Shown here: piece after piece, positions 1 through 48,167 of the stretch
How the letters are laid out: each line of letters begins with the position of its first letter
Position numbering within the stretch: the stretch's first letter is position 1
From: a virus
Lineage: Duplodnaviria > Heunggongvirae > Uroviricota > Caudoviricetes
Virus record (IMG/VR): IMGVR_UViG_2721755721_000005
Direction: 5' to 3' (one strand)
Length of the DNA: 48,167 nucleotides
The notes under the pieces: generated by a model
Told to the model about the DNA's origin: nothing
What the model saw: only the letters and a program-made list of their open reading frames with translations
Databases searched by the model: none
Position numbers and translations under genes: made by a program

Positions 1-608
1 TATTTTTGTAGAGCCGGAGGAAACAGACCAGACGGTTTAAATGAGCCGGTTACCTTAAACGGATTATCTGCCAGGTAACCGTTATCAACACCAAACTGGA
101 ACACGGCGTTAAGATTTGTCATGTAATTATTTACAGTTACAGCCGATCTCCCTGGTTGTGTAACAATATAGTTACTTTTGGGGATCTGGTATCCAGTCAG
201 TAGCTCTTTACGAACCTCCAGTAATTTTTCTTTATTAATCGATGAGGCAAGATTTTTTTCACCGATTATGCTCAGGATATTTTTGATGACGGCACGGTAT
301 GTGTTGAGTGATGTTTTGGCGACTTCAGTTTCTTTCAGTGCCAGAAATTTTTCAGCCAGTTCTTTTATGGTTAAATCTTGTCGGGCCTCACCAAATTTTT
401 CCAGATTGCGTGAGGAGGGAAACTGTTTTGCATAGTCGAAAACACCAGTTTTTATTGCGTAACAAACAGAGGAGCGTAGTTCACCTGCAACGCGCCTGTT
501 TTTTGCTGTGTCAGGAACCCCCAGATTTTCCCTGACTCTTACGCCTTTATAAACAAACCAGATACGTAATTTCCCTCCATGGTTTTCCACGCCTGTCGGA
601 TATTTCAT
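1..608 (-). CDS. int: Phage tyrosine integrase, N-terminal ~200 aa only (3' end beyond left edge of window)
   Basis: Minus-strand ATG at 608-606; open frame runs to position 1 without a stop, so it is absent from the ORF track. Translation MKYPTGVENHGGKLRIWFVYKGVRVRENLG... has the IntR/lambda-Int-type N-terminal arm-binding pattern (PTGVE..G..RIWF.YKG.R.RE.L). Sits beside an excisionase-like gene at the prophage end. Confidence 0.75.
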   Translation of the reverse strand, partial: MKYPTGVENHGGKLRIWFVYKGVRVRENLGVPDTAKNRRVAGELRSSVCYAIKTGVFDYAKQFPSSRNLEKFGEARQDLTIKELAEKFLALKETEVAKTSLNTYRAVIKNILSIIGEKNLASSINKEKLLEVRKELLTGYQIPKSNYIVTQPGRSAVTVNNYMTNLNAVFQFGVDNGYLADNPFKVTGSFKPSGLFPPALQK

Positions 609-642
609 TTCAACTTCTCTCATTAGTTAGTGTGGCTTTTAG

Positions 643-894
643 TCAAGTAAGATGACGTCTTGGTCTCGCTGATGCCTGGCGCTCAATCCAGCGATCAATT
701 TCTTCCAGGTTGTAAAAGCATGGACTGTTATCCCATGGCATACCGTCATGAGCGACATGCTTATATTCCCTTCCTTCCATAAACGATTTTTCCCGGGCCT
801 TTTTTAACGTACCTTTTTTTATTCCTTTCAGCGCAATTAACTGCTCTTCGGATACCCATTTGCCGGGAGAGACAATCATGATTACTTCGCTCAT
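643..894 (-). CDS. xis: Excisionase-like small DNA-binding protein
   Basis: 83-aa ORF immediately upstream of int on the same strand; size and position typical of lambdoid Xis. Exact start uncertain. Confidence 0.55.
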   Translation of the reverse strand: MSEVIMIVSPGKWVSEEQLIALKGIKKGTLKKAREKSFMEGREYKHVAHDGMPWDNSPCFYNLEEIDRWIERQASARPRRHLT

Positions 895-966
895 CGATTT
901 CTTTATCTCTTACATCAGACGAGCGCCGGTTGCAGAATACCAGTCACAACCGGCGACAGTTGAACA

Positions 967-3438
967 TTAAGAATCAGCCTGACTCGGGATCAGTTTTTGC
1001 CAGATAACTGAAACGTATTTTGCCTGGTAACGGGCGTCATCAAGTGCATTATGGCGCTCACCTTCGAATGGAATAGCCGTTCTGGCATCGAAGTCTATGG
1101 CTTTCCCCAGCTCAACGATTGTGCGTACATCGCGATCGTTGTAGTAACGCCACGGGCAGGGGATCCCCTGCCGTTCGTATGAACGGCGCAAAATCGTGTT
1201 GTCGAAGTTGGCTCCATTTCCCCAAACCTGAACAAAAAATTCACCGGAGTTTTCGTCGATAAATTCCCGCAATTGTAACAGTGCATCATCTAACGGGATT
1301 TCATCGGTCATAATGGCAGATTGCGCTTCGCGTGATTGCTTAAGCCACCATTTAATGGTGTCCCGATCAATGACTCCGCCAGCAGTTTCCAGATCGATAG
1401 TCTTACTAAATTCCGGTCCCATATCTCCGGTTTGCGGATCGAAAAATATTGCACCTATTGAGATGATCGGGGCATCAGGATTTTTTCCCATGGTTTCAAG
1501 GTCGATCATTAGATGGTCACACGTCCTGCTGGTGGATGTGATTTCGTGATGACCGTTCACCTTAATTGGGTGATCTGCCGTCTCGCCAGTTTCATTATCG
1601 CTATTGTGATGCTGATTGCCGCCAGTGTTCTCCTTGTGTGGATGTTCAGCGCCTTCCATTTCCTCCGGATCATCTTCCTGAACTTCAACCTGATACTCTT
1701 CATCGAATGTTTCCTGGTATGTTGCGTCGCCCATCACCGCGCCACAATCAGGGCAGTTGCCGCTGCCGGTCTGACCGCAGGCGGTGCAGACTTTTTCCAC
1801 TTCCTGTTGCGCCACTGGTTCAGGCTGTTTCGTTTCTGGCTCGTTTTGTAACGCATTTGGACTGTTTTGTTCCGCTTTTTGGTAGTTCCGTTCCGATTCA
1901 TGCTGGTTCTGGTTCACAGAATCGCGGGTCTGGATCCCCTTAACCCATTTCGGATCATTCGGGTCACTAATCCCTTCAACAAATTCACCACGTGATGCAG
2001 CAAGCAACTTATCGGCGTCAGGCTGGCTGATATTGGCTGCCTGCATAATTTTGTTTACTTCGTCAGCGGTAACTTTTATCGGCTCTGGTTGTTCTAAATC
2101 TTCAGCGGTATCTACATTTTGCGGTAAGCCCGTGTATGTGCCATTTTTTCGGGCAAAATATTCTTCTTTTGTGATTTCAGTGGCGCCAGCAGCCAGTGCC
2201 TTATCCAGACCAGAAAGTTTGTTTGCGCGACCGTATTTTTCTCCGTCCTTATCTGCGAAGAGGAAATAGAACGGCCCCTCACGCTCTACAGATGGTTCAG
2301 CTTCCGGCGCGGTTTCATTTTTTGGGATATCAGATACCTCAGTTTCCACTGCATCAGTTTGTGTTTCTGATGACTGGAGAACATCAACAGTGCCCAGGTC
2401 TGTTTCTTCATTCTCAAACACGCCCTTTGTCGTCAGGTATTCGCAGATATATTTGTTCAGTGCTACGGGATCTTTGTGAATGTCGATCGGACGCTCACGG
2501 ACAAGGCCAAAAATAGTTTGGCGGTCGTAGCGAAGGGCATCTGGCTGTTTGCGCATTGATGCCGAGATACGCTTCCAGTCTTCGCGGTCGTTGTCGATAA
2601 CTTCTTTTTTTGCCCAGCGATGGATGCTGCCGTCAATGTTTCCGGCATCCACATCACCAGGCCAGAGAGCGTAGGCCAGTTCGTCATCCAGTGTTTTCCA
2701 TGTCTGCTTGTATTCGCGATGAAAGGCAGCAATGACCGGGCTGATTTTTCCTGTTGAATTTTCAGTGTACTGTTGATTGGTTCTGGCGCGGGCGAGATCA
2801 ACAACAGACGTGTATTTTCCGGTTTCCTTGCGTTCACCTTCGCGACGTTTTTTCCAGATGCGCATCTCTGCCTGAATTTCGGGCCATTTAGCACTAGGAA
2901 TACATTTATGCTTAACCCACCCAATGGCGTGCAACTTAAGCTCCGGATACATGGCGTTAACTTCTGGCATTTTCATCAACGCTTCAACGATATGTCCTTC
3001 GAATGTTGCCATGTCTTCCTGCAACAATTCCTGTGCGCTTATAACCATATCAACGGTGATGTTTTCACATGTGTCGAACTTAACCATGACAGCGTTCTGT
3101 ACTTCAGGGGCCAGCTTGTCAAAAGTGACGTTCATCGGATCGGATTCAGTCTCAACCGGGACAAAAGAAGCAGACTCCTCATCCCAGCGGTTTTCCTGCA
3201 TATATTCAGCATCCCATGAATCGAGGGCAGGGCGGGGTATGCCAGGTTTATCCTCGCAGACAATAAATTTATAAGCGCAGTCCTGAGCAGCCGGATAATG
3301 TTCCAGGAATTGCCAGTGAAATTTTGCTCGAGCACGGCGTTCGTCGCCAGCTTCAATGGCTGTGGCTACAGCCACAGCGCCTTCTTCCCTTGTTGCCAGT
3401 TCGTCAGGAATAGCGGCGCAAATAAAGACTTTACTCAT
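967..3438 (-). CDS. Large prophage exonuclease (exodeoxyribonuclease VIII-like position) with C-terminal DEDDh/DnaQ-type 3'-5' exonuclease domain and an internal Cys4 zinc ribbon
   Basis: 823-aa ORF. C-terminal region contains MIDLETMGKNPDAPIISIGAIFF...HNALDDARYQAKY, the DEDDh exonuclease signature. Internal CTACGQTGSGNCPDCG zinc-ribbon motif and a long acidic linker. Occupies the recE position next to int-xis in Rac-type prophages. Confidence 0.8.
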   Translation of the reverse strand: MSKVFICAAIPDELATREEGAVAVATAIEAGDERRARAKFHWQFLEHYPAAQDCAYKFIVCEDKPGIPRPALDSWDAEYMQENRWDEESASFVPVETESDPMNVTFDKLAPEVQNAVMVKFDTCENITVDMVISAQELLQEDMATFEGHIVEALMKMPEVNAMYPELKLHAIGWVKHKCIPSAKWPEIQAEMRIWKKRREGERKETGKYTSVVDLARARTNQQYTENSTGKISPVIAAFHREYKQTWKTLDDELAYALWPGDVDAGNIDGSIHRWAKKEVIDNDREDWKRISASMRKQPDALRYDRQTIFGLVRERPIDIHKDPVALNKYICEYLTTKGVFENEETDLGTVDVLQSSETQTDAVETEVSDIPKNETAPEAEPSVEREGPFYFLFADKDGEKYGRANKLSGLDKALAAGATEITKEEYFARKNGTYTGLPQNVDTAEDLEQPEPIKVTADEVNKIMQAANISQPDADKLLAASRGEFVEGISDPNDPKWVKGIQTRDSVNQNQHESERNYQKAEQNSPNALQNEPETKQPEPVAQQEVEKVCTACGQTGSGNCPDCGAVMGDATYQETFDEEYQVEVQEDDPEEMEGAEHPHKENTGGNQHHNSDNETGETADHPIKVNGHHEITSTSRTCDHLMIDLETMGKNPDAPIISIGAIFFDPQTGDMGPEFSKTIDLETAGGVIDRDTIKWWLKQSREAQSAIMTDEIPLDDALLQLREFIDENSGEFFVQVWGNGANFDNTILRRSYERQGIPCPWRYYNDRDVRTIVELGKAIDFDARTAIPFEGERHNALDDARYQAKYVSVIWQKLIPSQADS

Positions 3439-3531
3439 TTTGTTTTAACCTCATGACAGATTTAAGGATGAACAAATCCCTGCCATTGCTGGCATATAAG
3501 AATGAAACCGGATATTTATTACGGAACTGTT

Positions 3532-3723
3532 TTAAAGACCTGCCGGGATTTCGATATTATCCTGGTGAATAACTTTATCGACCGGGTAACAGTTACCGGG
3601 AATTTTCTGTTCGGTTGCTGCAGTCATACACTCCTGCATTGTCCTGTGAACACTGACTGCAATATCAACTGGCACTCCGGAAACAAGAAAAACTGTCAGA
3701 ACAAGCGCAAATGCTGAATTCAT
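3532..3723 (-). CDS. Hypothetical small protein with N-terminal signal-peptide-like hydrophobic segment
   Basis: Internal ATG (MNSAFALVLTVFLVSG...) overlaps the upstream gene stop in an ATGA arrangement, suggesting translational coupling. Positional analogue of Rac ydaE/kilR; function not assignable. Confidence 0.4.
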   Translation of the reverse strand: MNSAFALVLTVFLVSGVPVDIAVSVHRTMQECMTAATEQKIPGNCYPVDKVIHQDNIEIPAGL

Positions 3724-4013
3724 TGTGCACATCCTTTTGGCATCAGACGTAAACGAGCCAGCATTGAAACAATGCATATTTTATTTAATAGCTCCCGTTC
3801 TTGTTTTCTCTTGTTAATGGCATCTTCAGTAAATACAGGGTTACTGATCGTGACACCAATTTCAAAACAACCTTCAGACGTATTAACGTTTGGTAATAAC
3901 ATTTTCATTATCGCGTCCTCAACAATGAATTTTGTGATGCAGTGCCTGGTGCCTCCAGGTGACGTTAACCAGTTAACAATTAACGTCGGATACAGAGAAT
4001 CCACCCATAACAC
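3720..4013 (-). CDS. Hypothetical early-region protein (start uncertain)
   Basis: 97-aa ORF in the leftward early operon between the exonuclease and the sieB-like gene; coupled to the downstream small ORF. Confidence 0.4.
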   Translation of the reverse strand: MLWVDSLYPTLIVNWLTSPGGTRHCITKFIVEDAIMKMLLPNVNTSEGCFEIGVTISNPVFTEDAINKRKQERELLNKICIVSMLARLRLMPKGCAQ

Positions 4014-4394
4014 TGTTTTTGGTTTTAACTGTTCCGCGTGCGCTTAGCCGCATTCACAGCATCACAAAATTCACTTTAAAAACGGCGGCAGAGCAGTCAC
4101 GGAGTAAAACTGATACCGCCAAACGTCACCAGAAAATTGATAACAGAGGGCGTTGCAGCGGGGTTGTCACTTAAGCGTATGGTCAACCTGACAACTCGGT
4201 GTCCTCAACGGGGAAGGAATAACCCCGCCATACTTACCGCCGCGCCATTTTGCGGGTTGCCACAACCAGAAGCGCACGGTCGAATTAAATTTAACGACAC
4301 CGTACAGTGAGACGAACTTCGCCGTGCGCTTTCGTGTTGTGTGCCTGCTTTTAACCACGTCAGGCGAGGTGGTATCCTTAAAATCACCACAGTT

Positions 4395-4970
4395 TTAAGG
4401 ATTCATTAAGCAATGTCGCAACCACCAATAAATCCGCTTAAGAACATGAAAATTGATTACTGGTATAAAGCGCTTACAGTTGTTGGCGCTGCGTTGTTTG
4501 TCTTTAATGGAACGTCTTTTTTTGACAGATATCCCGTTGTTCCATTGGGTTTTTTGTCCTCCGGCATCTTTTTTATTGGTTTGGGGGAGTGGATTAATCA
4601 CCCTCTCAAAGTGAGATTTATTGGTCCTGGAGTTTGGACTCGTGGATATAATCGTTCTTCGTGCGCACTCGGTATCATCTTCGACATACTTGGTTGTTTC
4701 CTGATTGTTACAGGAGTCGTCAAGTTCTTCTGATGTAAAACCGCAAATGGGGCACGTAACGGGAATTTTGAAAAGCGTTTCTCCGGGTTCCAGAACAAAA
4801 TTTTCTGCGGTCTGATTTTGCTTCTCATATTTGTGCTCCGCGTCATTGTGAGAGCACATTCTTATTCTGAGTGCCTGTTTAAACTCACTGAAGCTGAGAG
4901 CTTCTTCGCCTTCGGCAAGGCCTTCGAAGTATTCTTCGTAAGCCTTTTCCATGATTGTGTCGAAATCCAT
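4395..4970 (-). CDS. Hypothetical protein; only the N-terminal ~79 aa (4734-4970) looks protein-like, the remainder overlaps the plus-strand membrane-protein gene
   Basis: ATG at 4970-4968 overlaps the stop of the upstream 51-aa gene (TGATATG). N-terminal part MDFDTIMEKAYEEYFEGLAEGEE...CPICGF has a CxxC motif; the part antisense to 4413-4733 is low-complexity N/K/R-rich. Confidence 0.3.
   Translation of the reverse strand: MDFDTIMEKAYEEYFEGLAEGEEALSFSEFKQALRIRMCSHNDAEHKYEKQNQTAENFVLEPGETLFKIPVTCPICGFTSEELDDSCNNQETTKYVEDDTECARRTIISTSPNSRTNKSHFERVINPLPQTNKKDAGGQKTQWNNGISVKKRRSIKDKQRSANNCKRFIPVINFHVLKRIYWWLRHCLMNP
4413..4733 (+). CDS. Small membrane protein, about 3 predicted TM helices (SieB-like position)
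   Basis: ATG preceded by AAGGA about 9 nt upstream. Hydrophobic segments ALTVVGAALFVF, GFLSSGIFFIGLG and ALGIIFDILGCFLIVTGVV. Plus-strand gene embedded among minus-strand early genes, as sieB is in Rac. Confidence 0.45.
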   Translation: MSQPPINPLKNMKIDYWYKALTVVGAALFVFNGTSFFDRYPVVPLGFLSSGIFFIGLGEWINHPLKVRFIGPGVWTRGYNRSSCALGIIFDILGCFLIVTGVVKFF

Positions 4971-4971
4971 A

Positions 4972-5127
4972 TCACTCACCTGAGTTTCTTTCCAGCCAGC
5001 GACGGGCACCATTTTCGGTTTTAAACGTTTTGCTTTTGGTATACGTCATCGCGGTGAACGTGCCGTCCTGGTTGGGGAACACGCCACATACCAGAGATTC
5101 GCTGTTGCCAAGATCGATAGTATCCAT
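4972..5127 (-). CDS. Small early protein, 51 aa (YdaF/YdaG-like)
   Basis: Internal ATG at 5127 with GAGG about 6 nt upstream gives MDTIDLGNSESLVCGVFPNQDGTFTAMTYTKSKTFKTENGARRWLERNSGE. First gene leftward of the repressor, as ydaF/ydaG are in Rac. Confidence 0.5.
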   Translation of the reverse strand: MDTIDLGNSESLVCGVFPNQDGTFTAMTYTKSKTFKTENGARRWLERNSGE

Positions 5128-5242
5128 GCTGACCTCATTTCCCCTTAACGCCGGGGTAGCGGAACTGTTTGCTGAGAACACCGTGCGGTGTCTTGATGGA
5201 GGTAATTTAGTTTTCTCATTATTTTTCGTCAAGGTTTTTTGA

Positions 5243-5262
5243 TGAGAAAACTCAAGTATTGG
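5243..5262. promoter_or_regulatory. Operator-like site (OL-type): TGAGAAAACTCAAGTATTGG
   Basis: Near-identical copy of the sequence at 5779-5797 (TGAGAAAACTCAATATTGG), on the other side of the repressor gene. Contains the inverted repeat TTGAG-N4-CTCAA and sits upstream of the leftward early genes. Confidence 0.5.
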
Positions 5263-5319
5263 CGCAAGATAAAGCCAATACATTGAAATGTAAGGCTTTA
5301 AAATTTTGTGAAGGGATGA

Positions 5320-5727
5320 TTATTGATGCTTGTTGCGTTTGCGAGCCTCTAATAGCTCGGTGAACAGGCGATTAAAATTCTCAACGCGGGCGCGGAGTTC
5401 GCTGAGTTGTGCTTGTTGCTCTGATTTAGGAAGTGCGCGATACAAACGCAGCATCTCTAACTCATCTTCCGATAAGTCTAAGGCACTATCGAGTGAAACA
5501 GGGGGAGCTGGTGTTTTGTCCTCGTCGCCAAACAGTATCCAGGTTGGTGAACATTGCAATACCTCGGCGAGGCGATGCAAATTTTGCCCGCGCGGGGCTG
5601 TATGGTCACTTTCCCATAATGAAATTGATGAGCCAGATACGCCAGCAGCTTTGCTTAAACCGTTTTGACTTAAGCCTACCTGCTTACGTCTTTCTCTAAT
5701 GCGTTGACCTAAAGTTTTCTCGTTCAT
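5320..5727 (-). CDS. Prophage repressor, XRE-family HTH (cI/RacR-like)
   Basis: Translation from the internal ATG (MNEKTLGQRIRERRKQVGLSQNGLSKAAGVSGSSISLWE...) has a classic XRE helix-turn-helix; divergent from a Cro-like gene. Confidence 0.8.
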   Translation of the reverse strand: MNEKTLGQRIRERRKQVGLSQNGLSKAAGVSGSSISLWESDHTAPRGQNLHRLAEVLQCSPTWILFGDEDKTPAPPVSLDSALDLSEDELEMLRLYRALPKSEQQAQLSELRARVENFNRLFTELLEARKRNKHQ

Positions 5728-5748
5728 ATTTAGATATCTTAATAACCC

Positions 5749-5797
5749 TTGACTTGAGATTCCTTGAGTGATTAGCATTGAGAAAACTCAATATTGG
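5749..5797 (+). promoter_or_regulatory. Rightward early promoter (pR-like: TTGACT-N18-TAGCAT) overlapped by an operator-like palindrome
   Basis: TTGACT at 5749-5754 and TAGCAT at 5773-5778; operator copy TGAGAAAACTCAATATTGG at 5779-5797 covers the predicted start region, just upstream of the cro-like SD (GGAGG) and ATG. Confidence 0.5.
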
Positions 5798-5804
5798 AGG
5801 TGCG

Positions 5805-6032
5805 ATGTTTAAATCAGACGTAATTAATTTTTACGGTACGAAAGCCAAAGTAGCGAAAGCTGCTGGCGTTGACCCATCTGCTGTTTCTCAATGGCAAGAG
5901 CTGGTTCCTGAAGGTCGCGCGATGCGTCTACAGGAGGCATCTGGCGGCGAGCTTCTGTATGATCCCAAGGTTTATGACGAATATCGTAAGACGAAGCGGG
6001 CGGGGCGGTTGAACAATGAAAATCACTCCTGA
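5805..6032 (+). CDS. Cro/YdaS-like small HTH regulator
   Basis: ATG at 5805 with GGAGG SD; 75 aa (MFKSDVINFYGTKAKVAKAAGVDPSAVSQWQ...), Cro/CI-type HTH, divergent from the repressor. Confidence 0.7.
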   Translation: MFKSDVINFYGTKAKVAKAAGVDPSAVSQWQELVPEGRAMRLQEASGGELLYDPKVYDEYRKTKRAGRLNNENHS

Positions 6033-6537
6033 ACAGGCTCGTGAGGCTCTGGATGCCTGGATATGTCGACCAGGAATGACACAGGAGCAGGCGACGATAT
6101 TAATCACTGAAGCATTCTGGGCTTTGAAAGAGCGCCCGAACATCGATGTTCAGCGTGTCACATATGAAGGTGGCGCGGTTGATCAGCGAGCGCTTAGCGT
6201 TAATCGAGTGAAGATATTCGAACGCTGGAAGGCTATCGACACCAGGGATAAGCGTGAAAAGTTCACAGCGCTAGTGCCTGCAATTATGGAGGCTATCCGG
6301 ATTAGTGATTTCAGGTTGTATCGTGAGATCAGTGATGGAAAAAGTATTACGTACATGATCGCCGGGTTAAATAAAGAATATGGCGATGTGGTGGAATCCG
6401 GACTGCTTTTTGCAGATCCTGCCGTTGTAGATCGTGAAACTGACGAACTTATAGAAAAAGCAATTGCTTTCAAGCTTGCGTATCGACAGCAATACCAACA
6501 AAAAGCTGGATGGAATTATGAGTCTTCTTTTTGCTGA
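6016..6537 (+). CDS. YdaT-like early protein (function uncertain)
   Basis: 173-aa ORF directly after the cro-like gene and overlapping the replication gene start, the position ydaT occupies in Rac. Confidence 0.5.
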   Translation: MKITPEQAREALDAWICRPGMTQEQATILITEAFWALKERPNIDVQRVTYEGGAVDQRALSVNRVKIFERWKAIDTRDKREKFTALVPAIMEAIRISDFRLYREISDGKSITYMIAGLNKEYGDVVESGLLFADPAVVDRETDELIEKAIAFKLAYRQQYQQKAGWNYESSFC

Positions 6538-7483
6538 ACGCCCACTGGTTATAAACACGCAGCTGGCAATGAAAATCGGCTTAAACGAAGCCATTGTTTT
6601 GCAACAACTGCACTACTGGTTGAGAGATACCAACTCCGGTATGGAATGTGATGGTGTTCGCTGGATTTATAACACAACGGAACAATGGCTGGAACAGTTC
6701 CCATTCTGGTCAGAGTCAACGTTAAAGCGCGCGTTTGCAAGTCTGAAAACGCTGGGGCTTTTGCGTTGTGAAAAGCTCAATAAATCAAAGCGCGATATGA
6801 CCAATTTCTACACGATCAACTATGGGAGCGAGCTTTTAGATGGTGGCAAATTGAACGAATCCATCGGTTCAAAATGCGCCGCTCCATCAGGTCAAAATGA
6901 CACGATGGAAGAGGTCAAAATGAAACGCTCCATTGGTTCAAAACGACCCAATGTCATCGGGTCAAAATGGCCCGATGATCCTACAGAGAATACAACAGAG
7001 ATTACTACAGAGAATAAAAACACTTTTAGTCCGGAAGCCTCGCAACCGGACCCGCAGACGGCTGAACAGGATTTTTTAATCCGGCACCCTGACGCAGTTG
7101 TGTTTAGCACGAAAAAACGCCAGTGGGGTAGCCATGAGGATTTGGCGTGTGCGCAGTGGATCTGGGGACGGATCGTGGGTCTCTACGAACAGGCCGCCAG
7201 TGATGATGGCGAGATCATGCGACCAAAAGAGCCTAACTGGACTGCCTGGGCCAATGACGTGCGTACAATGCGGATGCTGGATGGCAGAAGCCACAGACAA
7301 ATTTGCGAAATGTTTGGTCGGGTTCAGCGAGATCCATTCTGGGTAAAAAACATCATGAGCCCGTCAAAACTCCGTGAAAAATGGGACGAACTGGTCATCC
7401 GCCTGGGACGTTCACCTGTACAGCGTTGTGTGAATCATATTTCTGAACCGGATACAGAAATTCCGCCTGGTTTCAGGGGATAA
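6518..7483 (+). CDS. Replication initiator (O-like, replisome-organiser N-terminal domain) containing the origin iterons
   Basis: MSLLFAERPLVINTQLAMKIGLNEAIVLQQLHYWL... resembles the winged-helix N-terminus of phage replication initiators; five 23-bp-spaced direct repeats lie inside the ORF, as in lambda O. Confidence 0.65.
   Translation: MSLLFAERPLVINTQLAMKIGLNEAIVLQQLHYWLRDTNSGMECDGVRWIYNTTEQWLEQFPFWSESTLKRAFASLKTLGLLRCEKLNKSKRDMTNFYTINYGSELLDGGKLNESIGSKCAAPSGQNDTMEEVKMKRSIGSKRPNVIGSKWPDDPTENTTEITTENKNTFSPEASQPDPQTAEQDFLIRHPDAVVFSTKKRQWGSHEDLACAQWIWGRIVGLYEQAASDDGEIMRPKEPNWTAWANDVRTMRMLDGRSHRQICEMFGRVQRDPFWVKNIMSPSKLREKWDELVIRLGRSPVQRCVNHISEPDTEIPPGFRG
6862..6968. repeat. Five iterons (consensus CATCGGTTCAAAATG) at 23-bp spacing: putative replication origin
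   Basis: Copies at 6862, 6885, 6908, 6931 and 6954, followed by an A-rich stretch with repeated ACAGAGA (6975-7020); encoded as SIGSK-type peptide repeats in the initiator. Confidence 0.6.
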
Positions 7484-7523
7484 GTGTTGATTTCAGGTCA
7501 TGAGGTAATTTTAAGGGGGACTT

Positions 7524-7949
7524 GTGGCAAAAGTTTTTACACAAGAAGAGCGGGAAAAAATTAAAGGGCAGGTGGTGGAACTCGTGCGCCAGAGCGGTCG
7601 TGAGACGTTACGGCAACTGGAAGCTAAAACAGGTGCGACAAGATATCTGATGAGCGTTCTTGCCAGAGAGTTGGTTGCCAGTGGTGATGTATACAACTCC
7701 GGCTACGGGTTATTCCCGTCTGAACAGGCGCGTAAGGACTGGCAAAACGCCCGCAAAAAACTCTCGAGGGCAAAGGTGAAGAAACCTGCTGTGGTTGATC
7801 CGGATCTTATCTGGTCATTATCTGACGGAGAAATACGTCGCTACGACAGTCGTCTAAACATAATTTGTAGCGAGTGCCGGAGGAGTGAAGTTATGCAGCG
7901 CATACTGGCATTTTATCAGGGAAATGTTCGATATTTTAGACGTTACTAG
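7524..7949 (+). CDS. Hypothetical protein downstream of the replication initiator
   Basis: 141-aa ORF with a GTG start preceded by AAGGGGGA; no recognisable motif. Confidence 0.45.
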   Translation: MAKVFTQEEREKIKGQVVELVRQSGRETLRQLEAKTGATRYLMSVLARELVASGDVYNSGYGLFPSEQARKDWQNARKKLSRAKVKKPAVVDPDLIWSLSDGEIRRYDSRLNIICSECRRSEVMQRILAFYQGNVRYFRRY

Positions 7950-8321
7950 ATTAAAGAGCATTAGTTCAGATATGAATTGACATTTTCATGGCACAGGGTT
8001 GAGCTAGCGTGGTTGTCCGCTTTGTGCCAGTAACGGACGTTTTAAACATTTGTAATCACTAATCCGCGTAGAAAAGATCTCACCGCATAATCAGGCAAAC
8101 ATGCAGGAACATCTGAGGAGTTTTTTCGAGATACGGACAAGGAAAAGCAGCAGAACCTCGTTGAGGCCCTCTCAGGTGGTGCCGGAAAGAGATGTTATGG
8201 TAAATATCGCAGACATAGAGCATTTGAAGTGATATTTAGCATACTTATGCTCTTATTGTAGATTGGCTTTTACCAAATAAGCTTTTTACTACAATGTATG
8301 AACATAAGCCGATTGATCTTT

Positions 8322-9029
8322 TTAGGCAGCAGTCGCTTGCTCACTTCTGCTATCACCAAACATAGTCTGTGCTGCCATGTCAACATCTCCAGATACTGAA
8401 TTCTCGTATCTTCTAATAGCTTCATCTGGCGTTTCGGTAAAGGTTTTTTCAGCAAAAATAATATCTTGTAGTTCGCATATCTTTATTTTCAACTTTCTTA
8501 GGGTGTCACTATCGTTTTTTCCTGTGATCCTCACACAAGCATTAATACGATTAATTATTATTTCTTGGAATATGTTTTTCTTTTCCTCAATTATTCTTCT
8601 AAAAAGAACTATTGTTTTTTCTTTTCCTATAATATCCTCTTCAAGAGGCGCTTTTGCTTTCTCTATATCTTTCTTTGACGCAAACTCATTAAATGCAAAA
8701 GTGGTTATGTAACCTATTATTATAGGAAGGAATGAATAGGAAGTTGGTACTTTTGTTGTTAGGTAGGTTGATATGGCTCCTATGACTATTAATACTGTTC
8801 TTTTATACCAAGGTACAGAGATTATGAATTCGAAAAAACGTGTTATCGCCACATGCATCTTTTGCAAAAGGCAAAGGATTAAAACTACTATAACAACGAT
8901 AATAAGTATCGCAGCAAAACTTGAAGCGACCTCAGTTACTGATGAATTACTATTTTTTTCAGCAGTATAGCTACTTACAGTAGATGGCGTATTGATTTCT
9001 AATTGTTTGTTTTCAATCTCGGTGCCCAC
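8322..9029 (-). CDS. Uncharacterised membrane protein (gene B of a two-gene accessory operon): three predicted TM helices plus a ~110-aa charged C-terminal domain
   Basis: 235-aa ORF with a GTG start 10 nt after the gene A stop. Hydrophobic segments AAILIIVVIVVLILCLL, TVLIVIGAISTYL and FLPIIIGYITTFAF. Strongly AT-rich by eye. Confidence 0.6.
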   Translation of the reverse strand: MGTEIENKQLEINTPSTVSSYTAEKNSNSSVTEVASSFAAILIIVVIVVLILCLLQKMHVAITRFFEFIISVPWYKRTVLIVIGAISTYLTTKVPTSYSFLPIIIGYITTFAFNEFASKKDIEKAKAPLEEDIIGKEKTIVLFRRIIEEKKNIFQEIIINRINACVRITGKNDSDTLRKLKIKICELQDIIFAEKTFTETPDEAIRRYENSVSGDVDMAAQTMFGDSRSEQATAA

Positions 9030-9038
9030 GCTAATCCC

Positions 9039-9509
9039 TTAATCTTTGGCCATTCCTAATTTTTCAAATAATGTCGGTGCTCCAGCTAAAATTGCGGCTA
9101 GCATTCTTAACGAATCACCAGATAAGTTGAGCATCTTTTCATCAACAGCAATCTCTTCTACTGTGAAAACAATCAATGGTGTTTGTTCTTCTTCAATTAT
9201 TGTCGATTTTATTCCTATTGATTTTCTATTAAAATTATTAGCAATGGACAGTAGCGATTGTTTATCTTTGCCTATTTTCATGGCGTTGGTGTTAAAAGAG
9301 TTCATCAGTCTCATTACTATTATTCTAGATGCTACTCTCTTCTCAAGTATTAAATTGACTTCATTGAATTTAAATGCAACCAATTCAAATCCTTCTTCTC
9401 TCTCTAATTCTTTTATATTATTAAACTCACTTATGCTAGATATAATATCTATAAGGCTTTGATTATTTCTCTTTTGTGTTTCGGTTTTTTTCCTTCTTCC
9501 AGAAGACAT
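9039..9509 (-). CDS. Uncharacterised soluble protein (gene A of the two-gene accessory operon)
   Basis: 156-aa ORF with AAGGA SD about 8 nt upstream of the ATG; basic N-terminus (MSSGRRKKTETQKR); no recognisable motif; AT-rich. Confidence 0.6.
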   Translation of the reverse strand: MSSGRRKKTETQKRNNQSLIDIISSISEFNNIKELEREEGFELVAFKFNEVNLILEKRVASRIIVMRLMNSFNTNAMKIGKDKQSLLSIANNFNRKSIGIKSTIIEEEQTPLIVFTVEEIAVDEKMLNLSGDSLRMLAAILAGAPTLFEKLGMAKD

Positions 9510-9560
9510 CTTTTTTCCTTAATGAATTTATGTGTGGTGATAGTATCCAGCTCTAGATAA

Positions 9561-9590
9561 GAAAAAACACCGCTACCAATGGTGTTTTTT
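9561..9590. terminator. Perfect palindromic hairpin flanked by an A-run and a T-run (bidirectional terminator-like)
   Basis: AAAAAACACC-gctaccaat-GGTGTTTTTT, about 50 bp upstream of the gene A start codon. Confidence 0.4.
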
Positions 9591-10537
9591 CAAGGTTCTT
9601 AGAGCTACCAACTTTTTGAACCGTGGTAACTGGCTTTAACGGAGCGCAGTAACCAAAACTGTCTTTTCAGTGTATCTGTAGTTAGGCCGACACTTCAAGA
9701 ATTCTTTGTACTTTCGTGCGTTTACTCGCTCCATAAAACCAGTTACCAATGGTTACCACCATTGGCGATTTATCGTGCCTGTCAAGATTGGGATCAAGAG
9801 AACAGTTACCTAAATTGCTGTGGTAGTCGGGTGGATCGGGGAGTTCGTGCATATAGCCAAGCTTGGATCGCACCACCTTTAAGGAAACCCGTTGTACGGA
9901 AAGGAATGGGAAAACGCGACCTTACGGCGGTCTGCGACGGGTAAACCTCATGGTGGGAACAGGGCACCGCTTTGCTGAGATGCAGGATAGGGCAGACCCC
10001 CGCAAAATGTCGTCATTTGCGGTGTCTGCCCCGAAAACAGAATATTTTTTCCTGAGCCTGCAGCTGGCTCTAAAAACCGCTATCGCCTCACAAAGCTCGC
10101 TGCTTAACGCCTCACGTTCACCCACTAAACAGCGCACCTGTTAACCGTGAATCACGTACAGATTTATCAATATACTTCGCACGTTTACTGCCGGAAATCC
10201 TCCCTTAATTCCCGCATTTGCCCGAAACCGCCCGCCATTCACCCGCGTGCGCAGGCATTCAGATGCGCAGAAATTAGCATGGGTGTTTTTTCACAATACG
10301 GACGGGGAATAGTGCCGGAAACGGGCCGGACGCGCAAAGATCGCGCTGAGTGGGTGCGGCCAGGTCTTGTTGAGTTTAATGTAATAGTAAATCCAGTCTT
10401 TATGAGTGAAACGTCCACTTCTCGCTCATGGCGGCACTTTAGTGGGCCTGTAAAGTGGATGTTGCCAATCAACGATGAGCAAGGCATTCTAATTGCTTGA
10501 GGTGTTTTCGTATAAAATTTAAACAAAAGGAGCAATT

Positions 10538-11887
10538 ATGTCGAGTCTGAGAGATATGGAAGAGCTTATTGGTGATATCGTGGATGTTGAGCTTAAAGAA
10601 TACATGCGAGAAGCACTAATTTGCTATATGACTGGTGCTCATCGAGCATGCGTAGTGCTTTCGTTCATTGCCATCTTCGAGGACTTATTCAAAAAGTTAG
10701 ACGGGATGGCCACTACGAATAGAGTTGCTAAAGCGATCTTTACAGAAATATCCAAGAAAAGAGATGAACAAAAAGTTTACGAAAATGATTTGCTTAATAA
10801 ATTGAAATCTGAAAAAATAATTACAGAGATTGATGCTGACTTTCTCACTGTGTTAAGAACTCTCAGAAATAAAGCTGCACATCCTTCAGGCCATAAACCG
10901 ACAGCTGAAGAAGCTCGATATGTGTATTCAGAAACTATAAATAGATTTCTTTCAAAGCCAGTTCTTTCAACAACTCAAGTTGCCGACCAAATCCTATCTA
11001 AGCTTACCAATTCATACTTATTCCCAACATCTAATATTCAGGACCATGCTATCGTAGTAAATGAGGGTGTTAAAAATCTTCATCATGATGGTTACTCATA
11101 CCTCCTGAAAAAACTCATAGAGTCATTAGACAATGCCAATGAACAAATAAAACTTAATGCAAAAAGATATCTTTTAGGCCTATCTTTTAAACCACTAAAT
11201 AACGATGTTCTTGAGCAAATAAAAAAGCATTTCTTAGTTGAGTGCAGTTCGGATGAAAGTAAAAGACAATGTTTAATGGAATGTATTTCAACCAATGGTA
11301 ATTTGCTAAAAGGTATGGAGGATATTGTTTACTTAAGATTAAATAAAATGTTTGAGGATACAATTTCAACTACAAAATCCTCCGATCAGCATACCTATTT
11401 AAGGCACCCTGTACAGATTGCAATTAGTGTTCTTGGGTTGGAAAGAGAAATTATTGATAGATGCTTTAGATCTAGCATTGATGATGTTCTTGAAAAATAT
11501 AAACTTAGCCCAGTGCTGATGAAGAATATAAAAGGGCATGAGTGGGCTAGACAGAAAGTCATCCAATCAATTTTTGGGCAGGCCGGATCTACAACTTTCT
11601 CTGAAGCTAACACTTTTGCTCAGAGTGTAAATTCATACGATGGTGACATCTCCAGTTTGATGGACAACATAAATTGCTTCGAACTCATTGTTCATATCTG
11701 TGCTGCAGGCAATTGGGGTTCATTTGGAGCTGAAGGTATGATGAAAGGAAAATTCAATAATATCCCTAAAATTAAAGAAAAGGCTGTTAAAGCTCTGCAG
11801 GATAATATCTCTAATTGCCAAGAAATAATTGCAAGAATAAATCCAGCTCTATGTGAAGCAAAGGATTTTGAAGAAAGATATCTTTGA
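10538..11887 (+). CDS. HEPN-domain protein (Rx4H motif, DUF4145/Apea-like) with a ~300-aa uncharacterised C-terminal region
   Basis: 449-aa ORF with AAAGGAG SD. Motif LRTLRNKAAHP (nt 10864-10881), i.e. R-x4-H, in a predicted helical N-terminal domain. AT-rich; divergent from the two-gene operon. Confidence 0.7.
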   Translation: MSSLRDMEELIGDIVDVELKEYMREALICYMTGAHRACVVLSFIAIFEDLFKKLDGMATTNRVAKAIFTEISKKRDEQKVYENDLLNKLKSEKIITEIDADFLTVLRTLRNKAAHPSGHKPTAEEARYVYSETINRFLSKPVLSTTQVADQILSKLTNSYLFPTSNIQDHAIVVNEGVKNLHHDGYSYLLKKLIESLDNANEQIKLNAKRYLLGLSFKPLNNDVLEQIKKHFLVECSSDESKRQCLMECISTNGNLLKGMEDIVYLRLNKMFEDTISTTKSSDQHTYLRHPVQIAISVLGLEREIIDRCFRSSIDDVLEKYKLSPVLMKNIKGHEWARQKVIQSIFGQAGSTTFSEANTFAQSVNSYDGDISSLMDNINCFELIVHICAAGNWGSFGAEGMMKGKFNNIPKIKEKAVKALQDNISNCQEIIARINPALCEAKDFEERYL

Positions 11888-11906
11888 TATTCGTTTTAAA
11901 AATAAC

Positions 11907-11929
11907 AGAGGGAATCAATGACTCCCTCT
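11907..11929 (+). terminator. Weak hairpin terminator after the HEPN gene
   Basis: AGAGGGA-atcaatgac-TCCCTCT followed by TTTAT. Confidence 0.35.
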
Positions 11930-12520
11930 TTATAGGAGTTATTGGGTGGGTTAATATAACGTTTATTCACCATCAATCAACCGCAACCTTAATGGTGTTA
12001 TTTTCAACCGCGAACTTCCGCTTCTCGCTCAAAGCGGACTAAAATGTTGGCTTGCGCCGGACTTTGCGTATTTAAATAAGTGCTGGTGGTGACTGGTTGC
12101 TGTGTTCTATTTCTACAGAACAAAATTACAGAAACTATACCCAATAGTTGTATTGAATCACTGACGAGACAGCCTCATATTTATCAGGACAGGTGTACGT
12201 TCTATACAGGAGGTTGCCGTGCTGGTTCTCAAATGTGCGCTGGCTATTGTGGCTGTAATGGCGATTTATTGTCTTGCCATTATTCTTATGGATCGCCTTT
12301 CTGACTGATTTCATATTGGCGAGGTAACGGGAGTTAAGTAGAATGGCTGCGGGTGCTTGAGGCTGTCTGCCTCGGGCATGAACACCAACGGCAGATAGAG
12401 AAAAGCCCCAGTTAACATTACACGTCCTGCAAGACGCTTAACATTAATCTGAGGCCACATCTATACTTTGCATACGTAGATTAGCCTCTTACCGACCAAA
12501 AGGTCAAAGAGAAGCGGGCT

Positions 12521-12676
12521 ATGAAGCAGCAAAAGGCGATGTTAATCGCCCTGATCGTCATCTGTTTAACCGTCATAGTGACGGCGCTGGTAACGAGGAA
12601 AGACCTCTGCGAGGTACGAATCCGAACCGGCCAGACGGAGGTCGCTGTCTTCACAGCTTACGAACCTGAGGAGTAA
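12521..12676 (+). CDS. hokD: Hok/Gef-family type I toxin (HokD/RelF-type), 51 aa
   Basis: Not in the ORF track (under 60 aa). Translation MKQQKAMLIALIVICLTVIVTALVTRKDLCEVRIRTGQTEVAVFTAYEPEE has the Hok pattern: one TM helix plus the conserved RK.LCE.R...EVA.F.AYE periplasmic tail. Confidence 0.85.
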   Translation: MKQQKAMLIALIVICLTVIVTALVTRKDLCEVRIRTGQTEVAVFTAYEPEE

Positions 12677-12745
12677 GAGACCAGGCGGGGGAGAAATCCC
12701 TCGCCATCTCTGATGAGTCAGGCATCCTCAATGCACCCACACTTA

Positions 12746-12770
12746 ACCCGCTTCGGCGGGTTTTTGTTTT
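12746..12770 (+). terminator. Rho-independent terminator downstream of hok
   Basis: ACCCGC-ttcg-GCGGGT followed by TTTTTGTTTTTATTTT. Confidence 0.6.
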
Positions 12771-12892
12771 TATTTTCAACGCGTTTGAAGTTCTGGACGG
12801 TGCCGGAATAGAATCAAAAATACTTAAGTAGCGCGCAGGGATAAGAGGGATGGTCCCTTAAAGGGGAGAGCTAATTATCCGGAAGGATTCTG

Positions 12893-13144
12893 ATGATGAA
12901 CATCGAAGAACTGCGTAAAATTTTTTGTGAAGATGGCCTCTATGCTGTGTGCGTTGAAAATGGAAATCTTGTTAGTCATTACCGCATTATGTGTTTGCGA
13001 AAGAATGGGGCTGCGTTAATTAATTTTGTGGATAGTCGAGTGACAGACGGATTTATCTTGCGCGAAGGTGAGTTTGTCACTTCATTACAGGCACTGAAAG
13101 AGATCGGAATAAAAGCAGGCTTTTCAGCTTTTGCAGAAGAATAA
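12893..13144 (+). CDS. Small hypothetical protein (Rem-like position, 83 aa)
   Basis: 83-aa ORF between hok and the DUF968 gene, the position of rem in Qin; identity is by position and length only. Confidence 0.45.
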   Translation: MMNIEELRKIFCEDGLYAVCVENGNLVSHYRIMCLRKNGAALINFVDSRVTDGFILREGEFVTSLQALKEIGIKAGFSAFAEE

Positions 13145-13210
13145 ACTCATCTACAATCTTGCGCGGGGCTGAACTCCCGCTGAGTAACACCGTGCCACCG
13201 GAGAAAACCG

Positions 13211-13489
13211 ATGGCACGCAACGTAAAATATTACAATTCTGAGAATTCGCCCGTTCTTGCCTGCACGCACGAGCGGTATTCTCACGCATTCAAGTCTGAA
13301 TGGTTCCAGCATCCTCCATGCACTGAAGAGCAGGCTGAATGGATAATTCAGTGTTACCGCAGGCGCGGATACGAGGTTAAGAAAGCCCTTAGCCTTGACT
13401 ACCGTCACTGGATAATCTCAGTCAGACTCCCTTACTCCGAACGCCCACCGCGCCCATCCCGCACATTCCAGCAACGGATCTGGAGGTAA
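13211..13489 (+). CDS. Hypothetical protein
   Basis: 92-aa ORF ending 1 nt before the DUF968 gene start. Confidence 0.3.
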   Translation: MARNVKYYNSENSPVLACTHERYSHAFKSEWFQHPPCTEEQAEWIIQCYRRRGYEVKKALSLDYRHWIISVRLPYSERPPRPSRTFQQRIWR

Positions 13490-13490
13490 C

Positions 13491-14546
13491 GTGCGGGTAT
13501 TACTTCGACCTGCTCTGGTACCAGAACTTGGGCTGGTGGTCCTTAAACCAGGGCGTGAATCCATGCAGGTATTTCATAATCCTCGAGTGTTGGTGGAGCC
13601 GGAACCGAAAAGCATGTGTAATCTGCCGTCCGGGGTCGTTCCTGCCGTTCGCCAGCCGCTGGTGGAAGACAAAACATTGCTGCCGTTTTTCAGTAACGCA
13701 CGGGTGATTTGTGCTGCTGGTGGTGCTGGTGCATTGTCTGACTGGCTGTTGCGCCATATTAAATCCTGCCAGTGGCCACACGGCGATTATCATCACAGCG
13801 AAACCGTCATTCACCGTTATGGTACCGGCGCAATGGTGTTGTGCTGGCACTGCGACAACCAGCTGCGTGACCAGACATCCGAATCACTCGAGCAACTTGC
13901 TCATCAAAACCTGTCAGCATGGATGATTGACGTCATCGGTCACGCAATAAGCGGTACGCAGGAGCGTGAATTATCTCTGGCTGAATTATCCTGGTGGGCG
14001 GTCTGCAATCAGGTGGCGGACGCGCTACCGGAAGCGGTATTACGTCGTTCGCTGGGGTTGCGTGCGGAAAAAATCCGCTCAATGTACCGTGAAAGCGACA
14101 TCGTGCCGGGAGAGCAGACCGCCACCAGCATACTGAAGCAGCGCACAAAAAATCTTGCGCCGCTGCCTCACGCCCACCAGCAAAACCCGCCACAGGAAAA
14201 GACGGTGGTCAGCATTGCCGTTGATCCGGAGTCACCGGCTCAGTATCTCCAGCGCCAGAAACCACAACGGGAAGAGATGCCTGTATACACGCGCTGGGTA
14301 AAAACGCAGAAATGCATGACGTGCGGTAATCAGGCAGATGATCCGCATCACATCATTGGTCATGGACTGGGAGGGATGGGAACAAAGGCTGATGATTTGT
14401 TTGTTATTCCGCTGTGCCGTAAATGTCATAACGAACTGCACGCCGGGGTAAAAGATTTTGAAGAAAAACACGGCAGCCAGCTGTTGTTGCTGATTCGTTT
14501 TTTAATGCACGCGAGAAATTCGGGTGTCCTGAAGTGGAAAGCATGA
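13491..14546 (+). CDS. DUF968 (YdfU-like) protein with C-terminal HNH-type zinc-finger nuclease motif
   Basis: GTG start preceded by GGAGG; C-terminus CMTCGNQADDPHHIIGHGLGGMG...CRKCHNELH; precedes rusA and Q as ydfU does in Qin. Confidence 0.7.
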   Translation: MRVLLRPALVPELGLVVLKPGRESMQVFHNPRVLVEPEPKSMCNLPSGVVPAVRQPLVEDKTLLPFFSNARVICAAGGAGALSDWLLRHIKSCQWPHGDYHHSETVIHRYGTGAMVLCWHCDNQLRDQTSESLEQLAHQNLSAWMIDVIGHAISGTQERELSLAELSWWAVCNQVADALPEAVLRRSLGLRAEKIRSMYRESDIVPGEQTATSILKQRTKNLAPLPHAHQQNPPQEKTVVSIAVDPESPAQYLQRQKPQREEMPVYTRWVKTQKCMTCGNQADDPHHIIGHGLGGMGTKADDLFVIPLCRKCHNELHAGVKDFEEKHGSQLLLLIRFLMHARNSGVLKWKA

Positions 14547-14927
14547 ATGACTGAACGCATAGAATTTGTTTTGCCTTACCCGCCGACGGTGAATACCTAC
14601 TGGCGACGTCATGGCAATACGTATTTCATCTCGGAAGCCGGAAAGCGTTATCGCCGTGATGTGGCGCTAATTGTTCGCCAGCAGTGGCTGAAATTAAACC
14701 TGTCCGGAAGGCTGGCGATAAAGATTATTGCAGAGCCACCGGATAAGCGCCGTCGTGATCTGGACAATATCCTGAAAGCACCGCTAGATGCGCTGACGCA
14801 TGCCGGACTACTCATAGACGACGAGCAGTTTGATGAAATCAATATTGTGCGCGGTCAGCTCGTTTCTGGTGGGCGACTGGGCGTGAAGATTTACGAAATA
14901 ATGCATGATGGGCAGGTCCAAAAATGA
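14547..14927 (+). CDS. rusA: Holliday-junction resolvase RusA
   Basis: 126 aa; motifs YPPTVNTYWR and RRRDLDN...DAL..AG...DD match the RusA family. Confidence 0.85.
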   Translation: MTERIEFVLPYPPTVNTYWRRHGNTYFISEAGKRYRRDVALIVRQQWLKLNLSGRLAIKIIAEPPDKRRRDLDNILKAPLDALTHAGLLIDDEQFDEINIVRGQLVSGGRLGVKIYEIMHDGQVQK

Positions 14928-15745
14928 AACTGGAAGATTTACCGAAATACTATTCCCCAAAATCGCCAGGCCTGACTGATGCATCCGTCTCGACGTCAAA
15001 AGATGCGCTGAGCATCACTGATGTGATGGCTGCGCAGGGTATGACACAAAACCGGGCTGAGATGGGATTTTCTGCGTTCCTGGGGAAAATGGGCATTAGT
15101 ATGAATGACAGGGCGCGGGCAACAGAATTACTGGCAGATTATGCACTCAGTCGTTGCGATCGCGTGGCGGCGTTGAGAAAACTTCCGGCAGAAATAAAAC
15201 CGGCAGTGATGCGCATTATGGCTTCGTACGCTTTTGAGGATTATGCCCGCAGTGCAGCGAGTAAAAAACAGTGCCCTTGTTGCGGTGGGAAAAAATTTAT
15301 TGAAAGCGTAGTTTTTACAAACAAGGTCCAGCATCCGGATGGCAAGCCGCCAGTATGGGCAAAGTGTACAAAAGGCGTGTATCCGTCTTACTGGGAAGAA
15401 TGGAAAAAAGTCCGGGAAGTGGTAAAAGTTGCCTGTCCTGAATGCGGGGGAAAGGGTGAGGTCTCCACCGCCTGTAAGGATTGCCGTGGGCGTGGTGTCG
15501 CCATTCATCGTGAAGAGTCGGTAAAACGTGGTATGCCTGTTATCAGAGACTGCCAGCGTTGTGGTGGTCGTGGCTATGAAAGATTGCCGTCAACAGAGGC
15601 GTTTAATGCCATATGCAAAGTGACGAGCGCTATCACTCTTGATACATGGAAAAAATCAGTGAAGCGCTTTTACGATACGTTGGTGATTCGGTTTGACATT
15701 GAAGAGGCATGGGCGGAGCGGCAGTTAAAGAGGGTAACGCGATAG
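14924..15745 (+). CDS. Late antiterminator Q (zinc-finger Q family)
   Basis: 273 aa with multiple CxxC pairs (CPCCGG, CPECGG, CKDCRG, CQRCGG); immediately upstream of the late promoter/terminator and the lysis cassette. Confidence 0.8.
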   Translation: MKLEDLPKYYSPKSPGLTDASVSTSKDALSITDVMAAQGMTQNRAEMGFSAFLGKMGISMNDRARATELLADYALSRCDRVAALRKLPAEIKPAVMRIMASYAFEDYARSAASKKQCPCCGGKKFIESVVFTNKVQHPDGKPPVWAKCTKGVYPSYWEEWKKVREVVKVACPECGGKGEVSTACKDCRGRGVAIHREESVKRGMPVIRDCQRCGGRGYERLPSTEAFNAICKVTSAITLDTWKKSVKRFYDTLVIRFDIEEAWAERQLKRVTR

Positions 15746-15750
15746 TGTTG

Positions 15751-15778
15751 TTGATTTTTCCCGAATCTGTGGTAGATT
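15751..15778 (+). promoter_or_regulatory. Late promoter pR'-like (TTGATT-N16-TAGATT with TG extension)
   Basis: Located 6 bp after the Q stop; canonical position of pR' and the Q-utilisation site. Confidence 0.5.
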
Positions 15779-15826
15779 CGCCTTAACGATGGGCGTTTTA
15801 TGCCTGACGTTAGAGGCATTTTTACA

Positions 15827-15850
15827 ACCCGCCGCCGAGCGGGTTTTTTT
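15827..15850 (+). terminator. tR'-like intrinsic terminator
   Basis: ACCCGC-cgccga-GCGGGT followed by TTTTTTT; a second small hairpin (TGCCT...AGGCA-TTTTT) lies at about 15801-15820. Confidence 0.6.
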
Positions 15851-16180
15851 ATCTGCACAACAGGTAAGAGCACTGAACCCGCAGACCTCGCGGAATTGGT
15901 GAAAGGTGCCGCGCAGTGCTCTTTCCGTTGTGGTGAATGCGCAGGCTGATGCGCGAAAGACATTGCAGCTATTGCGGAAAAGAGCTGTCCGGCGGGGCAA
16001 TTAAACGCCCGTGAGAGTCTGAAATAACCGCAAGCCGGGGATCAGTACCGGCCACCACGATCTCAAATGAGCTGTAGTAACTGGCTGTCATGAATTAATC
16101 AGTGACAGTTATGCCGCGGCCTTCTTTTTTCCCTTCCCGATATAAGAATTACGCCATCCGTTCCGTGCGGAGGTGAGGCT

Positions 16181-16396
16181 ATGAAATCCATGGATAAAAT
16201 TTCAACGGGCATTGCCTACGGCACCTCCGCAGGCAGTGCTGGCTACTGGTTTTTACAGTGGCTTGATCAGGTCAGTCCGTCACAGTGGGCTGCGATTGGT
16301 GTACTGGGGAGTCTGGTTCTGGGCTTCCTGACTTATCTGACAAATCTGTACTTCAAAATCAGAGAAGACAAGCGTAAGGCTGCACGGGGAGAGTAA
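16181..16396 (+). CDS. Phage-21-type class II holin (pinholin S21-like)
   Basis: 71 aa, [63 protein letters not shown], with dual-start MK..M arrangement and two TM segments. Confidence 0.85.
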
Positions 16397-16400
16397 TTCA

Positions 16401-16745
16401 ATGACTCAAAACTATGAACTGATTGTGAAAGGGATCCGCAATTTTGAGAATAAAGTTACGGTAACTTTAGCGTTACGGGACAAAAAACGCTTTGACGGTG
16501 AAATTTTTGACCTGGACATCTCGCTGGACCGTGTTGAAGGTGCCGCGCTGGAGTTTTATGAGGCAGCAGCCAGAAGGAGCATCAGACAGGTCTTCCTGGA
16601 AGTTGCTGCCGGGTTATGTGAAGGGGATGAGCAGTCGCCGGAAAAGCGCCCCGTAATTTTAGATGCGCAGAATGTGTGGATAACCTACAAAGGAAAGCTA
16701 CCAGGAAGAATTACTGGTTCTCTGAAGACTCCACCGAAATGGTAA
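16401..16745 (+). CDS. YdfR-like (DUF1327) protein inside the lysis cassette
   Basis: 114-aa ORF between holin and endolysin, the position of ydfR in Qin; the C-terminal ~40 aa overlap a convergent minus-strand ORF. Confidence 0.55.
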   Translation: MTQNYELIVKGIRNFENKVTVTLALRDKKRFDGEIFDLDISLDRVEGAALEFYEAAARRSIRQVFLEVAAGLCEGDEQSPEKRPVILDAQNVWITYKGKLPGRITGSLKTPPKW

Positions 16746-16983
16746 TTTTACCAGCATATTTTTCTTCCAGTAATGCTACCAGCCACTTGAAAGAATTTTG
16801 TTGTTCCTGGGACCATTTGGGGTTGCGCGATTCAAGCAGGAGCGATGCCAGTGTTGGTTGCATTTGTTCTCTGGGAATTGATAAGGCCAGATATGAAAAT
16901 GCAACAGTGAGGGCATTTACATCATCCCGAAGCCTGGAAATGCAGTCGAGCAACTCCTGTAGAGAAATGGTGTTATTGTCCAT
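16711..16983 (-). CDS. Hypothetical protein encoded antisense within the lysis cassette
   Basis: 90-aa minus-strand ORF with balanced, non-repetitive composition, convergent with the YdfR-like gene. Confidence 0.35.
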   Translation of the reverse strand: MDNNTISLQELLDCISRLRDDVNALTVAFSYLALSIPREQMQPTLASLLLESRNPKWSQEQQNSFKWLVALLEEKYAGKITISVESSENQ

Positions 16984-17088
16984 AAATAATCCTCTTGATT
17001 GTCTTTACCTTTTCCCAGCCTGATTCAACAGGCCGGGACAGATAAACATATCCAGGGTTCAGAAACCGATAAATCCTGATAAATATCC

Positions 17089-17631
17089 ATGAACGCAAAA
17101 ATCAAATACGGCCTGTCAGCTGCTGTTCTGGCGCTGATTGGAGCAGGAGCATCTGCTCCTCAGATACTTGACCAGTTTCTGGATGAAAAAGAGGGTAACC
17201 ACACTACGGCATACCGCGATGGTTCCGGCATATGGACCATCTGTCGAGGGGCCACGATGGTGGATGGTAAACCTGTTATTCCTGGCATGAAACTGACGAA
17301 GGAAAAATGCGATCAGGTTAATGCCATTGAACGAGATAAGGCGCTGGCATGGGTGGAGCGCAACATTAAAGTGCCACTGACCGAACCACAGAAAGCGGGT
17401 ATAGCGTCATTTTGTCCCTATAACATTGGCCCCGGTAAGTGTTTCCCGTCGACGTTTTATAAGCGGCTGAATGCCGATGATCGTAAGGGGGCATGCGAGG
17501 CGATTCGCTGGTGGATAAAAGATGGTGGGCGTGATTGCCGCCTGACAAAAGGGCAGAAGAATGGCTGTTATGGGCAGGTCGAGCGGCGCGATCAGGAAAG
17601 CGCACTGGCGTGCTGGGGGCTGGACCAATGA
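17089..17631 (+). CDS. SAR endolysin (GH24 lysozyme with N-terminal signal-anchor-release segment)
   Basis: N-terminus MNAKIKYGLSAAVLALIGAGASAP (Gly/Ala-rich weak TM), then a lysozyme catalytic region with E..D..T pattern; follows the pinholin. Confidence 0.85.
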   Translation: MNAKIKYGLSAAVLALIGAGASAPQILDQFLDEKEGNHTTAYRDGSGIWTICRGATMVDGKPVIPGMKLTKEKCDQVNAIERDKALAWVERNIKVPLTEPQKAGIASFCPYNIGPGKCFPSTFYKRLNADDRKGACEAIRWWIKDGGRDCRLTKGQKNGCYGQVERRDQESALACWGLDQ

Positions 17632-18164
17632 AAATTAATCCGGATCTTATAGGCGTTGTCGTTATTGCTGGCCTTTCGGTCGCTCTCGTCAAGAGTTGCT
17701 CTCACGCCAGTAATCTTCAGAGCGATAACGACGTTCTGCGAAGTGACAACTCTATGCTGGAGCAGGTAATCGCCACCCAGGCATTCAACTTCAATCGATT
17801 CAATCAGGTTGCAGAACATGCCAACAGTCTTAACTCCCTGATCGACACCAGCACCGAAAAAACCGTAATCGAATACCGGGAGATTCTCCGCCGTGAAAAA
17901 ACCTGTGATCTGCCTGTTCCTGCTGATATCGCTGGTGGGTTGCTCGAATACACGTACCGTTTACGTGCCAGCGCCATGCACACCGATACCGGCAGACCTA
18001 ATGAAGCCTATGATCGTACCGCTGCCACCAGCTCAATGACCTACTGCCAAGCTGTCTTGTGGATTAAGCCGCTACTGGCGTTGATAGAAAAAGGAAATAA
18101 TAATTTTTCGAGTATTCGTGAAATTGATGAGTTGCGTTACAGACCATCTGAGCGTGGCCAGTAA
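17628..18164 (+). CDS. i-spanin Rz
   Basis: ATG at 17628 overlaps the endolysin stop; N-terminal TM segment (LIGVVVIAGLSVALV) then a coiled-coil-like periplasmic domain. Confidence 0.75.
   Translation: MKINPDLIGVVVIAGLSVALVKSCSHASNLQSDNDVLRSDNSMLEQVIATQAFNFNRFNQVAEHANSLNSLIDTSTEKTVIEYREILRREKTCDLPVPADIAGGLLEYTYRLRASAMHTDTGRPNEAYDRTAATSSMTYCQAVLWIKPLLALIEKGNNNFSSIREIDELRYRPSERGQ
17893..18039 (+). CDS. o-spanin Rz1 (lipoprotein) embedded in the +1 frame of Rz
   Basis: GTG start; translation (M)KKPVICLFLLISLVGCSNTRTVYVPAPCTPIPADLMKPMIVPLPPAQ has lipobox LVGC and a Pro-rich mature part. Below the ORF-track size threshold. Confidence 0.6.
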   Translation: MKKPVICLFLLISLVGCSNTRTVYVPAPCTPIPADLMKPMIVPLPPAQ

Positions 18165-18332
18165 GGTTACAGGAAATTTAAAATCTGGCGATGAAATTTA
18201 ATATTAGAAATTCATTGCCTAGTGAGATTAATAATGGGCATCCCTTTGTGACGATAAGCTTTAACACATTCACAAAGGGATATTTAATATAGGGTGGTTA
18301 AATCCCACTTGCTGTGGTGTTTAGGGGATAAT

Positions 18333-19025
18333 TCAAATCTTATCTAACTCATTATAGGCTTCGATAATAAAAATTCTGATTTTAATAAGGCATGATTCAA
18401 TGAAAGGAATTACTTCATAGTCATTCCCATGGAATCTTATTTTTTTCTCTTCGGTAATGACTATGTTTAAAGGTACACCATTACCACTTCTTTGTAATCT
18501 CCCATTTTCGAAAGTAAAGTCTTCTAATTTTTTTCCATTGATATGGTTGTTTTTAAAGAGAATTTTTGCTGAGCTCCCTGCTGTGATTAAATTAAAACCA
18601 TCTACGCTCACACTTAGTTCTTTAACAGAACTCTCTTCTCTTAAGGGGATTGGTTGTCTGTGCTTTACTTCATTAGTGAGATTACACATCATTTCCAACC
18701 AAGATTCGCCAGTGTGATAATCCTGTATAGAAGTAAAAATTTTATATAATGGAGAAGATGATGGTGGGTTTATTTTTAGCGTCTTTGAGAAAAATTTATC
18801 AATAAACTCTTTTTTTCTGTAAGGGAAATATATTTTGGGACGCTCATCATTACTGCTTGGAGAAATATATTTATCATAGGTATCATTAGCGAGATACTCT
18901 AAGGAACTTCGTAAGTTTTCCAAAATAGCTTTGACTTTTACAGGCTTGATATGCTGTGTCTGTCTCATTATGTCAAGACTTTCTTCAACCTCTTGCAATA
19001 AGTCCAACGAGCCTTCTCTAGACAT
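18333..19025 (-). CDS. Uncharacterised moron protein at the lambda bor position (between Rz and cos)
   Basis: 230-aa minus-strand ORF with a strong SD (AAAGGAG) and an upstream TATAAT; AT-rich; no TM segment or recognisable motif. Confidence 0.6.
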   Translation of the reverse strand: MSREGSLDLLQEVEESLDIMRQTQHIKPVKVKAILENLRSSLEYLANDTYDKYISPSSNDERPKIYFPYRKKEFIDKFFSKTLKINPPSSSPLYKIFTSIQDYHTGESWLEMMCNLTNEVKHRQPIPLREESSVKELSVSVDGFNLITAGSSAKILFKNNHINGKKLEDFTFENGRLQRSGNGVPLNIVITEEKKIRFHGNDYEVIPFIESCLIKIRIFIIEAYNELDKI

Positions 19026-19596
19026 ACAGGTAATTCTCCTTTTTGAATTTTCAACATGTTATAACTAATTATATATTTATCATATAACTGTATGAATAAA
19101 TTGTGAGATTAGTAATGCAAGTTTCTATCCATAGTGTTCCCTAAGTACCCGCTTCCATCATGTTGTTACGGACGGTATGGCTAAAACAAAGCACCTGAAG
19201 TTAAACGTTCTGAACTTTATGCTCGTTGAGCATATGAATTATCTGTAACCCGATGCGCTGGTTGTGGTTCAAATTGATGGTCGTAATCAGCAGCGGTAGT
19301 GCCTGATGGCATGCAACTTCTTACTTATAAAACTTCGTATGGAATTGTTGCCATAACGAGCCCAGCTTAGCAGTTTTTAATGGGTCCTCCCGGCAGTGTG
19401 TCCTGCCACGGGGCGGGAGCGTCGCGGAAAAAGGCTAGTTTTTGAAATTTCATCCGTCATCACCACTACTGTAATAGATTGATATTACAGTATTTTTATT
19501 TTTGTGGTGTCGATTTTGATTGTTTTTTGTTCATCACTAACACCGTTTGCCTAAAGTCGTTCGCAAGATGCATGTTTAAAACATTCTGGAGCGGGT

Positions 19597-20091
19597 ATGG
19601 ATCGAGAGTTAAAAAATCTGACGCTGAATATCAGTCAACTGGCGGCACTGTCAGGTGTACATCGCCAGACTGCTGCGGCAAGGCTGCAAAATCTACCCGT
19701 TGCAGGGGGGCATGAAAGCAACCTCAAGCTTTATCGGGTGGTTGATATTGTGTCGGCATTTCTGGCATTACCACCGCCGGTTGCAGAAGGCGAAATGGAC
19801 GCGCATGAGCGCAAAGCCTGGTATCAGTCTGAACGTGAGCGTCTTAAGTTCGAACAGGAAACGGCGCAACTCATTCCGGCCAGTGATGTCAGACGGGAGT
19901 TTGCCATCTGGGCAAAAGCGGTCGTGCAGGTGCTGGAGACATTACCGGATATTCTGGAACGTGACTGCGGTCTGCAGCCTGCCGCTGTGAGCCGTGTTCA
20001 GTCCATTATTGATGATCTGCGCGATCAGATAGCCCTGCGGGTGACTGTAGCAGGTGCGGATGATGAGGAGGAATTACAGCAGGAGGAGTAA
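19597..20091 (+). CDS. Terminase small subunit (Nu1-like)
   Basis: 164-aa ORF with an N-terminal HTH-like segment (LTLNISQLAALSGVHRQTAAARL) immediately upstream of and abutting the large terminase gene. Confidence 0.8.
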   Translation: MDRELKNLTLNISQLAALSGVHRQTAAARLQNLPVAGGHESNLKLYRVVDIVSAFLALPPPVAEGEMDAHERKAWYQSERERLKFEQETAQLIPASDVRREFAIWAKAVVQVLETLPDILERDCGLQPAAVSRVQSIIDDLRDQIALRVTVAGADDEEELQQEE

Positions 20092-22193
20092 TGCTGAATC
20101 AGGAAACCGCAAAGGCAGCACGAACCGATTCAGGTTATATCCTTCGCGCACCGAGACGAATGCGGGTTGCTGATGCCGTTGCTCAGTATATGCGGGTGCC
20201 CATGGGGGCAGGGAACTCAGTCCCGTGGGATCCGCTGGTGGCACCGTATGTTATTGAGCCGATGAACTGCCTGGCCTCGCGTGAATACGACGCAGTGATA
20301 TTTGTTGGCCCGGCACGAACCGGCAAGACTATCGGCCTGATTGACGGCTGGGTGATTTACAACGTGATTTGCGATCCTGCTGATATGCTGATCATTCAGA
20401 TGACGGAGGAAAAAGCCCGCGAACACTCCAAAAAACGACTCGCCAGAACGTTTCGCGTCAGCCCGGAAGTGGTCAGTCGCCTGAGTCCGAACAAAAATGA
20501 CAACAACGTTTATGACAGAACATTCCTTGCTGGCAACTACCTGAAAATCGGCTGGCCGTCAGTCAATATCATGTCTTCATCAGATTATAAATGCGTGGCG
20601 CTGACGGATTATGACCGTTTTCCGGAAGATATTGATGGTGAGGGGGATGCCTTCTCTCTTGCCTCAAAACGTACCACCACATTTATGTCCAGTGGTATGA
20701 CGCTTGTGGAGAGTTCCCCCGGCAGGGATGTGAAGGATGTGAAATGGCGACGGACTTCACCGCATGAGGCTCCACCAACCACGGGGATCCTGTCGCTCTA
20801 TAACCGTGGCGATCGCCGTCGCTGGTACTGGCCCTGTCCACACTGTGGTGAGTATTTTCAGCCCTGCGGCGATGTGGTTGCTGGTTTCCGTGATATTGCC
20901 GATCCTGTGCTGGCAAGTGAGGCGGCTTATATTCAGTGTCCTTCCTGTTCAGGACGGATTTTGCCTGAACAAAAACGCGAGCTGAACGGACGTGGGGTCT
21001 GGTTACGGGATGGTGAATCCATCAATGCAGATGGCAGTCGTTATGGTGATCCCCGGCGTTCACGTATTGCGTCATTCTGGATGGAGGGTCCGGCAGCTGC
21101 TTATCAGACACTCTCGCAACTCGTTTACAAACTGCTTACTGCAGAACAGGAATACGAGACAACCGGAAGTGAAGAGACACTCAAGACGGTTATCAATACC
21201 GACTGGGGATTACCTTATCTTCCCCGCGCCAGCATGGAGCAACGAAAAAGTGAATTGCTTGAGCAGCGGGCAGAGCCAGTTCCTTCCCGCAGTGTGCCGG
21301 ATGGCGTTAATTTCCTTGTGGCGACAGTGGATGTGCAGGCGGGACGTCATCGCCGTTTTGTGGTTCAGGTAACGGGCTATGGCAGCCGTGGCGAACGCTG
21401 GATTATTGATCGTTACAACATCACGCAGTCATTGCGCGGTGACAGCGACGGGGAGAGCCAGCGAATTGATCCGGCCAGCTATCCGGAAGACTGGGATGTC
21501 CTGCTGACGGATGTTTTTCATAAAAGCTGGCCGCTGGCCTCCGACCCTTCTCAACAAATGCGACTGATGGCAATGGCGGTGGACTCCGGCGGTGAAGACG
21601 GGGTCACTGATAATGCCTATAAATTCTGGCGTCGTTGCCGTCGTGATGGCCTTGGTAAACGTATTTACCTGTTTAAGGGCGACAGCATCCGGCGCGCAAA
21701 ACTGATCACCCGTACATTCCCTGATAACACCGGACGAACGGGCCGACGGGCGCAGGCCGCAGGTGATGTGCCGCTCTGGCTTCTTCAGACGGATGCCCTG
21801 AAAGACCGGGTGAATAACGCGTTATGGCGTGACTCGCCAGGTCCCGGCTATGTGCATTTCCCTGACTGGCTGGGGAGCTGGTTTTACGACGAACTGACGT
21901 ATGAAGAGCGGAGCAGTGACGGGAAATGGAGTAAGCCGGGTCGCGGTGCCAACGAAGCTTTTGACCTGATGGTGTATGCCGAGGCTCTGGTCATTCTGCA
22001 TGGATACGAAAAGATCCGCTGGCCGGATGCACCGGAGTGGGCGAGCCGGGAAACCTGGCTGGAGTGTGTCCCGGACAGTACCGAACCGTCACCCTCACCG
22101 GAACCGGTACCCACGCCTGTTAAAAAACAAAAACGGAAGAAAACAGTAACTGACGATGTTAACCCCTGGCTGACTTCCGGAGGATGGTTATGA
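20091..22193 (+). CDS. Terminase large subunit (GpA-like)
   Basis: 700 aa; Walker-A-like VGPARTGKT; lambda gpA-like size and position. Confidence 0.9.
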   Translation: MLNQETAKAARTDSGYILRAPRRMRVADAVAQYMRVPMGAGNSVPWDPLVAPYVIEPMNCLASREYDAVIFVGPARTGKTIGLIDGWVIYNVICDPADMLIIQMTEEKAREHSKKRLARTFRVSPEVVSRLSPNKNDNNVYDRTFLAGNYLKIGWPSVNIMSSSDYKCVALTDYDRFPEDIDGEGDAFSLASKRTTTFMSSGMTLVESSPGRDVKDVKWRRTSPHEAPPTTGILSLYNRGDRRRWYWPCPHCGEYFQPCGDVVAGFRDIADPVLASEAAYIQCPSCSGRILPEQKRELNGRGVWLRDGESINADGSRYGDPRRSRIASFWMEGPAAAYQTLSQLVYKLLTAEQEYETTGSEETLKTVINTDWGLPYLPRASMEQRKSELLEQRAEPVPSRSVPDGVNFLVATVDVQAGRHRRFVVQVTGYGSRGERWIIDRYNITQSLRGDSDGESQRIDPASYPEDWDVLLTDVFHKSWPLASDPSQQMRLMAMAVDSGGEDGVTDNAYKFWRRCRRDGLGKRIYLFKGDSIRRAKLITRTFPDNTGRTGRRAQAAGDVPLWLLQTDALKDRVNNALWRDSPGPGYVHFPDWLGSWFYDELTYEERSSDGKWSKPGRGANEAFDLMVYAEALVILHGYEKIRWPDAPEWASRETWLECVPDSTEPSPSPEPVPTPVKKQKRKKTVTDDVNPWLTSGGWL

Positions 22194-22402
22194 ATCAGAA
22201 TGATATTGAAGCCATGATTCAGCGTTATACGGAAGCTGAAATGGCGGTGCTGGACGGAAAATCCGTCACTTTTAATGGTCAGCAGATGACCATGGAAAAC
22301 TTATCTGAGATCCGGCAGGGGCGGCAGGAGTGGGAGCGCCGCCTTGCGGCTCTGATTACACGACGACGGGGGCATCCCGGGTACCGGCTGGCGAGGTTCT
22401 GA
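22184..22402 (+). CDS. Head-tail joining protein gpW-like
   Basis: About 70-aa ORF overlapping the terminase stop and the portal start, as W does in lambda. Confidence 0.6.
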   Translation: MVMNQNDIEAMIQRYTEAEMAVLDGKSVTFNGQQMTMENLSEIRQGRQEWERRLAALITRRRGHPGYRLARF

Positions 22403-23910
22403 TGGCATTTCTTGATGATGTGATTGGCGTTTTTTCACCAGGATGGAAAGCGGCAAGGCTGCGTTCCCGTGCGGTGATCCAGGCTTATGAGGCCGTAAAA
22501 ACGACGCGGACACACAAAGCCCGACGGGAGAACCGAACTGCCGACCAGTTAAGCCAGTACGGGGCCGTGTCGTTACGTGAGCAGGCTCGTTACCTTGATA
22601 ACAACCACGATCTGGTCATTGGTGTATTTGACAAGCTGGAAGAACGGGTGGTGGGGAAAAACGGGATTATTGTCGAGCCACATCCGGTATTACGCAATGG
22701 GGCCATTGCCCGTGATCTGGCAGCGGAGATACGTACCCGATGGAGTGAATGGTCTGTCAGTCCGGAGGTCACCGGGCAGTTTACCCGTCCGATGCTGGAA
22801 CGTCTGATGCTGCGTACCTGGCTGCGCGATGGTGAGGTGTTTGCCCAGATGGTTTCCGGGCGCATAAACAGCCTGACGCCTTCTGCCGGTGTTCATTTCT
22901 GGCTGGAGGCGCTCGAGCCGGACTTTATTCCCATGACCAGTGATGAGAGCAACAGGCTGAATCAGGGCGTGTTTGTTGATGACTGGGGGCGTCCCGAAAA
23001 ATATCTGGTGTATAAAAGCCGTCCCGTATCCGGGCGGCAGATGGAAACCAAAGAAGTGGATGCAGAGCGAATGCTGCATCTTAAATTTGTTCGCCGTCTG
23101 CACCAGATGCGCGGGACGTCTTTGTTGTCCGGTGTGCTGATCCGCCTCAGTGCTCTGAAAGAGTATGAAGATTCTGAGCTGACTGCAGCAAGGATCGCCG
23201 CTGCTCTGGGGATGTACATCCGGAAAGGCGACGGGCAGAGCTATGAACCGGATGGTAATGGCAGCAAGGAGAATGAACGCGAGCTTACCATTCAGCCAGG
23301 CATTATTTACGACGATCTGAAACCCGGCGAAGAAATCGGAATGGTGAAGTCGGATCGTCCCAATCCTAACCTTGAAACTTTTCGTAATGGTCAGTTGCGT
23401 GCCGTGGCGGCGGGCAGTCGTCTGAGTTTTTCCAGTACGGCACGCAACTATAACGGCACTTACAGCGCCCAGCGTCAGGAACTGGTTGAGTCTACTGATG
23501 GCTACCTGATCCTGCAGGACTGGTTTATTGGTGCCGTCACCCGCCCGATGTATCGTGCCTGGCTGAAACAGGCTGTGGCATCCGGTGTTATCAGGCTACC
23601 CCGTGATCTTGACCGTTCTTCACTGTATACCGCGGTGTATTCCGGACCGGTGATGCCGTGGATTGACCCTGTTAAGGAGGCTGAGGCCTGGAAAATCCAG
23701 ATTCGTGGTGGAGCGGCGACAGAATCAGACTGGGTACGTGCTGGTGGTCGTAATCCGGATGATGTCAAACGTCGGCGCAAGGCCGAAATTGATGAAAACC
23801 GCAAGCTGGATCTGGTATTTGATACCGATCCGGCCAGTGATAAAGGAGGCAGCAGTGCCGCAACGAAACGACAGGAGCCGCAGCACACCGACGACCAGTC
23901 CGAAGAATAA
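22402..23910 (+). CDS. Portal protein (gpB-like)
   Basis: ATG overlaps the W stop (ATGA); about 500 aa, directly after terminase and W. Confidence 0.85.
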   Translation: MAFLDDVIGVFSPGWKAARLRSRAVIQAYEAVKTTRTHKARRENRTADQLSQYGAVSLREQARYLDNNHDLVIGVFDKLEERVVGKNGIIVEPHPVLRNGAIARDLAAEIRTRWSEWSVSPEVTGQFTRPMLERLMLRTWLRDGEVFAQMVSGRINSLTPSAGVHFWLEALEPDFIPMTSDESNRLNQGVFVDDWGRPEKYLVYKSRPVSGRQMETKEVDAERMLHLKFVRRLHQMRGTSLLSGVLIRLSALKEYEDSELTAARIAAALGMYIRKGDGQSYEPDGNGSKENERELTIQPGIIYDDLKPGEEIGMVKSDRPNPNLETFRNGQLRAVAAGSRLSFSSTARNYNGTYSAQRQELVESTDGYLILQDWFIGAVTRPMYRAWLKQAVASGVIRLPRDLDRSSLYTAVYSGPVMPWIDPVKEAEAWKIQIRGGAATESDWVRAGGRNPDDVKRRRKAEIDENRKLDLVFDTDPASDKGGSSAATKRQEPQHTDDQSEE

Positions 23911-25885
23911 TTCCTGGTTCAGGATGCAGGCTGGTCACCAGAGTGACGCGGATATTTATATTTATGACGAGATTGGTTTCTGGGGTGTTACAGCGAAGCA
24001 GTTTATCAGTGATCTGAATGCACTGGGCGATATCACCCACATTAATCTCCATATTAATTCACCGGGTGGCGATGTCTTTGAAGGCATCGCCATTTTTAAT
24101 GCGCTGAAAACACATGGTGCGTCCATTACCGTTTATGTCGACGGTGTGGCGGCGTCAATGGCGTCGGTCATTGCGATGGTGGGAAACCCGGTCATTATGC
24201 CGGAAAACACCTTCATGATGATTCATAAACCATTTGGCTTTACGGGCGGTGATGCGGAGGACATGCGCACCTATGCCGACCTGCTCGATAAGGTTGAGGC
24301 GGTTCTGTTACCCGCTTATGCACAGAAAACCGGGAAAACCACCGATGAAATTGCTGCCATGCTGGTGGATGAGACCTGGATGTCCGGTGCCGAATGTCTG
24401 GCACATGGATTTGCTGATCAGGTAACGCCAGCCGTTAAGGCAATGGCATGTATTCAGTCAAAACGTACAGAGGAATTTAAAAAGATGCCGGAATCCATTC
24501 GAAACATGATTACTCCGCCACGCAACAGTGCTCCACGCGTACAGGATGATGAACCTGCAGCCTCCCGGACGCCAGTGCAGGCAGCAGCAGCACCCGTGGT
24601 GGATGAAAACAGCATCCGTGCGCAGGTCCTGGCAGAGCAAAAAGCGCGTGTAAACGGTATTAATGATCTGTTTGCCATGTTTGGCGGGCGTTATCAGTCG
24701 CTGCAGGCTCAGTGTCTTGCCGATCCTGAATGTTCGCTGGAGCAGGCCCGCGAAAAGCTGTTGAACGAGATGGGGCACGAGTCCACGCCATCCAATAAAA
24801 ATACCCCGGCTCATATTTATGCCGGTAACGGTAATTTTGTGGGGGACGGGATCCGCCAGGCGCTGATGGCGCGTGCCGGATTTGAAAAAACCGAACGTGA
24901 TAATGTCTACAACGGGATGACCCTGCGTGAATATGCCCGTATGTCACTGACTGAACGGGGTATTGGGGTTTCCAGTTATAACCCGATGCAGATGGTCGGT
25001 GCGGCGTTCACACACAGTACGTCTGACTTCGGTAATATTCTGCTGGATGTTGCGAACAAAGCCATTCTGCAGGGCTGGGAAGATGCCCCTGAAACCTATG
25101 AACAGTGGACGCGGAAAGGTCAGTTGTCTGATTTTAAAATTGCCCATCGTGTGGGTATGGGGGGCTTCAGTGCTCTGCGTCAGGTGCGTGAAGGGGCGGA
25201 ATATAAATACGTCACCACCGGAGATAAACAGGCCACTATTGCACTGGCGACCTATGGCGAGCTGTTCAGTATCACCCGTCAGGCCATTATCAATGATGAT
25301 CTGAATATGCTGACCGATGTCCCGATGAAACTGGGCCGTGCGGCGAAATCCACTATTGCCGATCTGGTTTATGCCATTCTGACGTCTAACCCGAAAATCT
25401 CCACAGATAATGTAAGTCTGTTCGATAAAGCGAAACATGCAAACGTACTGGAGAGCGCTGCAATGGACGTGGCATCGCTGGATAAAGCCCGCCAGTTGAT
25501 GCGCGTTCAGAAAGAGGGGGAGCGTCATCTGAATATTCGTCCTGCGTTCGTACTGGTACCGACGGCGATGGAGTCTGTTGCTAACCAGGTCATTCGCTCC
25601 TCAAGTGTCAAGGGGGCTGACATTAACGCCGGTATTATTAACCCGGTGAAAGATTTTGCGACCGTTATTGCAGAGCCTCGTCTTGATGATAACAGCCAGA
25701 CCACCTTCTACCTGGCTGCGTCAAAAGGCTCCGATACGATTGAAGTGGCTTATCTCAACGGTGTGGATACGCCATATATTGATCAGATGGAGGGCTTCAG
25801 TGTGGATGGCGTGACAACGAAAGTGCGTATTGACGCCGGTGTCGCGCCAGTTGATCACCGCGGTCTGGTGAAATGTACGGCGTAA
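23855..25885 (+). CDS. Fused prohead protease (ClpP/S14-like) and HK97-fold major capsid protein
   Basis: GTG start with AAGGAGG SD. N-terminal region IYIYDEIGFWGV...INSPGGDVFEGIAIFNAL...VDGVAASMASVIAM is ClpP-like; the C-terminal ~330 aa is major-capsid-like. Confidence 0.8.
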   Translation: MPQRNDRSRSTPTTSPKNNSWFRMQAGHQSDADIYIYDEIGFWGVTAKQFISDLNALGDITHINLHINSPGGDVFEGIAIFNALKTHGASITVYVDGVAASMASVIAMVGNPVIMPENTFMMIHKPFGFTGGDAEDMRTYADLLDKVEAVLLPAYAQKTGKTTDEIAAMLVDETWMSGAECLAHGFADQVTPAVKAMACIQSKRTEEFKKMPESIRNMITPPRNSAPRVQDDEPAASRTPVQAAAAPVVDENSIRAQVLAEQKARVNGINDLFAMFGGRYQSLQAQCLADPECSLEQAREKLLNEMGHESTPSNKNTPAHIYAGNGNFVGDGIRQALMARAGFEKTERDNVYNGMTLREYARMSLTERGIGVSSYNPMQMVGAAFTHSTSDFGNILLDVANKAILQGWEDAPETYEQWTRKGQLSDFKIAHRVGMGGFSALRQVREGAEYKYVTTGDKQATIALATYGELFSITRQAIINDDLNMLTDVPMKLGRAAKSTIADLVYAILTSNPKISTDNVSLFDKAKHANVLESAAMDVASLDKARQLMRVQKEGERHLNIRPAFVLVPTAMESVANQVIRSSSVKGADINAGIINPVKDFATVIAEPRLDDNSQTTFYLAASKGSDTIEVAYLNGVDTPYIDQMEGFSVDGVTTKVRIDAGVAPVDHRGLVKCTA

Positions 25886-25907
25886 ACGTCGCAGACAACA
25901 ACTCTGA

Positions 25908-25928
25908 TGGCCCGTAAGGGCTTTTTTT
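25908..25928 (+). terminator. Weak hairpin plus T7 run after the capsid gene (possible attenuator)
   Basis: GGCCC-gtaa-GGGC followed by TTTTTTT; a second hairpin CAGCCCC-tgaa-CGGGGCTG at 25940-25958. Confidence 0.3.
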
Positions 25929-25971
25929 GTACCTGAAATCAGCCCCTGAACGGGGCTGTGCGGAGGCAGTT

Positions 25972-26295
25972 ATGGCAAAGAATTTTGTAGAAGAAGGAAA
26001 AACGGTGGCGATTGTTGCCAGTGCAGCCATCAGCAGCGGAGATCTGGTGCAGGTGGGTGATGTTTTTGCGGTGGCGCTGACCAATATTCCACAGGGTGAA
26101 ACAGGCGACGGCATGACCGAAGGTGTGTTTATGCTGCCTAAGCTGAAAACGGATGACATGAAAACGGGTAAGAAGGTTTATCTGAAGTCCGGAAAAGTTC
26201 AGCTGACTAACAGCGGCTCTGATCCGCTGGTCGGGGTTGTCTGGGCAGATGCCGGAACCAGTGCAGAAGAAGTGCCGGTAAAACTCAATGTCTGA
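25972..26295 (+). CDS. Small head protein (possible decoration or head-completion protein)
   Basis: 108 aa from an internal ATG with GGAGG SD; immediately after the capsid gene. Confidence 0.45.
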   Translation: MAKNFVEEGKTVAIVASAAISSGDLVQVGDVFAVALTNIPQGETGDGMTEGVFMLPKLKTDDMKTGKKVYLKSGKVQLTNSGSDPLVGVVWADAGTSAEEVPVKLNV

Positions 26296-26563
26296 TCCCT
26301 TTTCCCGGCTGGCAGCGCGTATGGATGCTATCACGGTCAGAAAGATGGGAAAGACAGCCTCGATTAATGATGTCGATATGACTGTGATCCCGGGAGAAAC
26401 ACTGGCAGAGCTGAATGCTCTGTCCGGACCTGCGGTCTCTCTGGTGGTGTTTTCTTCGGGATACCGCCCACGGCGCGGGGATCGCGTTGTTTATGACGGA
26501 CAACAATGGACGGTCACACGGCATGAACGTTTTAACGGTAAGCCAATGATCTTTATTGAGTAA
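26288..26563 (+). CDS. Head-tail connector/adaptor-like protein
   Basis: 91-aa ORF between the head genes and gpZ. Confidence 0.45.
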   Translation: MSDPFSRLAARMDAITVRKMGKTASINDVDMTVIPGETLAELNALSGPAVSLVVFSSGYRPRRGDRVVYDGQQWTVTRHERFNGKPMIFIE

Positions 26564-26574
26564 AGAGGTGTGGG

Positions 26575-27153
26575 ATGAAGGGGCTTGAGAATGCCATCCG
26601 CAATCTGAACAGCCTTGATACCCATATGGTGCCACAGGCCAGCGCATGGGCGATAAACCGTGTGGCACAGAAAGCGGTCTCGGTTGCCACCCGGCAGGTT
26701 GCCGGGAATACCGTTGCGGGAGATAACCAGGTGAAAGGGATCCCCCTGAAACTGGTACGTCAGCGTGTCCGGGTGTTTAAAGCCAGTCCGTCAGGAAAAA
26801 TGACGGCCAGGATCCGCGTTAACCGGGGCAATCTGCCCGCCATTAAGCTGGGGACAGCCCGGGTCAGACTGGCCCGGCGTGGTGGAAAACTGCAGTACCG
26901 TGGCAGTGTGCTGAAGGTGGGTAAATATCTTTTCCGGGATGCGTTTATTCAGCAACTGGCGAATGGTCGCTGGCATGTGATGCGGCGTATTGATGGCAAA
27001 AATCGTTACCCCATTGATGTGGTGAAAATCCCGCTGTCCGGACCGCTGACACAGGCATTTGAAGATGCCCGCGACCGCATCATTGCTGCGGAAATGCCGA
27101 AACAGCTGGGGTATGCACTGAAACAACAACTGAGGTTATGGCTGACCCGATGA
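26575..27153 (+). CDS. Z: Minor tail protein Z
   Basis: 192 aa; MKGLE...NGRWHVMRRIDGKNRYPIDVVKIP...LGYAL.QQLR closely matches lambda gpZ. Confidence 0.8.
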   Translation: MKGLENAIRNLNSLDTHMVPQASAWAINRVAQKAVSVATRQVAGNTVAGDNQVKGIPLKLVRQRVRVFKASPSGKMTARIRVNRGNLPAIKLGTARVRLARRGGKLQYRGSVLKVGKYLFRDAFIQQLANGRWHVMRRIDGKNRYPIDVVKIPLSGPLTQAFEDARDRIIAAEMPKQLGYALKQQLRLWLTR

Positions 27154-27551
27154 ACCGACATACACAAATCCGCCAGGCCGTACTGGCACGCCTTCGGGAA
27201 CAGTGTGGAGACAGCGCCACGTTTTTTGACGGGCTTCCGGCATTTATTGATGCGCAGGAACTGCCTGCCGTGGCGGTGTGGCTGAGTGATGCTCAGTACA
27301 CCGGAAAAATGACGGATGAAGATGACTGGCAGGCTGTTCTGCATATTGCTGTCTTCATCCGGGCACAGGCACCGGATTCAGAGCTGGATATGTGGATGGA
27401 GAGCACCATTTTCCCGGCTCTGAATGATATACCGGCACTTTCCGGACTCATCGACACCCTGATCCCTCTCGGTTTTAACTATCAACGTGATAATGAGATG
27501 GCCACCTGGGCGATGGCGGAAATCACGTACCAGATCACGTACACGAATTAA
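27150..27551 (+). CDS. U: Minor tail protein U (tail terminator)
   Basis: ATGA overlap with the Z stop; ATFFDG...AVAVWLSDAQYTG...PDSELDMWMES...IPALS matches lambda gpU. Confidence 0.8.
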   Translation: MNRHTQIRQAVLARLREQCGDSATFFDGLPAFIDAQELPAVAVWLSDAQYTGKMTDEDDWQAVLHIAVFIRAQAPDSELDMWMESTIFPALNDIPALSGLIDTLIPLGFNYQRDNEMATWAMAEITYQITYTN

Positions 27552-27556
27552 AGGAG

Positions 27557-28306
27557 GTGGCAATGACCACACCAAATCCACTGGCAAAAACGAAAGGTGC
27601 GGGAACGACGTTCTGGATGTACACCGGCAATGGCGATGCGTTTGCGAACCCTTTATCGGACACTGACTGGCTGCGTCTTGCGATGGTGAAGGATCTGCAA
27701 CCTGGCGAAATGACCGCTGATGCAGAAGATGACACTTATCTCGATGATGAAGATGCAGACTGGAAAACGACAACCCAGGGGCAGAAATCCGTCGGTGATA
27801 CTTCGGCGACGCTGGCCTGGCGTCCGGGTGACAGCGGGCAGAAAAAACTGGTTCAGTTGTTCGACTCCGGTGAAGTCTGCGCGTTTCGTATCAAATATCC
27901 CAACGGCACTGTTGATGTTTTCCGTGGCTGGCTGAGCTCACTGGGTAAAACCATTGCCTCAAAAGACGTGATGACCCGCACAGTGAAAATCAGCGGTGTG
28001 GGGCGTCCGCATCTGGCAGAGGAAGGCACTGAAACAGTGAGCGTTACCGGGCTGACGGTGGCACCGGCATCTGCCAGTGTAAAAGTGGGAGCAACCACCA
28101 CGCTGACCTTTACAGTAAAACCTGACGGAGCCAGTGACAAAGCGATCAGTGTGCATTCGACAGATCCACAGACTGCCACGGTGACCCTGAACGGGCTTGT
28201 GGCCACGGTGAAAGGCGTGAAGCAGGGCAGTGTCAGCATTGTGGGCATGACTTCTGACGGCGATTTTGTGGCCGTGGCTGCGGTGGCTGTCAGCGCCGCA
28301 GGTTAA
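27557..28306 (+). CDS. V: Major tail protein V with C-terminal Ig-like domain
   Basis: 249 aa; lambda gpV-like size and position; C-terminal VSVTGLTVAPASASVKVGATTTLTFTVKPDGASDKAISVHSTDPQTATV is Big_2-like. Confidence 0.85.
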   Translation: MAMTTPNPLAKTKGAGTTFWMYTGNGDAFANPLSDTDWLRLAMVKDLQPGEMTADAEDDTYLDDEDADWKTTTQGQKSVGDTSATLAWRPGDSGQKKLVQLFDSGEVCAFRIKYPNGTVDVFRGWLSSLGKTIASKDVMTRTVKISGVGRPHLAEEGTETVSVTGLTVAPASASVKVGATTTLTFTVKPDGASDKAISVHSTDPQTATVTLNGLVATVKGVKQGSVSIVGMTSDGDFVAVAAVAVSAAG

Positions 28307-28325
28307 CAGGACGATACTCATCATT

Positions 28326-28349
28326 TGCCCCGGTTATCCGGGGCTTTTT
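28326..28349 (+). terminator. Hairpin terminator/attenuator after V
   Basis: GCCCCGG-ttat-CCGGGGC followed by TTTTTT. Confidence 0.5.
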
Positions 28350-28548
28350 TGCAGGTGGAGAACATGATGTTTCTGAAACAGGGCTCGTTTAATTATGAAA
28401 AGCAGTCCGTGGTGCTCAGTGAGCTGTCCGGGCTGCAGAGAATTGAATATCTGGCGTTTGTTCGTAAGCGTAAACTGACCGCCGTATGTAGCCATCAGAC
28501 GAGAATTGGTAACTTAGACGCCCATCTGATATAGACGGACATCTAAGT

Positions 28549-28974
28549 ATGGAATTACAGGACTGGCGAAAAGAACCTCGTAAAAACTATTCGAATGAAT
28601 TCAAACTTCGTATGGTGGAACTGGCATCACAACCTGGAGCTTGTGTTGCACAGATTGCACGTGAAAATGGCGTCAATGATAATGTTATTTTCAAATGGCT
28701 CAGGCTCTGGCAGAACGAAGGGCGTGTTTCGCGGCGTCTTCCGGTAACGACCTCTTCTGACACTGGCGTTGAATTATTACCTGTAGAAATAACGCCGGAT
28801 GAGCAGAAAGAACCTGTGGCGGCCATTGCGCCGTCTTTATCCACTTCCACTCAGACCAGAGTCAGTGCCAGTTCCTGCAAGGTGGAATTCCGTCACGGTA
28901 ACATGACGCTGGAAAATCCATCGCCAGAGCTGCTCACAGTGTTGATCCGTGAACTGACCGGGAGGGGAAGATGA
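28549..28974 (+). CDS. IS66-family accessory protein TnpA (orf1)
   Basis: 141 aa; first ORF of the IS; HTH-like N-terminus. Confidence 0.8.
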   Translation: MELQDWRKEPRKNYSNEFKLRMVELASQPGACVAQIARENGVNDNVIFKWLRLWQNEGRVSRRLPVTTSSDTGVELLPVEITPDEQKEPVAAIAPSLSTSTQTRVSASSCKVEFRHGNMTLENPSPELLTVLIRELTGRGR

Positions 28975-29321
28975 TCTCACTCCCATCAGGTACCCGTATC
29001 TGGCTCGTTGCCGGCGTTACCGATATGCGTAAATCCTTCAACGGACTGGGAGAACAGGTACAACATGTGCTGAATGATAATCCCTTCTCCGGTCACCTGT
29101 TTATCTTCCGTGGCCGACGGGGTGACACCGTCAAAATTCTTTGGGCTGATGCTGATGGTCTGTGCCTGTTCACCAAACGCCTGGAGGAAGGCCAGTTTAT
29201 CTGGCCTGCGGTACGTGACGGCAAGGTATCCATTACCCGCTCGCAACTGGCAATGCTCCTCGATAAGCTGGACTGGCGTCAGCCAAAAACATCCAGCCGT
29301 AACTCACTGACAATGTTGTAA
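28971..29321 (+). CDS. IS66-family accessory protein TnpB (orf2)
   Basis: 116 aa; ATGA overlap with the tnpA stop; MISLPSGTRIWLVAGVTDMRKSFNGL pattern. Confidence 0.8.
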   Translation: MISLPSGTRIWLVAGVTDMRKSFNGLGEQVQHVLNDNPFSGHLFIFRGRRGDTVKILWADADGLCLFTKRLEEGQFIWPAVRDGKVSITRSQLAMLLDKLDWRQPKTSSRNSLTML

Positions 29322-29351
29322 AAAACTCCTGACCGCATTATAAAAACGGTC

Positions 29352-30965
29352 ATGAGTCAGAAATACCTCATTCGCATCGCAGAGCTGGAAAGGTTGCTCT
29401 CTGAGCAGGCTGAAGCCCTCCGTCAGAAAGACCAGCAACTGAGTCTGGTTGAAGAGACGGAAGCCTTCCTGCGCTCTGCACTGACACGTGCCGAAGAAAA
29501 GATCGAAGAAGATGAACGGGAAATAGAACATCTGCGGGCTCAGATAGAAAAACTGCGCCGGATGCTGTTCGGTACCCGTTCTGAAAAACTGCGTCGTGAA
29601 GTTGAACTGGCTGAGGCTCTGCTGAAACAACGTGAACAGGACAGCGATCGTTACAGTGGGCGGGAAGACGATCCTCAGGTTCCCCGCCAGTTGCGACAGT
29701 CGCGCCATCGTCGTCCGTTACCGGCACACCTTCCCCGTGAAATACACCGCCTGGAGCCAGAAGAAAGCTGTTGCCCGGAGTGTGGCGGTGAGCTGGATTA
29801 TCTGGGGGAAGTCAGCGCTGAACAGCTGGAACTGGTGAGCAGTGCCCTGAAAGTGATCCGCACAGAACGGGTAAAAAAAGCCTGTACAAAATGTGACTGT
29901 ATTGTTGAAGCACCGGCGCCGTCCCGCCCGATAGAGCGTGGTATCGCGGGCCCCGGATTACTTGCCCGCGTGTTAACGGGAAAATACTGCGAACATCTGC
30001 CACTGTATCGTCAGAGTGAAATCTTTGCCCGCCAGGGTGTCGAACTGAGCCGGGCCTTACTCTCCAACTGGGTTGACGCGTGCTGCCAGTTAATGACACC
30101 GGTGAATGATGCCCTGTACCGTTATGTAATGAACACCCGCAAGGTTCACACTGATGACACACCGGTAAAGGTACTGGCACCGGGTCAGAAAAAGGCGAAA
30201 ACAGGGCGTATCTGGACGTATGTCCGGGATGATCGCAATGTGGGTTCGTCATCTCCTCCAGCGGTCTGGTTCGCGTACTCGCCGAACCGGCAGGGGAAAC
30301 ACCCGGAGCAACACCTCCGCCCCTTCCGGGGTATCCTGCAGGCGGATGCGTTCACAGGTTACGACAGGTTGTTCAGTGCAGAACGTGAAGGTGGTGCACT
30401 GACAGAAGTTGCGTGCTGGGCCCATGCCCGGCGAAAAATCCACGATGTATACATCAGCAGCAAAAGTGCGACGGCAGAAGAAGCCCTGAAGCGAATCAGT
30501 GAACTGTACGCCATCGAGGATGAAATACGGGGATTACCGGAGTTAGAGCGTCTTGCCGTCAGGCAGCAGCGAAGCAAAGTGTTACTGACGTCGCTGCATG
30601 AATGGATGGTGGAGAAGAATGGTACGCTGTCGAAAAAATCCAGACTGGGCGAAGCGTTCAGCTATGTACTGAATCAGTGGGATGCCCTCTGTTATTACAG
30701 TGATGACGGTCTGGCGGAGGCGGATAATAATGCTGCGGAAAGAGCGCTTCGTGCAGTCTGTCTCGGAAAGAAAAACTTTATGTTCTTTGGCAGCGATCAC
30801 GGCGGCGAGCGTGGAGCACTGTTGTACGGGCTGATCGGCACCTGCCGTCTGAACGGTATCGATCCGGAAGCGTATCTGCGCCATATCCTGAGCGTACTGC
30901 CGGAATGGCCTTCCAACCGAGTTGATGAACTCCTGCCATGGAACGTAGTACTCACCAATAAATAA
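29352..30965 (+). CDS. IS66-family transposase TnpC (orf3)
   Basis: 537 aa; N-terminal leucine-zipper/coiled coil, CPECGG zinc motif, central DDE-type region. Confidence 0.85.
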   Translation: MSQKYLIRIAELERLLSEQAEALRQKDQQLSLVEETEAFLRSALTRAEEKIEEDEREIEHLRAQIEKLRRMLFGTRSEKLRREVELAEALLKQREQDSDRYSGREDDPQVPRQLRQSRHRRPLPAHLPREIHRLEPEESCCPECGGELDYLGEVSAEQLELVSSALKVIRTERVKKACTKCDCIVEAPAPSRPIERGIAGPGLLARVLTGKYCEHLPLYRQSEIFARQGVELSRALLSNWVDACCQLMTPVNDALYRYVMNTRKVHTDDTPVKVLAPGQKKAKTGRIWTYVRDDRNVGSSSPPAVWFAYSPNRQGKHPEQHLRPFRGILQADAFTGYDRLFSAEREGGALTEVACWAHARRKIHDVYISSKSATAEEALKRISELYAIEDEIRGLPELERLAVRQQRSKVLLTSLHEWMVEKNGTLSKKSRLGEAFSYVLNQWDALCYYSDDGLAEADNNAAERALRAVCLGKKNFMFFGSDHGGERGALLYGLIGTCRLNGIDPEAYLRHILSVLPEWPSNRVDELLPWNVVLTNK

Positions 30966-31301
30966 GCGTCAATACGGTGCTCCGTTGACGCTTACGTTTG
31001 TTCAGCAGCGAACGGCAAAGTTTGATGCCGAAGAGGGAGAACTGCCGGAGGCTGAACGACAGATTGCTTTTCTGCGGATGGGGATGGATATCAATGCCTG
31101 GCTGGTTTCCCGCTCACTGTGGAATGCGGAACAGTCTCAGGATGTTGAGACGCTTTGCGCATCCGTTATTACAACATGGTCGTATGATGCCCTGGGAGCG
31201 GGGGCGGAGATGGTTCTGTCGCTGAGCGGTATGGGAGCCATTGAGAATGCCGGGGATTTGGAGCATGAGGTGCTGACGCCGGAAAAGTCCTGACGCGGGA
31301 A

Positions 31302-31631
31302 ATGCAGTTTGTCATGCGGCTTGCCCGGGAGTTCCGGCGGGCAGACTGGCGGCGGATGCTGTCGGAAATGTCGGCCACTGAGCTTGGTGAATGGGGCGAT
31401 TATTTCCAGATGCAGAGCTTCAGTGATGTGTGGATGGATGCGCAGTTTGCCTCGCTGAAGGCATTGATCGTGAGAATGGTGTCCGGTAGCAGTGATGCTG
31501 CGGTGGCTGATTTCAGCCTTTTACCGGAAGAGAACGGGATACCGGAGCGAACGGACGAAGAACTGATGCATCTTGGGGAAGGTATTTCCGGAGGTGTGCG
31601 TTATGGACCAGATAGCCAACCTGGTCATTGA
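31302..31631 (+). CDS. T: gpT segment of the G-T frameshift product (-1 frame relative to G)
   Basis: The frame is open from 31269 and is -1 relative to the G frame; it overlaps the G 3' end across GGAAAAG (31281-31287). Same architecture as the lambda G/GT programmed frameshift. Confidence 0.6.
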   Translation: MQFVMRLAREFRRADWRRMLSEMSATELGEWGDYFQMQSFSDVWMDAQFASLKALIVRMVSGSSDAAVADFSLLPEENGIPERTDEELMHLGEGISGGVRYGPDSQPGH

Positions 31632-34600
31632 TTTGGGGATTGATGCGGCAGAGTTTAAAAATGAAATTCCCCGTATCAAAAACCTTCTGAATGGTGCAGC
31701 CAGCGATGCAGAACGGTCTTCTGCCCGTATGCAGCGTTTTATGGAGCGTCAGACTCAGGCCGCCCGGCAGACAATGCAGGCGGCTTCTTCGGCTGCAACA
31801 GCCGCATCCGTCCATGCGCAGACGGTGGAGAAGAGCGCACAGGCTCATGAACGCATGGCCCGCGAGGTGGAGCAAACCCGCCAGCGTATGGAGGCACTGA
31901 GCCAGAAAATGCGCGAGGAACAGGCGCAGGCCATGGCTCTGGCGGAGGCTCAGGATAAAGCGGCTGCCGCGTTTTATCGTCAGATTGACAGTGTGAAACA
32001 GGCCAGTGCGGGACTGCAGGAATTACAGCGTATTCAGCAGCAGATCCGACAGGCCAGAAACAGTGGCGGGATTGGTCAGCAGGATTATCTGGCGCTGATT
32101 TCTGAGGTTACGGCGAAAACCGGTGTTCTTACGCAGGCTGAGGCAGAGGCTACCCGACAGAAAGTGGCGTTTATCCGTCAGCTTAAAGAGCAGGCAACCC
32201 GCCAGAATCTTTCTTCTTCTGAGTTGCTTCGTGCTAAGGCTGCCCAGCTGGGGGTAAGCAGTGCTGCAGAAGTGTATATCCGCAAAATGGAGCAGGCAGG
32301 AAAAGCCACGCATTCGCTGGGTCTGAAAAGTGCAGCGGCCCGCCAGGAGATAGGCGTTCTGATAGGTGAACTGGCTCGCGGCAATTTAGGTGCGCTGAGG
32401 GGATCCGGGATAACGCTGGCTAACCGTGCCGGATGGATAGACACACTGATGTCACCGAAAGGCATGATGCTGGGCGGGGTTATTGGCGGTATTGCCGCGG
32501 CCGTCTATGGTCTGGGTAAAGCCTGGTATGATGGTCAGAAGGAGGGGGAAGAATTTAACCGCCAGTTGTCGCTGACGGGGCATTATGCCGGAGTCACTGC
32601 CGGGCAGCTGTGGACGCTCAGTCGTGCTATTTCCGGGAATGGTATTACGCAACATGCTGCAGCCGGTGCGCTGGCTCAGGTGGTGGGGAGTGGTGCATTT
32701 CGTGGAAACGATATCGGTATGGTGGCGAGAGCTGCCGCACAGATGGAGCGATCGGTTGGCCAGTCGGTCAGCGATACCATAAATCAGTTTAAGCGGCTGA
32801 AGGATGATCCTGTAAATGCCGCGAAGGCTCTGGACAATGAGCTGCATTTTCTTACTGCCACTCAGCTTGAGCAGATACGCGTCCTTGGGGAACAGGGGCG
32901 GTCCAGTGATGCGGCACGGATAGCCATGTCTGCACTGGCAGAGGAAACCGGTCGGCGTACTGCGGATATTGATAATAACCTCAATGCGCTGGGCAGTACG
33001 CTGAAGTATCTGTCTGATTTATGCAGTCGTTTCTGGGATGCGGCCATGAATATTGGTCGTGAAGACTCGCTGGATGAACAGATTTCCGCTTTACAGGAGA
33101 AAGTGTCGCGGGCGAAAAGACTCCCCTGGACGGCATCATCTTCTCAGGTTGAGTACGATCAGCAGCGTCTTAACGAGCTTCAGGAGAAAAAACGCCAGAA
33201 GGATTTGCAGGATGCAAAAGAGCAGGCAGAGCGGAATTATCAGGAGCAACAGAAACGCCGTAATGCTGAAAATGCTGCACTGAACCGGATGAATGAAACG
33301 GAAGCAGCACGACATCAGCGTGAAATTGCGCGTATTAATTCCATGCAGTACGCCGATCAGGCTGTCAGGGATGCGGCGATACAACGTGAAAATGAACGTT
33401 ACGAGAAAGCCCTGGCATCCGGTAAGAAAAAAACACGCGACCCCCGTAATGATGAGGCCACCCGGTTATTGCTGCAGTACAGTCAGCAACAGGCACAGGT
33501 GGAAGGACAGATTGCTGCTGCCAGACAGTCAGCAGGCATTGCCACGGAAAGGATGACAGAAGCGCATAAACAGCTTCTGGCTCTGCAGCAGCGCATCAGC
33601 GACCTGGACGGGAAAAAACTGACGGCAGATGAAAAGAGTGTGCTGGCCCGTAAAGATGAACTGATTCAGGCACTGACGCTGCTGGATGTAAAACAGCAGG
33701 AGCTTCAGAAACAGACGGCACTCAACGAGCTGAAGAAAAAAACAATTCAGCTGACCAGTCAACTGGCTGAAGAAGAGCGCGCTCAGCGTCAGCAACATGA
33801 CCTGGATATCGCCACGGTGGGTATGGGTGATCAGCAGCGGCAGCGATATCAGGTACAACTGAGTCTTCGCCAGAAATACCAGCAACAGCTGGAGCAGTTG
33901 AGGCGGGATAGTGAGCAGAAAGGAACATATAACACGGATGACTACAGAAAGGCCGAGCAGGCGCTGACGGAGAGCCTGAACCGACAACTGAATGAGAATC
34001 GCCGTTACTGGCAACAGCTTGAAGTTGTGCAGGGTAACTGGAAAAACGGAGTCCTGCGTGCATTTCAGGATTTTACCGTGGATGCAGATAATACGGCAGG
34101 AACAGCAGAACAGGTGTTCTCGTCAGCCTTCAGCAACATGGGAAATGGCCTGGCAACTTTTGTCACTACCGGCAAACTCAATTTCAAATCCTTCACCTCT
34201 TCTGTGCTGTCAGATATGGCGAAAATCCTGGCGCAGGCAACCATGATGAAATCGATAAAAGGGATTGGCAGTGTACTGAGATTTGATCTCAGCAGCCTTT
34301 CCCTGAATGCCAATGGGGGGATTTATCAGTCTGCTGATTTGAGTCGTTACAGTGGCACGGTGGTTAACCGTCCGACGTTTTTTGCTTTTGCAAAAGGCGC
34401 GGGTGTGATGGGGGAAGCGGGACCTGAAGCCATTCTGCCACTGCGTCGTGGTGCTGACGGTAAGCTGGGGGTTGTGGCGGATATTGGTGGTTCAGGTATG
34501 GCGATGTTTGCCCCGCAGTACAACATCGAGATCAATAACGATGGCACGAACGGGCAGATAGGTCCGGCTGCCCTGAAGGTGGTTTATGACCTCGGGAAAA

Positions 34601-34668
34601 AAGCGGCAGCGGACTTTATGCAACAGCAGGCCCGTGATGGTGGTCGGTTAAGTGGAGCATATCGGTAA
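31603..34668 (+). CDS. H: Tail tape-measure protein (gpH-like)
   Basis: About 1020 aa; start MDQIANLVIDLGIDAAEF with GGAGGTG SD; C-terminus ...NNDGTNGQIGPAALKVVYD matches the lambda gpH C-terminus. Confidence 0.85.
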   Translation: MDQIANLVIDLGIDAAEFKNEIPRIKNLLNGAASDAERSSARMQRFMERQTQAARQTMQAASSAATAASVHAQTVEKSAQAHERMAREVEQTRQRMEALSQKMREEQAQAMALAEAQDKAAAAFYRQIDSVKQASAGLQELQRIQQQIRQARNSGGIGQQDYLALISEVTAKTGVLTQAEAEATRQKVAFIRQLKEQATRQNLSSSELLRAKAAQLGVSSAAEVYIRKMEQAGKATHSLGLKSAAARQEIGVLIGELARGNLGALRGSGITLANRAGWIDTLMSPKGMMLGGVIGGIAAAVYGLGKAWYDGQKEGEEFNRQLSLTGHYAGVTAGQLWTLSRAISGNGITQHAAAGALAQVVGSGAFRGNDIGMVARAAAQMERSVGQSVSDTINQFKRLKDDPVNAAKALDNELHFLTATQLEQIRVLGEQGRSSDAARIAMSALAEETGRRTADIDNNLNALGSTLKYLSDLCSRFWDAAMNIGREDSLDEQISALQEKVSRAKRLPWTASSSQVEYDQQRLNELQEKKRQKDLQDAKEQAERNYQEQQKRRNAENAALNRMNETEAARHQREIARINSMQYADQAVRDAAIQRENERYEKALASGKKKTRDPRNDEATRLLLQYSQQQAQVEGQIAAARQSAGIATERMTEAHKQLLALQQRISDLDGKKLTADEKSVLARKDELIQALTLLDVKQQELQKQTALNELKKKTIQLTSQLAEEERAQRQQHDLDIATVGMGDQQRQRYQVQLSLRQKYQQQLEQLRRDSEQKGTYNTDDYRKAEQALTESLNRQLNENRRYWQQLEVVQGNWKNGVLRAFQDFTVDADNTAGTAEQVFSSAFSNMGNGLATFVTTGKLNFKSFTSSVLSDMAKILAQATMMKSIKGIGSVLRFDLSSLSLNANGGIYQSADLSRYSGTVVNRPTFFAFAKGAGVMGEAGPEAILPLRRGADGKLGVVADIGGSGMAMFAPQYNIEINNDGTNGQIGPAALKVVYDLGKKAAADFMQQQARDGGRLSGAYR

Positions 34669-34997
34669 TGGAGACGTTTCACTGGAAAGTGCGCCCGGAT
34701 ATGAATGTGGTATCAGAGCCGAAAGTGGTGACAGTGAAGCTGGGCGATGGTTATGAACAGCGTCGTGCGGCGGGACTGAATAACCAGTTGTCGATTTACA
34801 GCGTGACGATACGTGTTCGTAAATGTGAACACCCATCTTTAAAAGCCTTTCTGGAACGGCACGGTGGCGTCCGCGCATTTCAGTGGACGCCACCTTATGA
34901 CTGGAAGCCGATCAGGGTGGTTTGTCGTAAATGGTCGGCAAGCGTGGGGGCGCTGTGGATAACCATAACGGCAGATTTTGAACAGGTCGTGGCATAG
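34668..34997 (+). CDS. M: Minor tail protein M
   Basis: 109 aa; METFHWKV...WTPPYDWKPIRVVCRKWS matches lambda gpM. Confidence 0.85.
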   Translation: METFHWKVRPDMNVVSEPKVVTVKLGDGYEQRRAAGLNNQLSIYSVTIRVRKCEHPSLKAFLERHGGVRAFQWTPPYDWKPIRVVCRKWSASVGALWITITADFEQVVA

Positions 34998-35006
34998 GAG
35001 GCTCTG

Positions 35007-35705
35007 ATGCAGGATATTCCACAGGAAACACATCATGAGACGACACGCCTCACTCAGTCAGCCCAGGTGGTGCTCTGGGAAATCGATCTGACAGAGGTCG
35101 GTGGTGAACGTTATTTTTTCTGTAATGAGCAGAACGAAAAAGGTGAGCCGGTTACCTGGCAGGGGCGGCAGTATCAGGCATACCCCATTCAGGGGACGGG
35201 ATTTGAACTGAATGGCAAGGGCAGTGCTGCCCGTCCGACACTGACGGTTTCTAACCTGCACGGCATGGTCACCGGGATGGCGGAAGACCTGCAGAGTCTG
35301 GTCGGCGGAACGGTGGTCCGGCGTAAGGTTTACGCCCGTTTTCTGGATGCGGTGAACTTCGTCAACGGAAACAGTGACGCCGATCCGGAGCAGGAGGTGA
35401 TTAGCCGCTGGCGCATCGAGCAGTGCAGCGAACTGAGCGCGGTGAGTGCCTCTTTTGTACTGTCCACGCCGACGGAAACGGACGGTGCCGTTTTTCCGGG
35501 ACGTATCATGCTGGCCAACACCTGCACCTGGACCTATCGCGGTGACGAGTGCGGTTATCACGGTCCGGCGGTCGCGGATGAATATGATCAGCCGACGTCC
35601 GATATCACGAAGGATAAATGCAGCAAATGCCTGAGCGGCTGTAAGTTTCGCAATAACGTCGGCAACTTTGGCGGCTTCCTTTCCATTAACAAACTTTCGC
35701 AGTGA
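35007..35705 (+). CDS. L: Minor tail protein L
   Basis: 232 aa; lambda gpL-like size and position. Confidence 0.85.
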   Translation: MQDIPQETHHETTRLTQSAQVVLWEIDLTEVGGERYFFCNEQNEKGEPVTWQGRQYQAYPIQGTGFELNGKGSAARPTLTVSNLHGMVTGMAEDLQSLVGGTVVRRKVYARFLDAVNFVNGNSDADPEQEVISRWRIEQCSELSAVSASFVLSTPTETDGAVFPGRIMLANTCTWTYRGDECGYHGPAVADEYDQPTSDITKDKCSKCLSGCKFRNNVGNFGGFLSINKLSQ

Positions 35706-36454
35706 ATCCCATGACAGAGACAGAATCAGCGATTCTGGCGCATGCCCGGCGATGTGCGCCAGCGGAGTCGTGCGGCTTCGTGGTGAGAACACCGGAGGGG
35801 GAAAGATATTTTCCCTGCGTGAATATCTCTGGTGAGCCGGAGGCGTATTTCCGGATGTCGCCGGAGGACTGGCTGAGTGCAGAAATGCAGGGAGAGATTG
35901 TGGCGCTGGTCCACAGCCACCCCGGTGGTCTGCCCTGGCTGAGTGAGGCCGACCGGCGGCTGCAGGTGCAGAGTGATTTGCCGTGGTGGCTGGTCTGCCG
36001 GGGGACGATTCATAAGTTCCGCTGTGTGCCGCATCTCACCGGGCGGCGCTTTGAGCACGGTGTGACGGACTGTTACACACTGTTCCGGGATGCTTATCAT
36101 CTGGCGGGGATTGAGATGCCGGACTTTTATCGTGAGGATGACTGGTGGCGTAACGGCCAGAATCTCTATCTGGATAATCTGGAGGCGACGGGGCTGTATC
36201 AGGTGCCGTTGTCAGCGGCACAGCCGGGCGATGTGCTGCTGTGCTGTTTTGGTTCATCAGTGCCGAATCACGCCGCAATTTACTGCGGCGACGGCGAGCT
36301 GCTGCACCATATTCCTGAACAACTGAGCAAACGAGAGAGGTACACCGACAAATGGCAGCGACGCACACACTCCCTCTGGCGTCACCGGGCATGGCACGCA
36401 TCTGCCTTTACGGGGATTTGCAACGATTTGGTCGCCGTATCGACCTTCGTGTGA
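35702..36454 (+). CDS. K: Tail tip assembly protein K (JAB/MPN plus NlpC/P60-like)
   Basis: HSHPGG (JAB-type) and CYTLFRDAYH (NlpC/P60-type Cys) motifs; overlaps L and I. Confidence 0.8.
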   Translation: MNPMTETESAILAHARRCAPAESCGFVVRTPEGERYFPCVNISGEPEAYFRMSPEDWLSAEMQGEIVALVHSHPGGLPWLSEADRRLQVQSDLPWWLVCRGTIHKFRCVPHLTGRRFEHGVTDCYTLFRDAYHLAGIEMPDFYREDDWWRNGQNLYLDNLEATGLYQVPLSAAQPGDVLLCCFGSSVPNHAAIYCGDGELLHHIPEQLSKRERYTDKWQRRTHSLWRHRAWHASAFTGICNDLVAVSTFV

Positions 36455-36999
36455 AAACGGGGGCTGAAGCCATCCGGGCACTGGCCACACAGCTCCCGGT
36501 GTTTCGTCAGAAACTGAATGAGGGCTGGTATCAGGTGCGCATTGCCGGGCGTGATGCAGGCGAAAATGAATTATCTGCCCGTCTTAATGAGCCGCTGGCA
36601 AATGGTGCCGTGATCCACATCGTGCCGCGTCTGGCGGGAGCTAAAAGTGGCGGTGTGTTTCAGGTGGTGCTTGGGGCGGCGCTGATTGCGGTGGCATGGT
36701 GGAACCCTGTGGGCTGGCTGGGGGCCGCGGCTGTATCGGGCATGTATGCGGCAGGGGCCAGTATGATCCTGGGCGGAGTGGCGCAGATGCTGGCACCGAA
36801 AGCCAGGACGCCCACGGCAGCCAGTACAGATAACGGCAAACAGAACACCTATTTCTCCTCACTGGATAACATGGTTGCCCAGGGCAATGTTCTGCCGGTT
36901 CTGTACGGTGAAATGCGCGTGGGGTCACGCGTGGTTTCTCAGGAAATCAGCACGGCAGACGAAGGGGATGGTGGGCAGGTTGTGGTGATTGGTCGCTGA
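36352..36999 (+). CDS. I: Tail assembly protein I
   Basis: MAATHTLPLASPGMARICLYGDLQRFGRRIDLRV... and C-terminal DNGKQNTYFSSLDNMVAQGNVLPVLYGEMRVGSRVVSQEISTADEGDGGQVVVIGR match lambda gpI. Confidence 0.85.
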   Translation: MAATHTLPLASPGMARICLYGDLQRFGRRIDLRVKTGAEAIRALATQLPVFRQKLNEGWYQVRIAGRDAGENELSARLNEPLANGAVIHIVPRLAGAKSGGVFQVVLGAALIAVAWWNPVGWLGAAAVSGMYAAGASMILGGVAQMLAPKARTPTAASTDNGKQNTYFSSLDNMVAQGNVLPVLYGEMRVGSRVVSQEISTADEGDGGQVVVIGR

Positions 37000-37059
37000 T
37001 GCAAAATGTTTTATGTGAAACCGCCTCCGGGCGGTTTTATCGTTTATGGAGCATGACGA

Positions 37060-40000
37060 ATGGGTAAAGGCAGCAGTAAGGGGCATACCCCGCGCGAAGC
37101 GAAGGACAACCTGAAGTCCACGCAGCTGCTGAGTGTGATCGATGCCATCAGCGAAGGGCCGGTTGAAGGTCCGGTGGATGGATTAAAAAGCGTGCTGCTG
37201 AACAGTACGCCGGTGCTGGACAGTGAGGGGAATACCAATATATCCGGCGTCACGGTGGTGTTCCGGGCCGGTGAGCAGGAGCAGACACCGCCGGAGGGAT
37301 TTGAATCCTCCGGTTCCGAGACGGTGCTGGGTACGGAAGTGAAATACGACACGCCGATTACCCGGACCATCACGTCGGCAAACATCGACCGTCTGCGCTT
37401 TACCTTCGGTGTGCAGGCACTGGTGGAAACCACCTCAAAGGGGGACCGGAATCCGTCGGAAGTCCGCCTGCTGGTTCAGATACAGCGTAACGGTGGCTGG
37501 GTGACGGAAAAAGACATCACCATTAAAGGCAAAACCACCTCACAGTATCTGGCCTCGGTGGTGGTGGATAACCTGCCGCCGCGCCCGTTTAATATCCGGA
37601 TGCGCAGAATGACGCCGGACAGCACCACAGACCAGTTGCAGAACAAAACGCTCTGGTCGTCATACACCGAAATTATCGATGTGAAACAGGGCTACCCGAA
37701 CACGGCACTGGTCGGCGTACAGGTGGATTCGGAGCAGTTCGGCAGCCAGCAGGTGAGCCGTAATTATCATCTTCGCGGGCGCATTCTGCAGGTGCCGTCG
37801 AACTATAACCCGCAGACGCGACAATACAGCGGTATTTGGGACGGAACGTTAAAACCAGCATACAGCAACAACATGGCCTGGTGTCTGTGGGATATGCTGA
37901 CCCACCCGCGCTACGGCATGGGAAAACGTCTTGGTGCGGCGGATGTGGACAAATGGGCGCTGTATGTCATCGGCCAGTACTGCGACCAGTCAGTGCCGGA
38001 CGGCTTTGGCGGCACGGAGCCGCGCATCACCTGTAATGCGTACCTGACCACACAGCGCAAGGCGTGGGATGTGCTCAGTGATTTCTGCTCGGCGATGCGC
38101 TGTATGCCGGTATGGAACGGGCAGACGCTGACGTTCGTGCAGGACCGACCGTCGGATAAGGTGTGGGCCTATAACCGCAGTAATGTGGTGATGCCGGATG
38201 ATGGCGCGCCGTTCCGCTACAGTTTCAGCGCCCTGAAAGACCGCCATAATGCCGTTGAGGTGAACTGGATTGACCCGGATAACGGCTGGGAGACGGCGAC
38301 AGAGCTTGTTGAAGATACGCAGGCCATTGCCCGTTACGGTCGTAACGTCACGAAGATGGATGCCTTTGGCTGTACCAGCCGGGGGCAGGCGCACCGCGCC
38401 GGGCTGTGGCTGATTAAAACGGAACTGCTGGAAACGCAGACCGTGGACTTCAGCGTGGGTGCGGAAGGGCTTCGCCATGTACCGGGGGATGTCATTGAAA
38501 TCTGCGATGATGACTATGCGGGTATCAGCACCGGCGGGCGCGTGCTGGCGGTGAACAGCCAGACCCGGACGCTGACGCTCGACCGTGAAATCACGCTGCC
38601 ATCCTCCGGTACCACGCTGATAAGCCTGGTTGACGGTCAGGGTAATCCGGTCAGCGTGGAGGTCCAGTCCGTCACCGACGGCGTGAAGGTGAAAGTGAGC
38701 CGTGTTCCTGACGGCGTTGCAGAATACAGCGTGTGGGGGCTGAAGCTGCCGACGCTGCGCCAGCGCCTGTTCCGCTGCGTGAGTATCCGTGAGAACGACG
38801 ACGGCACGTATGCCATCACCGCCGTGCAGCATGTACCGGAAAAAGAAGCCATCGTGGATAACGGGGCGCACTTTGACGGCGACCAGAGCGGCACGGTGAA
38901 TGGTGTCACGCCGCCAGCGGTGCAGCATCTGACCGCAGAAGTCACCGCAGACAGCGGGGAATACCAGGTGCTGGCCCGCTGGGACACGCCGAAGGTGGTG
39001 AAGGGCGTGAGCTTCCTGCTTCGCCTGACCGTGGCAGCGGATGACGGCCGTGAGCGGCTGGTCAGCACGGCCCGGACGACGGAAACCACTTACCGCTTCA
39101 CACAACTGGCTCTGGGGAACTACAGGCTGACAGTCCGGGCAGTAAATGCGTGGGGGCAGCAGGGCGATCCGGCGTCGGTATCGTTCCGGATTGCCGCACC
39201 GGCAGCGCCGTCGCGGATTGAGCTGACGCCGGGCTATTTTCAGATAACCGCCACGCCGCATCTTGCGGTTTATGACCCGACGGTACAGTTTGAGTTCTGG
39301 TTCTCGGAAAAACGGATTGCGGATATCAGGCAGGTTGAAACCAGCGCGCGTTATCTTGGTACGGCACTGTACTGGATAGCCGCCAGTATCAATATCAAAC
39401 CGGGCCATGATTATTATTTTTACGTTCGCAGTGTGAACACCGTTGGCAAATCGGCATTCGTGGAGGCTGTCGGTCAGCCGGGTGATGATGCATCAGGCTA
39501 TCTGGATTTTTTCAAAGGCGAGATAGGGAAAACCCATCTGGCTCAGGAGCTGTGGACGCAGATTGATAACGGTCAGCTTGCGCCTGACCTGACTGAAATC
39601 AGGACGTCCATAACGGATGTCAGCAATGAAATAACACAGACCGTCAATAAGAAACTGGAAGACCAGAGTGCAGCGATCCAGCAGATACAGAAGGTTCAGG
39701 TTGATACAAATAATAACCTGAACAGCATGTGGGCAGTGAAGCTGCAGCAGATGCAGGACGGACGCCTTTATATTGCGGGTATCGGTGCCGGTATTGAGAA
39801 CACCCCTGACGGCATGCAGAGTCAGGTGCTGCTGGCGGCGGACAGGATTGCGATGATTAATCCTGCAAATGGCAACACAAAACCGATGTTTGTTGGTCAG
39901 GGTGATCAGATATTCATGAATGACGTGTTCCTGAAACGCCTGACGGCTCCCACCATTACCAGCGGTGGAAATCCGCCGGCATTTTCCCTGACACCGGACG

Positions 40001-40557
40001 GAAAGCTGACCGCTAAAAATGCGGATATCAGTGGCAGTGTGAATGCGAACGCCGGGACGCTCAACAATGTCACGGTAAATGAAAACTGTACGATTAAGGG
40101 CATGCTGGAGGCGACTCAGGTCAGAGGTGACTTCGTTAAAGCTGTATCCAAATCATTCCCGAAACAGGCTGGTACGTGGGGTAATACGGAAACACCAAAC
40201 GGGACGGTTACAGTCACCATCAGCGATGATCATAACTTTGACCGTCAAATCATTATTCCGCCCATTATCTTTAACGGAATAGCGTATAGCGATCCGGGAA
40301 GTGGTAATAACCCGGGAGGTACAAGATACACGGGTTATGGTTTTGAAGTTCGCAAAAACGGCGTATTAATCGCATCCAGAGAAACTAAAGGGGCCATTCC
40401 CGGTAGTTACAGTGCAGTTATTGATATGCCGAGTGGCAGGGGAAGCGTCACTCTGGAGTTTAAGATTTTCCAGAAAGGCAATCAGGGGGCAGGCAATATC
40501 ACCGACTGTACGGTGATTGTGACCAAAAAAGCCGCTTCCGGCATCAGTATTCGTTGA
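37060..40557 (+). CDS. J: Central tail fibre / host-specificity protein J
   Basis: 1165 aa; lambda gpJ-like size and position. Confidence 0.9.
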
Positions 40558-40576
40558 AATATTTATAACCCAATAA

Positions 40577-40606
40577 AGGGCGTCAGGAATGACGCCTTTT
40601 TTATTG
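40577..40606 (+). terminator. Intrinsic terminator after J
   Basis: GGCGTCA-ggaa-TGACGCC followed by TTTTTTATT. Confidence 0.6.
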
Positions 40607-40626
40607 CAGAAAAGCGAGAGGTAATT

Positions 40627-41226
40627 ATGCGTAAAGTTTGTGCAGCAATTTTGTCCGCAGCCATTTGTCTGGCCGTATCCGGTGCGCCTGCATGGGCGTC
40701 TGAACATCAGTCCACGCTGAGCGCGGGGTATCTTCATGCCCGGACGAACGCTCCCGGTAGCGATAATCTTAACGGGATTAACGTGAAATACCGTTATGAA
40801 TTCACGGACACGCTGGGGCTGGTGACGTCATTCAGCTATGCAGGAGACAGGAATCGCCAGATTACCCGTTACAGCGATACCCGCTGGCATGAAGATTCCG
40901 TGCGTAACCGCTGGTTCAGCGTAATGGCGGGGCCGTCTGTGCGCGTGAATGAATGGTTCAGCGCGTATGCGATGGCGGGTGTGGCTTACAGCCGTGTGTC
41001 GACTTTCTCCGGGGATTATCTCCGCGTAACTGACAACAAGGGGAAAAAGCACGATGTGCTGACCGGAAGTGATGACGGTCGCCACAGCAACACGTCTCTG
41101 GCGTGGGGGGCTGGCGTGCAGTTTAACCCGACCGAATCCGTGGCCATTGATATTGCTTATGAAGGCTCCGGCAGTGGTGACTGGCGCACTGACGGTTTCA
41201 TCGTGGGTGTCGGTTATAAATTCTGA
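40627..41226 (+). CDS. lom: Outer-membrane protein Lom (Ail/Lom family)
   Basis: Signal peptide [24 protein letters not shown]; beta-barrel-like alternating pattern; C-terminal GYKF; between J and stf as in lambda. Confidence 0.85.
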
Positions 41227-41252
41227 TTAGCCAGGTAACACAGTGTTATGAC

Positions 41253-41280
41253 AGCCCGCCGGTTCAGGCGGGCTTTTTTG
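41253..41280 (+). terminator. Intrinsic terminator after lom
   Basis: AGCCCGCC-ggttca-GGCGGGCT followed by TTTTTT. Confidence 0.6.
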
Positions 41281-41290
41281 TGGGGTGAAT

Positions 41291-44200
41291 ATGGCAGTAA
41301 AGATTTCAGGTGTACTGAAAGACGGCACAGGAAAACCGGTACAGAACTGCACAATCCAGCTGAAAGCAAAACGTAACAGCACCACGGTGGTGGTGAACAC
41401 GCTGGCCTCAGAAAATCCGGATGAAGCCGGGCGTTACAGCATGGACGTTGAGTACGGGCAGTACAGCGTTATTCTGTTGGTGGAGGGATTCCCGCCGTCA
41501 CATGCCGGGACCATCACCGTGTATGAAGATTCCCGACCCGGTACGCTGAATGATTTTCTCGGTGCCATGACGGAGGATGATGCCCGTCCTGAGGCACTGC
41601 GCCGTTTTGAACTGATGGTGGAAGAGGTGGCGCGTAACGCGTCCGCGGTGGCACAGAACACGGCAGCCGCGAAGAAGTCAGCCAGCGATGCCAGCACATC
41701 AGCCCGTGAGGCGGCAACCCATGCGACTGATGCTGCAGGCTCAGCACGTGCAGCCAGCACGTCAGCCGGACAGGCCGCTTCGTCGGCTCAGTCAGCGTCT
41801 TCCAGCGCAGGAACGGCATCAACAAAGGCCACTGAAGCATCGAAAAGTGCTGCTGCTGCAGAGTCCTCAAAAAGCGCGGCAGCTACCAGTGCCGCTGCGG
41901 CGAAAACGTCAGAAACGAATGCGGCAGCGTCACAACAATCAGCAGCCACTTCTGCATCCGCCGCGACCACGAAGGCGTCAGAAGCTGCCACCTCAGCCCG
42001 GGATGCGGCGGCCTCAAAAGAGGCAGCGAAATCATCAGAAACGAACGCATCCTCGAGCGCCAGTAGCGCAGCTTCCTCGGCAACAGCGGCAGGAAATTCC
42101 GCGAAGGCGGCAAAAACGTCAGAGACGAACGCCAGGTCTTCTGAAACGGCAGCGGGACAGAGCGCCTCGGCTGCGGCAGGCTCAAAAACAGCGGCTGCGT
42201 CGTCTGCCAGTGCCGCGTCAACAAGTGCCGGGCAGGCCTCAGCCAGTGCCACCGCCGCCGGAAAATCGGCAGAAAGCGCTGCATCGTCCGCTTCAACAGC
42301 TACAACGAAGGCTGGCGAAGCCACTGAACAGGCCAGCGCAGCAGCGAGGTCTGCATCCGCAGCGAAGACATCCGAAACGAACGCGAAAGCGTCGGAAACC
42401 AGCGCAGAATCCTCAAAAATGGCAGCTGCATCGTCCGCCAGTTCGGCGGCGTCATCGGCATCATCTGCGTCTGCTTCAAAAGATGAGGCGAGCAGACAGG
42501 CATCAGCAGCGAAAGGCAGCGCCACGACAGCATCCACGAAGGCGACAGAGGCAGCTGGCAGTGCGACGGCGGCATCTCAGAGCAAAACTACTGCTGAATC
42601 CGCTGCGACCCGTGCGGAAGCTGCTGCTGATCGTGCTGAAGAGATTGCCGGTGCAGTTGCGATGGAAGACGCAAGCCTTACAACTAAAGGTGTTGTGAAA
42701 CTTAGCAGTGCTGTTGATAGCACCAGTGAATCGCTGGCCGCAACGCCAAAAGCAGTTAAAGCAGCCAATGACAATGCGAATAGCAGGGTGCCATCTAACC
42801 GAAAAGTTAACGGAAAAGCACTGACTGCGGATATAACATTAACGCCGAAAGATATTGGTACTTTAAATTCAGTAACGATGTCTTTCTCTGGCGGGGCTGG
42901 GTGGTTCAAACTGGCTACGGTTACCATGCCACAAGCGAGTTCCATCGTTTACATCGCATTGATTGGTGGCGCTGGTTACAACGTCGGTTCCCCACATCAG
43001 GCAGGCATTTCAGAACTGGTTCTACGAGCAGGCAATGGAAACCCCAAAGGAATTACCGGGGCTTTGTGGAAGCGTACAGCCGTCGGATTAACGAATTTCG
43101 CCTGGATCAACACATCCGGCGATACATATGATATTTACGTTGAGATTGGCAATTATGCGACGAGTGTAAATATCCATTGGGATTGTACTGCAAATGCGTC
43201 AGTTTCTGTTTATACCTCGCCAACATATTCAGCGAGTAAGCCTTCCAGCGTTACCTATGGTGTTGTTTATACGATGTATAGCTCACATCAGAAACCTACA
43301 CCATCAGATATTGGAGCACTGCCAACAACCGGAGGAACAGTTTCAGGTCCGTTGTCTGTTACAGGTGGATTAACTGGTTCATTGAATGGTAATGCAAGTA
43401 CAGCCACGAAATTGCAGACGGCAAGATCTATCGGTGGAGTTGTTTTCGACGGTTCTGCAAATATTAACCTTCCAGGTGTAAACACTACGGGTAATCAGAA
43501 CACCACTGGTAATGCTGCAACTGCTACAAAACTCCAGACTGCAAGAAAAATATCCGGTGTTCCATTTGATGGTTCCAAAGATATTACTTTAACCGCCGCG
43601 CATGTGGCTGCTTTTGCCAGAAGGGCAACGGATACATATGCCGATGCGGATGGTGGCGTTCCCTGGAATGCCGAATCAGGCGCTTACAATGTCACCCGCT
43701 CTGGCGACAGCTATATTCTGGTTAACTTCTATACCGGAGTCGGAAGTTGCCGGACCCTGCAGATGAAGGCGCATTACAGAAATGGTGGTCTGTTCTACCG
43801 TTCTTCAAGAGACGGTTATGGTTTTGAGGAAGGCTGGGCAGAAGTTTATACCTCGAAAAATCTTCCACCAGAAAGCTACCCAGTCGGCGCACCAATCCCG
43901 TGGCCATCAGATACCGTTCCGTCTGGTTATGCCCTGATGCAGGGGCAGACTTTTGACAAATCTGCTTACCCGAAACTTGCAGCCGCTTATCCGTCAGGCG
44001 TGATCCCTGATATGCGTGGCTGGACGATTAAGGGCAAACCTGCCAGTGGTCGGGCCGTATTGTCTCAGGAACAGGACGGCATTAAATCGCACACCCACAG
44101 CGCCAGCGCATCCAGTACGGATTTGGGGACGAAAACCACATCGTCGTTTGATTACGGAACCAAATCCACGAATAACACCGGGGCGCATACCCATAGTATT

Positions 44201-44569
44201 AGCGGGACCGCAAATAGTGCCGGTGCGCACCAACACAAGAGTTCCGGTGCATTTGGTGGCACGAACACGAGCATTTTCCCTAATGGTTATACCGCGATTT
44301 CAAATCTAAGCGCGGGGATTATGAGCACAACAAGCGGTAGTGGCCAGACTCGTAATGCAGGGAAGACATCATCAGATGGTGCTCATACCCACTCGCTGTC
44401 CGGCACTGCTGCAAGCGCAGGCGCACATGCACATACTGTCGGTATTGGTGCTCATACGCACTCCGTTGCGATTGGCTCACATGGACACACCATCACCGTT
44501 AACGCTGCTGGTAACGCGGAAAACACCGTCAAAAACATCGCATTTAACTATATTGTGAGGCTTGCATAA
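41291..44569 (+). CDS. stf: Side tail fibre protein Stf
   Basis: [26 protein letters not shown]..., a long Ala/Ser/Thr-rich repeat region, and C-terminal GAHTHS-type repeats ending [11 protein letters not shown]; lambda Stf-like. Confidence 0.85.
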
Positions 44570-45150
44570 TGGCATTCAGAATGAGTGAACAAGCACGGAC
44601 CATAAAAATTTATAATCTGCTGGCCGGAACTAATGAATTTATTGGTGAAGGTGACGCATATATTCCGCCTCATACAGGTCTGCCAGCAAACAGTACCGAT
44701 ATTGCACCACCAGATATTCCGGCAGGCTTCGTGGCTGTTTTCAACAGTGATGAGGCATCGTGGCATCTCGTTGAAGACCATCGGGGTAAAACGGTTTATG
44801 ACGTGGCTTCCGGCGACGCGTTATTTATTTCTGAACTCGGTCCGTTACCGGAAAATGTTACCTGGTTGTCGCCGGGAGGGGAATATCAGAAGTGGAACGG
44901 CACAGCCTGGGTGAAGGATACGGAAGCAGAAAAACTGTTCCGGATCCGGGAGGCAGAAGAAACAAAAAACAGCCTGATGCAGGTAGCCAGTGAGCATATT
45001 GCGCCACTTCAGGATGCTGTAGATCTGGAAATCGCAACGGAGGAAGAAATCTCGTTGCTGGAAGCCTGGAAGAAGTATCGGGTGTTGCTGAACCGTGTTA
45101 ATACAACAACTGCACCGGATATTGAATGGCCAGTAGCACCTATAGGGTAA
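44569..45150 (+). CDS. tfa: Tail fibre assembly protein Tfa
   Basis: [43 protein letters not shown]... lambda Tfa-like; ATG overlaps the stf stop. Confidence 0.9.
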
Positions 45151-45738
45151 ATTCGTAATGATTACCTAAATACGTTATTCTTTTGTTCAAAAAGTGATTT
45201 TGCTATAGGTAGGGAGTATGTTCTTGGATTAAGAATAAAAATCGCCATGAAAGAGCTTCATGGCGAGTACATAAACGTACAAAATATGATGAAAGTAGAG
45301 TGGCGTAAGCCACTATATTAAGATATGACAATAGCGAAGAAAAGTAAATAAAATTTTATGGGCGTTTAATTGTTAATTATAAAAACTAGAGTGCCCGATA
45401 TTGTTTATCTTGCTTTAAAATAATGTACTCAAACCAAATTTTTGAGCTAAAAGCTCAAATAATATAAATGCAATGATAATGTTTAATAAGACAATTAGCT
45501 TGCTTTGTATTTTCATTTCGGAATACTGTTAAGTAACTTTGATGACACTAACAATAGATCGGAATTTTCTTAGAGTCAATGGTCACTGTTTTTGCTTGCA
45601 AAGCAAATGTTTTTGGTGGTTATAAGTTTTCTTAATATAGTCACCTATGCAACTTGTTCCGTGTGGAGATCAAAGGTTAAAATTTAATGCGAAGATGGAA
45701 TTATAATATATTTTTTTATAATTAATTTAACCTTAACA

Positions 45739-45838
45739 TCGTTGCTGTCGGCATGGAAGAAATATCGGGTCTTGCTGATGTCGTGTTGGCACTTCCTTAG
45801 TGCGGTTATCGAATGGCCAGCTGTACCTGTGGGGTAAA
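45739..45838 (+). repeat. Degenerate duplicate of the tfa 3' end (remnant 1)
   Basis: TCGTTGCTG...GGAAGAAATATCGGGTCTTGCTGA...ATCGAATGGCCAGCTGTACCTGTGGGGTAA aligns with tfa 45050-45150 (..KKYRVLL...IEWP.VP.G*). Confidence 0.6.
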
Positions 45839-46502
45839 AACTTTATATGGGTGCTATTTTTATAATAGCTGGTAAAAACTGGCCGAACTGAAATTCACTG
45901 TTGATAAAAAAGATGTGTTTGAGTGTATGTCATTGTTTTCTTAATGGAATCCACTAGAATGCAGCGAATTTAAGAAGGTGGGTTTTTATTGGAATATAAA
46001 CTACAATAATGCTCAACTCGTTCGTAGAATTGTTTTTTCTTATTTTTGGGAATGCTAACCATTATATGCATTATGGGGGCGATACTTCCTGATAATTTAC
46101 ATGATGCATACATTGAAGCAATAAATTCAATATCATTGTCATCAAAGTTAAAGCTTTCTCCGTCCATTTCAATTCCTTATGTGTTTGGCACAACTGATGC
46201 TGTATCCCATGAGAATTTATGCAAGTTGTTATGTTTGATTTGATATTGCAATGATAATTGTAGCTAATTGTTTTCAATTGAGTGAAAGTTTATTTCGAGT
46301 GATTAAGTCGAAAAAAAAGATTTCTCACGGTTAGTAAGCGTATTAGGTTAGTATTCAGATATGAATGGTATTAATGACTAAATTTTCAATCATATATGGA
46401 TTTTTATGCTGATGAAGATGTTTTATTTGGCGATTCGTCAAGCATCTTCACTTAAGTAATCGTATATTTTAAGAGTGTAAAAGAGAAAGGGACAACGTTG
46501 CT

Positions 46503-46595
46503 CGCACTCTGGATTAAATATAGGGTGTTGTTAAACTGCGTTGATACATAATTGTACCGGATATTGAGTGGTCTGAAGTCCCAGTCATTAAGTAA
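46503..46595 (+). repeat. Degenerate duplicate of the tfa 3' end (remnant 2)
   Basis: CTGGATTAAATATAGGGTGTTGTTAAACTGCGTTGATACA...ACCGGATATTGAGTGG aligns with the same tfa 3' segment. Confidence 0.5.
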
Positions 46596-46883
46596 TCGTT
46601 TCGTGATATGCCGCAGAAACGTTGTATGCAATAACGTTCTGCGGTTGGCTGATGCACTTTCGAGAGTGTATTGAATAATTTCAAGCCGTTATTGTTTTTA
46701 CGCGTAACACCATGAAAAGACTGCTTATCTGTTGGGGTGTTTTTTGGGGCATATATGGGACAGAAATAGGCCACAGGTAGATAGTAAGATCGAACTCAGG
46801 ATGCTTTTGAAAAAATGTAACTATCTGAAAAAACCTAGAAAGCGCCAAGGAAACCACAGAATGAGAAAAAACATCTGTGAATT

Positions 46884-48167
46884 ATGGATTTCCAGTTATA
46901 TTCGCTCGGCGCAGCGTTAGTGTTTCATGAAATATTTTTTCCTGAATCATCAACGGCAATGGCGTTAATTTTGGCAATGGGAACCTACGGTGCAGGTTAT
47001 GTGGCGCGTATTGTCGGAGCATTTATTTTCGGCAAAATGGGCGACAGAATAGGGCGTAAAAAAGTGCTCTTTATTACCATCACCATGATGGGGATCTGTA
47101 CCACCTTAATTGGTGTGTTACCGACCTATGCACAGATTGGTGTTTTTGCCCCCATCTTGCTGGTGACGCTGCGTATTATTCAGGGGTTGGGTGCAGGTGC
47201 GGAAATTTCCGGTGCCGGTACGATGCTGGCGGAATATGCACCAAAAGGTAAGCGCGGAATTATCTCCTCATTTGTAGCTATGGGAACTAACTGCGGAACC
47301 TTGAGCGCAACGGCAATCTGGGCCTTTATGTTCTTCATTCTCAGTAAAGAGGAACTGCTGGCGTGGGGATGGCGTATACCGTTCCTGGCGAGCGTTGTCG
47401 TGATGGTCTTTGCTATCTGGTTACGTATGAATCTGAAAGAAAGCCCGGTCTTTGAGAAGGTTAATGACAGCAACCAACCCACAGCAAAACCTGCACCTGC
47501 TGGTAGCATGTTCCAGAGCAAATCCTTCTGGCTGGCAACAGGGCTGCGTTTTGGTCAGGCGGGTAACTCCGGGTTAATTCAGACTTTCCTTGCAGGCTAT
47601 TTAGTGCAGACGTTATTGTTTAACAAAGCAATTCCAACAGATGCATTGATGATTAGTTCGATTCTCGGCTTTATGACCATTCCGTTCCTTGGTTGGTTAT
47701 CCGATAAAATTGGTCGCCGGATCCCGTATATTATTATGAATACCTCCGCGATTGTGCTGGCATGGCCAATGCTTTCTATCATTGTAGATAAAAGCTATGC
47801 CCCGAGCACCATTATGGTTGCACTGATTGTGATTCATAACTGTGCGGTGCTGGGATTATTTGCTCTGGAAAACATTACCATGGCAGAAATGTTCGGCTGT
47901 AAAAACCGCTTTACCCGGATGGCCATTTCTAAAGAAATTGGTGGTCTTATCGCTTCCGGTTTTGGTCCTATCCTGGCGGGTATTTTCTGCACCATGACGG
48001 AATCCTGGTATCCGATCGCCATTATGATCATGGCATATTCAGTGATTGGTTTAATCTCTGCGCTGAAAATGCCAGAAGTGAAAGACCGTGATTTAAGTGC
48101 GCTGGAAGACGCTGCGGAAGATCAACCGCGTGTTGTAAGAGCTGTGCAACCTTCCAGAAGTCTGTAA
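46884..48167 (+). CDS. ydfJ: MFS transporter, metabolite:H+ symporter family (ShiA/ProP-like), apparently 5'-truncated host gene (ydfJ-like)
   Basis: 427-aa ORF starting at the position of the conserved WYDF motif (MDFQLYSLGAALVF...); the ~25 residues that normally precede it are missing and an in-frame stop lies 2 codons upstream. Symbol assigned from recalled K-12 synteny (ydfJ beside the Qin tail-fibre end); this is a recollection, not a search. Confidence 0.8.
   Translation: MDFQLYSLGAALVFHEIFFPESSTAMALILAMGTYGAGYVARIVGAFIFGKMGDRIGRKKVLFITITMMGICTTLIGVLPTYAQIGVFAPILLVTLRIIQGLGAGAEISGAGTMLAEYAPKGKRGIISSFVAMGTNCGTLSATAIWAFMFFILSKEELLAWGWRIPFLASVVVMVFAIWLRMNLKESPVFEKVNDSNQPTAKPAPAGSMFQSKSFWLATGLRFGQAGNSGLIQTFLAGYLVQTLLFNKAIPTDALMISSILGFMTIPFLGWLSDKIGRRIPYIIMNTSAIVLAWPMLSIIVDKSYAPSTIMVALIVIHNCAVLGLFALENITMAEMFGCKNRFTRMAISKEIGGLIASGFGPILAGIFCTMTESWYPIAIMIMAYSVIGLISALKMPEVKDRDLSALEDAAEDQPRVVRAVQPSRSL

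Follow-up and report, generated by a model that had tools for sequence, protein, structure and literature searches.

The DNA analysed (48,167 nt in length, hereafter the window) belongs to a lambdoid temperate phage of the Qin/mEp460-like type, and the region around the genes described here (nt 4100-5400) is 99.4% identical to Escherichia phage HannyBb. The immunity region is marked by a gene for a CI/DicA-like repressor (nt 5320-5778, minus strand; HTH_3, E=2.2e-15), which is annotated as a repressor in HannyBb. The leftward early operon has a candidate sigma-70-like promoter, found by consensus match only (nt 5204-5232, minus strand; TTGACG-17-TAAATT), upstream of ydfA (DUF1391; nt 4972-5127, minus strand; PF07151, E=7.9e-27, PGAP annotation). 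Further along the same operon are the DicF sRNA (nt 4083-4134, minus strand; Rfam RF00039, 72.5 bits) and dicB (nt 3720-4013, minus strand; PF05358). Between ydfA and DicF, two open reading frames overlap on opposite strands. The early-operon ORF, directly downstream of ydfA (nt 4395-4970, minus strand; ATG at 4970, stop codon at 4395-4397; hereafter the minus ORF), codes for 191 aa and encloses, in its codon-aligned antisense frame, an entire 106-aa gene (nt 4413-4733, plus strand; the plus gene). Both ORFs lie where an earlier note on this DNA had placed them, the shorter wholly within the longer, except that the minus ORF had been given 192 aa; an alternative version of 205 aa starts from an upstream ATG at nt 5012. 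At least 80% of nt 4380-4980 is present in 797 of 5426 complete E. coli genomes (about 15%), strain ATCC 25922 being one carrier of the module.

Pairwise alignment with K-12 Qin revealed a mosaic module (approximately nt 4343-4872) where K-12 has ydfC and the 3' end of ydfB. From query position 494 (nt 4873 of the window) onwards the two sequences are again homologous, which places a recombination joint near 4872/4873 and identifies the first 33 codons of the minus ORF (nt 4873-4970, minus strand) as ydfB; this part also matches phrog_2061 (residues 1-35, E=4.9e-22). Judged by this alignment, the minus ORF is a chimera, with the start of ydfB fused in frame to a module-borne Cys-knuckle gene. 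It shares with K-12 Qin YdfB the first 33 codons and the junction with ydfA, the minus ATG lying 1 nt after the ydfA stop codon (nt 4972-4974), a spacing identical to that of ydfA and ydfB in K-12. K-12 YdfB, however, stops after 42 aa, whereas the minus ORF continues for 158 more codons of unrelated, module-borne sequence. With the 1-nt gap being the same as in K-12, the translational coupling to the upstream small gene that the earlier note had stated as fact is plausible, and should be read as a prediction.

The possibility that the minus ORF is a full-length YdfB was rejected, as only residues 1-33 match the 42-aa K-12 protein and PGAP flags a 'missing C-terminus'. The family phrog_35040 matches the minus ORF over its full length, and apart from this and phrog_2061, searches of Pfam, PHROGs, NCBIfam and PADLOC returned nothing informative. 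Public annotation of the locus is inconsistent, and gives a ydfB pseudogene, a hypothetical protein of 191 or 205 aa, or a hypothetical protein of 106 aa. In some genomes the minus ORF is identical to PGAP protein WP_000344958.1, and elsewhere it is annotated as 'ydfB pseudogene'.

The plus-strand gene and its membrane protein

The plus gene specifies a predicted inner-membrane protein with three helices, representing a previously unannotated family. At least 60 homologues (34-100% identity) were found in a large protein collection, the full-length ones being nearly all 100-112 aa long, and their sources are many Proteobacteria and phages, including Escherichia, Yersinia, Herminiimonas, Reinekea, Burkholderia phage Bcep176 (gp33) and many metagenomes. 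The family alignment shows two sets of invariant residues, YWYKA (Y16, W17, Y18, K19 and A20) and G-x-GEW-x-NHP (G56, G58, E59, W60, N62, H63 and P64). Modelling with AlphaFold2 (mean pLDDT 85, pTM 0.71) placed three helices (residues 17-32, 42-62 and 85-105) and a beta hairpin (residues 65-79), in agreement with the three hydrophobic helices first noticed in the sequence. Across 83 near-identical copies from E. coli and IMG-VR, SNPs within the overlap comprise 16 synonymous, 14 non-synonymous and no nonsense changes in the plus frame, a pattern that indicates purifying selection. The plus gene is almost certainly genuine.

Searches with the plus protein against Pfam, PHROGs, NCBIfam and PADLOC gave no match, and comparison of its model with PDB and BFVD (Foldseek) gave none at E<=0.001. 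Those family members that are co-directional with their neighbours, where inspected, have neighbours that provide no functional clue, being mostly small hypothetical genes with a few unrelated known domains. In the window, the gene is situated in the immunity/early region, opposite to the early-left operon and beside the repressor, and the same sieB-like layout is seen in four other enteric lineages. The sieB genes of lambda, P22 and Rac are likewise accessory membrane-protein genes located by the immunity region and opposite to the early-left operon; lytic transcription passes antisense through lambda sieB as it would here, and Rac-like contexts have KilR and a repressor. The comparison with sieB made in the earlier note thus holds for position, which matches that of Rac and lambda sieB, and does not extend to homology: identification of the plus protein as SieB was rejected (no Pfam SieB match at E<=0.1; BLASTP against lambda SieB, E=3.3). 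A class I holin, with which the plus protein shares a length of about 100 aa and three predicted transmembrane helices (AF2), was also considered and discarded, as the gene is not in a lysis cassette, the C-terminus reads …VVKFF and the best holin fold match has E=0.24. In type I toxin-antitoxin systems, a hydrophobic toxin, usually under 60 aa, is countered by a non-coding antisense RNA; the plus protein has 106 aa and the transcript antisense to its gene is a polycistronic coding mRNA, and a type I toxin was likewise rejected.

Upstream of the plus gene lies a nearly invariant block (nt 4340-4385, plus strand) that is conserved in all six enteric lineages aligned, and is nearly unchanged even though the plus proteins of two of the six are only 51-58% identical to that of the window. 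Motifs read by eye within it are an extended -10-like element (TGgTATCCT, nt 4370-4378) and a palindrome (GCCTG-N13-CAGGC, arms at nt 4343-4347 and 4361-4365). By its position and motifs, the block is probably the plus gene's own promoter/operator; a consensus promoter scan made no call for a plus-gene promoter within it. A 10-bp inverted repeat (nt 4374-4402; folding energy -11.6 kcal/mol, z=-3.3) holds both the minus stop codon (nt 4395-4397) and the AAGGA upstream of the plus start codon. The hairpin is kept in relatives, with a compensatory change at one pair only, so that covariation is weak. The AAGGA that had been described as a good SD is present but ends 11 nt before the plus ATG, and both motif and spacing are poorly conserved among relatives. 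Both frames of the pair are open, and each has a start codon with a ribosome-binding site or possible coupling, the plus SD being weak or mis-spaced.

The minus gene outside the overlap

The module-native N-terminal part of the minus gene (nt 4734-4859, minus strand) lies outside the overlap. In the window its own ATG (nt 4857-4859) is without an SD-like motif, and a CPICG knuckle is encoded at nt 4740-4754 (minus strand). The motif G-E-x-[ILV]-x-x-I-P-x-x-C-P-x-C-G is conserved in the E. coli, Yersinia, Roseateles and MAG lineages. In the codons leading up to the overlap, the minus frame reads …GETLFKIPVTCPICGFT in the window, …GEILCRIPVVCPVCGFT in L124, …GEDICFIPTECPICGFV in L125, …NEEIFSIPIECPICGFR in L129 (Yersinia), …TPFYFNCPKCGHR in L092 (Roseateles) and …EPLYKHCPKCGCD in L093 (a gammaproteobacterial MAG). 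Differences at the conserved residues are mainly at third positions (e.g., CCC/CCA/CCT, GGA/GGT/GGC and TGC/TGT), which is the signature of a protein-coding sequence. Further examples of the N-terminal part include a C-x-C-D-x-C variant, and SNPs within nt 4734-4859 comprise four synonymous and five non-synonymous changes.

In other lineages the minus start codon is found 32-47 codons ahead of the overlap, preceded by an SD-like motif in nine of the 12 examined. The mEp390-like phages carry a second type of N-terminal sequence (L..L.PGSV.[IV]…V.L.GW), which likewise abuts the overlap, and in these phages the minus ORF sits between cro-like and cII-like genes with gaps of 16-36 nt. Tight packing of the minus ORF among operon genes is seen in mEp390, the Roseateles lineage, L093 and L148. 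In these lineages it crosses the entire plus gene, and its stop codon usually lies 3-15 codons past the plus start. A small CPSCG gene that is convergent with distant Desulfocapsaceae members of the plus family was examined as a non-overlapping ancestor and rejected, since BLASTP found only the five-residue motif in common.

Wherever the Cys motif is present, the first Cys of the knuckle is always seven codons (21 nt) before the overlap. This fixed spacing suggests that the start of the overlapped tail may belong to a folded unit, a feature that a pure spacer model does not predict.

Stop avoidance in the codon-aligned antisense frame

The plus and minus frames are exactly codon-aligned, with position 2 opposite position 2, so that the minus frame can be open only if TTA, CTA and TCA are avoided in the plus gene, where none of the three codons occurs. 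For the window sequence alone, an open antisense frame has a probability of about 0.05 under the phage's own codon usage, which is suggestive and not significant; the significance of the open frame derives from comparative data rather than from this single sequence. Lineages with the same arrangement each have no aligned antisense stop, against 2-6 expected from the codon usage of flanking genes. The corresponding probability (P0) per lineage is 0.001-0.1 for GC up to 0.53 and rises to 0.4 in GC-rich lineages; those assessed include window/L124, L125, L129, L004, L094, L141, L142, L148, L093 and L138. Between the window, L125 and L129, identity at the four-fold sites of the plus frame is only 19-33%, and at this level of saturation the lineages are independent at synonymous sites.

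For a wider survey, genome, viral and metagenome loci were pooled and redundancy was removed at 85% identity (n=43, GC 0.39-0.505). No aligned antisense stop was present in 18 of the 43 members, while one member had a single stop, two had two and the other 22 had 3-12. The distribution is bimodal, and the 18 zeros observed compare with 0.35 expected from closed-class codon usage or 1.4 from E. coli-like usage. In the open class, none of 235 Leu codons is TTA or CTA and none of 73 Ser codons is TCA; the corresponding figures for the closed class are 100/422 and 34/160. The other two antisense frames are similarly stop-rich in both classes (3.4 and 9.5 in the open class, 4.5 and 8.3 in the closed class). 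Homologues with a stop in one of the two frames, which had been named beforehand as grounds against a genuine pair, do therefore exist for the minus frame, alongside the 18 members of similar GC that have none.

Where a member points the same way as both of its neighbours, 3-17 stops are present (e.g., those of Herminiimonas, Pseudomonas guineae, Reinekea and Shewanella); this link between context and openness is based on manual inspection, as automated ORF-based classification of context was too noisy for use. Exceptions were also noted. The Bcep176 and L143 genes are embedded but have a closed antisense frame, and those of L089 and L160 have an open one while apparently co-directional with their neighbours. 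L285 has a CPCCGFD motif and a repressor to the right, yet its minus ORF ends two-thirds of the way along the overlap, after 64 codons, and in L123 a nonsense codon takes the place of the Gly of CPVCG. We consider it likely, on the whole of these data, that the minus frame is kept open by selection and is translated.

Constraint on the amino acids of the overlapped minus part was sought in several ways. The minus translation is only 35-39% identical where the plus proteins are 51-58% identical, and the four-fold sites of the plus frame, which are first positions of the minus frame, are saturated between lineages. Overlap SNPs that are synonymous in plus and non-synonymous in minus number 16, against five of the converse type, with seven non-synonymous in both. 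Two singleton nonsense alleles of the minus frame occur among the 83 E. coli copies, showing that over short times an open frame is not an absolute requirement. The minus tail is hydrophilic in all lineages (GRAVY about -1), as has to be the case for a sequence complementary, codon by codon, to a membrane protein. No bulk property of the tail, such as a basic charge, proved to be conserved, net charge ranging from -8 to +13 and tracking GC3, and within the overlap no amino-acid purifying selection was detected in the minus frame, only stop avoidance. The overlapped minus part is most likely a sequence-agnostic translated spacer, and not a second functional protein domain.

The analysis of synonymous sites across homologues that the earlier note had proposed thus points to selection on the plus frame and, within the overlap, to none on the amino acids of the minus frame. 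Of the two options it had put forward, a genuine antisense pair is favoured to the extent that the plus gene is real, the minus N-terminus is coding and the passage is stop-free in many diverged lineages; it has to be qualified by the ydfB fusion, by the lack of amino-acid selection in the overlapped minus part and by the homologues with stops. The other option, that the minus ORF is simply an artefactual extension, does not accommodate the coding N-terminus, the SD-like starts in 9/12 lineages or the stop-free passage.

A proposed translated passage through an embedded gene, and its alternatives

Taken as a whole, the locus is best read, with a probability of roughly 0.55, as a conserved two-strand temperate-phage module that has a sieB-type gene on the plus strand and an operon frame maintained as a ribosome track. 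The plus strand would provide a prophage-expressed accessory membrane protein, of sieB type by position, that may act in superinfection exclusion or abortive infection. Its gene would lie antisense inside a leftward early (lytic) operon, the operon-sense strand being a translated Cys-knuckle gene whose frame would run through the whole membrane gene and end just past the plus start codon. Selection would ban TTA, CTA and TCA from the membrane gene and leave the amino acids spelled by the minus frame free. Since that frame is kept open without sequence conservation, the overlapped stretch is most likely a track for ribosomes. The transcription terminator Rho acts on untranslated RNA that is C-rich and G-poor, and in the overlap the minus RNA is 23-25% C and 15-19% G. 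An untranslated antisense passage of 320 nt with C in excess over G would be a threat to distal genes, and an open codon-aligned frame would be the least costly remedy, as no more than three synonymous codon choices have to be avoided. DicF and dicB would be the distal cargo, to which transcription must cross the overlap. Were ribosomes to translate these roughly 320 nt of foreign antisense sequence without a break, Rho-dependent polarity would be prevented, and DicF, dicB and ydfD would thereby stay expressed after induction. The converging lytic transcript would silence the membrane gene, making expression of the two strands mutually exclusive. The exclusion function of the plus gene, the timing of expression and the Rho mechanism are what we infer, and protection against Rho as the reason for the open frame is put forward tentatively, at slightly less than even odds.

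Several other explanations were weighed. If dual coding were true, the whole minus protein would be functional, including its hydrophilic tail of about 110 aa, and might serve as an early regulator or an anti-exclusion factor, in the way that Esc is set against SieB in P22. This would suit the conserved N-terminal domain that directly adjoins the overlap at an invariant distance (CxxC, then three residues, then the overlap), the total length of 141-164 aa that is steady over many lineages, the maintenance of the open frame, and the example of phage Fc02, in which both members of an antisense pair beside the repressor gave exclusion activity (PMC9936078). Dual coding is nevertheless unlikely given that first positions of the minus frame are saturated, overlap SNPs are overwhelmingly minus-non-synonymous and include two nonsense alleles, the charge and composition of the tail drift with GC3, the tail is without a family match, and L285 is without its last third. 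A further reading, in which the minus tail is a built-in partner that binds or neutralises the membrane protein during lytic growth through complementary hydropathy, is very improbable; if true, every substitution in one protein would alter the other, and a self-immunity device would be encoded opposite its own target.

At the other extreme, the minus extension could be functionless, so that only the plus gene, and perhaps a short Cys-knuckle peptide, would matter, and the open frame would be a by-product of codon usage. We judge this to be quite unlikely, because stop counts are bimodal (at matched GC, 18 zeros where 0.35-1.4 would be expected), avoidance is limited to the aligned frame and recurs in lineages with saturated synonymous sites, and an SD-like motif and start codon precede the minus ORF in most lineages examined, with operon packing in several. 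The argument for it is that a codon-aligned antisense frame is known to be easily kept open and that the window ORF would be no more than a ydfB pseudogene fusion, PGAP mostly annotating only a truncated ydfB pseudogene at the locus. P0 is only about 0.05 for the single window sequence, nonsense singletons are tolerated, the L123 lineage has a stop directly at the knuckle, and long antiparallel ORFs that avoid stops are common, and in general show no negative selection (10.1101/724807). The reverse proposal, with the plus ORF as an artefact and the minus ORF as the sole gene, would agree with the annotation of HannyBb and with PHROGs, which list the minus ORF only, and with the far greater number of database entries for the minus ORF. 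It is effectively refuted by the occurrence of the plus family, unchanged in length and motifs, in many genomes that have 3-17 antisense stops, by substitution and SNP patterns that reveal selection in the plus frame and not the minus, and by the confident AF2 membrane fold.

Known systems resemble the arrangement in part. Lambda sieB is embedded in the same manner, but its three antisense frames have 9, 4 and 15 stops and all are closed, whereas the plus gene described here has an operon-sense frame that is open across the whole gene as part of an SD-led ORF. Lambda uses N antitermination, and its closed frames lend some plausibility to a role of Rho in the present case. In P22, sieB is controlled by an antisense RNA, sas (PMC12197685), and the mutually exclusive strands proposed here would be similar to P22 sieB/sas (PMC12197685) and to the Fc02 pair (PMC9936078). 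The latter, olg1/olg2 versus gene 10 of Pseudomonas phage Fc02, is an antisense pair beside the repressor with one strand lysogenic and the other early lytic (PMC9936078). One Fc02 product is found in the insoluble fraction, as compared with the predicted membrane protein of the present pair, but the assignment of strands is the opposite: in Fc02 the insoluble product is that of the lytic-operon gene 10, and the lysogenic strand specifies a soluble protein of 7.9 kDa (PMC9936078). Comparative evidence of stop avoidance was not reported for Fc02 (PMC9936078), and the likeness drawn here is one of gene arrangement and expression. Long antiparallel ORFs share with the minus ORF a codon-aligned antisense frame that is stop-free without negative selection (10.1101/724807). 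The minus ORF differs from them in having its own conserved, non-overlapping coding N-terminus, an operon context and, in most lineages examined, an SD-like motif before its start, and in that a single protein family includes both members with stop avoidance and members without.

A literature search found no description of this locus, of the plus family or of the module, nor any Ribo-seq or proteomics for strains that carry the module. When antisense overlapping genes are claimed in bacteria, the case is usually made from one genome together with expression data, and such claims are disputed. The family described here provides its own control, as the antisense frame of one and the same gene is free of stops in some lineages and full of them in others. 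This is direct comparative evidence that the translatability of an antisense frame can be under selection while its protein sequence is not. The reason suggested is that the operon transcript would be shielded from Rho where it crosses an embedded gene of opposite orientation. Defined here as well is an uncharacterised family of membrane proteins, which about 15% of complete E. coli genomes carry at a locus typical of exclusion and defence genes.

Conserved sequence and inverted repeat at the plus-gene start

A block of about 45 nt (nt 4340–4385; TGCCTGCTTTTAACCACGTCAGGCGAGGTGGTATCCT) lies just ahead of the plus gene, which encodes the 106-aa membrane protein (nt 4413–4733, plus strand). It is nearly invariant across all six aligned enteric lineages, including two in which the adjoining plus protein is only 51–58% identical to that of the window. 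Within it are an extended -10-like sequence (TGgTATCCT) and a palindrome, GCCTG-N13-CAGGC. K-12 Qin lacks the block; a first BLAST piece suggests that certain phages with ydfC, 606R7 among them, do have it.

At nt 4374–4402 lies an inverted repeat of 10 bp without mismatch (arms ATCCTTAAAA and TTTTAAGGAT), which includes both the stop codon of the minus ORF (nt 4395–4970, minus strand) and the AAGGA motif that precedes the start codon of the plus gene. Only one compensatory pair for the corresponding hairpin was seen in relatives. If the plus transcript starts near nt 4385, it would lack the 5' arm, and the hairpin could then stop translation of read-through transcripts only, an action that would resemble the 'fold-back inhibition' logic of IS10.

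Features between the antisense pair and dicB

Between the antisense pair and the DicF sRNA there is a 63-aa ORF (MVKSRHTTRKRTAKF…; nt 4167–4358, minus strand) that matches phrog_8854 (E = 3e-26) and overlaps the conserved block. This candidate may be either a gene or merely a conserved nucleotide element that happens to translate. Immediately downstream of DicF, Rfam gives a sub-threshold match to STnc100 (30.9 bits, where the gathering score is 47; nt 3930–4081, minus strand), which extends into the upstream part of the dicB ORF as annotated.

Variants of the minus ORF in other lineages

The stop just past the plus start is missing from the minus ORF of some Rac/Qin-like prophages, where the frame continues across the conserved block and joins ydfC; the proteins called there are 227–272 aa long and end in YdfC sequence (L161, nt 2171–2989, minus strand; proteins P0067–P0070). 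A different change is seen at locus L123 (about nt 3322–3345), where a TGA replaces the Gly codon of CPVCG, the Cys motif ('knuckle') of the minus gene, and truncates the gene at that point. The plus protein there is 88% identical. As the minus frame remains open past the TGA, the sequence looks like a recent knockout.

Four GC-rich viral contigs (L135, L139, L146 and L137; GC 0.54–0.63) carry the plus gene inside far longer minus ORFs of 248–411 aa, which reach 140–204 codons past the plus-gene start. These long ORFs could be due to chance at such a GC content, or the gene that hosts the nested plus gene could be a larger one here.

Distribution and annotation of the locus

Of the 5426 complete E. 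coli genomes in RefSeq, 797 contain at least 80% of the segment at nt 4380–4980. PGAP annotates this E. coli locus in at least two incompatible versions, and its commonest outcome is to call neither long ORF. Three identical copies of a plus-gene family member lie far apart on the chromosome of an Arcobacter sp. (NZ_CP182343.1; L103, L104 and L105). Identical copies at distant sites of one genome suggest that this family member is carried by a repeated mobile element.

Follow-up and report, generated by a model that had tools for sequence, protein, structure and literature searches.

In the prophage described here near-identical, operator-like sequences lie on either side of the repressor gene, which raises the questions of whether they are the operators of an immunity switch, which protein they would serve, and whether the two regions might be bridged by a DNA loop. 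We report that the stretch of DNA that was analysed (48,167 nt; "the window") is a full-length Qin-type lambdoid prophage of E. coli and that the repeats, judged from the sequence, are very probably the operators of a P22/Qin-type immunity switch. The prophage carries structural and lysis genes (RefSeq annotation of the identical region), whereas K-12 Qin is a remnant, and its chromosomal site adjoins ydfJ, which is the same site as that of K-12 Qin. The region is present at a coverage of at least 80% in approximately 800 of 5426 complete E. coli genomes, and it is 99.5% identical to the phage record HannyBb and 98.9% identical to mEp460_ev081, a functional temperate phage (PMC10448788). The H1 genome record, which was the source of the annotation, does not run parallel to the window over its full length; up to approximately 13 kb its coordinates are borne out by independent results (rem at 12893), and the operator map uses the left-end annotation only. 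The relevant genes are as follows.

5320 to 5727, minus strand: repressor gene (DicA homologue), 135 aa
5805 to 6032, plus strand: cro gene (DicC/P22 Cro homologue), 75 aa
3720 to 5127, minus strand: operon controlled by pL, ydfA-ydfB remnant-DicF-dicB (RefSeq annotation of the identical region)
4972 to 5127, minus strand: ydfA, member of the pL operon
4083 to 4134, minus strand: DicF RNA (Rfam DicF, 72.5 bits)
3720 to 3908, minus strand: dicB, member of the pL operon
6016 to 6537: gene for a YdaT-like, CII-like protein
12893 to 13144, plus strand: rem, homologue of the Qin antirepressor gene (tblastn, 96% identity to K-12 Rem over 83 aa)

The repressor and cro genes are separated by an intergenic region of 77 bp, and a Pfam DUF1391 match was found within the pL operon. 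K-12 Qin has the same order and orientation of a cro-like gene, a gene for a 135-aa repressor, a leftward promoter and ydfA-ydfB-DicF-dicB-ydfD, and it also carries a rem antirepressor gene on the prophage; its dicA-dicC-dicB immunity locus is reportedly known from the work of Bejar and co-workers.

The 135-aa repressor is 57% identical to K-12 DicA, with a conserved C-terminal half and the differences located in the helix-turn-helix domain. Its helix-turn-helix domain (residues 1-70) resembles that of P22 C2 and is joined by a linker to a C-terminal hairpin of two helices. The domain search identified Pfam HTH_3 (E 2e-15) and the N-terminal domain matches PDB 1adr (E 8e-16), while the identity to P22 C2 is 47% over residues 1-72 and nothing aligns beyond residue 72. 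In the monomer structure model (pLDDT 86.7) the C-terminal helices cover residues 87-98 and 101-134; using Foldseek, the N-terminal domain of the model was placed on the P22 C2-operator complex 3jxb with an rmsd of 0.9 Å over 67 columns, and the whole model gave loose matches to SinR (1b0n) and arbitrium-phage repressors. A RecA-cleavable (LexA/S24-like) C-terminal domain is absent from the repressor, which has only 135 aa and two C-terminal helices in the model. The Cro protein belongs to Pfam P22_Cro (E 3e-16) and is 70% identical to K-12 DicC and 47% identical to P22 Cro.

In the region between the repressor and cro genes we mapped or predicted the following features (sites without a strand are given as such).

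5776 to 5793, no strand: OR1, cATTGAGAAAACTCAATa, centre 5784.5
5752 to 5769, no strand: OR2, degenerate candidate site, ACTTGAGATTCCTTGAGT, centre 5760.5, 24 bp from OR1
5727 to 5744, no strand: OR3-like palindrome, TATTTAGAT/ATCTTAATA, centre 5735.5, 25 bp from OR2
5749 to 5778, plus strand: predicted pR (dicC promoter equivalent), TTGACT, 18-nt spacer, TAGCAT
5737 to 5765, minus strand: predicted repressor maintenance promoter, AAGGAA (5765-5760), 17-nt spacer, TTAAGA (5742-5737)

OR1 corresponds to the right copy of the sequence-only reading. It has perfect 6-bp arms flanking an AAAA centre, adjoins the -10 of pR and, in alignments, falls on Oc of K-12 Qin and on the OR1 annotated in P22. 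The right copy had been placed over both the pR start and the cro Shine-Dalgarno sequence; it does cover the start predicted by the promoter scan (approximately 5785), but the operator core ends 4 nt before the Shine-Dalgarno sequence. The TATTGG tail that the right copy shares with the left one was rejected as part of the site, since the left-site tail is not conserved in relatives; the right-site tail belongs to the Shine-Dalgarno region of cro. The promoter scan detected only two sigma-70-like sites in 4900-6100, one at 5749-5778 (plus strand) and one at 5232-5204 (minus strand), and each has an operator over or beside it. In all relatives the -35 of pR is invariant and a TAnnnT hexamer adjoins OR1, and the layout of pR matches that of the annotated P22 promoter.

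OR2 overlaps the -35 of pR as well as the -35 of the predicted repressor promoter. It combines one conserved yTGAG half-site with a conserved run, wTTCCTTG, aligns with the annotated OR2 of P22 (ACTAAAGATTCCTTTAGT) and is kept in relatives although the linkers vary. The OR3-like palindrome is an inverted repeat that adjoins the repressor start codon, overlapping its first base, covers the -10 of the predicted maintenance promoter and aligns with OR3 of P22. The maintenance promoter is assigned by homology only: it matches its annotated P22 counterpart hexamer for hexamer, and its predicted start (approximately 5730) would give a leader of approximately 3 nt without a Shine-Dalgarno sequence. 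The mapped 5' end of the P22 maintenance RNA lies 4 nt before the c2 start codon (P22 annotation).

On the other side of the repressor gene the features are as follows.

5240 to 5257, no strand: OL2, the left copy of the sequence-only reading, tGATGAGAAAACTCAAGt, centre 5248.5
5204 to 5221, no strand assigned to the site: OL1, a third copy, minus-strand sequence AATGAGAAAACTAAAT, centre 5212.5 (motif hit 5205-5220)
5204 to 5232, minus strand: predicted pL (dicB promoter equivalent), TTGACG, 17-nt spacer, TAAATT, predicted start approximately 5197
5270 to 5300, minus strand: RNA hairpin just past the repressor stop codon, -11.3 kcal/mol, z-score -3.46

The copy search revealed a third copy at 5205-5220 on the minus strand, which the sequence-only reading had overlooked. 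OL1 is inverted relative to OL2, has one mismatch to the motif in the copy search and is an inverted repeat with imperfect arms; it overlaps the -10 of pL. OL2 is located 8 nt upstream of the -35. Hence the left copy does lie upstream of the leftward early genes as proposed, more precisely upstream of the pL -35, but it is the third copy and not the left one that sits over the -10. The left region aligns with OL1/OL2 of P22 and with the dicB promoter region of Qin, such that OL1 pairs with P22 OL1 and OL2 with P22 OL2 (TTTGAAGAAAACTTAAAT). The two sites are 36 bp apart here and 35 bp apart in P22, and over all lineages, P22 among them, this distance stays within 34-36 bp. The relatives and K-12 Qin retain both pL hexamers (promoter scan and alignment). 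An OL3 was sought at the P22 position, approximately 29 bp beyond OL2; no motif was found there, and the conserved hairpin at 5270-5300 is present instead. None of 200 shuffles folds as well as this hairpin, which is a sequence island conserved in relatives and is not operator-like; it may serve to end the repressor transcript before pL or to stabilise it. The consensus fold of the leftward 5' leader contains conserved hairpins, almost without compensatory changes.

Could the repeats be a by-product without a DNA-binding role, either chance similarity of AT-rich DNA or RNA hairpins? The region is AT-rich, the site centre is a plain A-tract and the right palindrome could fold, as RNA, into a 5-bp hairpin, all of which would fit such an origin. 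The shuffle tests, however, speak against chance. Comparing the non-coding stretches 5128-5319 and 5728-5804, the longest word common to both is the 13-mer TGAGAAAACTCAA (5243-5255 and 5779-5791), and a shared word of 13 nt was reached in one of 2000 dinucleotide-preserving shuffles. The near-identical sequences reported on either side of the repressor gene are thus both in place with the 13-mer exact; past it the two copies diverge by a one-base indel. The inverted repeat TTGAG-N4-CTCAA had been assigned to both copies: it is perfect in the right one, but the left one reads ATGAG-AAAA-CTCAA and its arms are therefore only 4 bp.

Moreover, a weight matrix built only from 19 sites of other genera was used to scan the whole 48-kb window. 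The three best scores were obtained for OR1 at 5777-5792 (27.2 bits, the maximum possible), OL1 at 5205-5220 on the minus strand (24.5 bits) and OL2 at 5241-5256 (19.8 bits), with 11.7 bits as the best score outside these sites and the OR3-like palindrome. The scores of OR1 and OL1 exceed those of all 30 whole-window shuffles, while OL2 is borderline on score alone because 19.8 bits was equalled by one of the 30. The OR3-like palindrome scores 12.1 bits, the fourth-best value in the window and within noise when taken alone. That of OR2 is low (below noise), and its function is accordingly suggested by position only. OR2 and OR3 are conserved and located at the P22 positions, yet as repressor sites their scores do not rise above noise. 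Within codons 2-5 of the repressor gene the core recurs a fourth time (GAGAAAACT at 5713-5721, minus strand); this copy was rejected as a site, as it scored 7.0 bits and relatives have other codons there (MNEM in Buttiauxella, MNKK in L074).

The clustering of TTGAG half-sites to the left of the right copy was confirmed in part. The four TTGAG/CTCAA half-sites at 5754-5791 form the densest cluster of the window (at least four within 40 bp occurred in 2 of 300 shuffles) and the one at 5754-5758 is kept as yTGAG, but the one at 5764-5768 is not kept and reads TTGCG, TTGCC or TTGAA instead of TTGAG in relatives. As to RNA hairpins, the sites have no common RNA structure because the arms of OL1 are imperfect and its orientation is opposite, and the right hairpin would not be fully transcribed because the predicted rightward start falls inside the palindrome. 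The sites are also conserved across genera while their flanks diverge. Taken together, the by-product explanation is extremely improbable and close to refuted.

Conservation was studied in seven lineages having the same recognition helix, S-[GDE]-SS-[IV]-SLWESD: a 96%-identical E. coli variant, two Buttiauxella, Salmonella, C. koseri, Klebsiella and Enterobacter. Every one of them retains OR1, and six retain OL1 and OL2, with diverging flanks and spacers; these relatives are not fully independent because of shared descent, and promoter elements overlapping the sites could account for part of the conservation. The exception is Klebsiella, where the left region has been displaced by an inserted gene and the sites were not recovered. 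OR1 is invariant in the Buttiauxella, Salmonella, C. koseri, Klebsiella and Enterobacter relatives, TGAGAAAACTAA within OL1 is invariant in relatives, and OL2 is conserved. A scan of viral contigs gave only near-identical copies and added little beyond the 96% variant.

Four other helix classes have different palindromes at the same positions, and within each phage OR and OL are matched. Specifically, the K-12 type palindrome is TTGTTAGTyATrACTAACAA and that of the PPompW type is CCTTAGGAAAATCTAAGG, while the classes SYATISLWESD and SHATISLWESD have one common consensus, TTGTTrAG...AACAA. Over the five classes the site sequence shifts with the recognition helix of the repressor, and it does so at OR and OL together. 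The Cro recognition helix (SAVSQW) is nearly constant among classes A, B and C but their OR1 and OL sequences differ, and because of this the sites track the repressor and not Cro.

This bears on the alternative that the sites are bound mainly by another regulator, either Cro (the DicC homologue) or the YdaT-like, CII-like protein, and that the repressor acts elsewhere. In lambdoid phages Cro also uses the operators of the repressor, and the OR3-like palindrome is unchanged or almost unchanged in every relative belonging to classes A, B and C, which have a common Cro helix. In Rac, YdaT footprints cover three 18-bp sites in the racR-ydaS intergenic region (PMC11879457). Against this, OR1, OL1 and OL2 vary with the repressor helix while the Cro helix is nearly constant (A compared with B and C), the YdaT box TTGATT-N6-AATCAA is missing from the whole window with two mismatches allowed, and the homologous Oc of K-12 is bound by DicA in vivo. 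We therefore regard binding mainly by another regulator as very unlikely, and the OL/OR arrangement for a cI-like repressor put forward by the sequence-only reading is supported by the protein homology, the alignment of sites with Qin and P22 and the co-variation with the recognition helix.

How does the locus compare with known systems? In K-12 Qin, DicA binds Oc (TTGTTAGTCATAACTAACAA), and single-base changes in Oc abolish binding in vivo (PMC3441716). DicA bound at Oc represses dicC and activates dicA (PMC3441716, Yun et al. 2012), while Om and Oa of K-12, the counterparts of OR2 and OR3, are not bound by DicA in vivo (PMC3441716). DicA also represses the dicB promoter, and Rem relieves this repression (PMC10448788, Ragunathan and Vanderpool 2023). 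As in Qin, the operator is found at the same position downstream of the rightward -10, and two sites 35-36 bp apart flank the leftward -35. However, the recognition helices of both the repressor and Cro differ from those of K-12, and the sequence at the Oc position is ATTGAGAAAACTCAAT here and TTGTTAGTCATAACTAACAA in K-12. Because the operators differ (ATTGAG-AAAA-CTCAAT compared with TTGTTAGTCATAACTAACAA) this prophage and K-12 Qin should be heteroimmune; by sequence, the two represent the same locus family with different specificity.

The likeness to immC of P22 (c2, cro, OR1-OR3 and OL1-OL3) extends from the proteins, where the N-terminal domain of the repressor and Cro are each homologous at 47% identity, to the OR region, which can be aligned hexamer for hexamer, with a TTGACT -35 and with OR1 and the candidate OR2 and OR3 at the positions of the three 18-bp P22 sites approximately 24 bp apart, and to the (here predicted) nearly leaderless maintenance transcript. 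In both, OL1 covers the -10, OL2 precedes the -35, and the sites have 5-bp arms and a 4-bp centre, TTAAG-N4-CTTAA in P22 and TTGAG-N4-CTCAA here, such that the third base of the half-site differs. P22 differs in that C2 has 216 aa and a RecA-cleavable C-terminal domain while the present repressor has a two-helix C-terminal domain, in having an OL3, and in that gene 24 (N-like) follows the leftward promoter in place of the dicBF operon.

From homology and conservation we infer how such a switch would work. A dimer of the DicA-family repressor most likely occupies 18-bp sites with the pattern ATTGAG-AAAA-CTCAAT. Bound at OR1, at the -10/start of pR, it would silence cro, the ydaT-like gene and the replication genes, and bound at OL1 over the -10 of pL and at OL2 upstream of the -35 it would turn off the ydfA-DicF-dicB operon. 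By analogy with Qin, occupancy of OR1 probably also stimulates the weak promoter of the repressor gene itself, giving the nearly leaderless transcript. OR2 and OR3 would be weaker sites that complete a three-part OR with the 24- and 25-bp spacing seen in P22, and Cro probably represses the maintenance promoter through OR3. Since Om and Oa of K-12 are not bound by DicA in vivo, the three parts may not all be repressor sites. Because the repressor is without a RecA-cleavable domain, induction is expected to proceed through the Rem antirepressor, which is likely to act as the inducer here; a search of the window for a perfect LexA box (CTGT-N8-ACAG) gave no hit. The Gifsy and Fels prophages of Salmonella have short non-cleavable repressors under the control of antirepressors (PMC10448788), and as described there they resemble the present prophage in combining a small repressor lacking a RecA cleavage site with a small antirepressor on the same prophage.

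The sequence-only reading further raised repressor-mediated looping, in which the repressor bound at OL and at OR would interact across 536-572 bp and loop out its own gene. Such a loop would act on top of local repression, making repression or autoregulation tighter, and the idea extends the operator explanation and does not replace it. In lambda, CI forms an octamer-mediated OL-OR loop over 2.3 kb. The present locus shares with lambda the divergent repressor and cro genes, the putative three-part OR and a motif repeated at the leftward promoter beyond the repressor gene, while the separation is shorter (approximately 2.3 kb in lambda) and the C-terminal domain shows no relationship to those of CI and P22 C2. 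Each region has at least two sites (OR1 and the weak OR2; OL1 and OL2), which would favour looping. The C-terminal helical hairpin of the model and its loose matches to SinR, which forms tetramers, and to arbitrium-phage repressors point in the same direction.

The distance between OR1 and OL2 can be read both ways. It is short and fairly constant within one helix class (class A; 533-536 bp, and 546 bp in one case) despite differing gene length and spacers, but a gene of fixed length simply explains a constant distance. Outside class A the distances are 510-515 bp (classes B to D), 549 bp (PPompW) and 784 bp (P22), and over all classes they have no common helical phase; one Klebsiella lineage has a gene inserted between the repressor and the left region. 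Looping is consequently a tentative addition that we consider rather unlikely. Still less likely is a combined version, in which the two C-terminal helices bridge OL and OR (a loop of approximately 535 bp) and specificity is split, with OR3 following the Cro helix. In that case OR1, OL1 and OL2 would follow the repressor helix and OR3 would be common to phages with differing repressors; if true, such phages would be heteroimmune for repression and cross-reactive for Cro-mediated anti-immunity.

The preferred reading of the locus, by sequence comparison, is thus a heteroimmune immunity region of the DicA/P22 type. Its layout is that of an ordinary, long-known phage switch and our understanding of phage switches is unchanged by it; the site sequence is new, and a full-text literature search gave no match to the operator sequence. 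Our data provide a defined operator sequence and a site map for one common Qin-like immunity type, which includes mEp460_ev081 and HannyBb. Together with the four other helix classes it makes up a naturally occurring set in which repressor helices and operators are paired on the P22 C2 scaffold, and this set could serve studies of helix-turn-helix specificity or the design of orthogonal repressors.

We report that the repeats flanking the repressor gene of this E. coli Qin-type prophage are best supported as operators of a standard lambdoid switch. The immunity region has identical counterparts in many E. coli chromosomes (99.5% identity to phage HannyBb and 98.9% to mEp460_ev081), and its layout is that of the Qin immunity locus (dicC / dicA / dicB promoter / ydfA-ydfB-ydfC-dicF-dicB); the prophage appears full length, in contrast to Qin.

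Features of the immunity region and its surroundings
Left of 3532: integrase, excisionase and exonuclease genes
3532-3723, minus strand: ydfD
3720-3908, minus strand: dicB
4083-4134, minus strand: DicF RNA (Rfam, 72.5 bits)
4869-4970, minus strand: ydfB remnant
4972-5127, minus strand: ydfA
5204-5221: OL1, third copy of the repeat
5232-5204, minus strand: predicted leftward promoter, TTGACG-17-TAAATT
5240-5257: OL2, left copy
5320-5727, minus strand: repressor gene (135 aa)
5749-5778, plus strand: predicted rightward promoter, TTGACT-18-TAGCAT
5776-5793: OR1, right copy
5805-6032, plus strand: Cro-like gene
6016-6537, plus strand: YdaT-family gene
Right of 6518: replication genes

The interval from the ydfB remnant to DicF contains, on the strand opposite the operon, an unannotated 106-aa hydrophobic ORF (4413-4733, plus strand), which may be an inserted accessory gene; in K-12 Qin its place is occupied by ydfC. 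Further to the right, a 3.8-kb block (8200-12000) holds a full-length Rfam RNAI match (9559-9661, minus strand, 68.4 bits, E 4e-12), two hypothetical genes and a DUF4145 gene. Approximately 1 kb of DNA flanking RNAI resembles ColE1-type small-plasmid origins (68-78% identity, with matches in >5000 plasmid records), and no phage record matched it at megablast level. Among 5426 complete E. coli genomes only 35 carry the block, 30 times at a chromosomal place and 6 times on a plasmid. It has the appearance of an integrated small plasmid or plasmid cargo, lying between the prophage replication genes and hokD. A full-length match to the Rfam family IS009 (44912-45110, plus strand, 229 bits) is located near the right prophage-chromosome junction, inside the truncated ydfJ region.

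Both strings quoted in the sequence-only reading (5243-5262 and 5779-5797) are present and have in common the exact 13-mer TGAGAAAACTCAA (5243-5255 and 5779-5791). The motif TTGAG-N4-CTCAA had been ascribed to each: the right copy (5777-5792) is indeed a perfect palindrome, ATTGAG-AAAA-CTCAAT, with 6-bp arms and an A-tract centre, but the left copy, GATGAG-AAAA-CTCAAG, lacks the perfect form. The additional TTGAG half-sites were recovered (5754-5758 and 5764-5768), and a third, inverted copy that had been overlooked lies at 5205-5220 (inverted repeat I1; minus-strand sequence AATGAGAAAACTAAAT).

The repeats exceed chance expectation. The non-coding stretches 5128-5319 and 5728-5804 have a longest common word of 13 nt, a length reached in only one of 2000 dinucleotide-preserving shuffles, and the densest TTGAG/CTCAA cluster in the window (four half-sites, 5754-5791) was matched in 2 of 300 shuffles. 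The strongest of the chance tests used a weight matrix trained on 19 sites from other genera only and none from the window; its best scores in the 48-kb window were at 5777-5792 (27.2 bits, the maximum possible), 5205-5220 (24.5 bits) and 5241-5256 (19.8 bits), and the top match beyond the immunity region, 11.7 bits, was within noise. The shuffles, the conservation, and OL1 itself, inverted and with imperfect arms, all but rule out an origin by chance or through RNA structure. Binding of the sites by a YdaT-type regulator is unlikely, since no YdaT-box was found in the window with two mismatches allowed.

The two promoters listed are the only sigma-70-like sites within 4900-6100. OR1 adjoins the rightward -10 and, as had been proposed, covers the predicted start, while OL2 lies upstream of the leftward promoter, 8 nt from its -35; it is the third copy, OL1, that overlaps the leftward -10. 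The leader of the leftward (dicBF) transcript (5130-5200, minus strand) carries blocks that are conserved across genera in all DicA-type loci, i.e. CATCAA, a hairpin ACACCG..CGGTGT (elsewhere AATCAC..GTGATT), GTTCCGC and a second hairpin CCCC..GGGG. They are candidates for an antitermination element resembling nut or put, or for a processing signal; the consensus fold showed little compensatory change. Directly 3' of the repressor stop codon is an RNA hairpin (5270-5300, minus strand; -11.3 kcal/mol, z-score -3.46). Buttiauxella and C. koseri retain its core TTTCAATGT, and it may serve to end the repressor transcript ahead of the leftward promoter or to make that transcript more stable; in K-12 Qin a different hairpin occupies this position.

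The region was aligned with the annotated P22 record, and the rightward part matches element by element, with site centres 25 and 24 bp apart in the window compared to 24 and 24 bp in P22.

Rightward elements in the window and in P22
Site adjoining the repressor start codon: window TATTTAGATATCTTAATA (5727-5744); P22 OR3 AGTTAAGTCATCTTAAAT
Rightward -35: window TTGACT; P22 TTGACT
Middle site: window OR2 ACTTGAGATTCCTTGAGT (5752-5769); P22 OR2 ACTAAAGATTCCTTTAGT
Site at -10/start: window OR1; P22 OR1

On the left, OL1 and OL2 of P22 align with those of the window (OL2 is TTTGAAGAAAACTTAAAT in P22 and GATGAGAAAACTCAAGT here), and the OL1-OL2 spacing is 34-36 bp across every lineage examined, P22 included. 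The P22 maintenance promoter is AAGGAA-17-TTAAGA, with a mapped RNA 5' end 4 nt before the start codon; since its counterpart in the window has the exact hexamers AAGGAA/TTAAGA (5765-5737, minus strand), the repressor transcript is predicted to be nearly leaderless, which fits the lack of a Shine-Dalgarno sequence.

An experimental anchor is provided by K-12 Qin, where the 20-bp inverted repeat Oc (TTGTTAGTCATAACTAACAA) occupies exactly the position of OR1. The Qin region was recovered in high-copy clones only with single-base Oc changes, and an in vivo operator assay demonstrated DicA-dependent repression via Oc that was abolished by one base change (PMC3441716). With DicA at Oc, dicC is repressed and dicA activated, and no binding was seen at the adjacent sites Om and Oa (PMC3441716). 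DicA also represses the dicB promoter, which is relieved by the Qin-encoded antirepressor Rem, and the DicA/DicC pair shows bistable switching (PMC10448788).

Species-representative genomes, viral contigs, phage records and public assemblies supplied DicA-family loci, which were grouped by repressor recognition helix. Loci with the helix of the window repressor (class A, S-[GDE]-SS-[IV]-SLWESD) comprise a 96%-identical E. coli variant, two Buttiauxella species, Salmonella, Citrobacter koseri, Klebsiella and Enterobacter. In all of these OR1 is yTGAGTTTTCTCAA, and in those whose left region was recovered OL2 reads yTGAGTTTTCTCAw and OL1 reads TGAGAAAACTAAA, with minor variants in Enterobacter; divergence is seen in the flanks, in the linkers and in the spacer around the -35 (alignments A2 and A3). 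Other helix classes have different palindromes at the same positions, with OR and OL matched within each phage.

Operator consensus sequences of other helix classes
K-12 type: helix SHVSVSQWERGD; operator TTGTTAGTyATrACTAACAA
PPompW type: helix AHVTISQWERDE; operator CCTTAGGAAAATCTAAGG
Two further classes: helices SYATISLWESD and SHATISLWESD; one common operator, TTGTTrAG...AACAA

Since classes A, B and C hardly differ in the Cro recognition helix (SAVSQW) but do differ in OR1 and the OL sites, OR1 and OL follow the repressor and not Cro. The OR3-like palindrome (5727-5744, TATTTAGAT/ATCTTAATA) is common to the three classes and resembles P22 OR3, which hints at a Cro-preferred site common to otherwise heteroimmune phages. 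Together, promoter overlap, alignment with P22 and Qin Oc, and site-helix co-variation support the proposed OL/OR-type repressor operators at the level of sequence.

The repressor shares 57% identity with K-12 DicA, with a conserved C-terminal half and differences in the helix-turn-helix domain, and Cro is 70% identical to DicC, its recognition helix again differing. Residues 1-72 of the repressor are 47% identical to P22 C2, and its structure model (pLDDT 86.7) can be superposed at 0.9 Å on C2 in complex with its operator (3jxb). Judged from the model and comparison with P22 C2, the C-terminal part is a linker and two helices and not a RecA-cleavable domain. No perfect LexA box was found across the whole window. 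A Rem homologue (12893-13144, plus strand; 96% identity to K-12 Rem) adjoins a hok/sok module (hokD/sok, 12351-12676), with gene order as in Qin.

In the proposed switch, repressor dimers on OR1 would block the rightward promoter, and dimers on OL1 and OL2 would shut off the leftward promoter, thereby silencing DicF and DicB. OR2 and OR3 would be weaker sites, with roles (cooperative filling, autoregulation, Cro binding) modelled on P22 and lambda, and induction would probably occur via Rem instead of RecA cleavage. OL-OR looping by the repressor is a possibility. In the window, OR1 is 536 bp from OL2 and 572 bp from OL1, and the OR1-OL2 distance is 533-536 bp in class A (546 bp in one lineage), 510-515 and 549 bp in other classes and 784 bp in P22; however, these OR1-OL2 distances have no common helical phase, and their constancy is accounted for by a fixed-length gene. 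No paper in the searchable literature was found to give the operator sequence of this immunity type; descriptions of the arrangement exist for Qin and P22, and the operator sequence is the new part.

Follow-up and report, generated by a model that had tools for sequence, protein, structure and literature searches.

In the model developed for phage lambda, initiator dimers assemble on the iterons with bending of the DNA, the neighbouring A-rich region melts under negative supercoiling, and loading of DnaB follows (PMC7466680, PMC5043065). A similar arrangement was described for oriL of phage SPP1, located in gene 38, where initiator-binding repeats and an A+T-rich unwinding element are both found within the initiator gene (PMC6316719). 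The annotated origins of P22 (gene 18) and phi80 (gene 15) also reside in O-like genes, and consist of iterons followed by A-rich repeats: in P22 the A-rich repeat is ACAAAAGACAATA, present twice and of the ACAAAAGA type, while in phi80 it is ACAAGAACAAGAACAG, of the ACAAGAACA type. Among plasmids, the origins of the RepA_N group are also positioned inside the rep gene.

Here, we describe a locus of this general layout in a window of 48,167 nucleotides (the whole stretch of DNA that was analysed), which resembles phages PhiR42_1, HannyBb and mEp460 (95-97% identity). The segment is very probably the origin of vegetative replication of an Escherichia coli prophage, lambdoid and Rac/mEp460-like, and lies in the linker-coding part of that prophage's initiator gene. 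The lambda ori architecture that the sequence-only reading had recognised is present in each of its testable sequence-level features, namely the location within the gene, the dyad-symmetric iterons, the A-rich neighbour and the homology of the C-terminal domain (C-domain). Indeed, the array corresponds to residues 115-168 of 321 (iterons at 115-154), as compared with residues 117-145 of 299 for the lambda iterons. In both cases the iterons are dyad-symmetric and centred on an A-tract (the lambda iteron ATCCCTCAAAACGAGGGA is also a palindrome around an A-tract, with an annotated spacing of 20, 24 and 23 bp), and each array is flanked on its promoter-distal side by an A-rich stretch of ~40 bp whose top strand is rich in purines. 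Furthermore, the C-domain is homologous to the part of lambda O that interacts with P, and cro-like and cII-like genes are located upstream.

In contrast, five iterons of about 25-27 bp are present here versus four of 18-19 bp in lambda, and their sequences differ. The A+T content of the A-rich stretch (6979-7022) is 68%, as against 75% in lambda when measured in the same way, and its repeats are ACAGAGAnTACn rather than of the ACAAAAGA type. The N-terminal domain (N-domain) does not match Phage_rep_O, no P gene follows, and the initiator terminates in a DnaT-like tail. P22 and phi80 differ in that they possess other iteron sequences and in that the O-like gene is followed by the phage's own helicase (P22 gp12) or by a P-like loader (phi80 gp14). 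The locus is also alike in layout to the origins found inside replisome organizer or DnaD-like initiator genes of Gram-positive phages such as SPP1. Phages of Staphylococcus, Bacillus and Geobacillus encode homologues of the N-domain and carry the same ACAGAGA/TAC repeats; however, these Gram-positive phages usually bring a loader and a helicase of their own. Together, the comparisons support a lambda-type origin served by a different family of DNA-binding domain. Against the origin reading it may be noted that iterons 1 and 3 are poor palindromes (7/12), and that the A+T content lies below that of lambda; the missing Phage_rep_O match, the lack of a neighbouring helicase loader gene and the Bacillales homologues devoid of both repeats also weigh against it.

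Table 1. Coordinates of the putative origin, its initiator gene and neighbouring features in the window.
Feature	Position	Strand	Details
pR-like sigma-70 promoter before cro-like gene	5749-5778	+	Consensus match only: TTGACT, 18 nt, TAGCAT
O-like replication initiator gene	6518-7483	+	321 aa; PHROG 391 'replication initiation O-like', E 1.5e-92
N-terminal winged-helix domain, presumed iteron binder	6518-6859	+	AlphaFold2 mean pLDDT 81
Ser67 codon	6716-6718	+	First turn of predicted recognition helix 66-79; co-varies with iteron base
Iteron 1	6860-6886	.	TCCATCGGTTCA AAA TGCGCCGCTCCA; centre 6873; arms complementary 7/12
Iteron 2	6883-6909	.	TCCATCAGGTCA AAA TGACACGATGGA; centre 6896; arms complementary 10/12
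Iteron 3	6906-6932	.	TGGAAGAGGTCA AAA TGAAACGCTCCA; centre 6919; arms complementary 7/12; core alone kept
Iteron 4	6929-6955	.	TCCATTGGTTCA AAA CGACCCAATGTC; centre 6942; arms complementary 8/12
Iteron 5	6953-6979	.	GTCATCGGGTCA AAA TGGCCCGATGAT; centre 6966; arms complementary 10/12; best palindrome
A-rich presumed unwinding region	6979-7022	+	Three 12-bp ACAGAGAnTACn repeats at 6981-7016
C-terminal domain, lambda O C-domain homologue	7085-7399	+	BLASTP 35% identity, 148 aa, E 5e-29
DnaT-like C-terminal tail	7424-7480	+	Last 19 residues RCVNHISEPDTEIPPGFRG; almost the same as the C-terminus of E. coli DnaT, RDVNTVSEPDSQIPPGFRG
Next gene, DUF977/YdaW, 'Ren-like exclusion'	7524-7949	+	Pfam PF06163, E 9e-28; PHROG 142, E 9e-46

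The initiator gene, its iterons and its A-rich stretch

The array lies inside an O-like ORF, as had been proposed from the sequence, and the match of this ORF to PHROG 391 is full-length (residues 17-321 against profile positions 11-298 of 298). Its relatives in phages PhiR42_1, HannyBb and mEp460 (95-97% identity) are named O-like or 'Primosomal protein I', and the gene was found in 1775 of 5426 complete E. coli genomes, where RefSeq/PGAP labels it 'hypothetical protein'. A Pfam search of the initiator returned no family at E<=0.01; specifically, the N-domain gave no match to Phage_rep_O (PF04492) at E<=1 in a scan where lambda O scored 5.7e-36.

The AlphaFold2 model of the N-domain predicts two helices, at residues 54-60 and 66-79, ahead of a beta hairpin. 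The closest solved folds are those of RepA_N plasmid initiators (pSK41/pTZ2162 RepA), the best matches being the staphylococcal RepA N-domains 4pql, 5kbj and 4pt7, which include both free structures and one bound to iteron DNA; the likeness is weak (E 2e-3, TM 0.56, 18-20% identity) and is not accompanied by a family match at the sequence level. The N-domain family is large, with 10,316 cluster representatives (50% identity) at E<=1e-3 and 4,545 at E<=1e-10, and some of its proteins, of 400-880 aa, have two matching stretches.

Sequence reading, a repeat search and TRF were employed to delimit five 23-bp units at 6860-6979 (starts 6860, 6883, 6906, 6929 and 6952), which belong to one repeat family and for which TRF reports a period of 23 bp. 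The sequence-only reading had described five copies of a 15-bp motif at exact 23-bp phasing. The repeat and its period of 23 are real; however, the start-to-start spacings are 23, 23, 23 and 24 bp, and while CATCGGKTCAAAATG was recovered at 6862, 6885, 6931 and 6955 with 0-2 mismatches, the third copy (6908) consists of the core GGTCAAAATG only. At lag 23 the array matches itself at 59 of 95 positions, which is the top periodic signal of the window across lags 8-60 and all positions (background mean 24.6, sd 4.7, over 2.5 million lag/position pairs). The iteron repeat exceeds chance, and a mismatch-tolerant scan for its motif found no recurrence above chance elsewhere in the 48-kb window. A lag-21 self-similarity at ~1790-1900, in a RecE-like exonuclease gene, is nearly as strong as the iteron signal; it was rejected as a DNA repeat, its source being Q/E/N-rich coding sequence.

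Every unit is an imperfect palindrome of about 25-27 bp with a central AAA, the rough consensus being CCATCGGGTCA-AAA-TGACCCGATGG. Iteron 5 was scored by the repeat search as a 91% complementary inverted repeat (TCATCGGGTCA-AAA-TGGCCCGATGA), while the sequence of iteron 2 is identical in Klebsiella phage Kp4882-3. Since palindromes of 27 bp at a spacing of 23 bp overlap by 4 bp, adjoining units compete for their outer arms, and iteron 3 is reduced to its core because its outer arms are used by the arms of units 2 and 4. A palindrome scan also picked up a dyad where two units meet, at 6954, in addition to those flanking it at 6942 and 6966. When folded as single-stranded DNA, iterons 2, 4 and 5 are predicted to form hairpins (z = -4.5), and the A-rich part is predicted to be wholly unpaired.

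The A-rich stretch with ACAGAGA repeats that the sequence-only reading had placed after the iterons consists of three ACAGAGA-containing 12-mers (Table 1); TRF defines the repeat at 6983-7016 with a period of 12, 2.8 copies and the consensus ACAGAGAATACA. Its top strand is 66% purine; of all 40-mers in the ORF it is the least stable (rank 0 of 926), and it falls within the least stable 1.4% of the window. A GATC (Dam) site, at 6977-6980, is situated exactly where iteron 5 meets the A-rich repeats, and the junction GATC(C/T)TACAGAGA also occurs in enterobacterial homologues (loci L086, L090, L096, L097, L098 and L119).

The genes upstream encode a cI-like repressor, a P22-Cro/YdaS-like protein and a YdaT/CII-like protein. 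Transcription from the pR-like promoter would traverse the origin, and an activating role may be envisaged by analogy with lambda pR (PMC5043065). Pfam and PHROG searches identified no gene for P, a DnaC-like loader or a helicase, either adjacent to the initiator gene or in the larger ORFs that extend as far as the Q-like gene. Beyond DUF977, an ORF of 449 aa (10538-11887) and two ORFs on the minus strand (8322-9029 and 9039-9509) have no PHROG match, and may represent morons or defence genes. Rfam returned no structured RNA at E<=1 in 5200-8300.

Iterons, N-domains and the 12-bp repeat across homologues

While an earlier scan of viral contigs yielded only relatives of 95-100% identity and was uninformative, a search with the N-domain alignment against one genome per species produced 80 loci, 75 of them usable, from Enterobacterales, Pseudomonas, Acinetobacter, Comamonas, Campylobacterales, Desulfuromonas, Bacillales, Lactobacillales and others. 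Conservation of the repeat spacing, the absence of which the sequence-only reading had named as refuting it, is borne out by these homologues: in 54 of the 75 loci, the strongest periodicity of the ~5-kb locus is located just past the N-domain, with a lag of 23 in 34 loci and of 21-24 or double in the others, where chance would produce such a signal in about 1% of loci. The iterons themselves vary between lineages (GGTCAAAATGACC, GGGCAAATTGCCC, GGACAATTTGTCC, GGTGCAAATTGCACC and GATCAAAATGATC), yet all are palindromes with an A/T centre, and their copy number is between about 3 and 6. In seven or eight homologues from Bacillales, neither type of repeat follows the N-domain (repeat-less loci L129, L133, L134, L142, L143, L146 and L158); these may have their origin elsewhere, or may not be initiators. 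The gene of the E. coli prophage also turned up, at 98-100% identity, in metagenome bins assigned to Bacillota bacterium, Veillonella parvula and Collinsella (L087, L088, L136); these occurrences are probably binning contamination.

Klebsiella phage Kp4882-3 possesses an N-domain with 76% identity to that of the window, and nearly the same iterons and A-rich repeats, combined with an unrelated C-domain (Phg_2220_C); nucleotide homology ends directly past the A-rich stretch. Conversely, loci in which a lambda-O-like C-domain is joined to other N-domains have entirely different iterons. The iterons track the N-domain and not the C-domain.

Residue 67, in the predicted recognition helix, is the alignment column most associated with iteron class. 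With the half-sites written as NNN-CA-NNN-TG-NNN, and the base just 5' of the CA core being scored, Ser67 pairs with T in 18 of 18 homologues (enterics and Bacilli), Asp with G in 17 of 17 (Erwiniaceae/Pseudomonas; Campylobacterales, Comamonas and Acinetobacter) and Lys with A in 6 of 6. This pairing recurs in distant clades, although the counts ignore phylogeny, and shared ancestry confounds them in part. Residues other than Ser, Asp or Lys occupy this position in several rare iteron classes.

The A-rich repeats extend across iteron, N-domain and C-domain types. At least two CAGAGA at a spacing of 11-13 nt were found just past the iterons in 45 of the 75 species-level loci, versus 0 of 1326 background windows, and most of the remaining loci have variants of CAGAGA with one mismatch. 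The exact pattern ACAGAGAnTACnACAGAGA occurs in at least 120 viral contigs; among the matches listed, nearly all lie at residues 135-185 of an ORF of ~300 aa with lag-23 repeats upstream, and 67 of 112 N-terminal parts resemble the N-domain of the window, the others being different subtypes. One of these other subtypes is represented by the O protein of an Stx1 phage, which has phi80-like iterons. The C-domains that accompany the element (n=179) fall into at least three classes, with 29 lambda-O-like, 59 Phg_2220_C and 91 others.

A 51-nt query for the element gave matches confined to replication initiator genes, the hosts being Escherichia (Stx phages included), Klebsiella, Erwinia, Acinetobacter, Pseudomonas, Xanthomonas, Burkholderia, Staphylococcus, Bacillus and Geobacillus. 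From the phages of E. coli to those of Bacillus and Staphylococcus, the ACAGAGA/TAC repeats are almost invariant. The element was also found in 37 plasmid records; in NC_014104 and related 8.4-kb plasmids of Bacillus velezensis/amyloliquefaciens, the A-rich 12-mer element lies where no gene is listed.

Since lambda, P22 and phi80 have related repeats at the same place, the ACAGAGA element can be regarded as a variant of the classical A-rich region. It is conceivable, though we advance this only tentatively, that the ACAGAGAnTACn array is a sequence-specific origin element shared across phyla, in phages as well as plasmids of Proteobacteria, Firmicutes and other groups, beyond a generic A+T-rich unwinding region, and is read by a common factor. 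The presence of the 12-mer whatever the iterons, the N-domain subtype or the C-domain class would suggest such a common reader, much as chromosomal origins have DnaA-trios or the DnaD recognition element. The reader could be the helicase/primase machinery of the host or a conserved face of the initiator, and the 12-mer could act as a strand-capture or helicase-entry signal. By eye, the 12-mer gave no convincing fit to a DnaA box, a DnaA-trio, an IHF site or primase trinucleotides. A shared C-domain was likewise rejected as the reader: hhalign of the lambda-O-like against the Phg_2220_C domain detected no homology save for a 14-residue C-terminal tail (probability 9.5%). A full-text literature search for the ACAGAGA motif or a conserved phage unwinding element returned nothing relevant, which is weak evidence of novelty as subscription journals lay mostly outside the search.

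Selection on the DNA and alternative readings

Nucleotide diversity was calculated by codon position among 44 distinct relatives. In the N-domain it amounts to 0.018, 0.018 and 0.134 at positions 1, 2 and 3, respectively, the third position being the most variable. The corresponding values are 0.031, 0.041 and 0.037 in the iterons, which are roughly equal across positions, and 0.003, 0.022 and 0.011 in the A-rich stretch, for which the overall diversity is 0.012. Relative to the N-domain, diversity at position 3 is therefore 3.6 to 12 times lower in the iterons and the A-rich part, and this drop from 0.134 to 0.037 and 0.011 argues for selection on the DNA.

The reach of this selection bears on whether the locus fires at all. 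The array might comprise initiator-binding sites for autoregulation, copy control or incompatibility only, or might be the relic of a defective prophage, and the degeneracy of iterons 1 and 3, the lack of an adjacent helicase loader gene and the PGAP label of 'hypothetical protein' in E. coli genomes could all be taken in that sense. Such a non-firing locus is nonetheless quite improbable: strong purifying selection at the DNA level extends to the A-rich part, for which a locus serving purely as a binding site would have no use, near-identical modules are present in the isolated phages PhiR42_1, HannyBb and mEp460, and the layout of iterons plus A-rich stretch is conserved across phyla.

The mosaic distribution of the A-rich repeats invites another explanation, according to which the ACAGAGA/TAC stretch is kept mainly as a recombination patch for swapping modules of N-domain plus iterons against C-domain modules, and not for unwinding. 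The element is indeed found exactly where homology to Kp4882-3 stops, and it joins several N-domain types to at least three classes of C-domain. However, the element is nearly identical in proteobacterial and Firmicutes phages, which share only ~50% identity in the N-domain and are unlikely to recombine often; this is difficult to reconcile with such an explanation, as is the related A-rich repeat found at that place in lambda, P22 and phi80, the unwinding of lambda having been mapped to that region (PMC5043065). We consider a mainly recombinational role very improbable, although the two roles are not mutually exclusive.

Finally, the units were examined as coding sequence. Units 1-5 translate as SIGSK, PSGQN, EEVKM, SIGSK and VIGSK, and make use of all three frames; since a period of 23 is not divisible by 3, unit 2 (PSGQN) and unit 3 (EEVKM) each fall in a frame of their own. 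The SIGSK/VIGSK peptides that the sequence-only reading ascribed to the repeats do exist, as ESIGSK, RSIGSK and NVIGSK, but they derive from units 1, 4 and 5 only. Across species, T-E codons in peptide-defined TExxTE repeats are ACA-GAG in 95 of 96 cases, versus 35 of 99 elsewhere in the same ORFs. Hence, the notion of a flexible, repetitive linker (SIGSK, TENTTEITTE) selected for its amino acids is barely credible, despite the threefold occurrence of SIGSK/VIGSK and the fact that 127 of 133 CAGAGA units across homologues are in one frame, as T-E, since units 2 and 3 are read in other frames, diversity is equal at the three codon positions with position 3 far below that of the N-domain, and the synonymous choice is fixed; on reading frames and codon-position data, the peptide repeat was ruled out as the selected feature.

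Proposed mechanism and implications

For the preferred reading, that of a lambda-type replication origin, we infer binding, unwinding and firing at 6860-7022 by analogy with lambda. Dimers of the N-terminal winged-helix domain would bind the five iterons at 6860-6979, with helix 66-79 reading the half-sites, and the resulting protein-DNA complex, formed on tightly packed sites centred on A-tracts, would bend or wrap the DNA. The strain would then melt the adjoining A-rich, purine-asymmetric stretch at 6979-7022 with its three ACAGAGAnTACn repeats, and host DnaB would be loaded at the opened stretch. As in lambda, transcription from the pR-like promoter would cross the origin.

Because the adjacent gene codes for neither a P nor a DnaC homologue, recruitment of DnaB probably proceeds via the lambda-O-like C-domain, the DnaT-like tail or both. 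A similar tail (..P.GFR[GS]) ends 26 of 111 phage initiators with differing C-domains, and judging by its resemblance to the end of DnaT, it may be a docking motif for recruitment of the host helicase; in the literature searched, a role for the C-terminal tail of DnaT is not established.

The origin reading is in itself ordinary; what stands out is an A-rich 12-base repeat that is near-identical in phages of very distant bacteria. The analysis assigns a likely replication origin to a prophage gene that is very common in E. coli and is labelled 'hypothetical protein', and it provides a testable specificity rule, of one residue and one base, for a large family of initiator N-domains for which there is no Pfam model. 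Where an initiator has no accompanying loader gene, the DnaT-like tail may account for its recruitment of the host helicase. In phage lambda, origins of this kind are reportedly sensed by the Lamassu defence system (PMC12663957), which links such origins to phage defence. Furthermore, the strong selection on the 12-bp repeat at the DNA level, from enterobacterial phages to those of Staphylococcus and Bacillus, is relevant to the way in which origins open and one of the strands is chosen.

Follow-up and report, generated by a model that had tools for sequence, protein, structure and literature searches.

The lambda RexA/RexB system is a prophage two-gene operon in which the gene of a soluble protein precedes that of a small multi-pass membrane protein. 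In this study, we analysed a 48,167-nt stretch of viral DNA (the window) with a gene pair, A and B, of the same layout and, as with RexAB, presumed expression in the lysogen opposed to the direction of lytic transcription. A preliminary description of this DNA had drawn the analogy with RexA/RexB; the gene order bears it out, but sizes and topology do not. RexA and RexB have 279 and 144 aa, whereas A and B have 156 and 235 aa, and B combines three predicted TM helices with a large domain in the cytoplasm. A/B also lies in the nin slot rather than in the immunity region and is probably of plasmid origin. Homology was rejected by hhalign, with probabilities of 0.1% (A against RexA) and 0.3% (B against RexB); PADLOC matches were insignificant, in agreement with the earlier statement that no sequence motif of RexAB or another named system was recognised. 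Two-component defence or TA modules with a TM effector, such as those of retron, CBASS and Pycsar systems or the PADLOC 4TM 'Effector' models, resemble A/B as a cytosolic partner with a small membrane effector, found on mobile elements and in defence hot spots. However, A/B lacks a partner that is a signalling enzyme, a reverse transcriptase or a nuclease. The fold of A is that of the TY-chaperone superfamily (DR_1245, AmyR, the DUF2170 protein BacA, ShcA, SycH, CesT, SicP), but A has no detectable sequence similarity to it, no T3SS surrounds A/B, the invariant basic N-terminal tail of A is unique, and A is paired with an integral membrane protein instead of a secreted effector. In the literature searched, no YbjN-fold protein was linked with a validated defence system.

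Close relatives of the locus are pPA3.0 (NZ_EU092237.1), which is a cryptic plasmid of ColE1 type (2901 bp) from Pantoea agglomerans ARB18, and related metagenomic mini-plasmids. A and B are the sole annotated CDS of pPA3.0, and they are also the only annotated cargo of related contigs of 2-4.5 kb. The plasmid and window proteins are 80% (A) and 83% (B) identical, gene order and the 9-nt gap are the same, and both copies have RNAI ~50 nt upstream of A and a cer-type site downstream of B. Over 1746 bp (8147-9878) the window is collinear with pPA3.0 at 82% nucleotide identity, and the homology is circularly permuted. In contrast to pPA3.0, the window copy is chromosomal, within a prophage, and is flanked by a second, degenerate cer-like region. 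The ori-cer segment measures 921 bp in pPA3.0 and 179 bp in the window, where it is more like other ColE1 plasmids. The pPA3.0 genes are likewise without assigned function.

The element that carries A/B in the window is a Qin-like lambdoid prophage of E. coli. Both minus-strand ORFs were intact and tightly linked, as first described (Table 1). Both CDS are likewise annotated by NCBI PGAP in E. coli 13KWH46, each as 'hypothetical protein' (WP_000094483, WP_023156363); in the literature searched, no mention of these accessions or of pPA3.0 was found. The tight linkage held, but the gap, initially given as 10 nt, is 9 nt. Each gene was said to have its own SD, and we found AAGGA 5' of A and AAGGG 5' of B. 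Because the SD of B overlaps the A stop codon and the spacer has 9 nt, the junction suggests translational coupling. An AT-rich block at the place expected for the nin region had also been reported. The GC content is 0.33 for A/B and 0.49 for the window, and the slot follows cro/ydaT/replication gene/DUF977 and precedes hokD-rem-DUF968-rusA-Q.

Table 1. Positions of the features at the A/B locus, numbered from the first letter of the window.
Feature	Position	Strand	Details
Hairpin-containing end of mobile A/B unit	8015-8041	-	AACGTCCGTTACTGGCACAAAGCGGAC
cer-like multimer-resolution site	8064-8205	+	Accessory region and intact XerC-spacer-XerD core
cer core	8178-8205	+	GGTGCCGGAAA-GAGATG-TTATGGTAAAT; 1 mismatch to pattern
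Gene B	8322-9029	-	ORF, 235 aa, GTG start; predicted inner-membrane protein
A-B junction	9027-9041	-	A stop, 9-nt spacer (GGGATTAGC), B GTG start; SD overlaps stop
Gene A	9039-9509	-	ORF, 156 aa, ATG start; soluble basic protein
RNAI terminator-to-A start spacer	9510-9558	.	Conserved; alignment of 9 loci
Presumed RNAII promoter	9538-9546	+	Extended -10, TGATAGTAT; by analogy with ColE1
ColE1-type RNAII/origin-like region	9555-10150	+	GC 0.49; alignment to ColE1-like plasmids
RNAI, ColE1-type antisense	9559-9661	-	Rfam RF00106, 68.4 bits (gathering score 47), E 2e-11
RNAI promoter	TTGAAG 9698-9693 / TACACT 9674-9669	-	
Second cer-like region, degenerate	10245-10363	+	Accessory sequence 74% identical to pPA3.0 371-476
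PD-T7-3/DARNA-like gene	10538-11887	+	449-aa HEPN protein, DUF4145, RNKAAH motif; PADLOC PD-T7-3 E 4e-15

Conservation of the pair across genomes had been set beforehand as a test, and the outcome was strongly in its favour: A and B were both intact in 12/12 loci. These loci span Escherichia, Pantoea, Cronobacter, Serratia and metagenomes, with identity down to 40%. Both genes were under purifying selection (dN/dS 0.14-0.29), the distances of A and B were correlated across loci (r = 0.96), and the gap was 9 nt in 10/12 loci and 2-3 nt in the remaining two. No broken copy of either gene was found among the 12 loci; a truncated A (P0038, 88 aa) and a short B (L017, 198 aa) proved to be start-codon mis-calls with both genes intact. 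Natural variants with A and no B, or B and no A, were not found, so toxicity cannot be inferred, and the IS2 and IS1 variants in E. coli, considered as hints of toxicity, were uninformative. From these sequence comparisons, A/B is a conserved uncharacterised two-gene unit, and the two genes are an obligate, co-evolving pair that is probably translationally coupled. Relatives are confined in distribution. Patterns of A and of B retrieved none from the GTDB representative genomes, IMG/VR yielded only the same E. coli prophage, and PLSDB had one plasmid carrying it. The 1.95-kb A/B unit was found again next to a tRNA gene and in prophages of Cronobacter.

The pair is flanked by parts of a ColE1-type replicon and a cer site, which the preliminary description had overlooked. 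RNAI, whose minimum free energy fold has three stem-loops, is on the same strand as A and ~50 nt upstream of it. An RNAI match that passes the Rfam gathering score was present not only in the window but also in 11 related loci (L002-L007, L010, L014, L017-L019), each time ~50 nt upstream of A. Since the presumed RNAII promoter, assigned by analogy with ColE1, lies in the spacer on the plus strand, we infer that A/B is transcribed by read-through from RNAI or from an overlapping divergent promoter. The segment 9544-10353 aligned at 68-83% to >5000 ColE1-like plasmids, mostly small and including ones of 2-3.5 kb. The cer core pattern had one match, against 0.02 expected by chance, and the accessory region of this left site is homologous by alignment to the pPA3.0 cer region. 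The right cer-like region has an XerC-like arm (GGTGCGGCCAG, 10353-10363) and no recognisable XerD arm. The two regions are in direct orientation, contain a direct repeat (D4, 8117-8147 / 10282-10312), and bracket B, A, RNAI and ori. This sequence evidence gives good support to an integrated ColE1 mini-plasmid of the pPA3.0 type, or the remnant of one, at approximately 8015-10363, with A/B the signature cargo of this plasmid family. Taken jointly, plasmid origin and unity of the pair are very probable.

Gene A was described as basic and soluble, and its pI is 8.9. The N-terminus (MSSGRRK) is invariant across the family, basic and disordered. AF2 gave a confident fold of the YbjN / class-I T3SS-chaperone type, with the alpha-beta-beta-beta-alpha-beta-beta-alpha order of the chaperones. 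The nearest structural neighbours of the model include AmyR, DR_1245 and PA14_16140/BacA, at identities of <=14%. By sequence, the 14 members had no match to Pfam/NCBIfam, including YbjN, CesT or related models, even at E<=10. A profile search against PDB sequences found none, PADLOC-DB v2.0.0 gave 0 matches, and an exhaustive HMMER search with the A profile against 1.84 billion representatives returned 10 family members only and no remote relatives. For gene B, hydropathy confirmed the three hydrophobic helices proposed earlier, one strong (38-56) and two weaker (79-92, 100-116). They are followed by a charged domain, also described before, that comprises the C-terminal 119 aa. Hydropathy and charge distribution predicted an N-out/C-in topology with three TM segments. 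The AF2 model is all-helical and of moderate confidence (pLDDT 69, pTM 0.33), with TM2 and TM3 weakly hydrophobic. In the alignments, the predicted helical domain on the cytoplasmic side (117-235) shows high conservation and has the motifs TFAFNEF, EKKN-F and LQDII-AEKTF-ETPDEA-RR. Structure and profile searches found neither structural relatives of B nor PDB sequence relatives. PADLOC-DB v2.0.0 gave nothing significant for B (a TM-segment match to one effector model, E 0.14), and an alignment-seeded search returned 13 proteins, every one of the same family. Neither protein had a significant match among Pfam, NCBIfam, PHROG, PADLOC and PDB-sequence families, and no homology to validated defence, TA, holin or exclusion proteins was found. 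Weak matches to KleE, L20, RIFIN and CR_prot were rejected as TM or low-complexity noise. Class I holins are small (~70-150 aa) three-TM, N-out/C-in proteins encoded beside the endolysin. B has a similar topology, but it was rejected as a holin: its 235 aa include a cytoplasmic domain of 119 aa, the lysis cassette is ~8 kb away, and no holin family matched.

DARNA is a single-gene HEPN Abi system that was cloned and characterised as one gene. The HEPN gene adjacent to the pair, as noted in the preliminary description, is a bona fide defence gene with a PADLOC PD-T7-3 match. It shares the island and its AT-rich composition with A/B, and its validated relatives act by abortive infection, but it forms a single-gene system of its own, encoded on the other strand. 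All other A/B loci lack it. The preliminary description read the region as a defence island; the A/B block is not simply an insertion of that kind, being the cargo of a pPA3.0-type ColE1 mini-plasmid with its replicon (RNAI, RNAII/ori, cer). In Cronobacter prophages, A/B adjoins PtuA/PDC-M01A+B (E 2e-238, 1e-114) and PDC-S32 (E 2e-33), and at L016 an AbiJ_NTD4/DUF7014 protein directly follows B. Known or candidate defence genes therefore adjoin A/B in four independent prophage or chromosomal contexts (PD-T7-3/DARNA-like, PtuA/PDC-M01, and PDC-S32/AbiJ-like twice), a small number at sites that are general accessory hot spots. This adjacency may mean no more than that A/B inserted at accessory hot spots of prophages, where TA systems and other morons gather as well.

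We tentatively propose that A/B functions as an anti-phage or TA-like module, a membrane-acting role in phage exclusion, abortive infection or addiction being the most likely. In the proposed mechanism, B would be an inner-membrane effector and A a dimeric peptide-binding protein with the T3SS/YbjN chaperone fold. A would bind or control the conserved cytoplasmic helical domain of B, and we give this putative binding an even chance. A trigger, most plausibly phage infection, would alter the hold of A on B, and B would perturb the membrane or block phage DNA entry or development, leading to phage exclusion or abortive infection. The logic of a toxin and a restraining partner would also stabilise a mini-plasmid as an addiction module. 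Expression would probably be tied to read-through from the RNAI promoter. It is unlikely, in our judgement, that A/B is a previously unrecognised anti-phage class, spread on high-copy ColE1 mini-plasmids and captured by prophages via cer/ori. In such a class, A, a protein of T3SS-chaperone fold, would restrain the membrane effector or sense a phage protein, with expression hard-wired to the RNAI promoter; prophage hot spots would then draw defence genes from mini-plasmids, which would serve as both store and vehicle, and incompatibility against related plasmids could be a further effect of the embedded RNAI/ori.

By genomic context, plasmid addiction (a TA-like role) is about as good a fit as abortive infection. 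Pure post-segregational killing, with B as membrane toxin, A as labile proteic antitoxin or chaperone, and the prophage copy as a selfish passenger without an anti-phage role, is doubtful. A small soluble partner precedes an effector in tight coupling, the non-mobilizable 2.9-kb plasmid, which has to persist, has the pair as its only cargo, neither gene is broken in any copy, and the invariant disordered N-terminus of A could serve as a degron. On the other hand, the small A/B contigs, most of them with RNAI, often already carry the TA modules ParE/RHH or YoeB/YefM, so that A/B is probably not their sole stabiliser. High-copy ColE1 plasmids have less need of post-segregational killing, A/B recurs beside defence genes in prophages, and no homology to TA families was found. 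Many TA systems are Abi systems, and this alternative therefore overlaps with the anti-phage or TA-like module proposed above.

Alternatively, the close and conserved association with RNAI could indicate a role in plasmid biology. If A/B served the ColE1 replicon itself, for example by controlling copy number or replication, by tethering to the membrane or segregation, or in competition among related plasmids, the invariant order of RNAI, A and B would be accounted for. The RNAI-to-A spacing and the spacer sequence are kept even at 41-49% identity of A, the start region of A abuts the presumed RNAII promoter, and, since the family is absent from GTDB representative genomes, it lives mainly on mobile elements. 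However, ColE1 replicons need no plasmid-encoded protein, and most ColE1 plasmids lack A/B (>5000 ori matches against the single A/B plasmid in PLSDB). The pair is also intact and under purifying selection without detectable RNAI or ori in the Serratia prophage L009 and in L011/L012 and L016, and the Cronobacter prophage copies retain only a decayed RNAI, below Rfam detection. Adjacency to the replicon is, moreover, almost unavoidable in a 2-3 kb plasmid. We consider a replicon function improbable.

A module for host physiology or envelope stress is slightly less probable still. Here a YbjN-like regulator and its membrane partner would modulate envelope stress, exopolysaccharide, biofilm or motility, to the benefit of the host and not against phage, as modelled on reports for YbjN/AmyR and the DUF2170 protein BacA. 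The structural neighbours of A point in this direction. YbjN overexpression is reported to give pleiotropic envelope and multicellular phenotypes (PMC3181261), and the BacA operon is associated with biofilm (PMC10948618). Yet the likeness of A to YbjN is at the level of the fold, as its identities and the Pfam search indicate, and A/B is confined to mini-plasmids and prophage accessory slots beside defence genes rather than to core-genome stress operons. That the genes are spurious or decaying ORFs in AT-rich junk carried with a plasmid fossil, as a tiny, unannotated, AT-rich family might suggest, is effectively refuted by the conservation data (12/12 intact loci down to 40% identity, low dN/dS), the many invariant motifs and the confident AF2 fold of A.

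Should A/B prove to be a module of defence or addiction, the known conflict systems of mobile elements would gain a new pair, a TY-chaperone fold with a novel 3-TM protein. The pair is absent from the PADLOC v2 catalogue and from all GTDB species-representative genomes. With a ColE1-type mini-plasmid or its remnant in a lambdoid prophage accessory slot beside a DARNA-like gene, the locus represents an under-appreciated route of gene flow. Together with the recurrence of the 1.95-kb unit elsewhere, this connects the defence hot spots of prophages with 'cryptic' mini-plasmids, for whose persistence there is little explanation. As a simple two-gene construct of 1.2 kb, A/B is directly testable.

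We also considered how the unit entered the prophage. Simple Xer-mediated integration via two hybrid cores was rejected, since of the two cores just the left one is intact and the cer regions show little resemblance. Because the right site lacks an XerD arm and the cer regions are weakly alike, the candidate routes are Xer-mediated recombination, homologous recombination and successive events. A search for the empty site with a chimeric flank query found the uninterrupted junction in no E. coli genome. The hairpin-containing boundary at 8015-8041 was constant across all integrated copies, and conservation of the common prophage backbone ends there too. Relatives of this hairpin end at 10410-10434 and 12013-12039 (plus strand) flank the DARNA-like gene.

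The A/B pair, a soluble protein gene and a gene for a predicted membrane protein, is very probably the conserved two-gene cargo of a ColE1 mini-plasmid of the pPA3.0 type, which now lies with its replicon inside the prophage. In a tblastn search of PLSDB, both proteins were found on one plasmid only, pPA3.0 from Pantoea agglomerans (NZ_EU092237.1, 2901 bp), of which they are the sole annotated genes. Window positions 8147-9878 were 82% identical to pPA3.0 458-2187. Plasmid segments 207-298 and 371-476 recurred at window positions 10057-10148 and 10245-10350, which makes the plasmid look like an opened and permuted circle. Alignments of the region 9544-10353 to ColE1-like plasmids, most of them small, number in the thousands. 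An RNAI gene on the strand of A, some 50 nt upstream of it, retains its promoter, and its RNA folds as the canonical three stem-loops. A cer-type site follows B. The second cer-like region resembles it only weakly, and no XerD arm was found there. The preliminary description had placed an AT-rich block at the nin position, which was confirmed; it had overlooked the plasmid, seen in the RNAI gene, the ori homology, the cer site and the pPA3.0 match. The anatomy is unusual, and open to checking, in that a plasmid lies in a prophage with its RNAI gene apparently intact. As a speculation, the prophage RNAI, if expressed, could inhibit the replication of ColE1-type plasmids that enter the cell and share its RNAI specificity, with incompatibility or an anti-plasmid action as a side effect. 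The opposite strand of the RNAI-A spacer carries the presumed RNAII promoter (TGATAGTAT), so A/B transcripts would probably come from an overlapping divergent promoter or from RNAI-promoter read-through.

Features of the A/B island and its surroundings (window coordinates)
Feature	Position	Strand	Details
YdaT-family gene	6016-6537	+	upstream backbone
DUF977 gene	7524-7949	+	PHROG 'Ren-like exclusion protein', E 9e-46; upstream backbone
Hairpin motif	8015-8041	-	~25 nt, AAC[GT]TCC..CT..GC.CA..GCGG
cer-type site	8178-8205		intact XerC-6 bp-XerD core; 1 match vs 0.02 expected
Gene B	9029-8322	-	GTG start, 235 aa
Gene A	9509-9039	-	ATG start, 156 aa
ColE1 RNAI gene	9559-9661	-	Rfam, 68 bits vs gathering score 47
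RNAI gene with promoter	9559-9698	-	
Second cer-like region, degenerate	10245-10363		beyond ori; accessory sequence and XerC-like arm
Hairpin motif	10410-10434	+	
DARNA-like gene	10538-11887	+	449 aa, DUF4145/HEPN, RNKAAH at residues 110-115; PADLOC PD-T7-3, E 4e-15 over residues 6-282
Hairpin motif	12013-12039	+	
sok antisense RNA	12351-12526	+	Rfam RF01794, 97.9 bits
hokD type I toxin gene	12521-12676	+	
isrK/rsmX-like matches	12680-12766		weak, sub-threshold
Second AT-rich block	18000-19300		GC 0.32-0.36
ORF, 'hypothetical protein'	18333-19025	-	230 aa; no Pfam or PADLOC match

A and B are real genes and an obligate pair. The positions first proposed for both ORFs were exact, whereas the gap between them is 9 nt and not 10. 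Each gene has its own Shine-Dalgarno sequence, as had been proposed (AAGGA for A; AAGGG for B, overlapping the stop codon of A), and the pair is AT-rich (GC 0.33 vs 0.49 for the window). For E. coli 13KWH46, and for 25 further complete genomes, the NCBI pipeline calls the same two CDS 'hypothetical protein'. Database searches covering 5.8 billion clusters gave 39 proteins for the A family and 13 for the B family, and an exhaustive profile search with A against 1.84 billion representatives returned only 10 clusters. The co-occurrence of the pair, for which a check had been suggested, was borne out, with an A homologue lying immediately upstream of every B homologue (12 loci, 40-95% identity) at a gap of 9 nt in 10 loci and 2-3 nt in two. 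A-A and B-B distances were correlated (r = 0.96), and dN/dS against the window copy was 0.17-0.29 for A and 0.14-0.29 for B. Spurious ORFs are excluded by these conservation data. Two apparent truncations were start-codon mis-calls, both genes being intact there. Neither gene was found in GTDB species-representative genomes. Within Enterobacterales (Escherichia, Pantoea, Yersinia, Cronobacter, Serratia and Enterobacter) the pair occurs as a rare accessory element, and it is also present in metagenomes.

A 1.95-kb block (9964 to 8015), comprising part of RNAII, RNAI, A, B and cer, was present in three other settings: next to a tRNA gene 3' end in contigs L017 and L018 (95% identity), with a different flank in L019 (89%), and, from 9799 to 8019, in Cronobacter sakazakii prophages (85%), where it occupies the nin slot and is oriented oppositely with respect to the phage. 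The unit end by cer is constant, at the hairpin 8015-8041, and the end within the ori region is variable, which suggests from the alignments that the unit moved by recombination through conserved ColE1 sequence. The common prophage backbone (3135 E. coli genomes) stays conserved as far as about 8042, at this hairpin; two further copies bracket the DARNA-like gene. Possible roles of the copies are those of terminators, moron boundaries or hot-spot sequences for recombination. Since no empty site was found in a search for one and the cer-like regions are only weakly alike, Xer-mediated integration, homologous integration and successive events are all kept as candidate paths. In L017/L018 (Logan contigs SRR28957480 and SRR17222370), the tRNA gene 3' end (GGTTCGAGTCC...CCA) and a terminator hairpin abut the unit (L018 1-190), and the vicinity also holds a catalase-peroxidase gene and an IS3-family element whose frameshift signal is of the IS1222 type.

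The adjacent HEPN gene noted earlier was confirmed by its DUF4145/HEPN assignment, RNKAAH motif and PADLOC match. It is AT-rich (GC 0.35), and its product appears to be a fairly distant relative of the ssDNA-activated RNase Abi system DARNA, the current name of PD-T7-3, a single-gene HEPN RNase abortive-infection system. Elsewhere, A/B neighbours PtuA/PDC-M01A and PDC-M01B (E 2e-238 and 1e-114) in Cronobacter prophages L022/L023 and AbiJ-like PDC-S32 (E 2e-33) in Cronobacter prophage L020; in locus L016, an AbiJ_NTD4/DUF7014 protein directly follows B. A Serratia prophage (L009) carries A/B between early-left genes and the integrase. The repeated adjacency to defence genes favours a conflict-system role, as support and not proof; such accessory slots also collect many kinds of morons.

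Sequence methods gave no link of A to YbjN or class-I T3SS-chaperone families, so A, by its predicted structure, is a member of this superfamily at fold level only. These small dimeric peptide-binding proteins usually control one cognate partner (PMC5398634), and the superfamily was predicted as an antiviral conflict system component (PMC9503650). The B model was all-helical with moderate confidence (pLDDT 69, pTM 0.33). Three membrane helices had been proposed for B, followed by a charged domain; three were predicted, one strongly hydrophobic and two weaker. The acidic, variable N-terminal tail (net -3), the positive first loop (net +3) and the charged 119-aa C-terminal domain, which holds most invariant residues, predict an N-out/C-in topology. 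No structural or sequence relatives of B were found, RexA/RexB homology is excluded, in line with the first reading, and none of the components of the A/B locus is part of a catalogued system. An architecture in which a mobile element carries a soluble partner and a small membrane effector is of a known kind. We tentatively propose a membrane-acting exclusion or abortive-infection module with TA-like logic, in which B would be the membrane effector and A, as a partner with the chaperone fold, would bind the conserved cytoplasmic domain of B, or a phage trigger. The order RNAI, A, B with a conserved ~50-nt spacer was found on 1.7-4.6 kb contigs from several metagenomes, and ParE/RHH or YoeB/YefM also occurs on some such A/B contigs. 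Plasmid addiction pure and simple, which partly overlaps with our proposal, is unlikely, and a plasmid function linked to the replicon is improbable. A YbjN-like envelope or stress role is slightly more improbable still. As an experimental candidate the putative exclusion module is good and inexpensive, and its evolutionary history is of interest.

The window represents a lambdoid prophage, Qin-like, that has integrated next to rspAB/ynfA. As described earlier, the A/B block occupies the nin-equivalent slot, between replication/DUF977 (Ren-like) genes and hokD-sok/rem/DUF968/rusA/Q. The DUF977 and YdaT-family genes are typical Rac/Qin-type early-right genes, and sok and hokD lie directly downstream of the island. 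Two E. coli lineage variants of the island were observed: NZ_CP055251 has an IS2 that separates the DUF977 gene from B, and in NZ_CP080066 an IS1-associated deletion has taken out, as a single piece, the DARNA-like gene, the ori region, A and the 5' part of B. The second AT-rich block, which separates the lysis genes from the terminase region, is possibly another moron.

Follow-up and report, generated by a model that had tools for sequence, protein, structure and literature searches.

Introduction

A ColE1-type replicon is recognized by RNA I, a three-stem-loop antisense RNA some 100 nt long, and by RNA II, to which RNA I is antisense, with its 3′ domain and the RNase H processing site and origin. 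When cloned, RNA I genes cause incompatibility with plasmids of the ColE1 type. In cer-type Xer sites the core consists of an 11-bp XerC arm, a 6- to 8-bp centre and an 11-bp XerD arm, and accessory sequence of about 200 bp, including an ArgR box, adjoins the XerC arm. For Xer-mediated integration, the IMEX elements form the comparison class, and Xer-mediated cointegrates have been reviewed (PMC6764390).

Here, we analyzed positions 9510 to 10537 of a 48,167-nt sequence of a Caudoviricetes virus (IMG/VR record IMGVR_UViG_2721755721_000005); we refer to this whole 48,167-nt stretch as the window. Our comparisons indicate that the region is very probably the non-coding backbone of a small ColE1-family plasmid residing inside a lambdoid prophage. 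By sequence, the relatives of the captured plasmid are those of the pPA3.0 type (PLSDB rep_cluster_2324), and the structures in the region are ordinary ColE1-family plasmid parts with no new RNA among them. The parts are thus textbook ones; their setting within a prophage is unusual.

Results

Noncoding Plasmid Backbone in a Lambdoid Prophage

The region had been described from its sequence as GC-richer than its surroundings and devoid of a credible gene, and both statements held. Its GC content is 0.474, whereas the gene blocks on either side have values of 0.331 and 0.353. ORFs of 60 to 117 aa are present, but a Pfam search with them gave no match at E ≤ 1, and the DNA aligns with plasmid non-coding backbone. 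Specifically, >5,000 PLSDB plasmids, mostly small, match the region, none covering >80% of the query in one place, and in these thousands of small plasmids the aligned DNA is non-coding backbone. In some genomes PGAP annotates a 64-aa hypothetical protein within the RNA II stretch, most likely spuriously.

The closest free relatives are 1.8- to 3.5-kb plasmids of Enterobacterales. Window positions 8147 to 9878 correspond to 458 to 2187 of the plasmid pPA3.0 with 82% identity, while 10057 to 10148 and 10245 to 10350 correspond to pPA3.0 207 to 298 and 371 to 476; thus, the match is circularly permuted. The permuted homology to free plasmids breaks at an Xer core, and its right-hand limit is the boundary between the XerC arm and the central region.

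An Intact RNA I Gene

9559–9661, minus strand: RNA I antisense RNA gene, a full-length match to the Rfam model RF00106 (model positions 1 to 102)
9562–9590, minus strand: RNA I terminator hairpin
9669–9698, minus strand: RNA I promoter, −35 TTGAAG (9698–9693), 18-nt spacer, −10 TACACT (9674–9669)

The Rfam scan that the sequence-only reading had proposed returned RNAI with a score of 68.4 bits (gathering score 47; E = 1.6e-10), and a permissive scan of the region (E ≤ 10) gave only RNAI above noise. The minimum free-energy fold of the RNA I strand (9556 to 9665, minus) contains three stem-loops (z = −3.0). The RNA I of the window has the length, antisense orientation and three stem-loops of the ColE1 type. 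The perfect 10-bp palindrome noted earlier, formed by AAAAAACACC at 9562 to 9571 and GGTGTTTTTT at 9581 to 9590, is the RNA I terminator. In an alignment of the window with pPA3.0, Salmonella plasmid p3, a 1.8-kb E. coli plasmid and ColE1, the hexamers of the RNA I promoter are invariant; they match 8 of 12 consensus positions, and a simple promoter scan did not flag them. Gene, promoter and terminator of RNA I are all intact in the window.

A Truncated RNA II and a Missing Origin

9519–9546, plus strand: RNA II promoter, −35 TTAATG (9519–9524), 16-nt spacer, −10 TAGTAT (9541–9546)
9555–9963, plus strand: RNA II pre-primer, 5′ about 410 nt only, by homology to plasmid RNA II
9963/9964, no strand: truncation junction; two plasmid alignments abut at 9963

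The −35 element of the RNA II promoter reads TTAATG in the window and TTGATG in all free plasmids and other copies, a G-to-A change by which, judged from the hexamer, it would be weakened. Downstream, window positions 9584 to 9963 (380 nt) are 80% identical to Salmonella plasmid p3 (NZ_CP090544.1), and 9562 to 9878 are 71% identical to ColE1 over 325 nt; the identity of the RNA II region to pPA3.0 is 82%. A palindrome that had been placed at about 9870, CCAAGCTTGG, lies at 9857 to 9866 and is a conserved RNA II segment. An RNA II antisense to RNA I is therefore present, but only as its 5′ ∼410 nt (75% of RNA II).

At the position equivalent to 9963/9964, free plasmids carry 511 to 850 bp, with or without vbhA. 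The gap is 850 bp relative to NZ_CP090544.1, and positions 303 to 813 of the 1.8-kb plasmid NZ_CP040073.1 have no counterpart anywhere in the window. In the cargo plasmids L031/L032, RNA II runs from the 9963 equivalent directly into the origin segment. At the junction RNA II lacks its final ∼135 nt, and both the origin (cctatggaaaac) and a stretch resembling a priming site are gone; CCTATGGAAAA occurs nowhere in the window. Because the RNA II 3′ domain and the RNase H processing site/origin are missing, no ColE1 origin activity is predicted. We infer that the element cannot prime Pol I-dependent ColE1 replication and is a fossil replicon, not a second origin of the prophage.

A Hairpin and a Backbone Block Common to Small Plasmids

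9990–10031, plus strand: long hairpin of a sublineage of small ColE1-type plasmids (about 40 PLSDB plasmids)
10057–10150, plus strand: block of conserved plasmid backbone separating the hairpin from the cer-like site, by plasmid identity

The nested hairpin reported earlier was found as described, with GGGCAGAC at 9990, CCGCAAAATG at 10000, CATTTGCGG at 10014 and GTCTGCCC at 10024 to 10031. The segment 9975 to 10060 folds with −30 kcal/mol (z = −4.07), and none of 200 shuffled sequences folded as well. Covariation, suggested earlier as a check, is present: among the four variants compared, 4 of the 17 pairs show compensatory double changes. The hairpin is absent from pPA3.0, and the related circular contig L027 also lacks a match to that stretch. 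Window positions 9976 to 10353 are 72% identical to Salmonella plasmid p3. The adjoining block is 80% identical to pPA3.0 207 to 298, 85 to 87% identical to about 36 small plasmids, and 96% identical to copies in Yersinia over the covered part. A free plasmid with the exact mosaic of cargo genes plus the backbone with the 9990 hairpin was not found.

Two cer-Like Xer Sites

8047–8177, plus strand: left cer-like accessory sequence, divergent type (alignments; about 75% identity to Pantoea megaplasmid sites)
8178–8205, plus strand: left Xer core GGTGCCGGAAA-GAGATG-TTATGGTAAAT; XerD arm identical to ColE1 cer at 11/11 positions
10151–10352, plus strand: right cer-like accessory sequence, aligned with ColE1 cer, pPA3.0 and two other plasmids
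10353–10380, plus strand: right Xer-like core GGTGCGGCCAG-GTCTTG-TTGAGTTTAAT; XerC arm plasmid-like, 10/11 to pPA3.0

The cores have the cer-type layout of two 11-bp arms around a short centre. In the right core, the XerD arm is degenerate (7/11 to cer), and 27 of the 28 bases of this core are identical in the Yersinia copies. The right accessory sequence is 72 to 74% identical to plasmids. A BLAST search of ColE1 cer against the region gave no alignment, and the relationship is visible only by guided multiple alignment. In that alignment TGCGCAGGCATTCAGATGCGCA (10248 to 10269) pairs with the TGCATAGGTATTCA stretch of ColE1 cer, which we take to be the ArgR box, and TGCGCAGGCATTCA of the right accessory sequence, aligned with the same ColE1 stretch, is a candidate ARG-box-like element. 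The TGCGCA pair of the earlier description, at 10248 and 10264, belongs to this ARG-box-like part of the cer-like site.

A Xer-type crossover is suggested by the direct repetition of the two cer-like sites and by the circularly permuted match to free plasmids. Such a crossover, between two cer-like sites, would have linked the plasmid with other DNA, either before a phage captured it or in the course of capture; we regard this step as quite possible, if somewhat short of likely. The left XerC arm differs among integrated copies, so its difference from plasmids may be decay and not a crossover scar. No unoccupied partner site with halves matching the outer halves of both hybrid sites was found: a chimeric 800-bp query gave no junction-spanning match in 5,426 E. 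coli genomes, exact patterns of the unoccupied site were not present in IMG/VR or the GTDB representative genomes, scanning metagenomes yielded nothing beyond two copies of the same prophage, and a reconstructed 189-bp site matched nothing spanning the junction in PLSDB. Nor did the left accessory sequence ever occur without the cassette among the 5,426 E. coli genomes. Strain 19SZHZ803Rt was considered as a case lacking the right half; it has an IS1-associated deletion and is uninformative.

Cargo Genes and the Neighboring Defense Module

8016–8039, no strand: hairpin GTCCGCTTTGTGCCAGTAACGGAC at the left end of the cassette, also in related prophages with other cargo
8322–9029, minus strand: cargo gene 2, an ORF of 235 aa with an N-terminal hydrophobic segment
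9039–9509, minus strand: cargo gene 1, an ORF of 156 aa immediately following RNA I in the same orientation
10381–10429, plus strand: cassette tail, delimited against the Yersinia copies and the DUF4145 module copy in the vat island
10411–10537, plus strand: upstream region of the DUF4145/PD-T7-3 (DARNA)-like gene, not plasmid-derived

The plasmid-derived cassette extends beyond the analyzed region, spanning ∼2.4 kb from about 8015 to 10429, and occupies the accessory position of a lambdoid prophage between the replication genes and hok/sok. In a sister prophage (strain H6) the same slot holds retron Ec67, and the left-end sequence is common to that retron-bearing prophage up to about 8046. 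The left-end hairpin is retained wholly or partly in L019 and in the Cronobacter and Yersinia copies. Defined transposon-like cassette ends were considered and rejected, the left ends being ragged among copies.

Cargo gene 2 is 86% identical in DNA to pPA3.0, and its 235-aa product belongs to no Pfam, PADLOC, PHROGs or NCBIfam family. The family of the cargo gene 1 protein comprises only 39 clusters, and among the genome contigs searched for related loci with the 156-aa protein none was found. This protein is predicted to have a YbjN/type III secretion chaperone-like fold (AlphaFold pLDDT 86.6; best Foldseek match YbjN 6vu7, E = 1.5e-4, TM about 0.45). In the cassette scenario weighed in the Discussion, the cargo would be a YbjN/chaperone-like protein plus a small membrane protein. 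We also considered the cargo as a replication protein that makes the origin dispensable; this idea was discarded, given the missing family matches and the YbjN/chaperone-like fold of the 156-aa protein.

To the right, the last ∼19 bp of the cassette tail (10411 to 10429, GTCCACTTCTCGCTCATGG) are common to the start of the adjoining defense-gene module. The gene of this module (10538 to 11887) encodes a HEPN DUF4145 protein matching PADLOC PD-T7-3 (E = 4.2e-15). The module is 99.4% identical to a copy in a different island, the vat island, where it stands without cassette DNA.

Distribution and Decay of Integrated Copies

The identical arrangement is present in 26 complete E. coli chromosomes, two IMG/VR contigs and two metagenome contigs. 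Every full-length E. coli match (26/26) lies in a chromosome, and the origin is retained in each free cargo plasmid found. Two Yersinia prophages have the same junction, are origin-less and show about 90% identity, and a Cronobacter prophage holds a shorter remnant. The divergence between cassette copies is about 10%. In contigs L019 and L020 the cassette ends at 9964 with a different flank, so a single simple deletion is insufficient as an explanation. Contig L018, considered as a 2.8-kb plasmid, proved to be a fragment of the same prophage.

The RNA I promoter is kept or improved in all integrated copies (−35 TTGAAA in Yersinia and Cronobacter, −10 TACAAT in Cronobacter), and the RNA II promoter has changes at key positions in three of four integrated lineages. 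Rfam RNA I scores are 78 to 81 bits in free plasmids, compared to 71 to 72, 68, 49 and below threshold in integrated copies. The Yersinia and Cronobacter substitutions in RNA I break stems and are not compensatory, with scores of 48.8 and below threshold. The E. coli and Yersinia copies are 95% identical in RNA I, versus 85 to 89% at third codon positions (binomial P about 0.006); thus, RNA I itself could still be constrained rather than being a mere leader.

Among deposited phage genomes, none holds this plasmid. The ColE1-type matches in them are of about 70% identity, in short, engineered or unannotated records, and are most likely vector-derived or unrelated. A literature search returned no paper mentioning pPA3.0 and none describing a ColE1 replicon inside a prophage.

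Discussion

The sequence-only reading had offered a structured RNA component or a degraded remnant, and each suggestion was borne out in part. A real structured RNA gene exists: it encodes RNA I, neither an antitoxin nor a retron msr/msd nor a novel regulatory RNA. A remnant exists as well, consisting of a truncated plasmid replicon plus a cer-like site, and it does not derive from a protein gene.

The RNA I promoter is probably the component that still functions and, given its conservation, the one that now drives the cargo genes. RNA I would serve as leader sequence, its terminator would attenuate, and transcription reading through the terminator would keep both cargo genes transcribed at a low constitutive level, as in free plasmids; both RNA I expression and read-through into the cargo are deduced from the sequence arrangement. 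A broader scenario, which we put forward tentatively and hold to be possible rather than likely, is that the cassette lost its origin long ago, passes between temperate phages of Escherichia, Yersinia and Cronobacter and lands in defense hot spots. The RNA I promoter, leader and terminator would have been domesticated for a two-gene cargo constituting an undescribed phage-defense or exclusion system, and Xer recombination at cer-like sites would feed plasmid genes into phages.

RNA I might instead have been retained to act in trans, pairing with RNA II from incoming plasmids of identical loop sequence and lowering their copy number or excluding them, which would make it an incompatibility determinant of the prophage. 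The incompatibility exerted by cloned RNA I genes is familiar plasmid biology, and the intact gene, promoter and terminator in the window, as well as the 95% conservation between E. coli and Yersinia relative to third codon positions, are what such a role would lead one to expect. We nevertheless judge it unlikely: the substitutions in Yersinia and Cronobacter break the stems and bring the Rfam scores to 48.8 and below threshold, the RNA I of a multicopy plasmid would outnumber that of a single chromosomal copy, and no PLSDB plasmid has identical RNA I loops. Moreover, the lysogen EC_J_9 also harbors a 5.1-kb plasmid that we take to be ColE1-type from its match to the query, which covered only the hairpin segment (92.7%). 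Far less probable is a working plasmid-type origin, by which the prophage or an excised cassette would replicate as a phage-plasmid or satellite-like plasmid. In its favor, the window retains RNA I together with 75% of RNA II, and recombination between the directly repeated Xer-like cores might in principle release a 2.2-kb circle, but the RNA II 3′ domain, origin and priming-site-like stretch are absent from the whole window, the RNA II −35 appears weakened and the right XerD arm is degenerate. The complete plasmid replication module of a phage-plasmid is not found in this prophage; its origin is deleted, and the integrated copies found are all chromosomal, while the free cargo plasmids all keep the origin.

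The statistically unusual strength of the hairpins and the location in a defense hot spot, with a retron in the same slot of strain H6 and a PD-T7-3-like gene next door, might point to a new structured regulatory RNA (a type III antitoxin, retron ncRNA or similar) serving a flanking accessory locus. We consider this very improbable, since homology to plasmid backbone accounts for every structure and the Rfam scan at E ≤ 10 gave only RNAI above noise. There is no adjoining reverse transcriptase or toxin gene and no matching retron or antitoxin RNA family, the neighbors being YbjN-like and HEPN DUF4145 proteins, and the DUF4145 module exists elsewhere without cassette DNA. Scarcely credible at all is a decayed protein-coding gene or an assembly or vector artifact. 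The ORFs of up to 117 aa and the PGAP call in some genomes would speak for the former, but these ORFs have no Pfam matches; ColE1-type origins in phage records are usually cloning-vector contamination, but this arrangement is shared by 26 independent complete genomes and other genera, and identity to ColE1 of only 71% argues against a laboratory vector.

With a captured plasmid backbone, our preferred identification, a 1-kb stretch that 26 complete E. coli genomes leave blank or assign a spurious ORF can be annotated feature by feature, as RNA I, the truncated RNA II, the cer-like site and a defense-gene promoter region. It would document, clearly and in a datable manner, the movement of genes out of a small multicopy plasmid into temperate phages. 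Among the integrated copies, the RNA I promoter and the cargo genes were retained; the origin, the RNA II promoter and the RNA I structure decayed or were lost. Chromosomal RNAI matches should not be taken for plasmid contamination or working origins. Knowledge of ColE1 replication and Xer recombination is unchanged by the cassette.

Comparison with Known Systems

With ColE1/pMB1-type replicons the element shares RNA I with its three stem-loops, promoter and terminator, and an antisense RNA II that is homologous over about 320 to 410 nt and has conserved motifs; it differs in lacking the last ∼135 nt of RNA II, the origin, the priming-site-like stretch and a rop gene, in its mutated RNA II −35 and in its chromosomal location within a prophage. 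Pantoea agglomerans pPA3.0 (NZ_EU092237.1) and the circular contigs L027 and L031/L032 have the same two cargo genes, the same RNA I-to-cargo arrangement and a cer-like site adjoining the 235-aa gene, with 82 to 83% DNA identity over 1.7 kb. These, however, are free circles with complete RNA II and origin and a single cer-like site, and pPA3.0 carries vbhA.

As in ColE1 cer, a XerC arm, a 6-bp centre and a XerD arm (identical in the left site) are accompanied on the XerC side by accessory-like sequence with a candidate ARG-box-like stretch at a comparable distance, whereas the right XerD arm and left XerC arm of the window are degenerate. Unlike plasmid Xer multimer-resolution sites, the two putative sites of the window are direct repeats on one molecule. 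Xer cointegrates and IMEX elements likewise show circularly permuted plasmid homology with a break at an Xer core; here, the partner would be a cer-like site with accessory sequences instead of a chromosomal dif, no unoccupied site was found and the cassette ends are ragged among copies. Finally, like the moron and defense cassettes of lambdoid prophage hot spots, the cassette is AT-rich, has its own promoter, sits in the retron Ec67 slot and has a PD-T7-3-like neighbor. It differs from them in having a promoter and leader derived from the copy-control RNA gene of a plasmid, and in carrying along a large dead piece of the replicon.

The Hairpin-Rich Region Is a Fossil ColE1-Type Replicon

All of the sequence features that the sequence-only reading had reported at 9510–10537 were located in the window: a palindrome with 10-bp arms (AAAAAACACC at 9562–9571 and GGTGTTTTTT at 9581–9590), a nested hairpin at 9990–10031 (outer GGGCAGAC...GTCTGCCC, inner CCGCAAAATG...CATTTGCGG), the palindrome CCAAGCTTGG at 9857–9866, and TGCGCA at 10248 and 10264. 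The region is richer in GC than the flanking gene blocks (0.474 versus 0.331 and 0.353), and the fold of 9975–10060 (z = −4.07) beats 200 of 200 shuffles. The ORFs present, of 60 to 117 aa, have no Pfam match at E ≤ 1, which bears out the claim that the region is non-coding. In some genomes, PGAP annotates a 64-aa hypothetical protein (WP_124062061.1) at window 9682–9876 (−), equivalent to 12173–12364 of comparison locus L001, within the RNA II remnant, and ColE1 carries a similar annotated "replication initiation protein" over its RNA II; both have the look of ORFs called spuriously on replicon DNA that does not code for protein.

We ran Rfam over the entire window at gathering thresholds, with a second, permissive scan of 9300–10700. 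This check, proposed in the sequence-only reading, returned a known RNA. RNAI (RF00106), which controls copy number in ColE1-type plasmids as an antisense RNA, matched 9559–9661 (−) over the full model with 68.4 bits against a threshold of 47, and the permissive scan revealed no other RNA family above noise in 9300–10700. On the minus strand, RNA I folds into the expected three stem-loops, the third of which, the terminator, is the "perfect palindrome with A/T flanks" described earlier; CCAAGCTTGG is the conserved RNA II segment CCCAGCTTGG. The RNA I promoter hexamers do not vary among the window, pPA3.0 (a Pantoea agglomerans plasmid), two other small plasmids, and ColE1, while the RNA II −35 is TTAATG in the window versus TTGATG in every free plasmid.

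Promoters and left cer-like site of the cassette
8047–8177, accessory-like sequence of the left cer-like site
8178–8205, core of the left cer-like site
9541–9546, −10 of the RNA II promoter (TAGTAT), aligned with the pPA3.0 promoter
9698–9669 (−), RNA I promoter (TTGAAG, 18-nt spacer, TACACT)

More than 5,000 plasmid records match the region, most of them for small Enterobacterales plasmids, mobilizable or not, and in none of them does a single location cover 80% of it. ColE1 is 71% identical to window 9562–9878, and the Salmonella plasmid NZ_CP090544.1 is 80% identical over 9584–9963 and 72% over 9976–10353. pPA3.0 (2,901 bp) shows 82% identity to window 8147–9878, including both minus-strand genes, and is circularly permuted relative to the window, opening at the plasmid's cer-like core. 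Free circular plasmids with the cargo genes and a complete RNA II and origin are pPA3.0 and the contigs L027 (circular by a 30-nt terminal overlap) and L031/L032. We conclude that the region is a fossil ColE1-type replicon, real and accounted for by known biology. Both proposals of the sequence-only reading were right in part: an RNA gene is present, but a new RNA class was rejected, and the DNA is a degraded remnant, but of a replicon and not of a decayed gene.

The Origin Is Missing from the Window Copy

Two alignments with the 1.8-kb Escherichia coli plasmid NZ_CP040073.1 meet exactly at window 9963, and nothing in the 48-kb window corresponds to plasmid positions 303–813. This segment comprises the final ~135 nt of RNA II, the origin (cctatggaaaac), and a gctcgccgcag... 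stretch that we take, from pBR322, to be the primosome assembly site. Compared with NZ_CP090544.1, the window lacks 850 bp, vbhA included. In L031 and L032, plasmid contigs with the same cargo genes, RNA II passes from the 9963 equivalent directly into the origin segment. Initiation in ColE1 requires a persistent hybrid of RNA II at the origin, cut by RNase H to give the Pol I primer. Thus, the window copy would be unable to initiate replication, and a working origin was rejected in favor of the fossil.

Beyond the junction, window 9964–10150 matches only about 40 PLSDB plasmids, at 80–87%. The 9990–10031 hairpin is absent from pPA3.0. A covariation check, also proposed earlier, came out in its favor: among four sequence variants, 4 of its 17 pairs show compensatory double changes, and one G–U pair would be A–C on the opposite strand. 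On this evidence the hairpin is real and probably folds on the plus strand, the one that leading-strand synthesis displaces in the plasmids. As to its role, our guesses are a lagging-strand priming signal or a terminator protecting the cer-like site from RNA II read-through. Window 10151–10380 aligns with ColE1 cer and counterparts from three other plasmids, the TGCGCA...TGCGCA repeat being aligned to the TGCATAGGTATTCA stretch of ColE1 cer; the core is GGTGCGGCCAG-GTCTTG-TTGAGTTTAAT. The last 127 bp of the region (10411–10537) belong to the adjacent DUF4145 gene module and are 99.4% identical in an unrelated island.

Origin-Less Copies Occur in Other Prophages

At ≥99.8% identity, the window's prophage recurs in 26 of the 5,426 complete E. 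coli genomes searched; two contigs from IMG/VR and two from metagenomes also carry it. In some copies, IS3 has inserted between hokD and the DUF4145 gene (L001, 14889–16051), and in one, an IS1-associated deletion (L007, 7048–7745) has taken out the DUF4145 gene along with the greater part of the cassette. In prophages of Yersinia enterocolitica and Y. intermedia, an origin-less copy homologous to window 10429–8034 (88–91%) sits not in this slot but between antiterminator Q and the lysis genes, with a 9963/9964 junction identical to the window's. A Cronobacter sakazakii prophage carries window 9799–8019 at 86%, inverted with respect to the replication genes. Two Logan contigs of unknown host (L019/L020; SRR28957480, SRR17222370) carry window 9964–8015 at 95%, ending ≤1–2 nt from the same junction before unrelated DNA, with a tRNA-Asn gene about 165 bp away and an IS3-family element on the other side. 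The shared junction and the distribution of origin-less copies show that the truncation is old and that the cassette has moved among prophages.

The RNA I End Is Retained after Capture

RNAI scores of free and integrated copies (Rfam)
Free plasmids, 78–81 bits
Unknown-host copies (L019/L020), 71–72 bits
Window, 68.4 bits
Yersinia, 48.8 bits
Cronobacter, below the threshold of 47

The Yersinia RNA I substitutions break stems and do not compensate. The RNA II promoter has key-position changes in three of the four integrated lineages (−35 TTG to TTA in the window; TAGTAT to TCGTAT in Yersinia and Cronobacter). The RNA I promoter in integrated copies is unchanged or nearer consensus, gaining a −35 TTGAAA in Yersinia and Cronobacter and a −10 TACAAT in Cronobacter. 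The cargo genes are 92–99% identical at codon positions 1 and 2 and 79–94% at position 3, a pattern of purifying selection. In all copies, integrated or free, about 50 nt separate the RNA I terminator from the start of the 156-aa gene, which follows it on that strand, and no good candidate for a separate promoter is visible between the two. Together, the retained promoter, this placement, and the lack of a separate promoter suggest that read-through from the RNA I promoter would express the cargo, which may explain the survival of the fossil's RNA I end. One observation points the opposite way: between the E. coli and Yersinia copies, the identity of RNA I (95%) exceeds that of third codon positions (85–89%; P about 0.006). 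RNA I may therefore be under some constraint itself, for example by serving as a leader or attenuator or by acting in trans as an incompatibility RNA.

The Cassette Lies in a Defence Hot Spot

The prophage adjoins rspB, and its backbone picks up again near 12011. Gathering-score matches elsewhere to DicF sRNA, sok antitoxin RNA with an adjacent hokD ORF, and IS009 RNA (4083–4134 (−), 12351–12526 (+), 12521–12676 (+), and 44912–45110 (+)) are typical of a Qin-like lambdoid prophage at this locus. The corresponding slot of a sister prophage, in E. coli H6, is occupied by retron Ec67, whose Ec67-family reverse transcriptase lies between a DUF977 gene and hokD (NZ_CP010170.1, 4091–5926), indicating a swap point for defence cargo. 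The DUF4145 protein (10538–11887, +) matches PADLOC PD-T7-3 (E = 4.2e-15) and carries the HEPN motif RNKAAH (R-x4-H); PD-T7-3 has been renamed DARNA, an ssDNA-activated HEPN tRNase (preprint 10.64898/2026.02.22.705581). From window 10411 on, its module is 99.4% identical in a vat-adjoining island of three other E. coli genomes. The region thus has a defence gene on one side and a plasmid cargo operon on the other, within a defence hot spot.

The cargo pair (8322–9509, −) has no match in Pfam, PADLOC, PHROGs, or NCBIfam. Of the two proteins, the one of 156 aa is confidently predicted to adopt a YbjN/type III secretion chaperone-like fold (pLDDT 86.6, Foldseek E = 1.5e-4), and its family comprises 39 clusters, in Enterobacterales only; the 235-aa protein has a hydrophobic segment at its N terminus. 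The occurrence of the pair solely in small plasmids and prophage accessory slots (Escherichia, Yersinia, Cronobacter) makes it a candidate for a new system of defence or exclusion.

Route of Entry

The plasmid may have entered by a Xer-type crossover between two cer-like sites, a tentative step with somewhat less than an even chance of being right. Consistent with it are the circular permutation of the plasmid homology, the direct repeat of the two sites, and the end of right-hand plasmid homology at the boundary of the XerC arm and the center. The left core reads GGTGCCGGAAA-GAGATG-TTATGGTAAAT and has the same XerD arm as ColE1 cer. Plasmid evolution offers documented cases of Xer-mediated cointegrates (PMC6764390). 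Against such a crossover, the left XerC arm varies among copies, the cassette ends are ragged, and short sequences are common to module borders, such as GTCC[A/G]CTT...TCGCTCAT. Module exchange at short conserved boundary sequences, as in lambdoid phages, fits at least as well, given these recurring sequences, one of which is the 19-bp overlap (10411–10429) common to the cassette and the DUF4145 module. It also speaks against a crossover that no unoccupied integration site was found among the 5,426 E. coli genomes, IMG/VR, GTDB representatives, metagenome contigs, and PLSDB.

The border sequences, GTCC[A/G]CTT...TCGCTCAT(GG) and the hairpin GTCCGCTTTGTGCCAGNNNCGGAC, recur at window 10411–10429, 8016–8046, and 7983–7996 and in the flanks of comparison loci L024, L025, and L022, and TTCGCTCAT also occurs in the Yersinia and Cronobacter copies, there in the opposite flank. 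They may be module-exchange boundaries or recombinase sites.

The fossil is unusual for a ColE1-type replicon in two respects: it is located in prophages, across three genera, and its RNA I promoter has apparently been put to new use, serving a two-gene cargo that is uncharacterised.

Follow-up and report, generated by a model that had tools for sequence, protein, structure and literature searches.

The window analysed here, a 48,167-nucleotide stretch of viral DNA (IMG/VR record IMGVR_UViG_2721755721_000005), encodes at 10538..11887 on the plus strand a protein of 449 amino acids with an ATG start, exactly as the sequence-only reading had delimited it from the ORF list. A Shine-Dalgarno sequence, AAGGAG, can be read directly at 10527..10532 (plus strand), with the ATG 5 nt downstream, while in the immediate upstream region a simple promoter scan detected no clear sigma-70 site. 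Starting 20 nt past the stop codon, a GC-rich hairpin (11907..11929; strand not set) received a terminator-like score on the minus strand in a terminator scan and shows a weak T-tract on the plus strand. The gene was also rightly described as AT-rich, with 35.3% GC compared to 49.4% in the window, and the cargo island in which it lies, within a Qin-type prophage, likewise has 35% GC. At the identical locus, RefSeq lists WP_000096969.1, a 'DUF4145 domain-containing protein'; we found no published papers citing WP_000096969. The protein is 100% identical to its cluster representative, P0001, and full-length homologues have about 450 residues. Searches of the PHROGs and NCBIfam profiles with the 449-aa protein yielded nothing useful, tblastn found no match among 50,697 phage genomes, and a Foldseek search of the BFVD viral structures gave none below an E-value of 0.03.

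The gene is mobile prophage and island cargo without a conserved partner. It is present in 31 of 5426 complete E. coli genomes (0.6%), carried by lambdoid and P2/186-like prophages and also by islands; in P2/186-like prophages, a 73% variant and IMG/VR relatives are immediate neighbours of the integrase gene. Relatives adjoin an OLD-TOPRIM ATPase with SymE, others SLATT, GAP1 and DO-GTPase genes, another is found near a putative AbiC, and the Pectobacterium homologue resides within a MobA/TraD element. In total, homologues at E<=1e-30 form about 200 sequence clusters (50% identity) from Enterobacterales, Vibrio, Burkholderia, Psychrobacter and others, and no neighbouring gene was conserved across the homologue contexts examined. 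Two minus-strand ORFs (8322-9029 and 9039-9509) are transcribed divergently from the gene. While this divergence is real, the proposed adjacency to a two-gene operon is weakened by the intervening 1,028 bp, which hold the remnant of a ColE1-type replicon (RNAI at 68 bits versus a gathering cutoff of 47, and a ColE1-like origin of ~800 bp). We found no evidence for a functional link to the operon. The neighbouring 235-aa and 156-aa proteins were considered as conserved partners and rejected, having no homologues beside the Pectobacterium copy and being absent in the other E. coli contexts.

Residues ~1-142 of the protein (10538..10963, plus strand) form its N-terminal HEPN RNase domain, which had been assigned to the DUF4145 type on the basis of the motif LRTLRNKAAHP. 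Pfam DUF4145 (PF13643) indeed scores above its curated gathering cutoff (26.2 versus 23.1 bits), albeit with partial coverage (residues 86-127 on positions 41-81 of 88 of the model), and a confident AlphaFold model, a check that the sequence-only reading had itself suggested, has the HEPN fold, an alpha-helical bundle. The motif spans residues 106-116 (nt 10853-10885) and includes the only Rx4H in the protein, R110-N-K-A-A-H115, followed by P116. This catalytic core lies at 10865..10882 (plus strand), one nucleotide from the 10864-10881 first given, and the residues approximately numbered R112 and H117 are correctly R110 and H115. Taken alone, a bare R....H is not significant, as 0.44 matches are expected by chance in a protein of this composition. 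However, R110, N111, K112, A114, H115, P116, S117 and G118 are invariant in all 48 homologues, down to 33% identity, and 206 of 225 relatives carry RNx3HP. Together with the DUF4145 match and the fold of the model, the invariance across the 48 homologues indicates that the motif is real and not a chance occurrence. The protein is thus predicted to possess a HEPN RNase domain with an intact R110x4H115 site.

Two known defence proteins share this architecture. One of them, DARNA (PD-T7-3; E. coli ECOR30 RCP48690.1; PDB 9tra-9tre), is a single-gene abortive-infection system, a dodecameric, ssDNA-activated tRNA anticodon nuclease that responds to 'CT'-containing ssDNA presented by phage SSB; its mutants H122A, F368A, W406A and R98E are dead, with H122A no longer cleaving tRNA in vitro (10.64898/2026.02.22.705581). 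DARNA has also been deposited under the name 'Dandelion' (PDB 9wxf/9wx2), 9wxf being DARNA at an offset of +5, with seven of seven published residues matching; a literature search found no papers describing 'Dandelion'. The PADLOC profile for PD-T7-3 matches residues 6-282 of the 449-aa protein with an E-value of 4.2e-15 (model positions 5-298 of 432, leaving the distal third unmatched), and it recognizes all 48 family members. Conversely, a profile of our family finds PDB 9wxf with an E-value of 3e-11, and hhalign aligns the two families over 270 columns (residues 6-278; Prob 98.1%, E 1.3e-13). Both proteins are encoded by single genes, have similar lengths (449 and 455 aa) and combine an N-terminal HEPN domain bearing Rx4H-P with an all-helical HEAT/Pds5-like C-terminal domain. 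They share the invariant residues E25/E26, R36/R37, K53/K54, E82/E88, R110/R117, H115/H122, P116/P123 and P121/P134 (449-aa protein/DARNA). Yet identity is only ~20%, DARNA is not among the best 120 sequence matches of the 449-aa protein, and Pfam places the two apart: PF27235 (AF_1680) is a precomputed match for P0001 and nearly all full-length relatives, which our local Pfam scan did not return, whereas DARNA has no such entry. On these profile comparisons, the 449-aa protein is homologous to DARNA, in a separate sister family, putatively PF27235.

The second protein, BxaP (ORF376, 500 aa, from an Akkermansia muciniphila MAG), protects ~1000-fold against T4 through abortive infection, an effect lost in P121A; although encoded within BREX (type 3) or restriction-modification (R-M; type I) loci, it needs neither BREX nor R-M for its activity (Duan et al. 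2024, PMC10799925). Here, hhalign covers 397 columns (residues 4-426 of our protein, E 2e-8) or pairs residues 1-425 with 1-412 of BxaP (Prob 95.3-95.7%, E 2e-8 to 9e-9 in all), at an identity of ~17% in the profile alignment; the two proteins are homologous over nearly the full length of ours. Both have an N-terminal DUF4145-type HEPN domain and a HEAT-like C-terminal domain, PF27235 is annotated on one BxaP-family member as well, and R110, H115, P116 and P121 even carry the same numbers in both. In the hhalign residue map, R110/H115/P116 correspond to R117/H122/P123 of DARNA, while P121 (10898..10900, plus strand) is the equivalent of BxaP P121 and of the invariant P134 of DARNA; a proline occupies this column in 41 of 48 members of our family and in 46/46 of each of the other two. 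The families differ in the residue after the catalytic arginine, which is asparagine in the 449-aa protein, histidine in DARNA and cysteine in BxaP. In addition, BxaP has a C-terminal extension of ~75 aa that is absent from the 449-aa protein, and it is embedded in BREX or R-M loci, whereas our gene stands alone in prophages, with no BREX or R-M genes in any context of the gene or its relatives that we examined.

Contrary to the initial impression that the last ~300 residues hold no recognisable feature, residues ~143-449 (10964..11884, plus strand) adopt a HEAT/armadillo-like helical repeat without strands in the predicted model and are part of the homologous region with DARNA (to residue 278) and BxaP (to ~426). 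The suggestion that the large C-terminal part is a domain for sensing or regulation is thereby upheld, with sensing and oligomerisation as its presumed roles. Two conserved motifs lie in its distal part. The first, S351-T-T-F354-S-E-A357-N358-T-F360 (11588..11617, plus strand), is a candidate site for reading a ligand, namely a nucleic-acid base; it is located at the start of a predicted helix (354-374) and is well conserved (S in 45, F/Y in 47, A in 48, N in 47 and F360 in 45 of 48 sequences). Inside the significant hhalign alignment it falls on S333xxW336xxQ339N340 of BxaP, with the same asparagine and with Q339 in the position of A357. Its resemblance to S365xxF368xxA371D372 of DARNA, by contrast, derives from a non-significant local alignment and from matching helix topology only. 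No supported sequence similarity to DARNA was found in the last ~170 residues, where cross-family HMM scores equalled those of reversed-sequence decoys, and sub-alignments of the C-terminal third gave hhalign probabilities of 0.2-1.4%; since this third yields no significant alignment, we treat the correspondence as a lead only. The second motif, A390-G-N-W393-G394-S-F396 (11705..11725, plus strand), occupies the position of N401-x-Q403-x-Y-W406-R407 in DARNA, but its chemistry is unlike. In our family A390 is found in 48, G394 in 44, A395 in 45 and an aromatic residue at 396 in 43 of 48 sequences, compared to 45/46 for N401 and 46/46 for both Q403 and R407 in DARNA, and hhalign places a 'QAGEGS' segment of BxaP on this motif. 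One distal motif would thus exist in three versions in the sister families: D in DARNA, N with A in the 449-aa family and N with Q in BxaP.

Based on these comparisons, we consider it likely that the gene encodes a stand-alone, RNA-cutting abortive-infection defence protein of the DARNA/BxaP architecture. That it might be a single-gene defence system had been proposed before, and both the match to the PADLOC profile and the lack of a conserved neighbour among homologues speak for it. By analogy, HEPN domains would pair to form composite active sites, probably within a higher-order oligomer, and the enzyme would be held inactive in uninfected cells. Upon infection, the tip of the C-terminal domain (S351, F354 and N358 with the aromatic residues at 393 and 396) may bind an infection-specific cue, most likely an exposed single-stranded nucleic acid, which would turn on the cleavage of RNA, most likely of tRNA anticodon loops. 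Translation and phage production would then come to a halt, and the infected cell would be sacrificed. RAZR (PD-T7-4), another single-gene system with a DUF4145-type HEPN domain, is likewise an abortive-infection RNase activated through higher-order assembly. RAZR, however, is small, carries a zinc finger at its N-terminus and the HEPN domain at its C-terminus, and is triggered by phage ring-forming proteins, whereas the 449-aa protein has its HEPN domain at the N-terminus, lacks a zinc finger and possesses the large HEAT-like domain.

It seemed conceivable that the protein is an orthologue of DARNA in the strict functional sense, assembling into dodecamers and cutting tRNA anticodons once 'CT'-containing ssDNA is presented by phage SSB. 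The DARNA-like architecture and length, the strong agreement with the profile across the first 60%, the parallel order of predicted helices in the two models and the similarly spaced S-x-x-F-x-x-A-[D/N], which opens a distal helix in both families, would fit this possibility. We nevertheless regard it as unlikely, given how the published functional residues of DARNA fare in our family. In DARNA, the α4-α5 loop 81-85 is autoinhibitory; K69, R98, K201 and K204 contact RNA, R98 being essential; N33 (inter-hexamer), F6 and E347 form interfaces; and 'CT' is read by F368, D372, N402, Q403, Y405, W406 and N408, with D372 hydrogen-bonding the cytosine and Q403 reading the thymine (10.64898/2026.02.22.705581). 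The occluding loop (P82-x-S84-P85) is absent in our family, where P82-Y-S84 fall into a 3-residue deletion and an invariant Q78 is found instead, and the loop past the catalytic histidine is ~7 residues shorter. R98 lies in a gap, K69 and K201 are replaced by A66 and Y188, and the counterpart of K204, K191, is not conserved within the family. N33 becomes T32 (T/A in the family), F6 is unaligned and E347 lies in the non-aligning region. Among the ssDNA-reading residues, in a part of the alignment that is without statistical support, only F368 is plausibly kept, as F354, while D372 corresponds to N358 (N in 47 of 48 sequences); the invariant Q403 and R407 have no counterpart. The identity of only ~20% and the separate Pfam placement also speak against a strict orthologue. 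DARNA is reportedly located outside defence islands, while our gene is prophage and island cargo. Since the loop, R98 and Q403/R407 are missing and N358 takes the place of D372, our family is expected to differ from DARNA in its regulation, in its contacts with RNA and in the specificity for its ligand; with R98, K201, K204, N33, the 81-85 loop, Q403 and R407 all unconserved, neither the tRNA substrate nor the ssDNA trigger can be transferred with confidence.

These differences lead us to suggest, tentatively, that the protein is a re-tuned DARNA-type sensor, in which the HEPN engine was retained along with the helical scaffold, the autoinhibitory loop was lost and the base-reading pocket was rebuilt, entailing a different cue and a different locking mechanism. 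In such a pocket, D372 would give way to N358, and Q403 and R407 to small or aromatic residues. Candidates for the cue are another ssDNA dinucleotide, an RNA, or a phage or plasmid replication intermediate that is invisible to DARNA.

A defence function directed against plasmids, with plasmid replication RNA as the target rather than phage, appears improbable. It is suggested by Ishtar1 and Ishtar2, monogenic proteins with an N-terminal HEPN domain (DUF4145 or DUF3644) that clear the plasmid RP4 (bioRxiv 10.64898/2026.07.06.735840), by the RNAI and ColE1-like origin directly upstream of our gene, and by the MobA/TraD element around the Pectobacterium homologue. Yet the C-terminal domain of Ishtar is beta-rich, with 5-7 beta-strands (bioRxiv 10.64898/2026.07.06.735840), in contrast to our all-helical model, its phenotype is plasmid loss (anti-conjugation) and not abortive infection of phage, and the anti-phage proteins DARNA and BxaP are the closest homologues by far. 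The ColE1 remnant, moreover, is missing from the other contexts of the same gene and is explained more simply as a trace of the island's arrival. Very improbable is a role as an accessory or regulatory subunit of an R-M or BREX system, or as the toxin of a HEPN-MNT pair. DUF4145 domains frequently occur in fusion with R-M enzymes or are encoded alongside them, a weak NCBIfam match to a type I R-M endonuclease was obtained (E 0.021), and BxaP is found in BREX or R-M loci, but BxaP is active without them, and no methylase, REase, helicase, BREX or MNT gene occurs within 12 kb on either side of our gene or in the other contexts examined. HEPN-MNT toxins are single-domain proteins of only ~130 aa, compared to 449 aa here, and no MNT gene adjoins ours. 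That Rx4H is a chance motif in a non-enzymatic helical protein is effectively refuted by the conservation of the motif and its flanks, by the DUF4145 match and by homology to DARNA, a biochemically proven HEPN RNase.

While the mechanism of DARNA and the phenotype of BxaP were known already, the profile comparisons identify the 449-aa protein not as an orphan but as their relative. DARNA is at present the sole member of this architecture for which trigger and target are known; for BxaP it is the phenotype only. Our gene represents a third, prophage-borne family, in which the catalytic core is kept and the published regulatory and ligand-reading residues of DARNA are systematically replaced. 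By analogy, a protein that RefSeq lists as 'DUF4145 domain-containing' can be re-annotated as a likely anti-phage abortive-infection RNase, and in Qin-type prophages the variable stretch from the replication module to hokD emerges as a site for such cargo. Comparison of the three families could reveal how a single scaffold is adjusted to respond to distinct cues of infection. If the reading as a re-tuned sensor is true, the families with D, N and A, and N and Q would constitute a natural specificity series for innate immune sensors of a new, sequence-reading class.

The ORF listing returned the gene with the coordinates and length of the sequence-only reading (10538..11887, plus strand, 449 aa); it starts with ATG, preceded by AAGGAG at 10527-10532 (+), and the terminator scan and the sequence show a GC-rich hairpin beyond its end, at 11907-11929. 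Its AT-richness was likewise borne out, at 35.3% GC in a window of 49.4%. The protein contains a single R....H match, R110-NKAA-H115, within LRTLRNKAAHP (residues 106-116, nt 10853-10885), which slightly corrects the earlier numbering of R112/H117 and nt 10864-10881. As 0.44 such matches are expected by chance in 449 residues with 20 Arg and 10 His, the bare motif is uninformative, and the case for a HEPN domain must therefore rest on conservation, profiles and fold. Pfam DUF4145, an established HEPN family (PMC3710099), matches residues 86-127 with 26.2 bits (gathering cutoff 23.1); R110, N111, K112, A114, H115, P116, S117 and G118 are invariant among 48 aligned full-length homologues with identities down to 33%; and the AlphaFold2 model computed from this alignment is confident and all-helical (mean pLDDT 90.5, pTM 0.71). 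These three results reject a chance match, and the HEPN-type N-terminus that had been read from the motif is now virtually certain.

By its sequence, the whole protein appears to be a relative of PD-T7-3 (ECOR30, RCP48690.1), an abortive-infection protein labelled 'HEPN' from the screen of Vassallo et al. 2022, which a 2026 preprint renamed DARNA (10.64898/2026.02.22.705581). As described there, DARNA (456 aa) consists of a HEPN domain (1-159, R117x4H122) and a Pds5-like helical C-terminal domain (160-456), assembles into a dodecamer and cleaves tRNA anticodon loops. The PADLOC model for PD-T7-3 matches residues 6-282 of our protein (E 4.2e-15) and hits 48/48 family members (best E 8e-22). Profile-profile comparison with the DARNA family, which was gathered starting from an aligned fragment, gave Prob 98.1% and E 1.3e-13 over 270 columns at 20% identity (ours 6-278, DARNA 7-296); P0121, a cluster representative of the DARNA family, has 16/16 published functional residues. 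Our family profile also matched PDB entry 9wxf, 'Dandelion' (460 aa, 12 chains; E 3.2e-11). Since 7/7 testable published DARNA residues fit this chain with a +5 offset (five N-terminal residues), 9wxf and 9wx2 ('Dandelion', 'Dandelion-hepn') are DARNA itself; a literature search turned up no publication under the name Dandelion, suggesting independent structure determination by another group.

BxaP, the second validated relative, was discovered through structural similarity to PD-T7-3, pairs an N-terminal DUF4145 with a HEAT-like C-terminal part, and protects ~1000-fold against T4 via abortive infection, a protection lost in P121A (PMC10799925). Its full-length form has 500 aa. In the profile alignment, our family matches the BxaP family over nearly its whole length (ours 4-426, Prob 95%, E 2e-8), and R110, H115, P116 and P121 carry identical numbers in both proteins. 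As the alignment between DARNA and BxaP themselves is confined to the N-terminal ~190 columns, our family is intermediate between the two, with BxaP as the bridge for the C-terminal domain. The precomputed Pfam family PF27235 'AF_1680' marks our family and one BxaP relative; neither it nor any other precomputed Pfam family was found on DARNA relatives.

We compared individual residues with DARNA within the statistically significant part of the alignment. The catalytic R117, H122 and P123 correspond to our invariant R110, H115 and P116, and the invariant P134 to P121, a proline in 41/48 homologues. At the occluding α4-α5 loop of DARNA (P82-Y-S84), our family has a three-residue deletion with an invariant Q78 at the site; R98, at which R98E is dead in DARNA, falls on a gap; K69, K201 and the inter-hexamer interface residue N33 are replaced by A66, Y188 and T32; and K204 is matched by K191, which is unconserved within the family. 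The distal ~170 residues gave no supported similarity to DARNA (hhalign Prob 0.2-1.4%, cross-family HMM equal to reversed decoys). Each family has one near-invariant, identically spaced motif at a predicted helix start: S351-x-x-F354-x-x-A357-N358 in ours (census 153/225), S365-x-x-F368-x-x-A371-D372 in DARNA (91/108) and S333-x-x-W336-x-x-Q339-N340 in BxaP (101/120). In the DARNA 'CT' activator, the thymine is stacked by F368 and the cytosine hydrogen-bonded by D372, and F368A is dead (10.64898/2026.02.22.705581). DARNA's second element, N401-x-Q403-x-Y-W406-R407, becomes A390-A-x-W-G394-A395-[FWY] in our family. The distal pocket is probably homologous to that of DARNA but rebuilt, and its ligand specificity should therefore differ.

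The gene is carried by 31/5,426 complete E. coli genomes; 29 copies are at least 99.9% identical, 26 of them within the same prophage island. One identical copy lies in an integrase-bearing island adjoining the vat toxin island, and two 73%-identical copies lie directly beside the integrase of a P2/186-like prophage. Relatives are also present on 22 viral contigs of IMG/VR, and in the two inspected, CII, CI and integrase are followed directly by the family gene at the contig end. The terminal position beside the integrase was seen in P2/186-like prophages at L018 3289-6356 and L023 3303-6341 (IMG/VR) and at L007 7019-9404; this end is a recurrent cargo slot. Other relatives have a putative AbiC with a MobA/TraD element nearby in Pectobacterium and SLATT/GAP1/DO-GTPase genes nearby in Vibrio, and in Burkholderia adjoin an OLD-TOPRIM ATPase and SymE; no neighbour gene is conserved across the contexts compared. 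An exhaustive HMM search of 50%-identity cluster representatives returned 212 at E<=1e-30 and 1,946 at E<=1e-3. Such scattered mobile contexts lacking a conserved neighbour are the hallmark of a horizontally mobile defence gene that stands alone, and, together with two abortive-infection homologues, they uphold single-gene defence as plausible. Klebsiella, Enterobacter and Bacillus plasmids (H31-H41, e.g. NC_016515.1 7679-8272) gave tblastn matches confined to query residues ~3-215 at 33-37% identity, which may be shorter HEPN-only relatives; on the Klebsiella plasmids, the matches overlap, or lie next to, a protein annotated for replication initiation.

Several E. coli strains have chromosomal DNA with 100% identity to the region, and RefSeq names the protein there WP_000096969.1, 'DUF4145 domain-containing protein'. 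The host element is a Qin-type lambdoid prophage inserted beside ynfA/rspAB, running from integrase, excisionase, exonuclease, dicB, ydfA/B, CI/Cro, YdaT, an O-like gene and DUF977, through an AT-rich island, to hokD/sok, rem, DUF968, RusA, Q, lysis genes, terminase and portal. In this island, at about 8.0-12.3 kb and with 38.6% GC, two minus-strand ORFs are separated from the HEPN gene by a gap of 1 kb. Within it, a ColE1-type antisense RNAI lies at 9559-9661 on the minus strand (Rfam RF00106, 68.4 bits vs gathering 47, E 1.7e-11), and ~800 bp at about 9544-10354 are, in two pieces, 70-78% identical to thousands of small mobilisable ColE1-like plasmids. A degraded plasmid replication origin thus lies within the island, immediately upstream of the HEPN gene, which suggests that the island arrived via co-integration of a small plasmid. 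The minus-strand operon (33% GC) encodes proteins of 235 aa (8322-9029), with weak matches suggesting a hydrophobic, membrane-like segment near residues 20-100, and 156 aa (9039-9509); searches of Pfam, PADLOC, PHROGs and NCBIfam gave no significant match for either. In other genomes, this operon does not accompany the HEPN gene, and it may be a separate, uncharacterised cargo system. A canonical plus-strand hok/sok type I toxin-antitoxin module (12351-12526, 12521-12676; sok RNA RF01794, 97.9 bits, and hokD) forms the right-hand boundary. The site beside hokD looks like a variable cargo slot, because in the K-12 Qin prophage relBE adjoins hokD at the equivalent position. In NZ_CP041411.1 (strain STEC719), an IS3-family element splits the island, and window 8000-12500 matches in two pieces over 5.8 kb, not 4.5 kb.

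Besides an intact HEPN catalytic site and a HEAT-like C-terminal domain, the protein has two validated abortive-infection homologues and is encoded by mobile single-gene cargo; a function in defence is likely. By analogy, its mode of action would be DARNA/BxaP-like, as a homologue of both: HEPN dimers, and probably higher oligomers, would keep the RNase inactive until an infection cue, of which exposed single-stranded nucleic acid is the likeliest, binds in the distal pocket of the C-terminal domain; the activated enzyme would then cleave cellular RNA, with tRNA anticodon loops as the leading, if tentative, candidate, causing translation arrest and abortive infection. That the trigger is exactly that of DARNA is unlikely. 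No SSB gene is annotated within the 28.5 kb inspected. Lambdoid phages of this type depend on host SSB, so carriage of an SSB/ssDNA-sensing system would be compatible with prophage induction that does not trigger it.

The protein is already partly recognised, through its RefSeq DUF4145 label, PF27235 and the PADLOC PD-T7-3 match. Since it departs from the residues that define DARNA at the loop, R98 and Q403/R407, and lacks the BREX/R-M association and C-terminal extension of BxaP, it is best placed in a separate family of its own within the DARNA/BxaP-type HEPN-HEAT superfamily, being neither DARNA nor BxaP proper. What makes this family interesting is how systematically its regulatory loop and base-reading site differ from those of DARNA.
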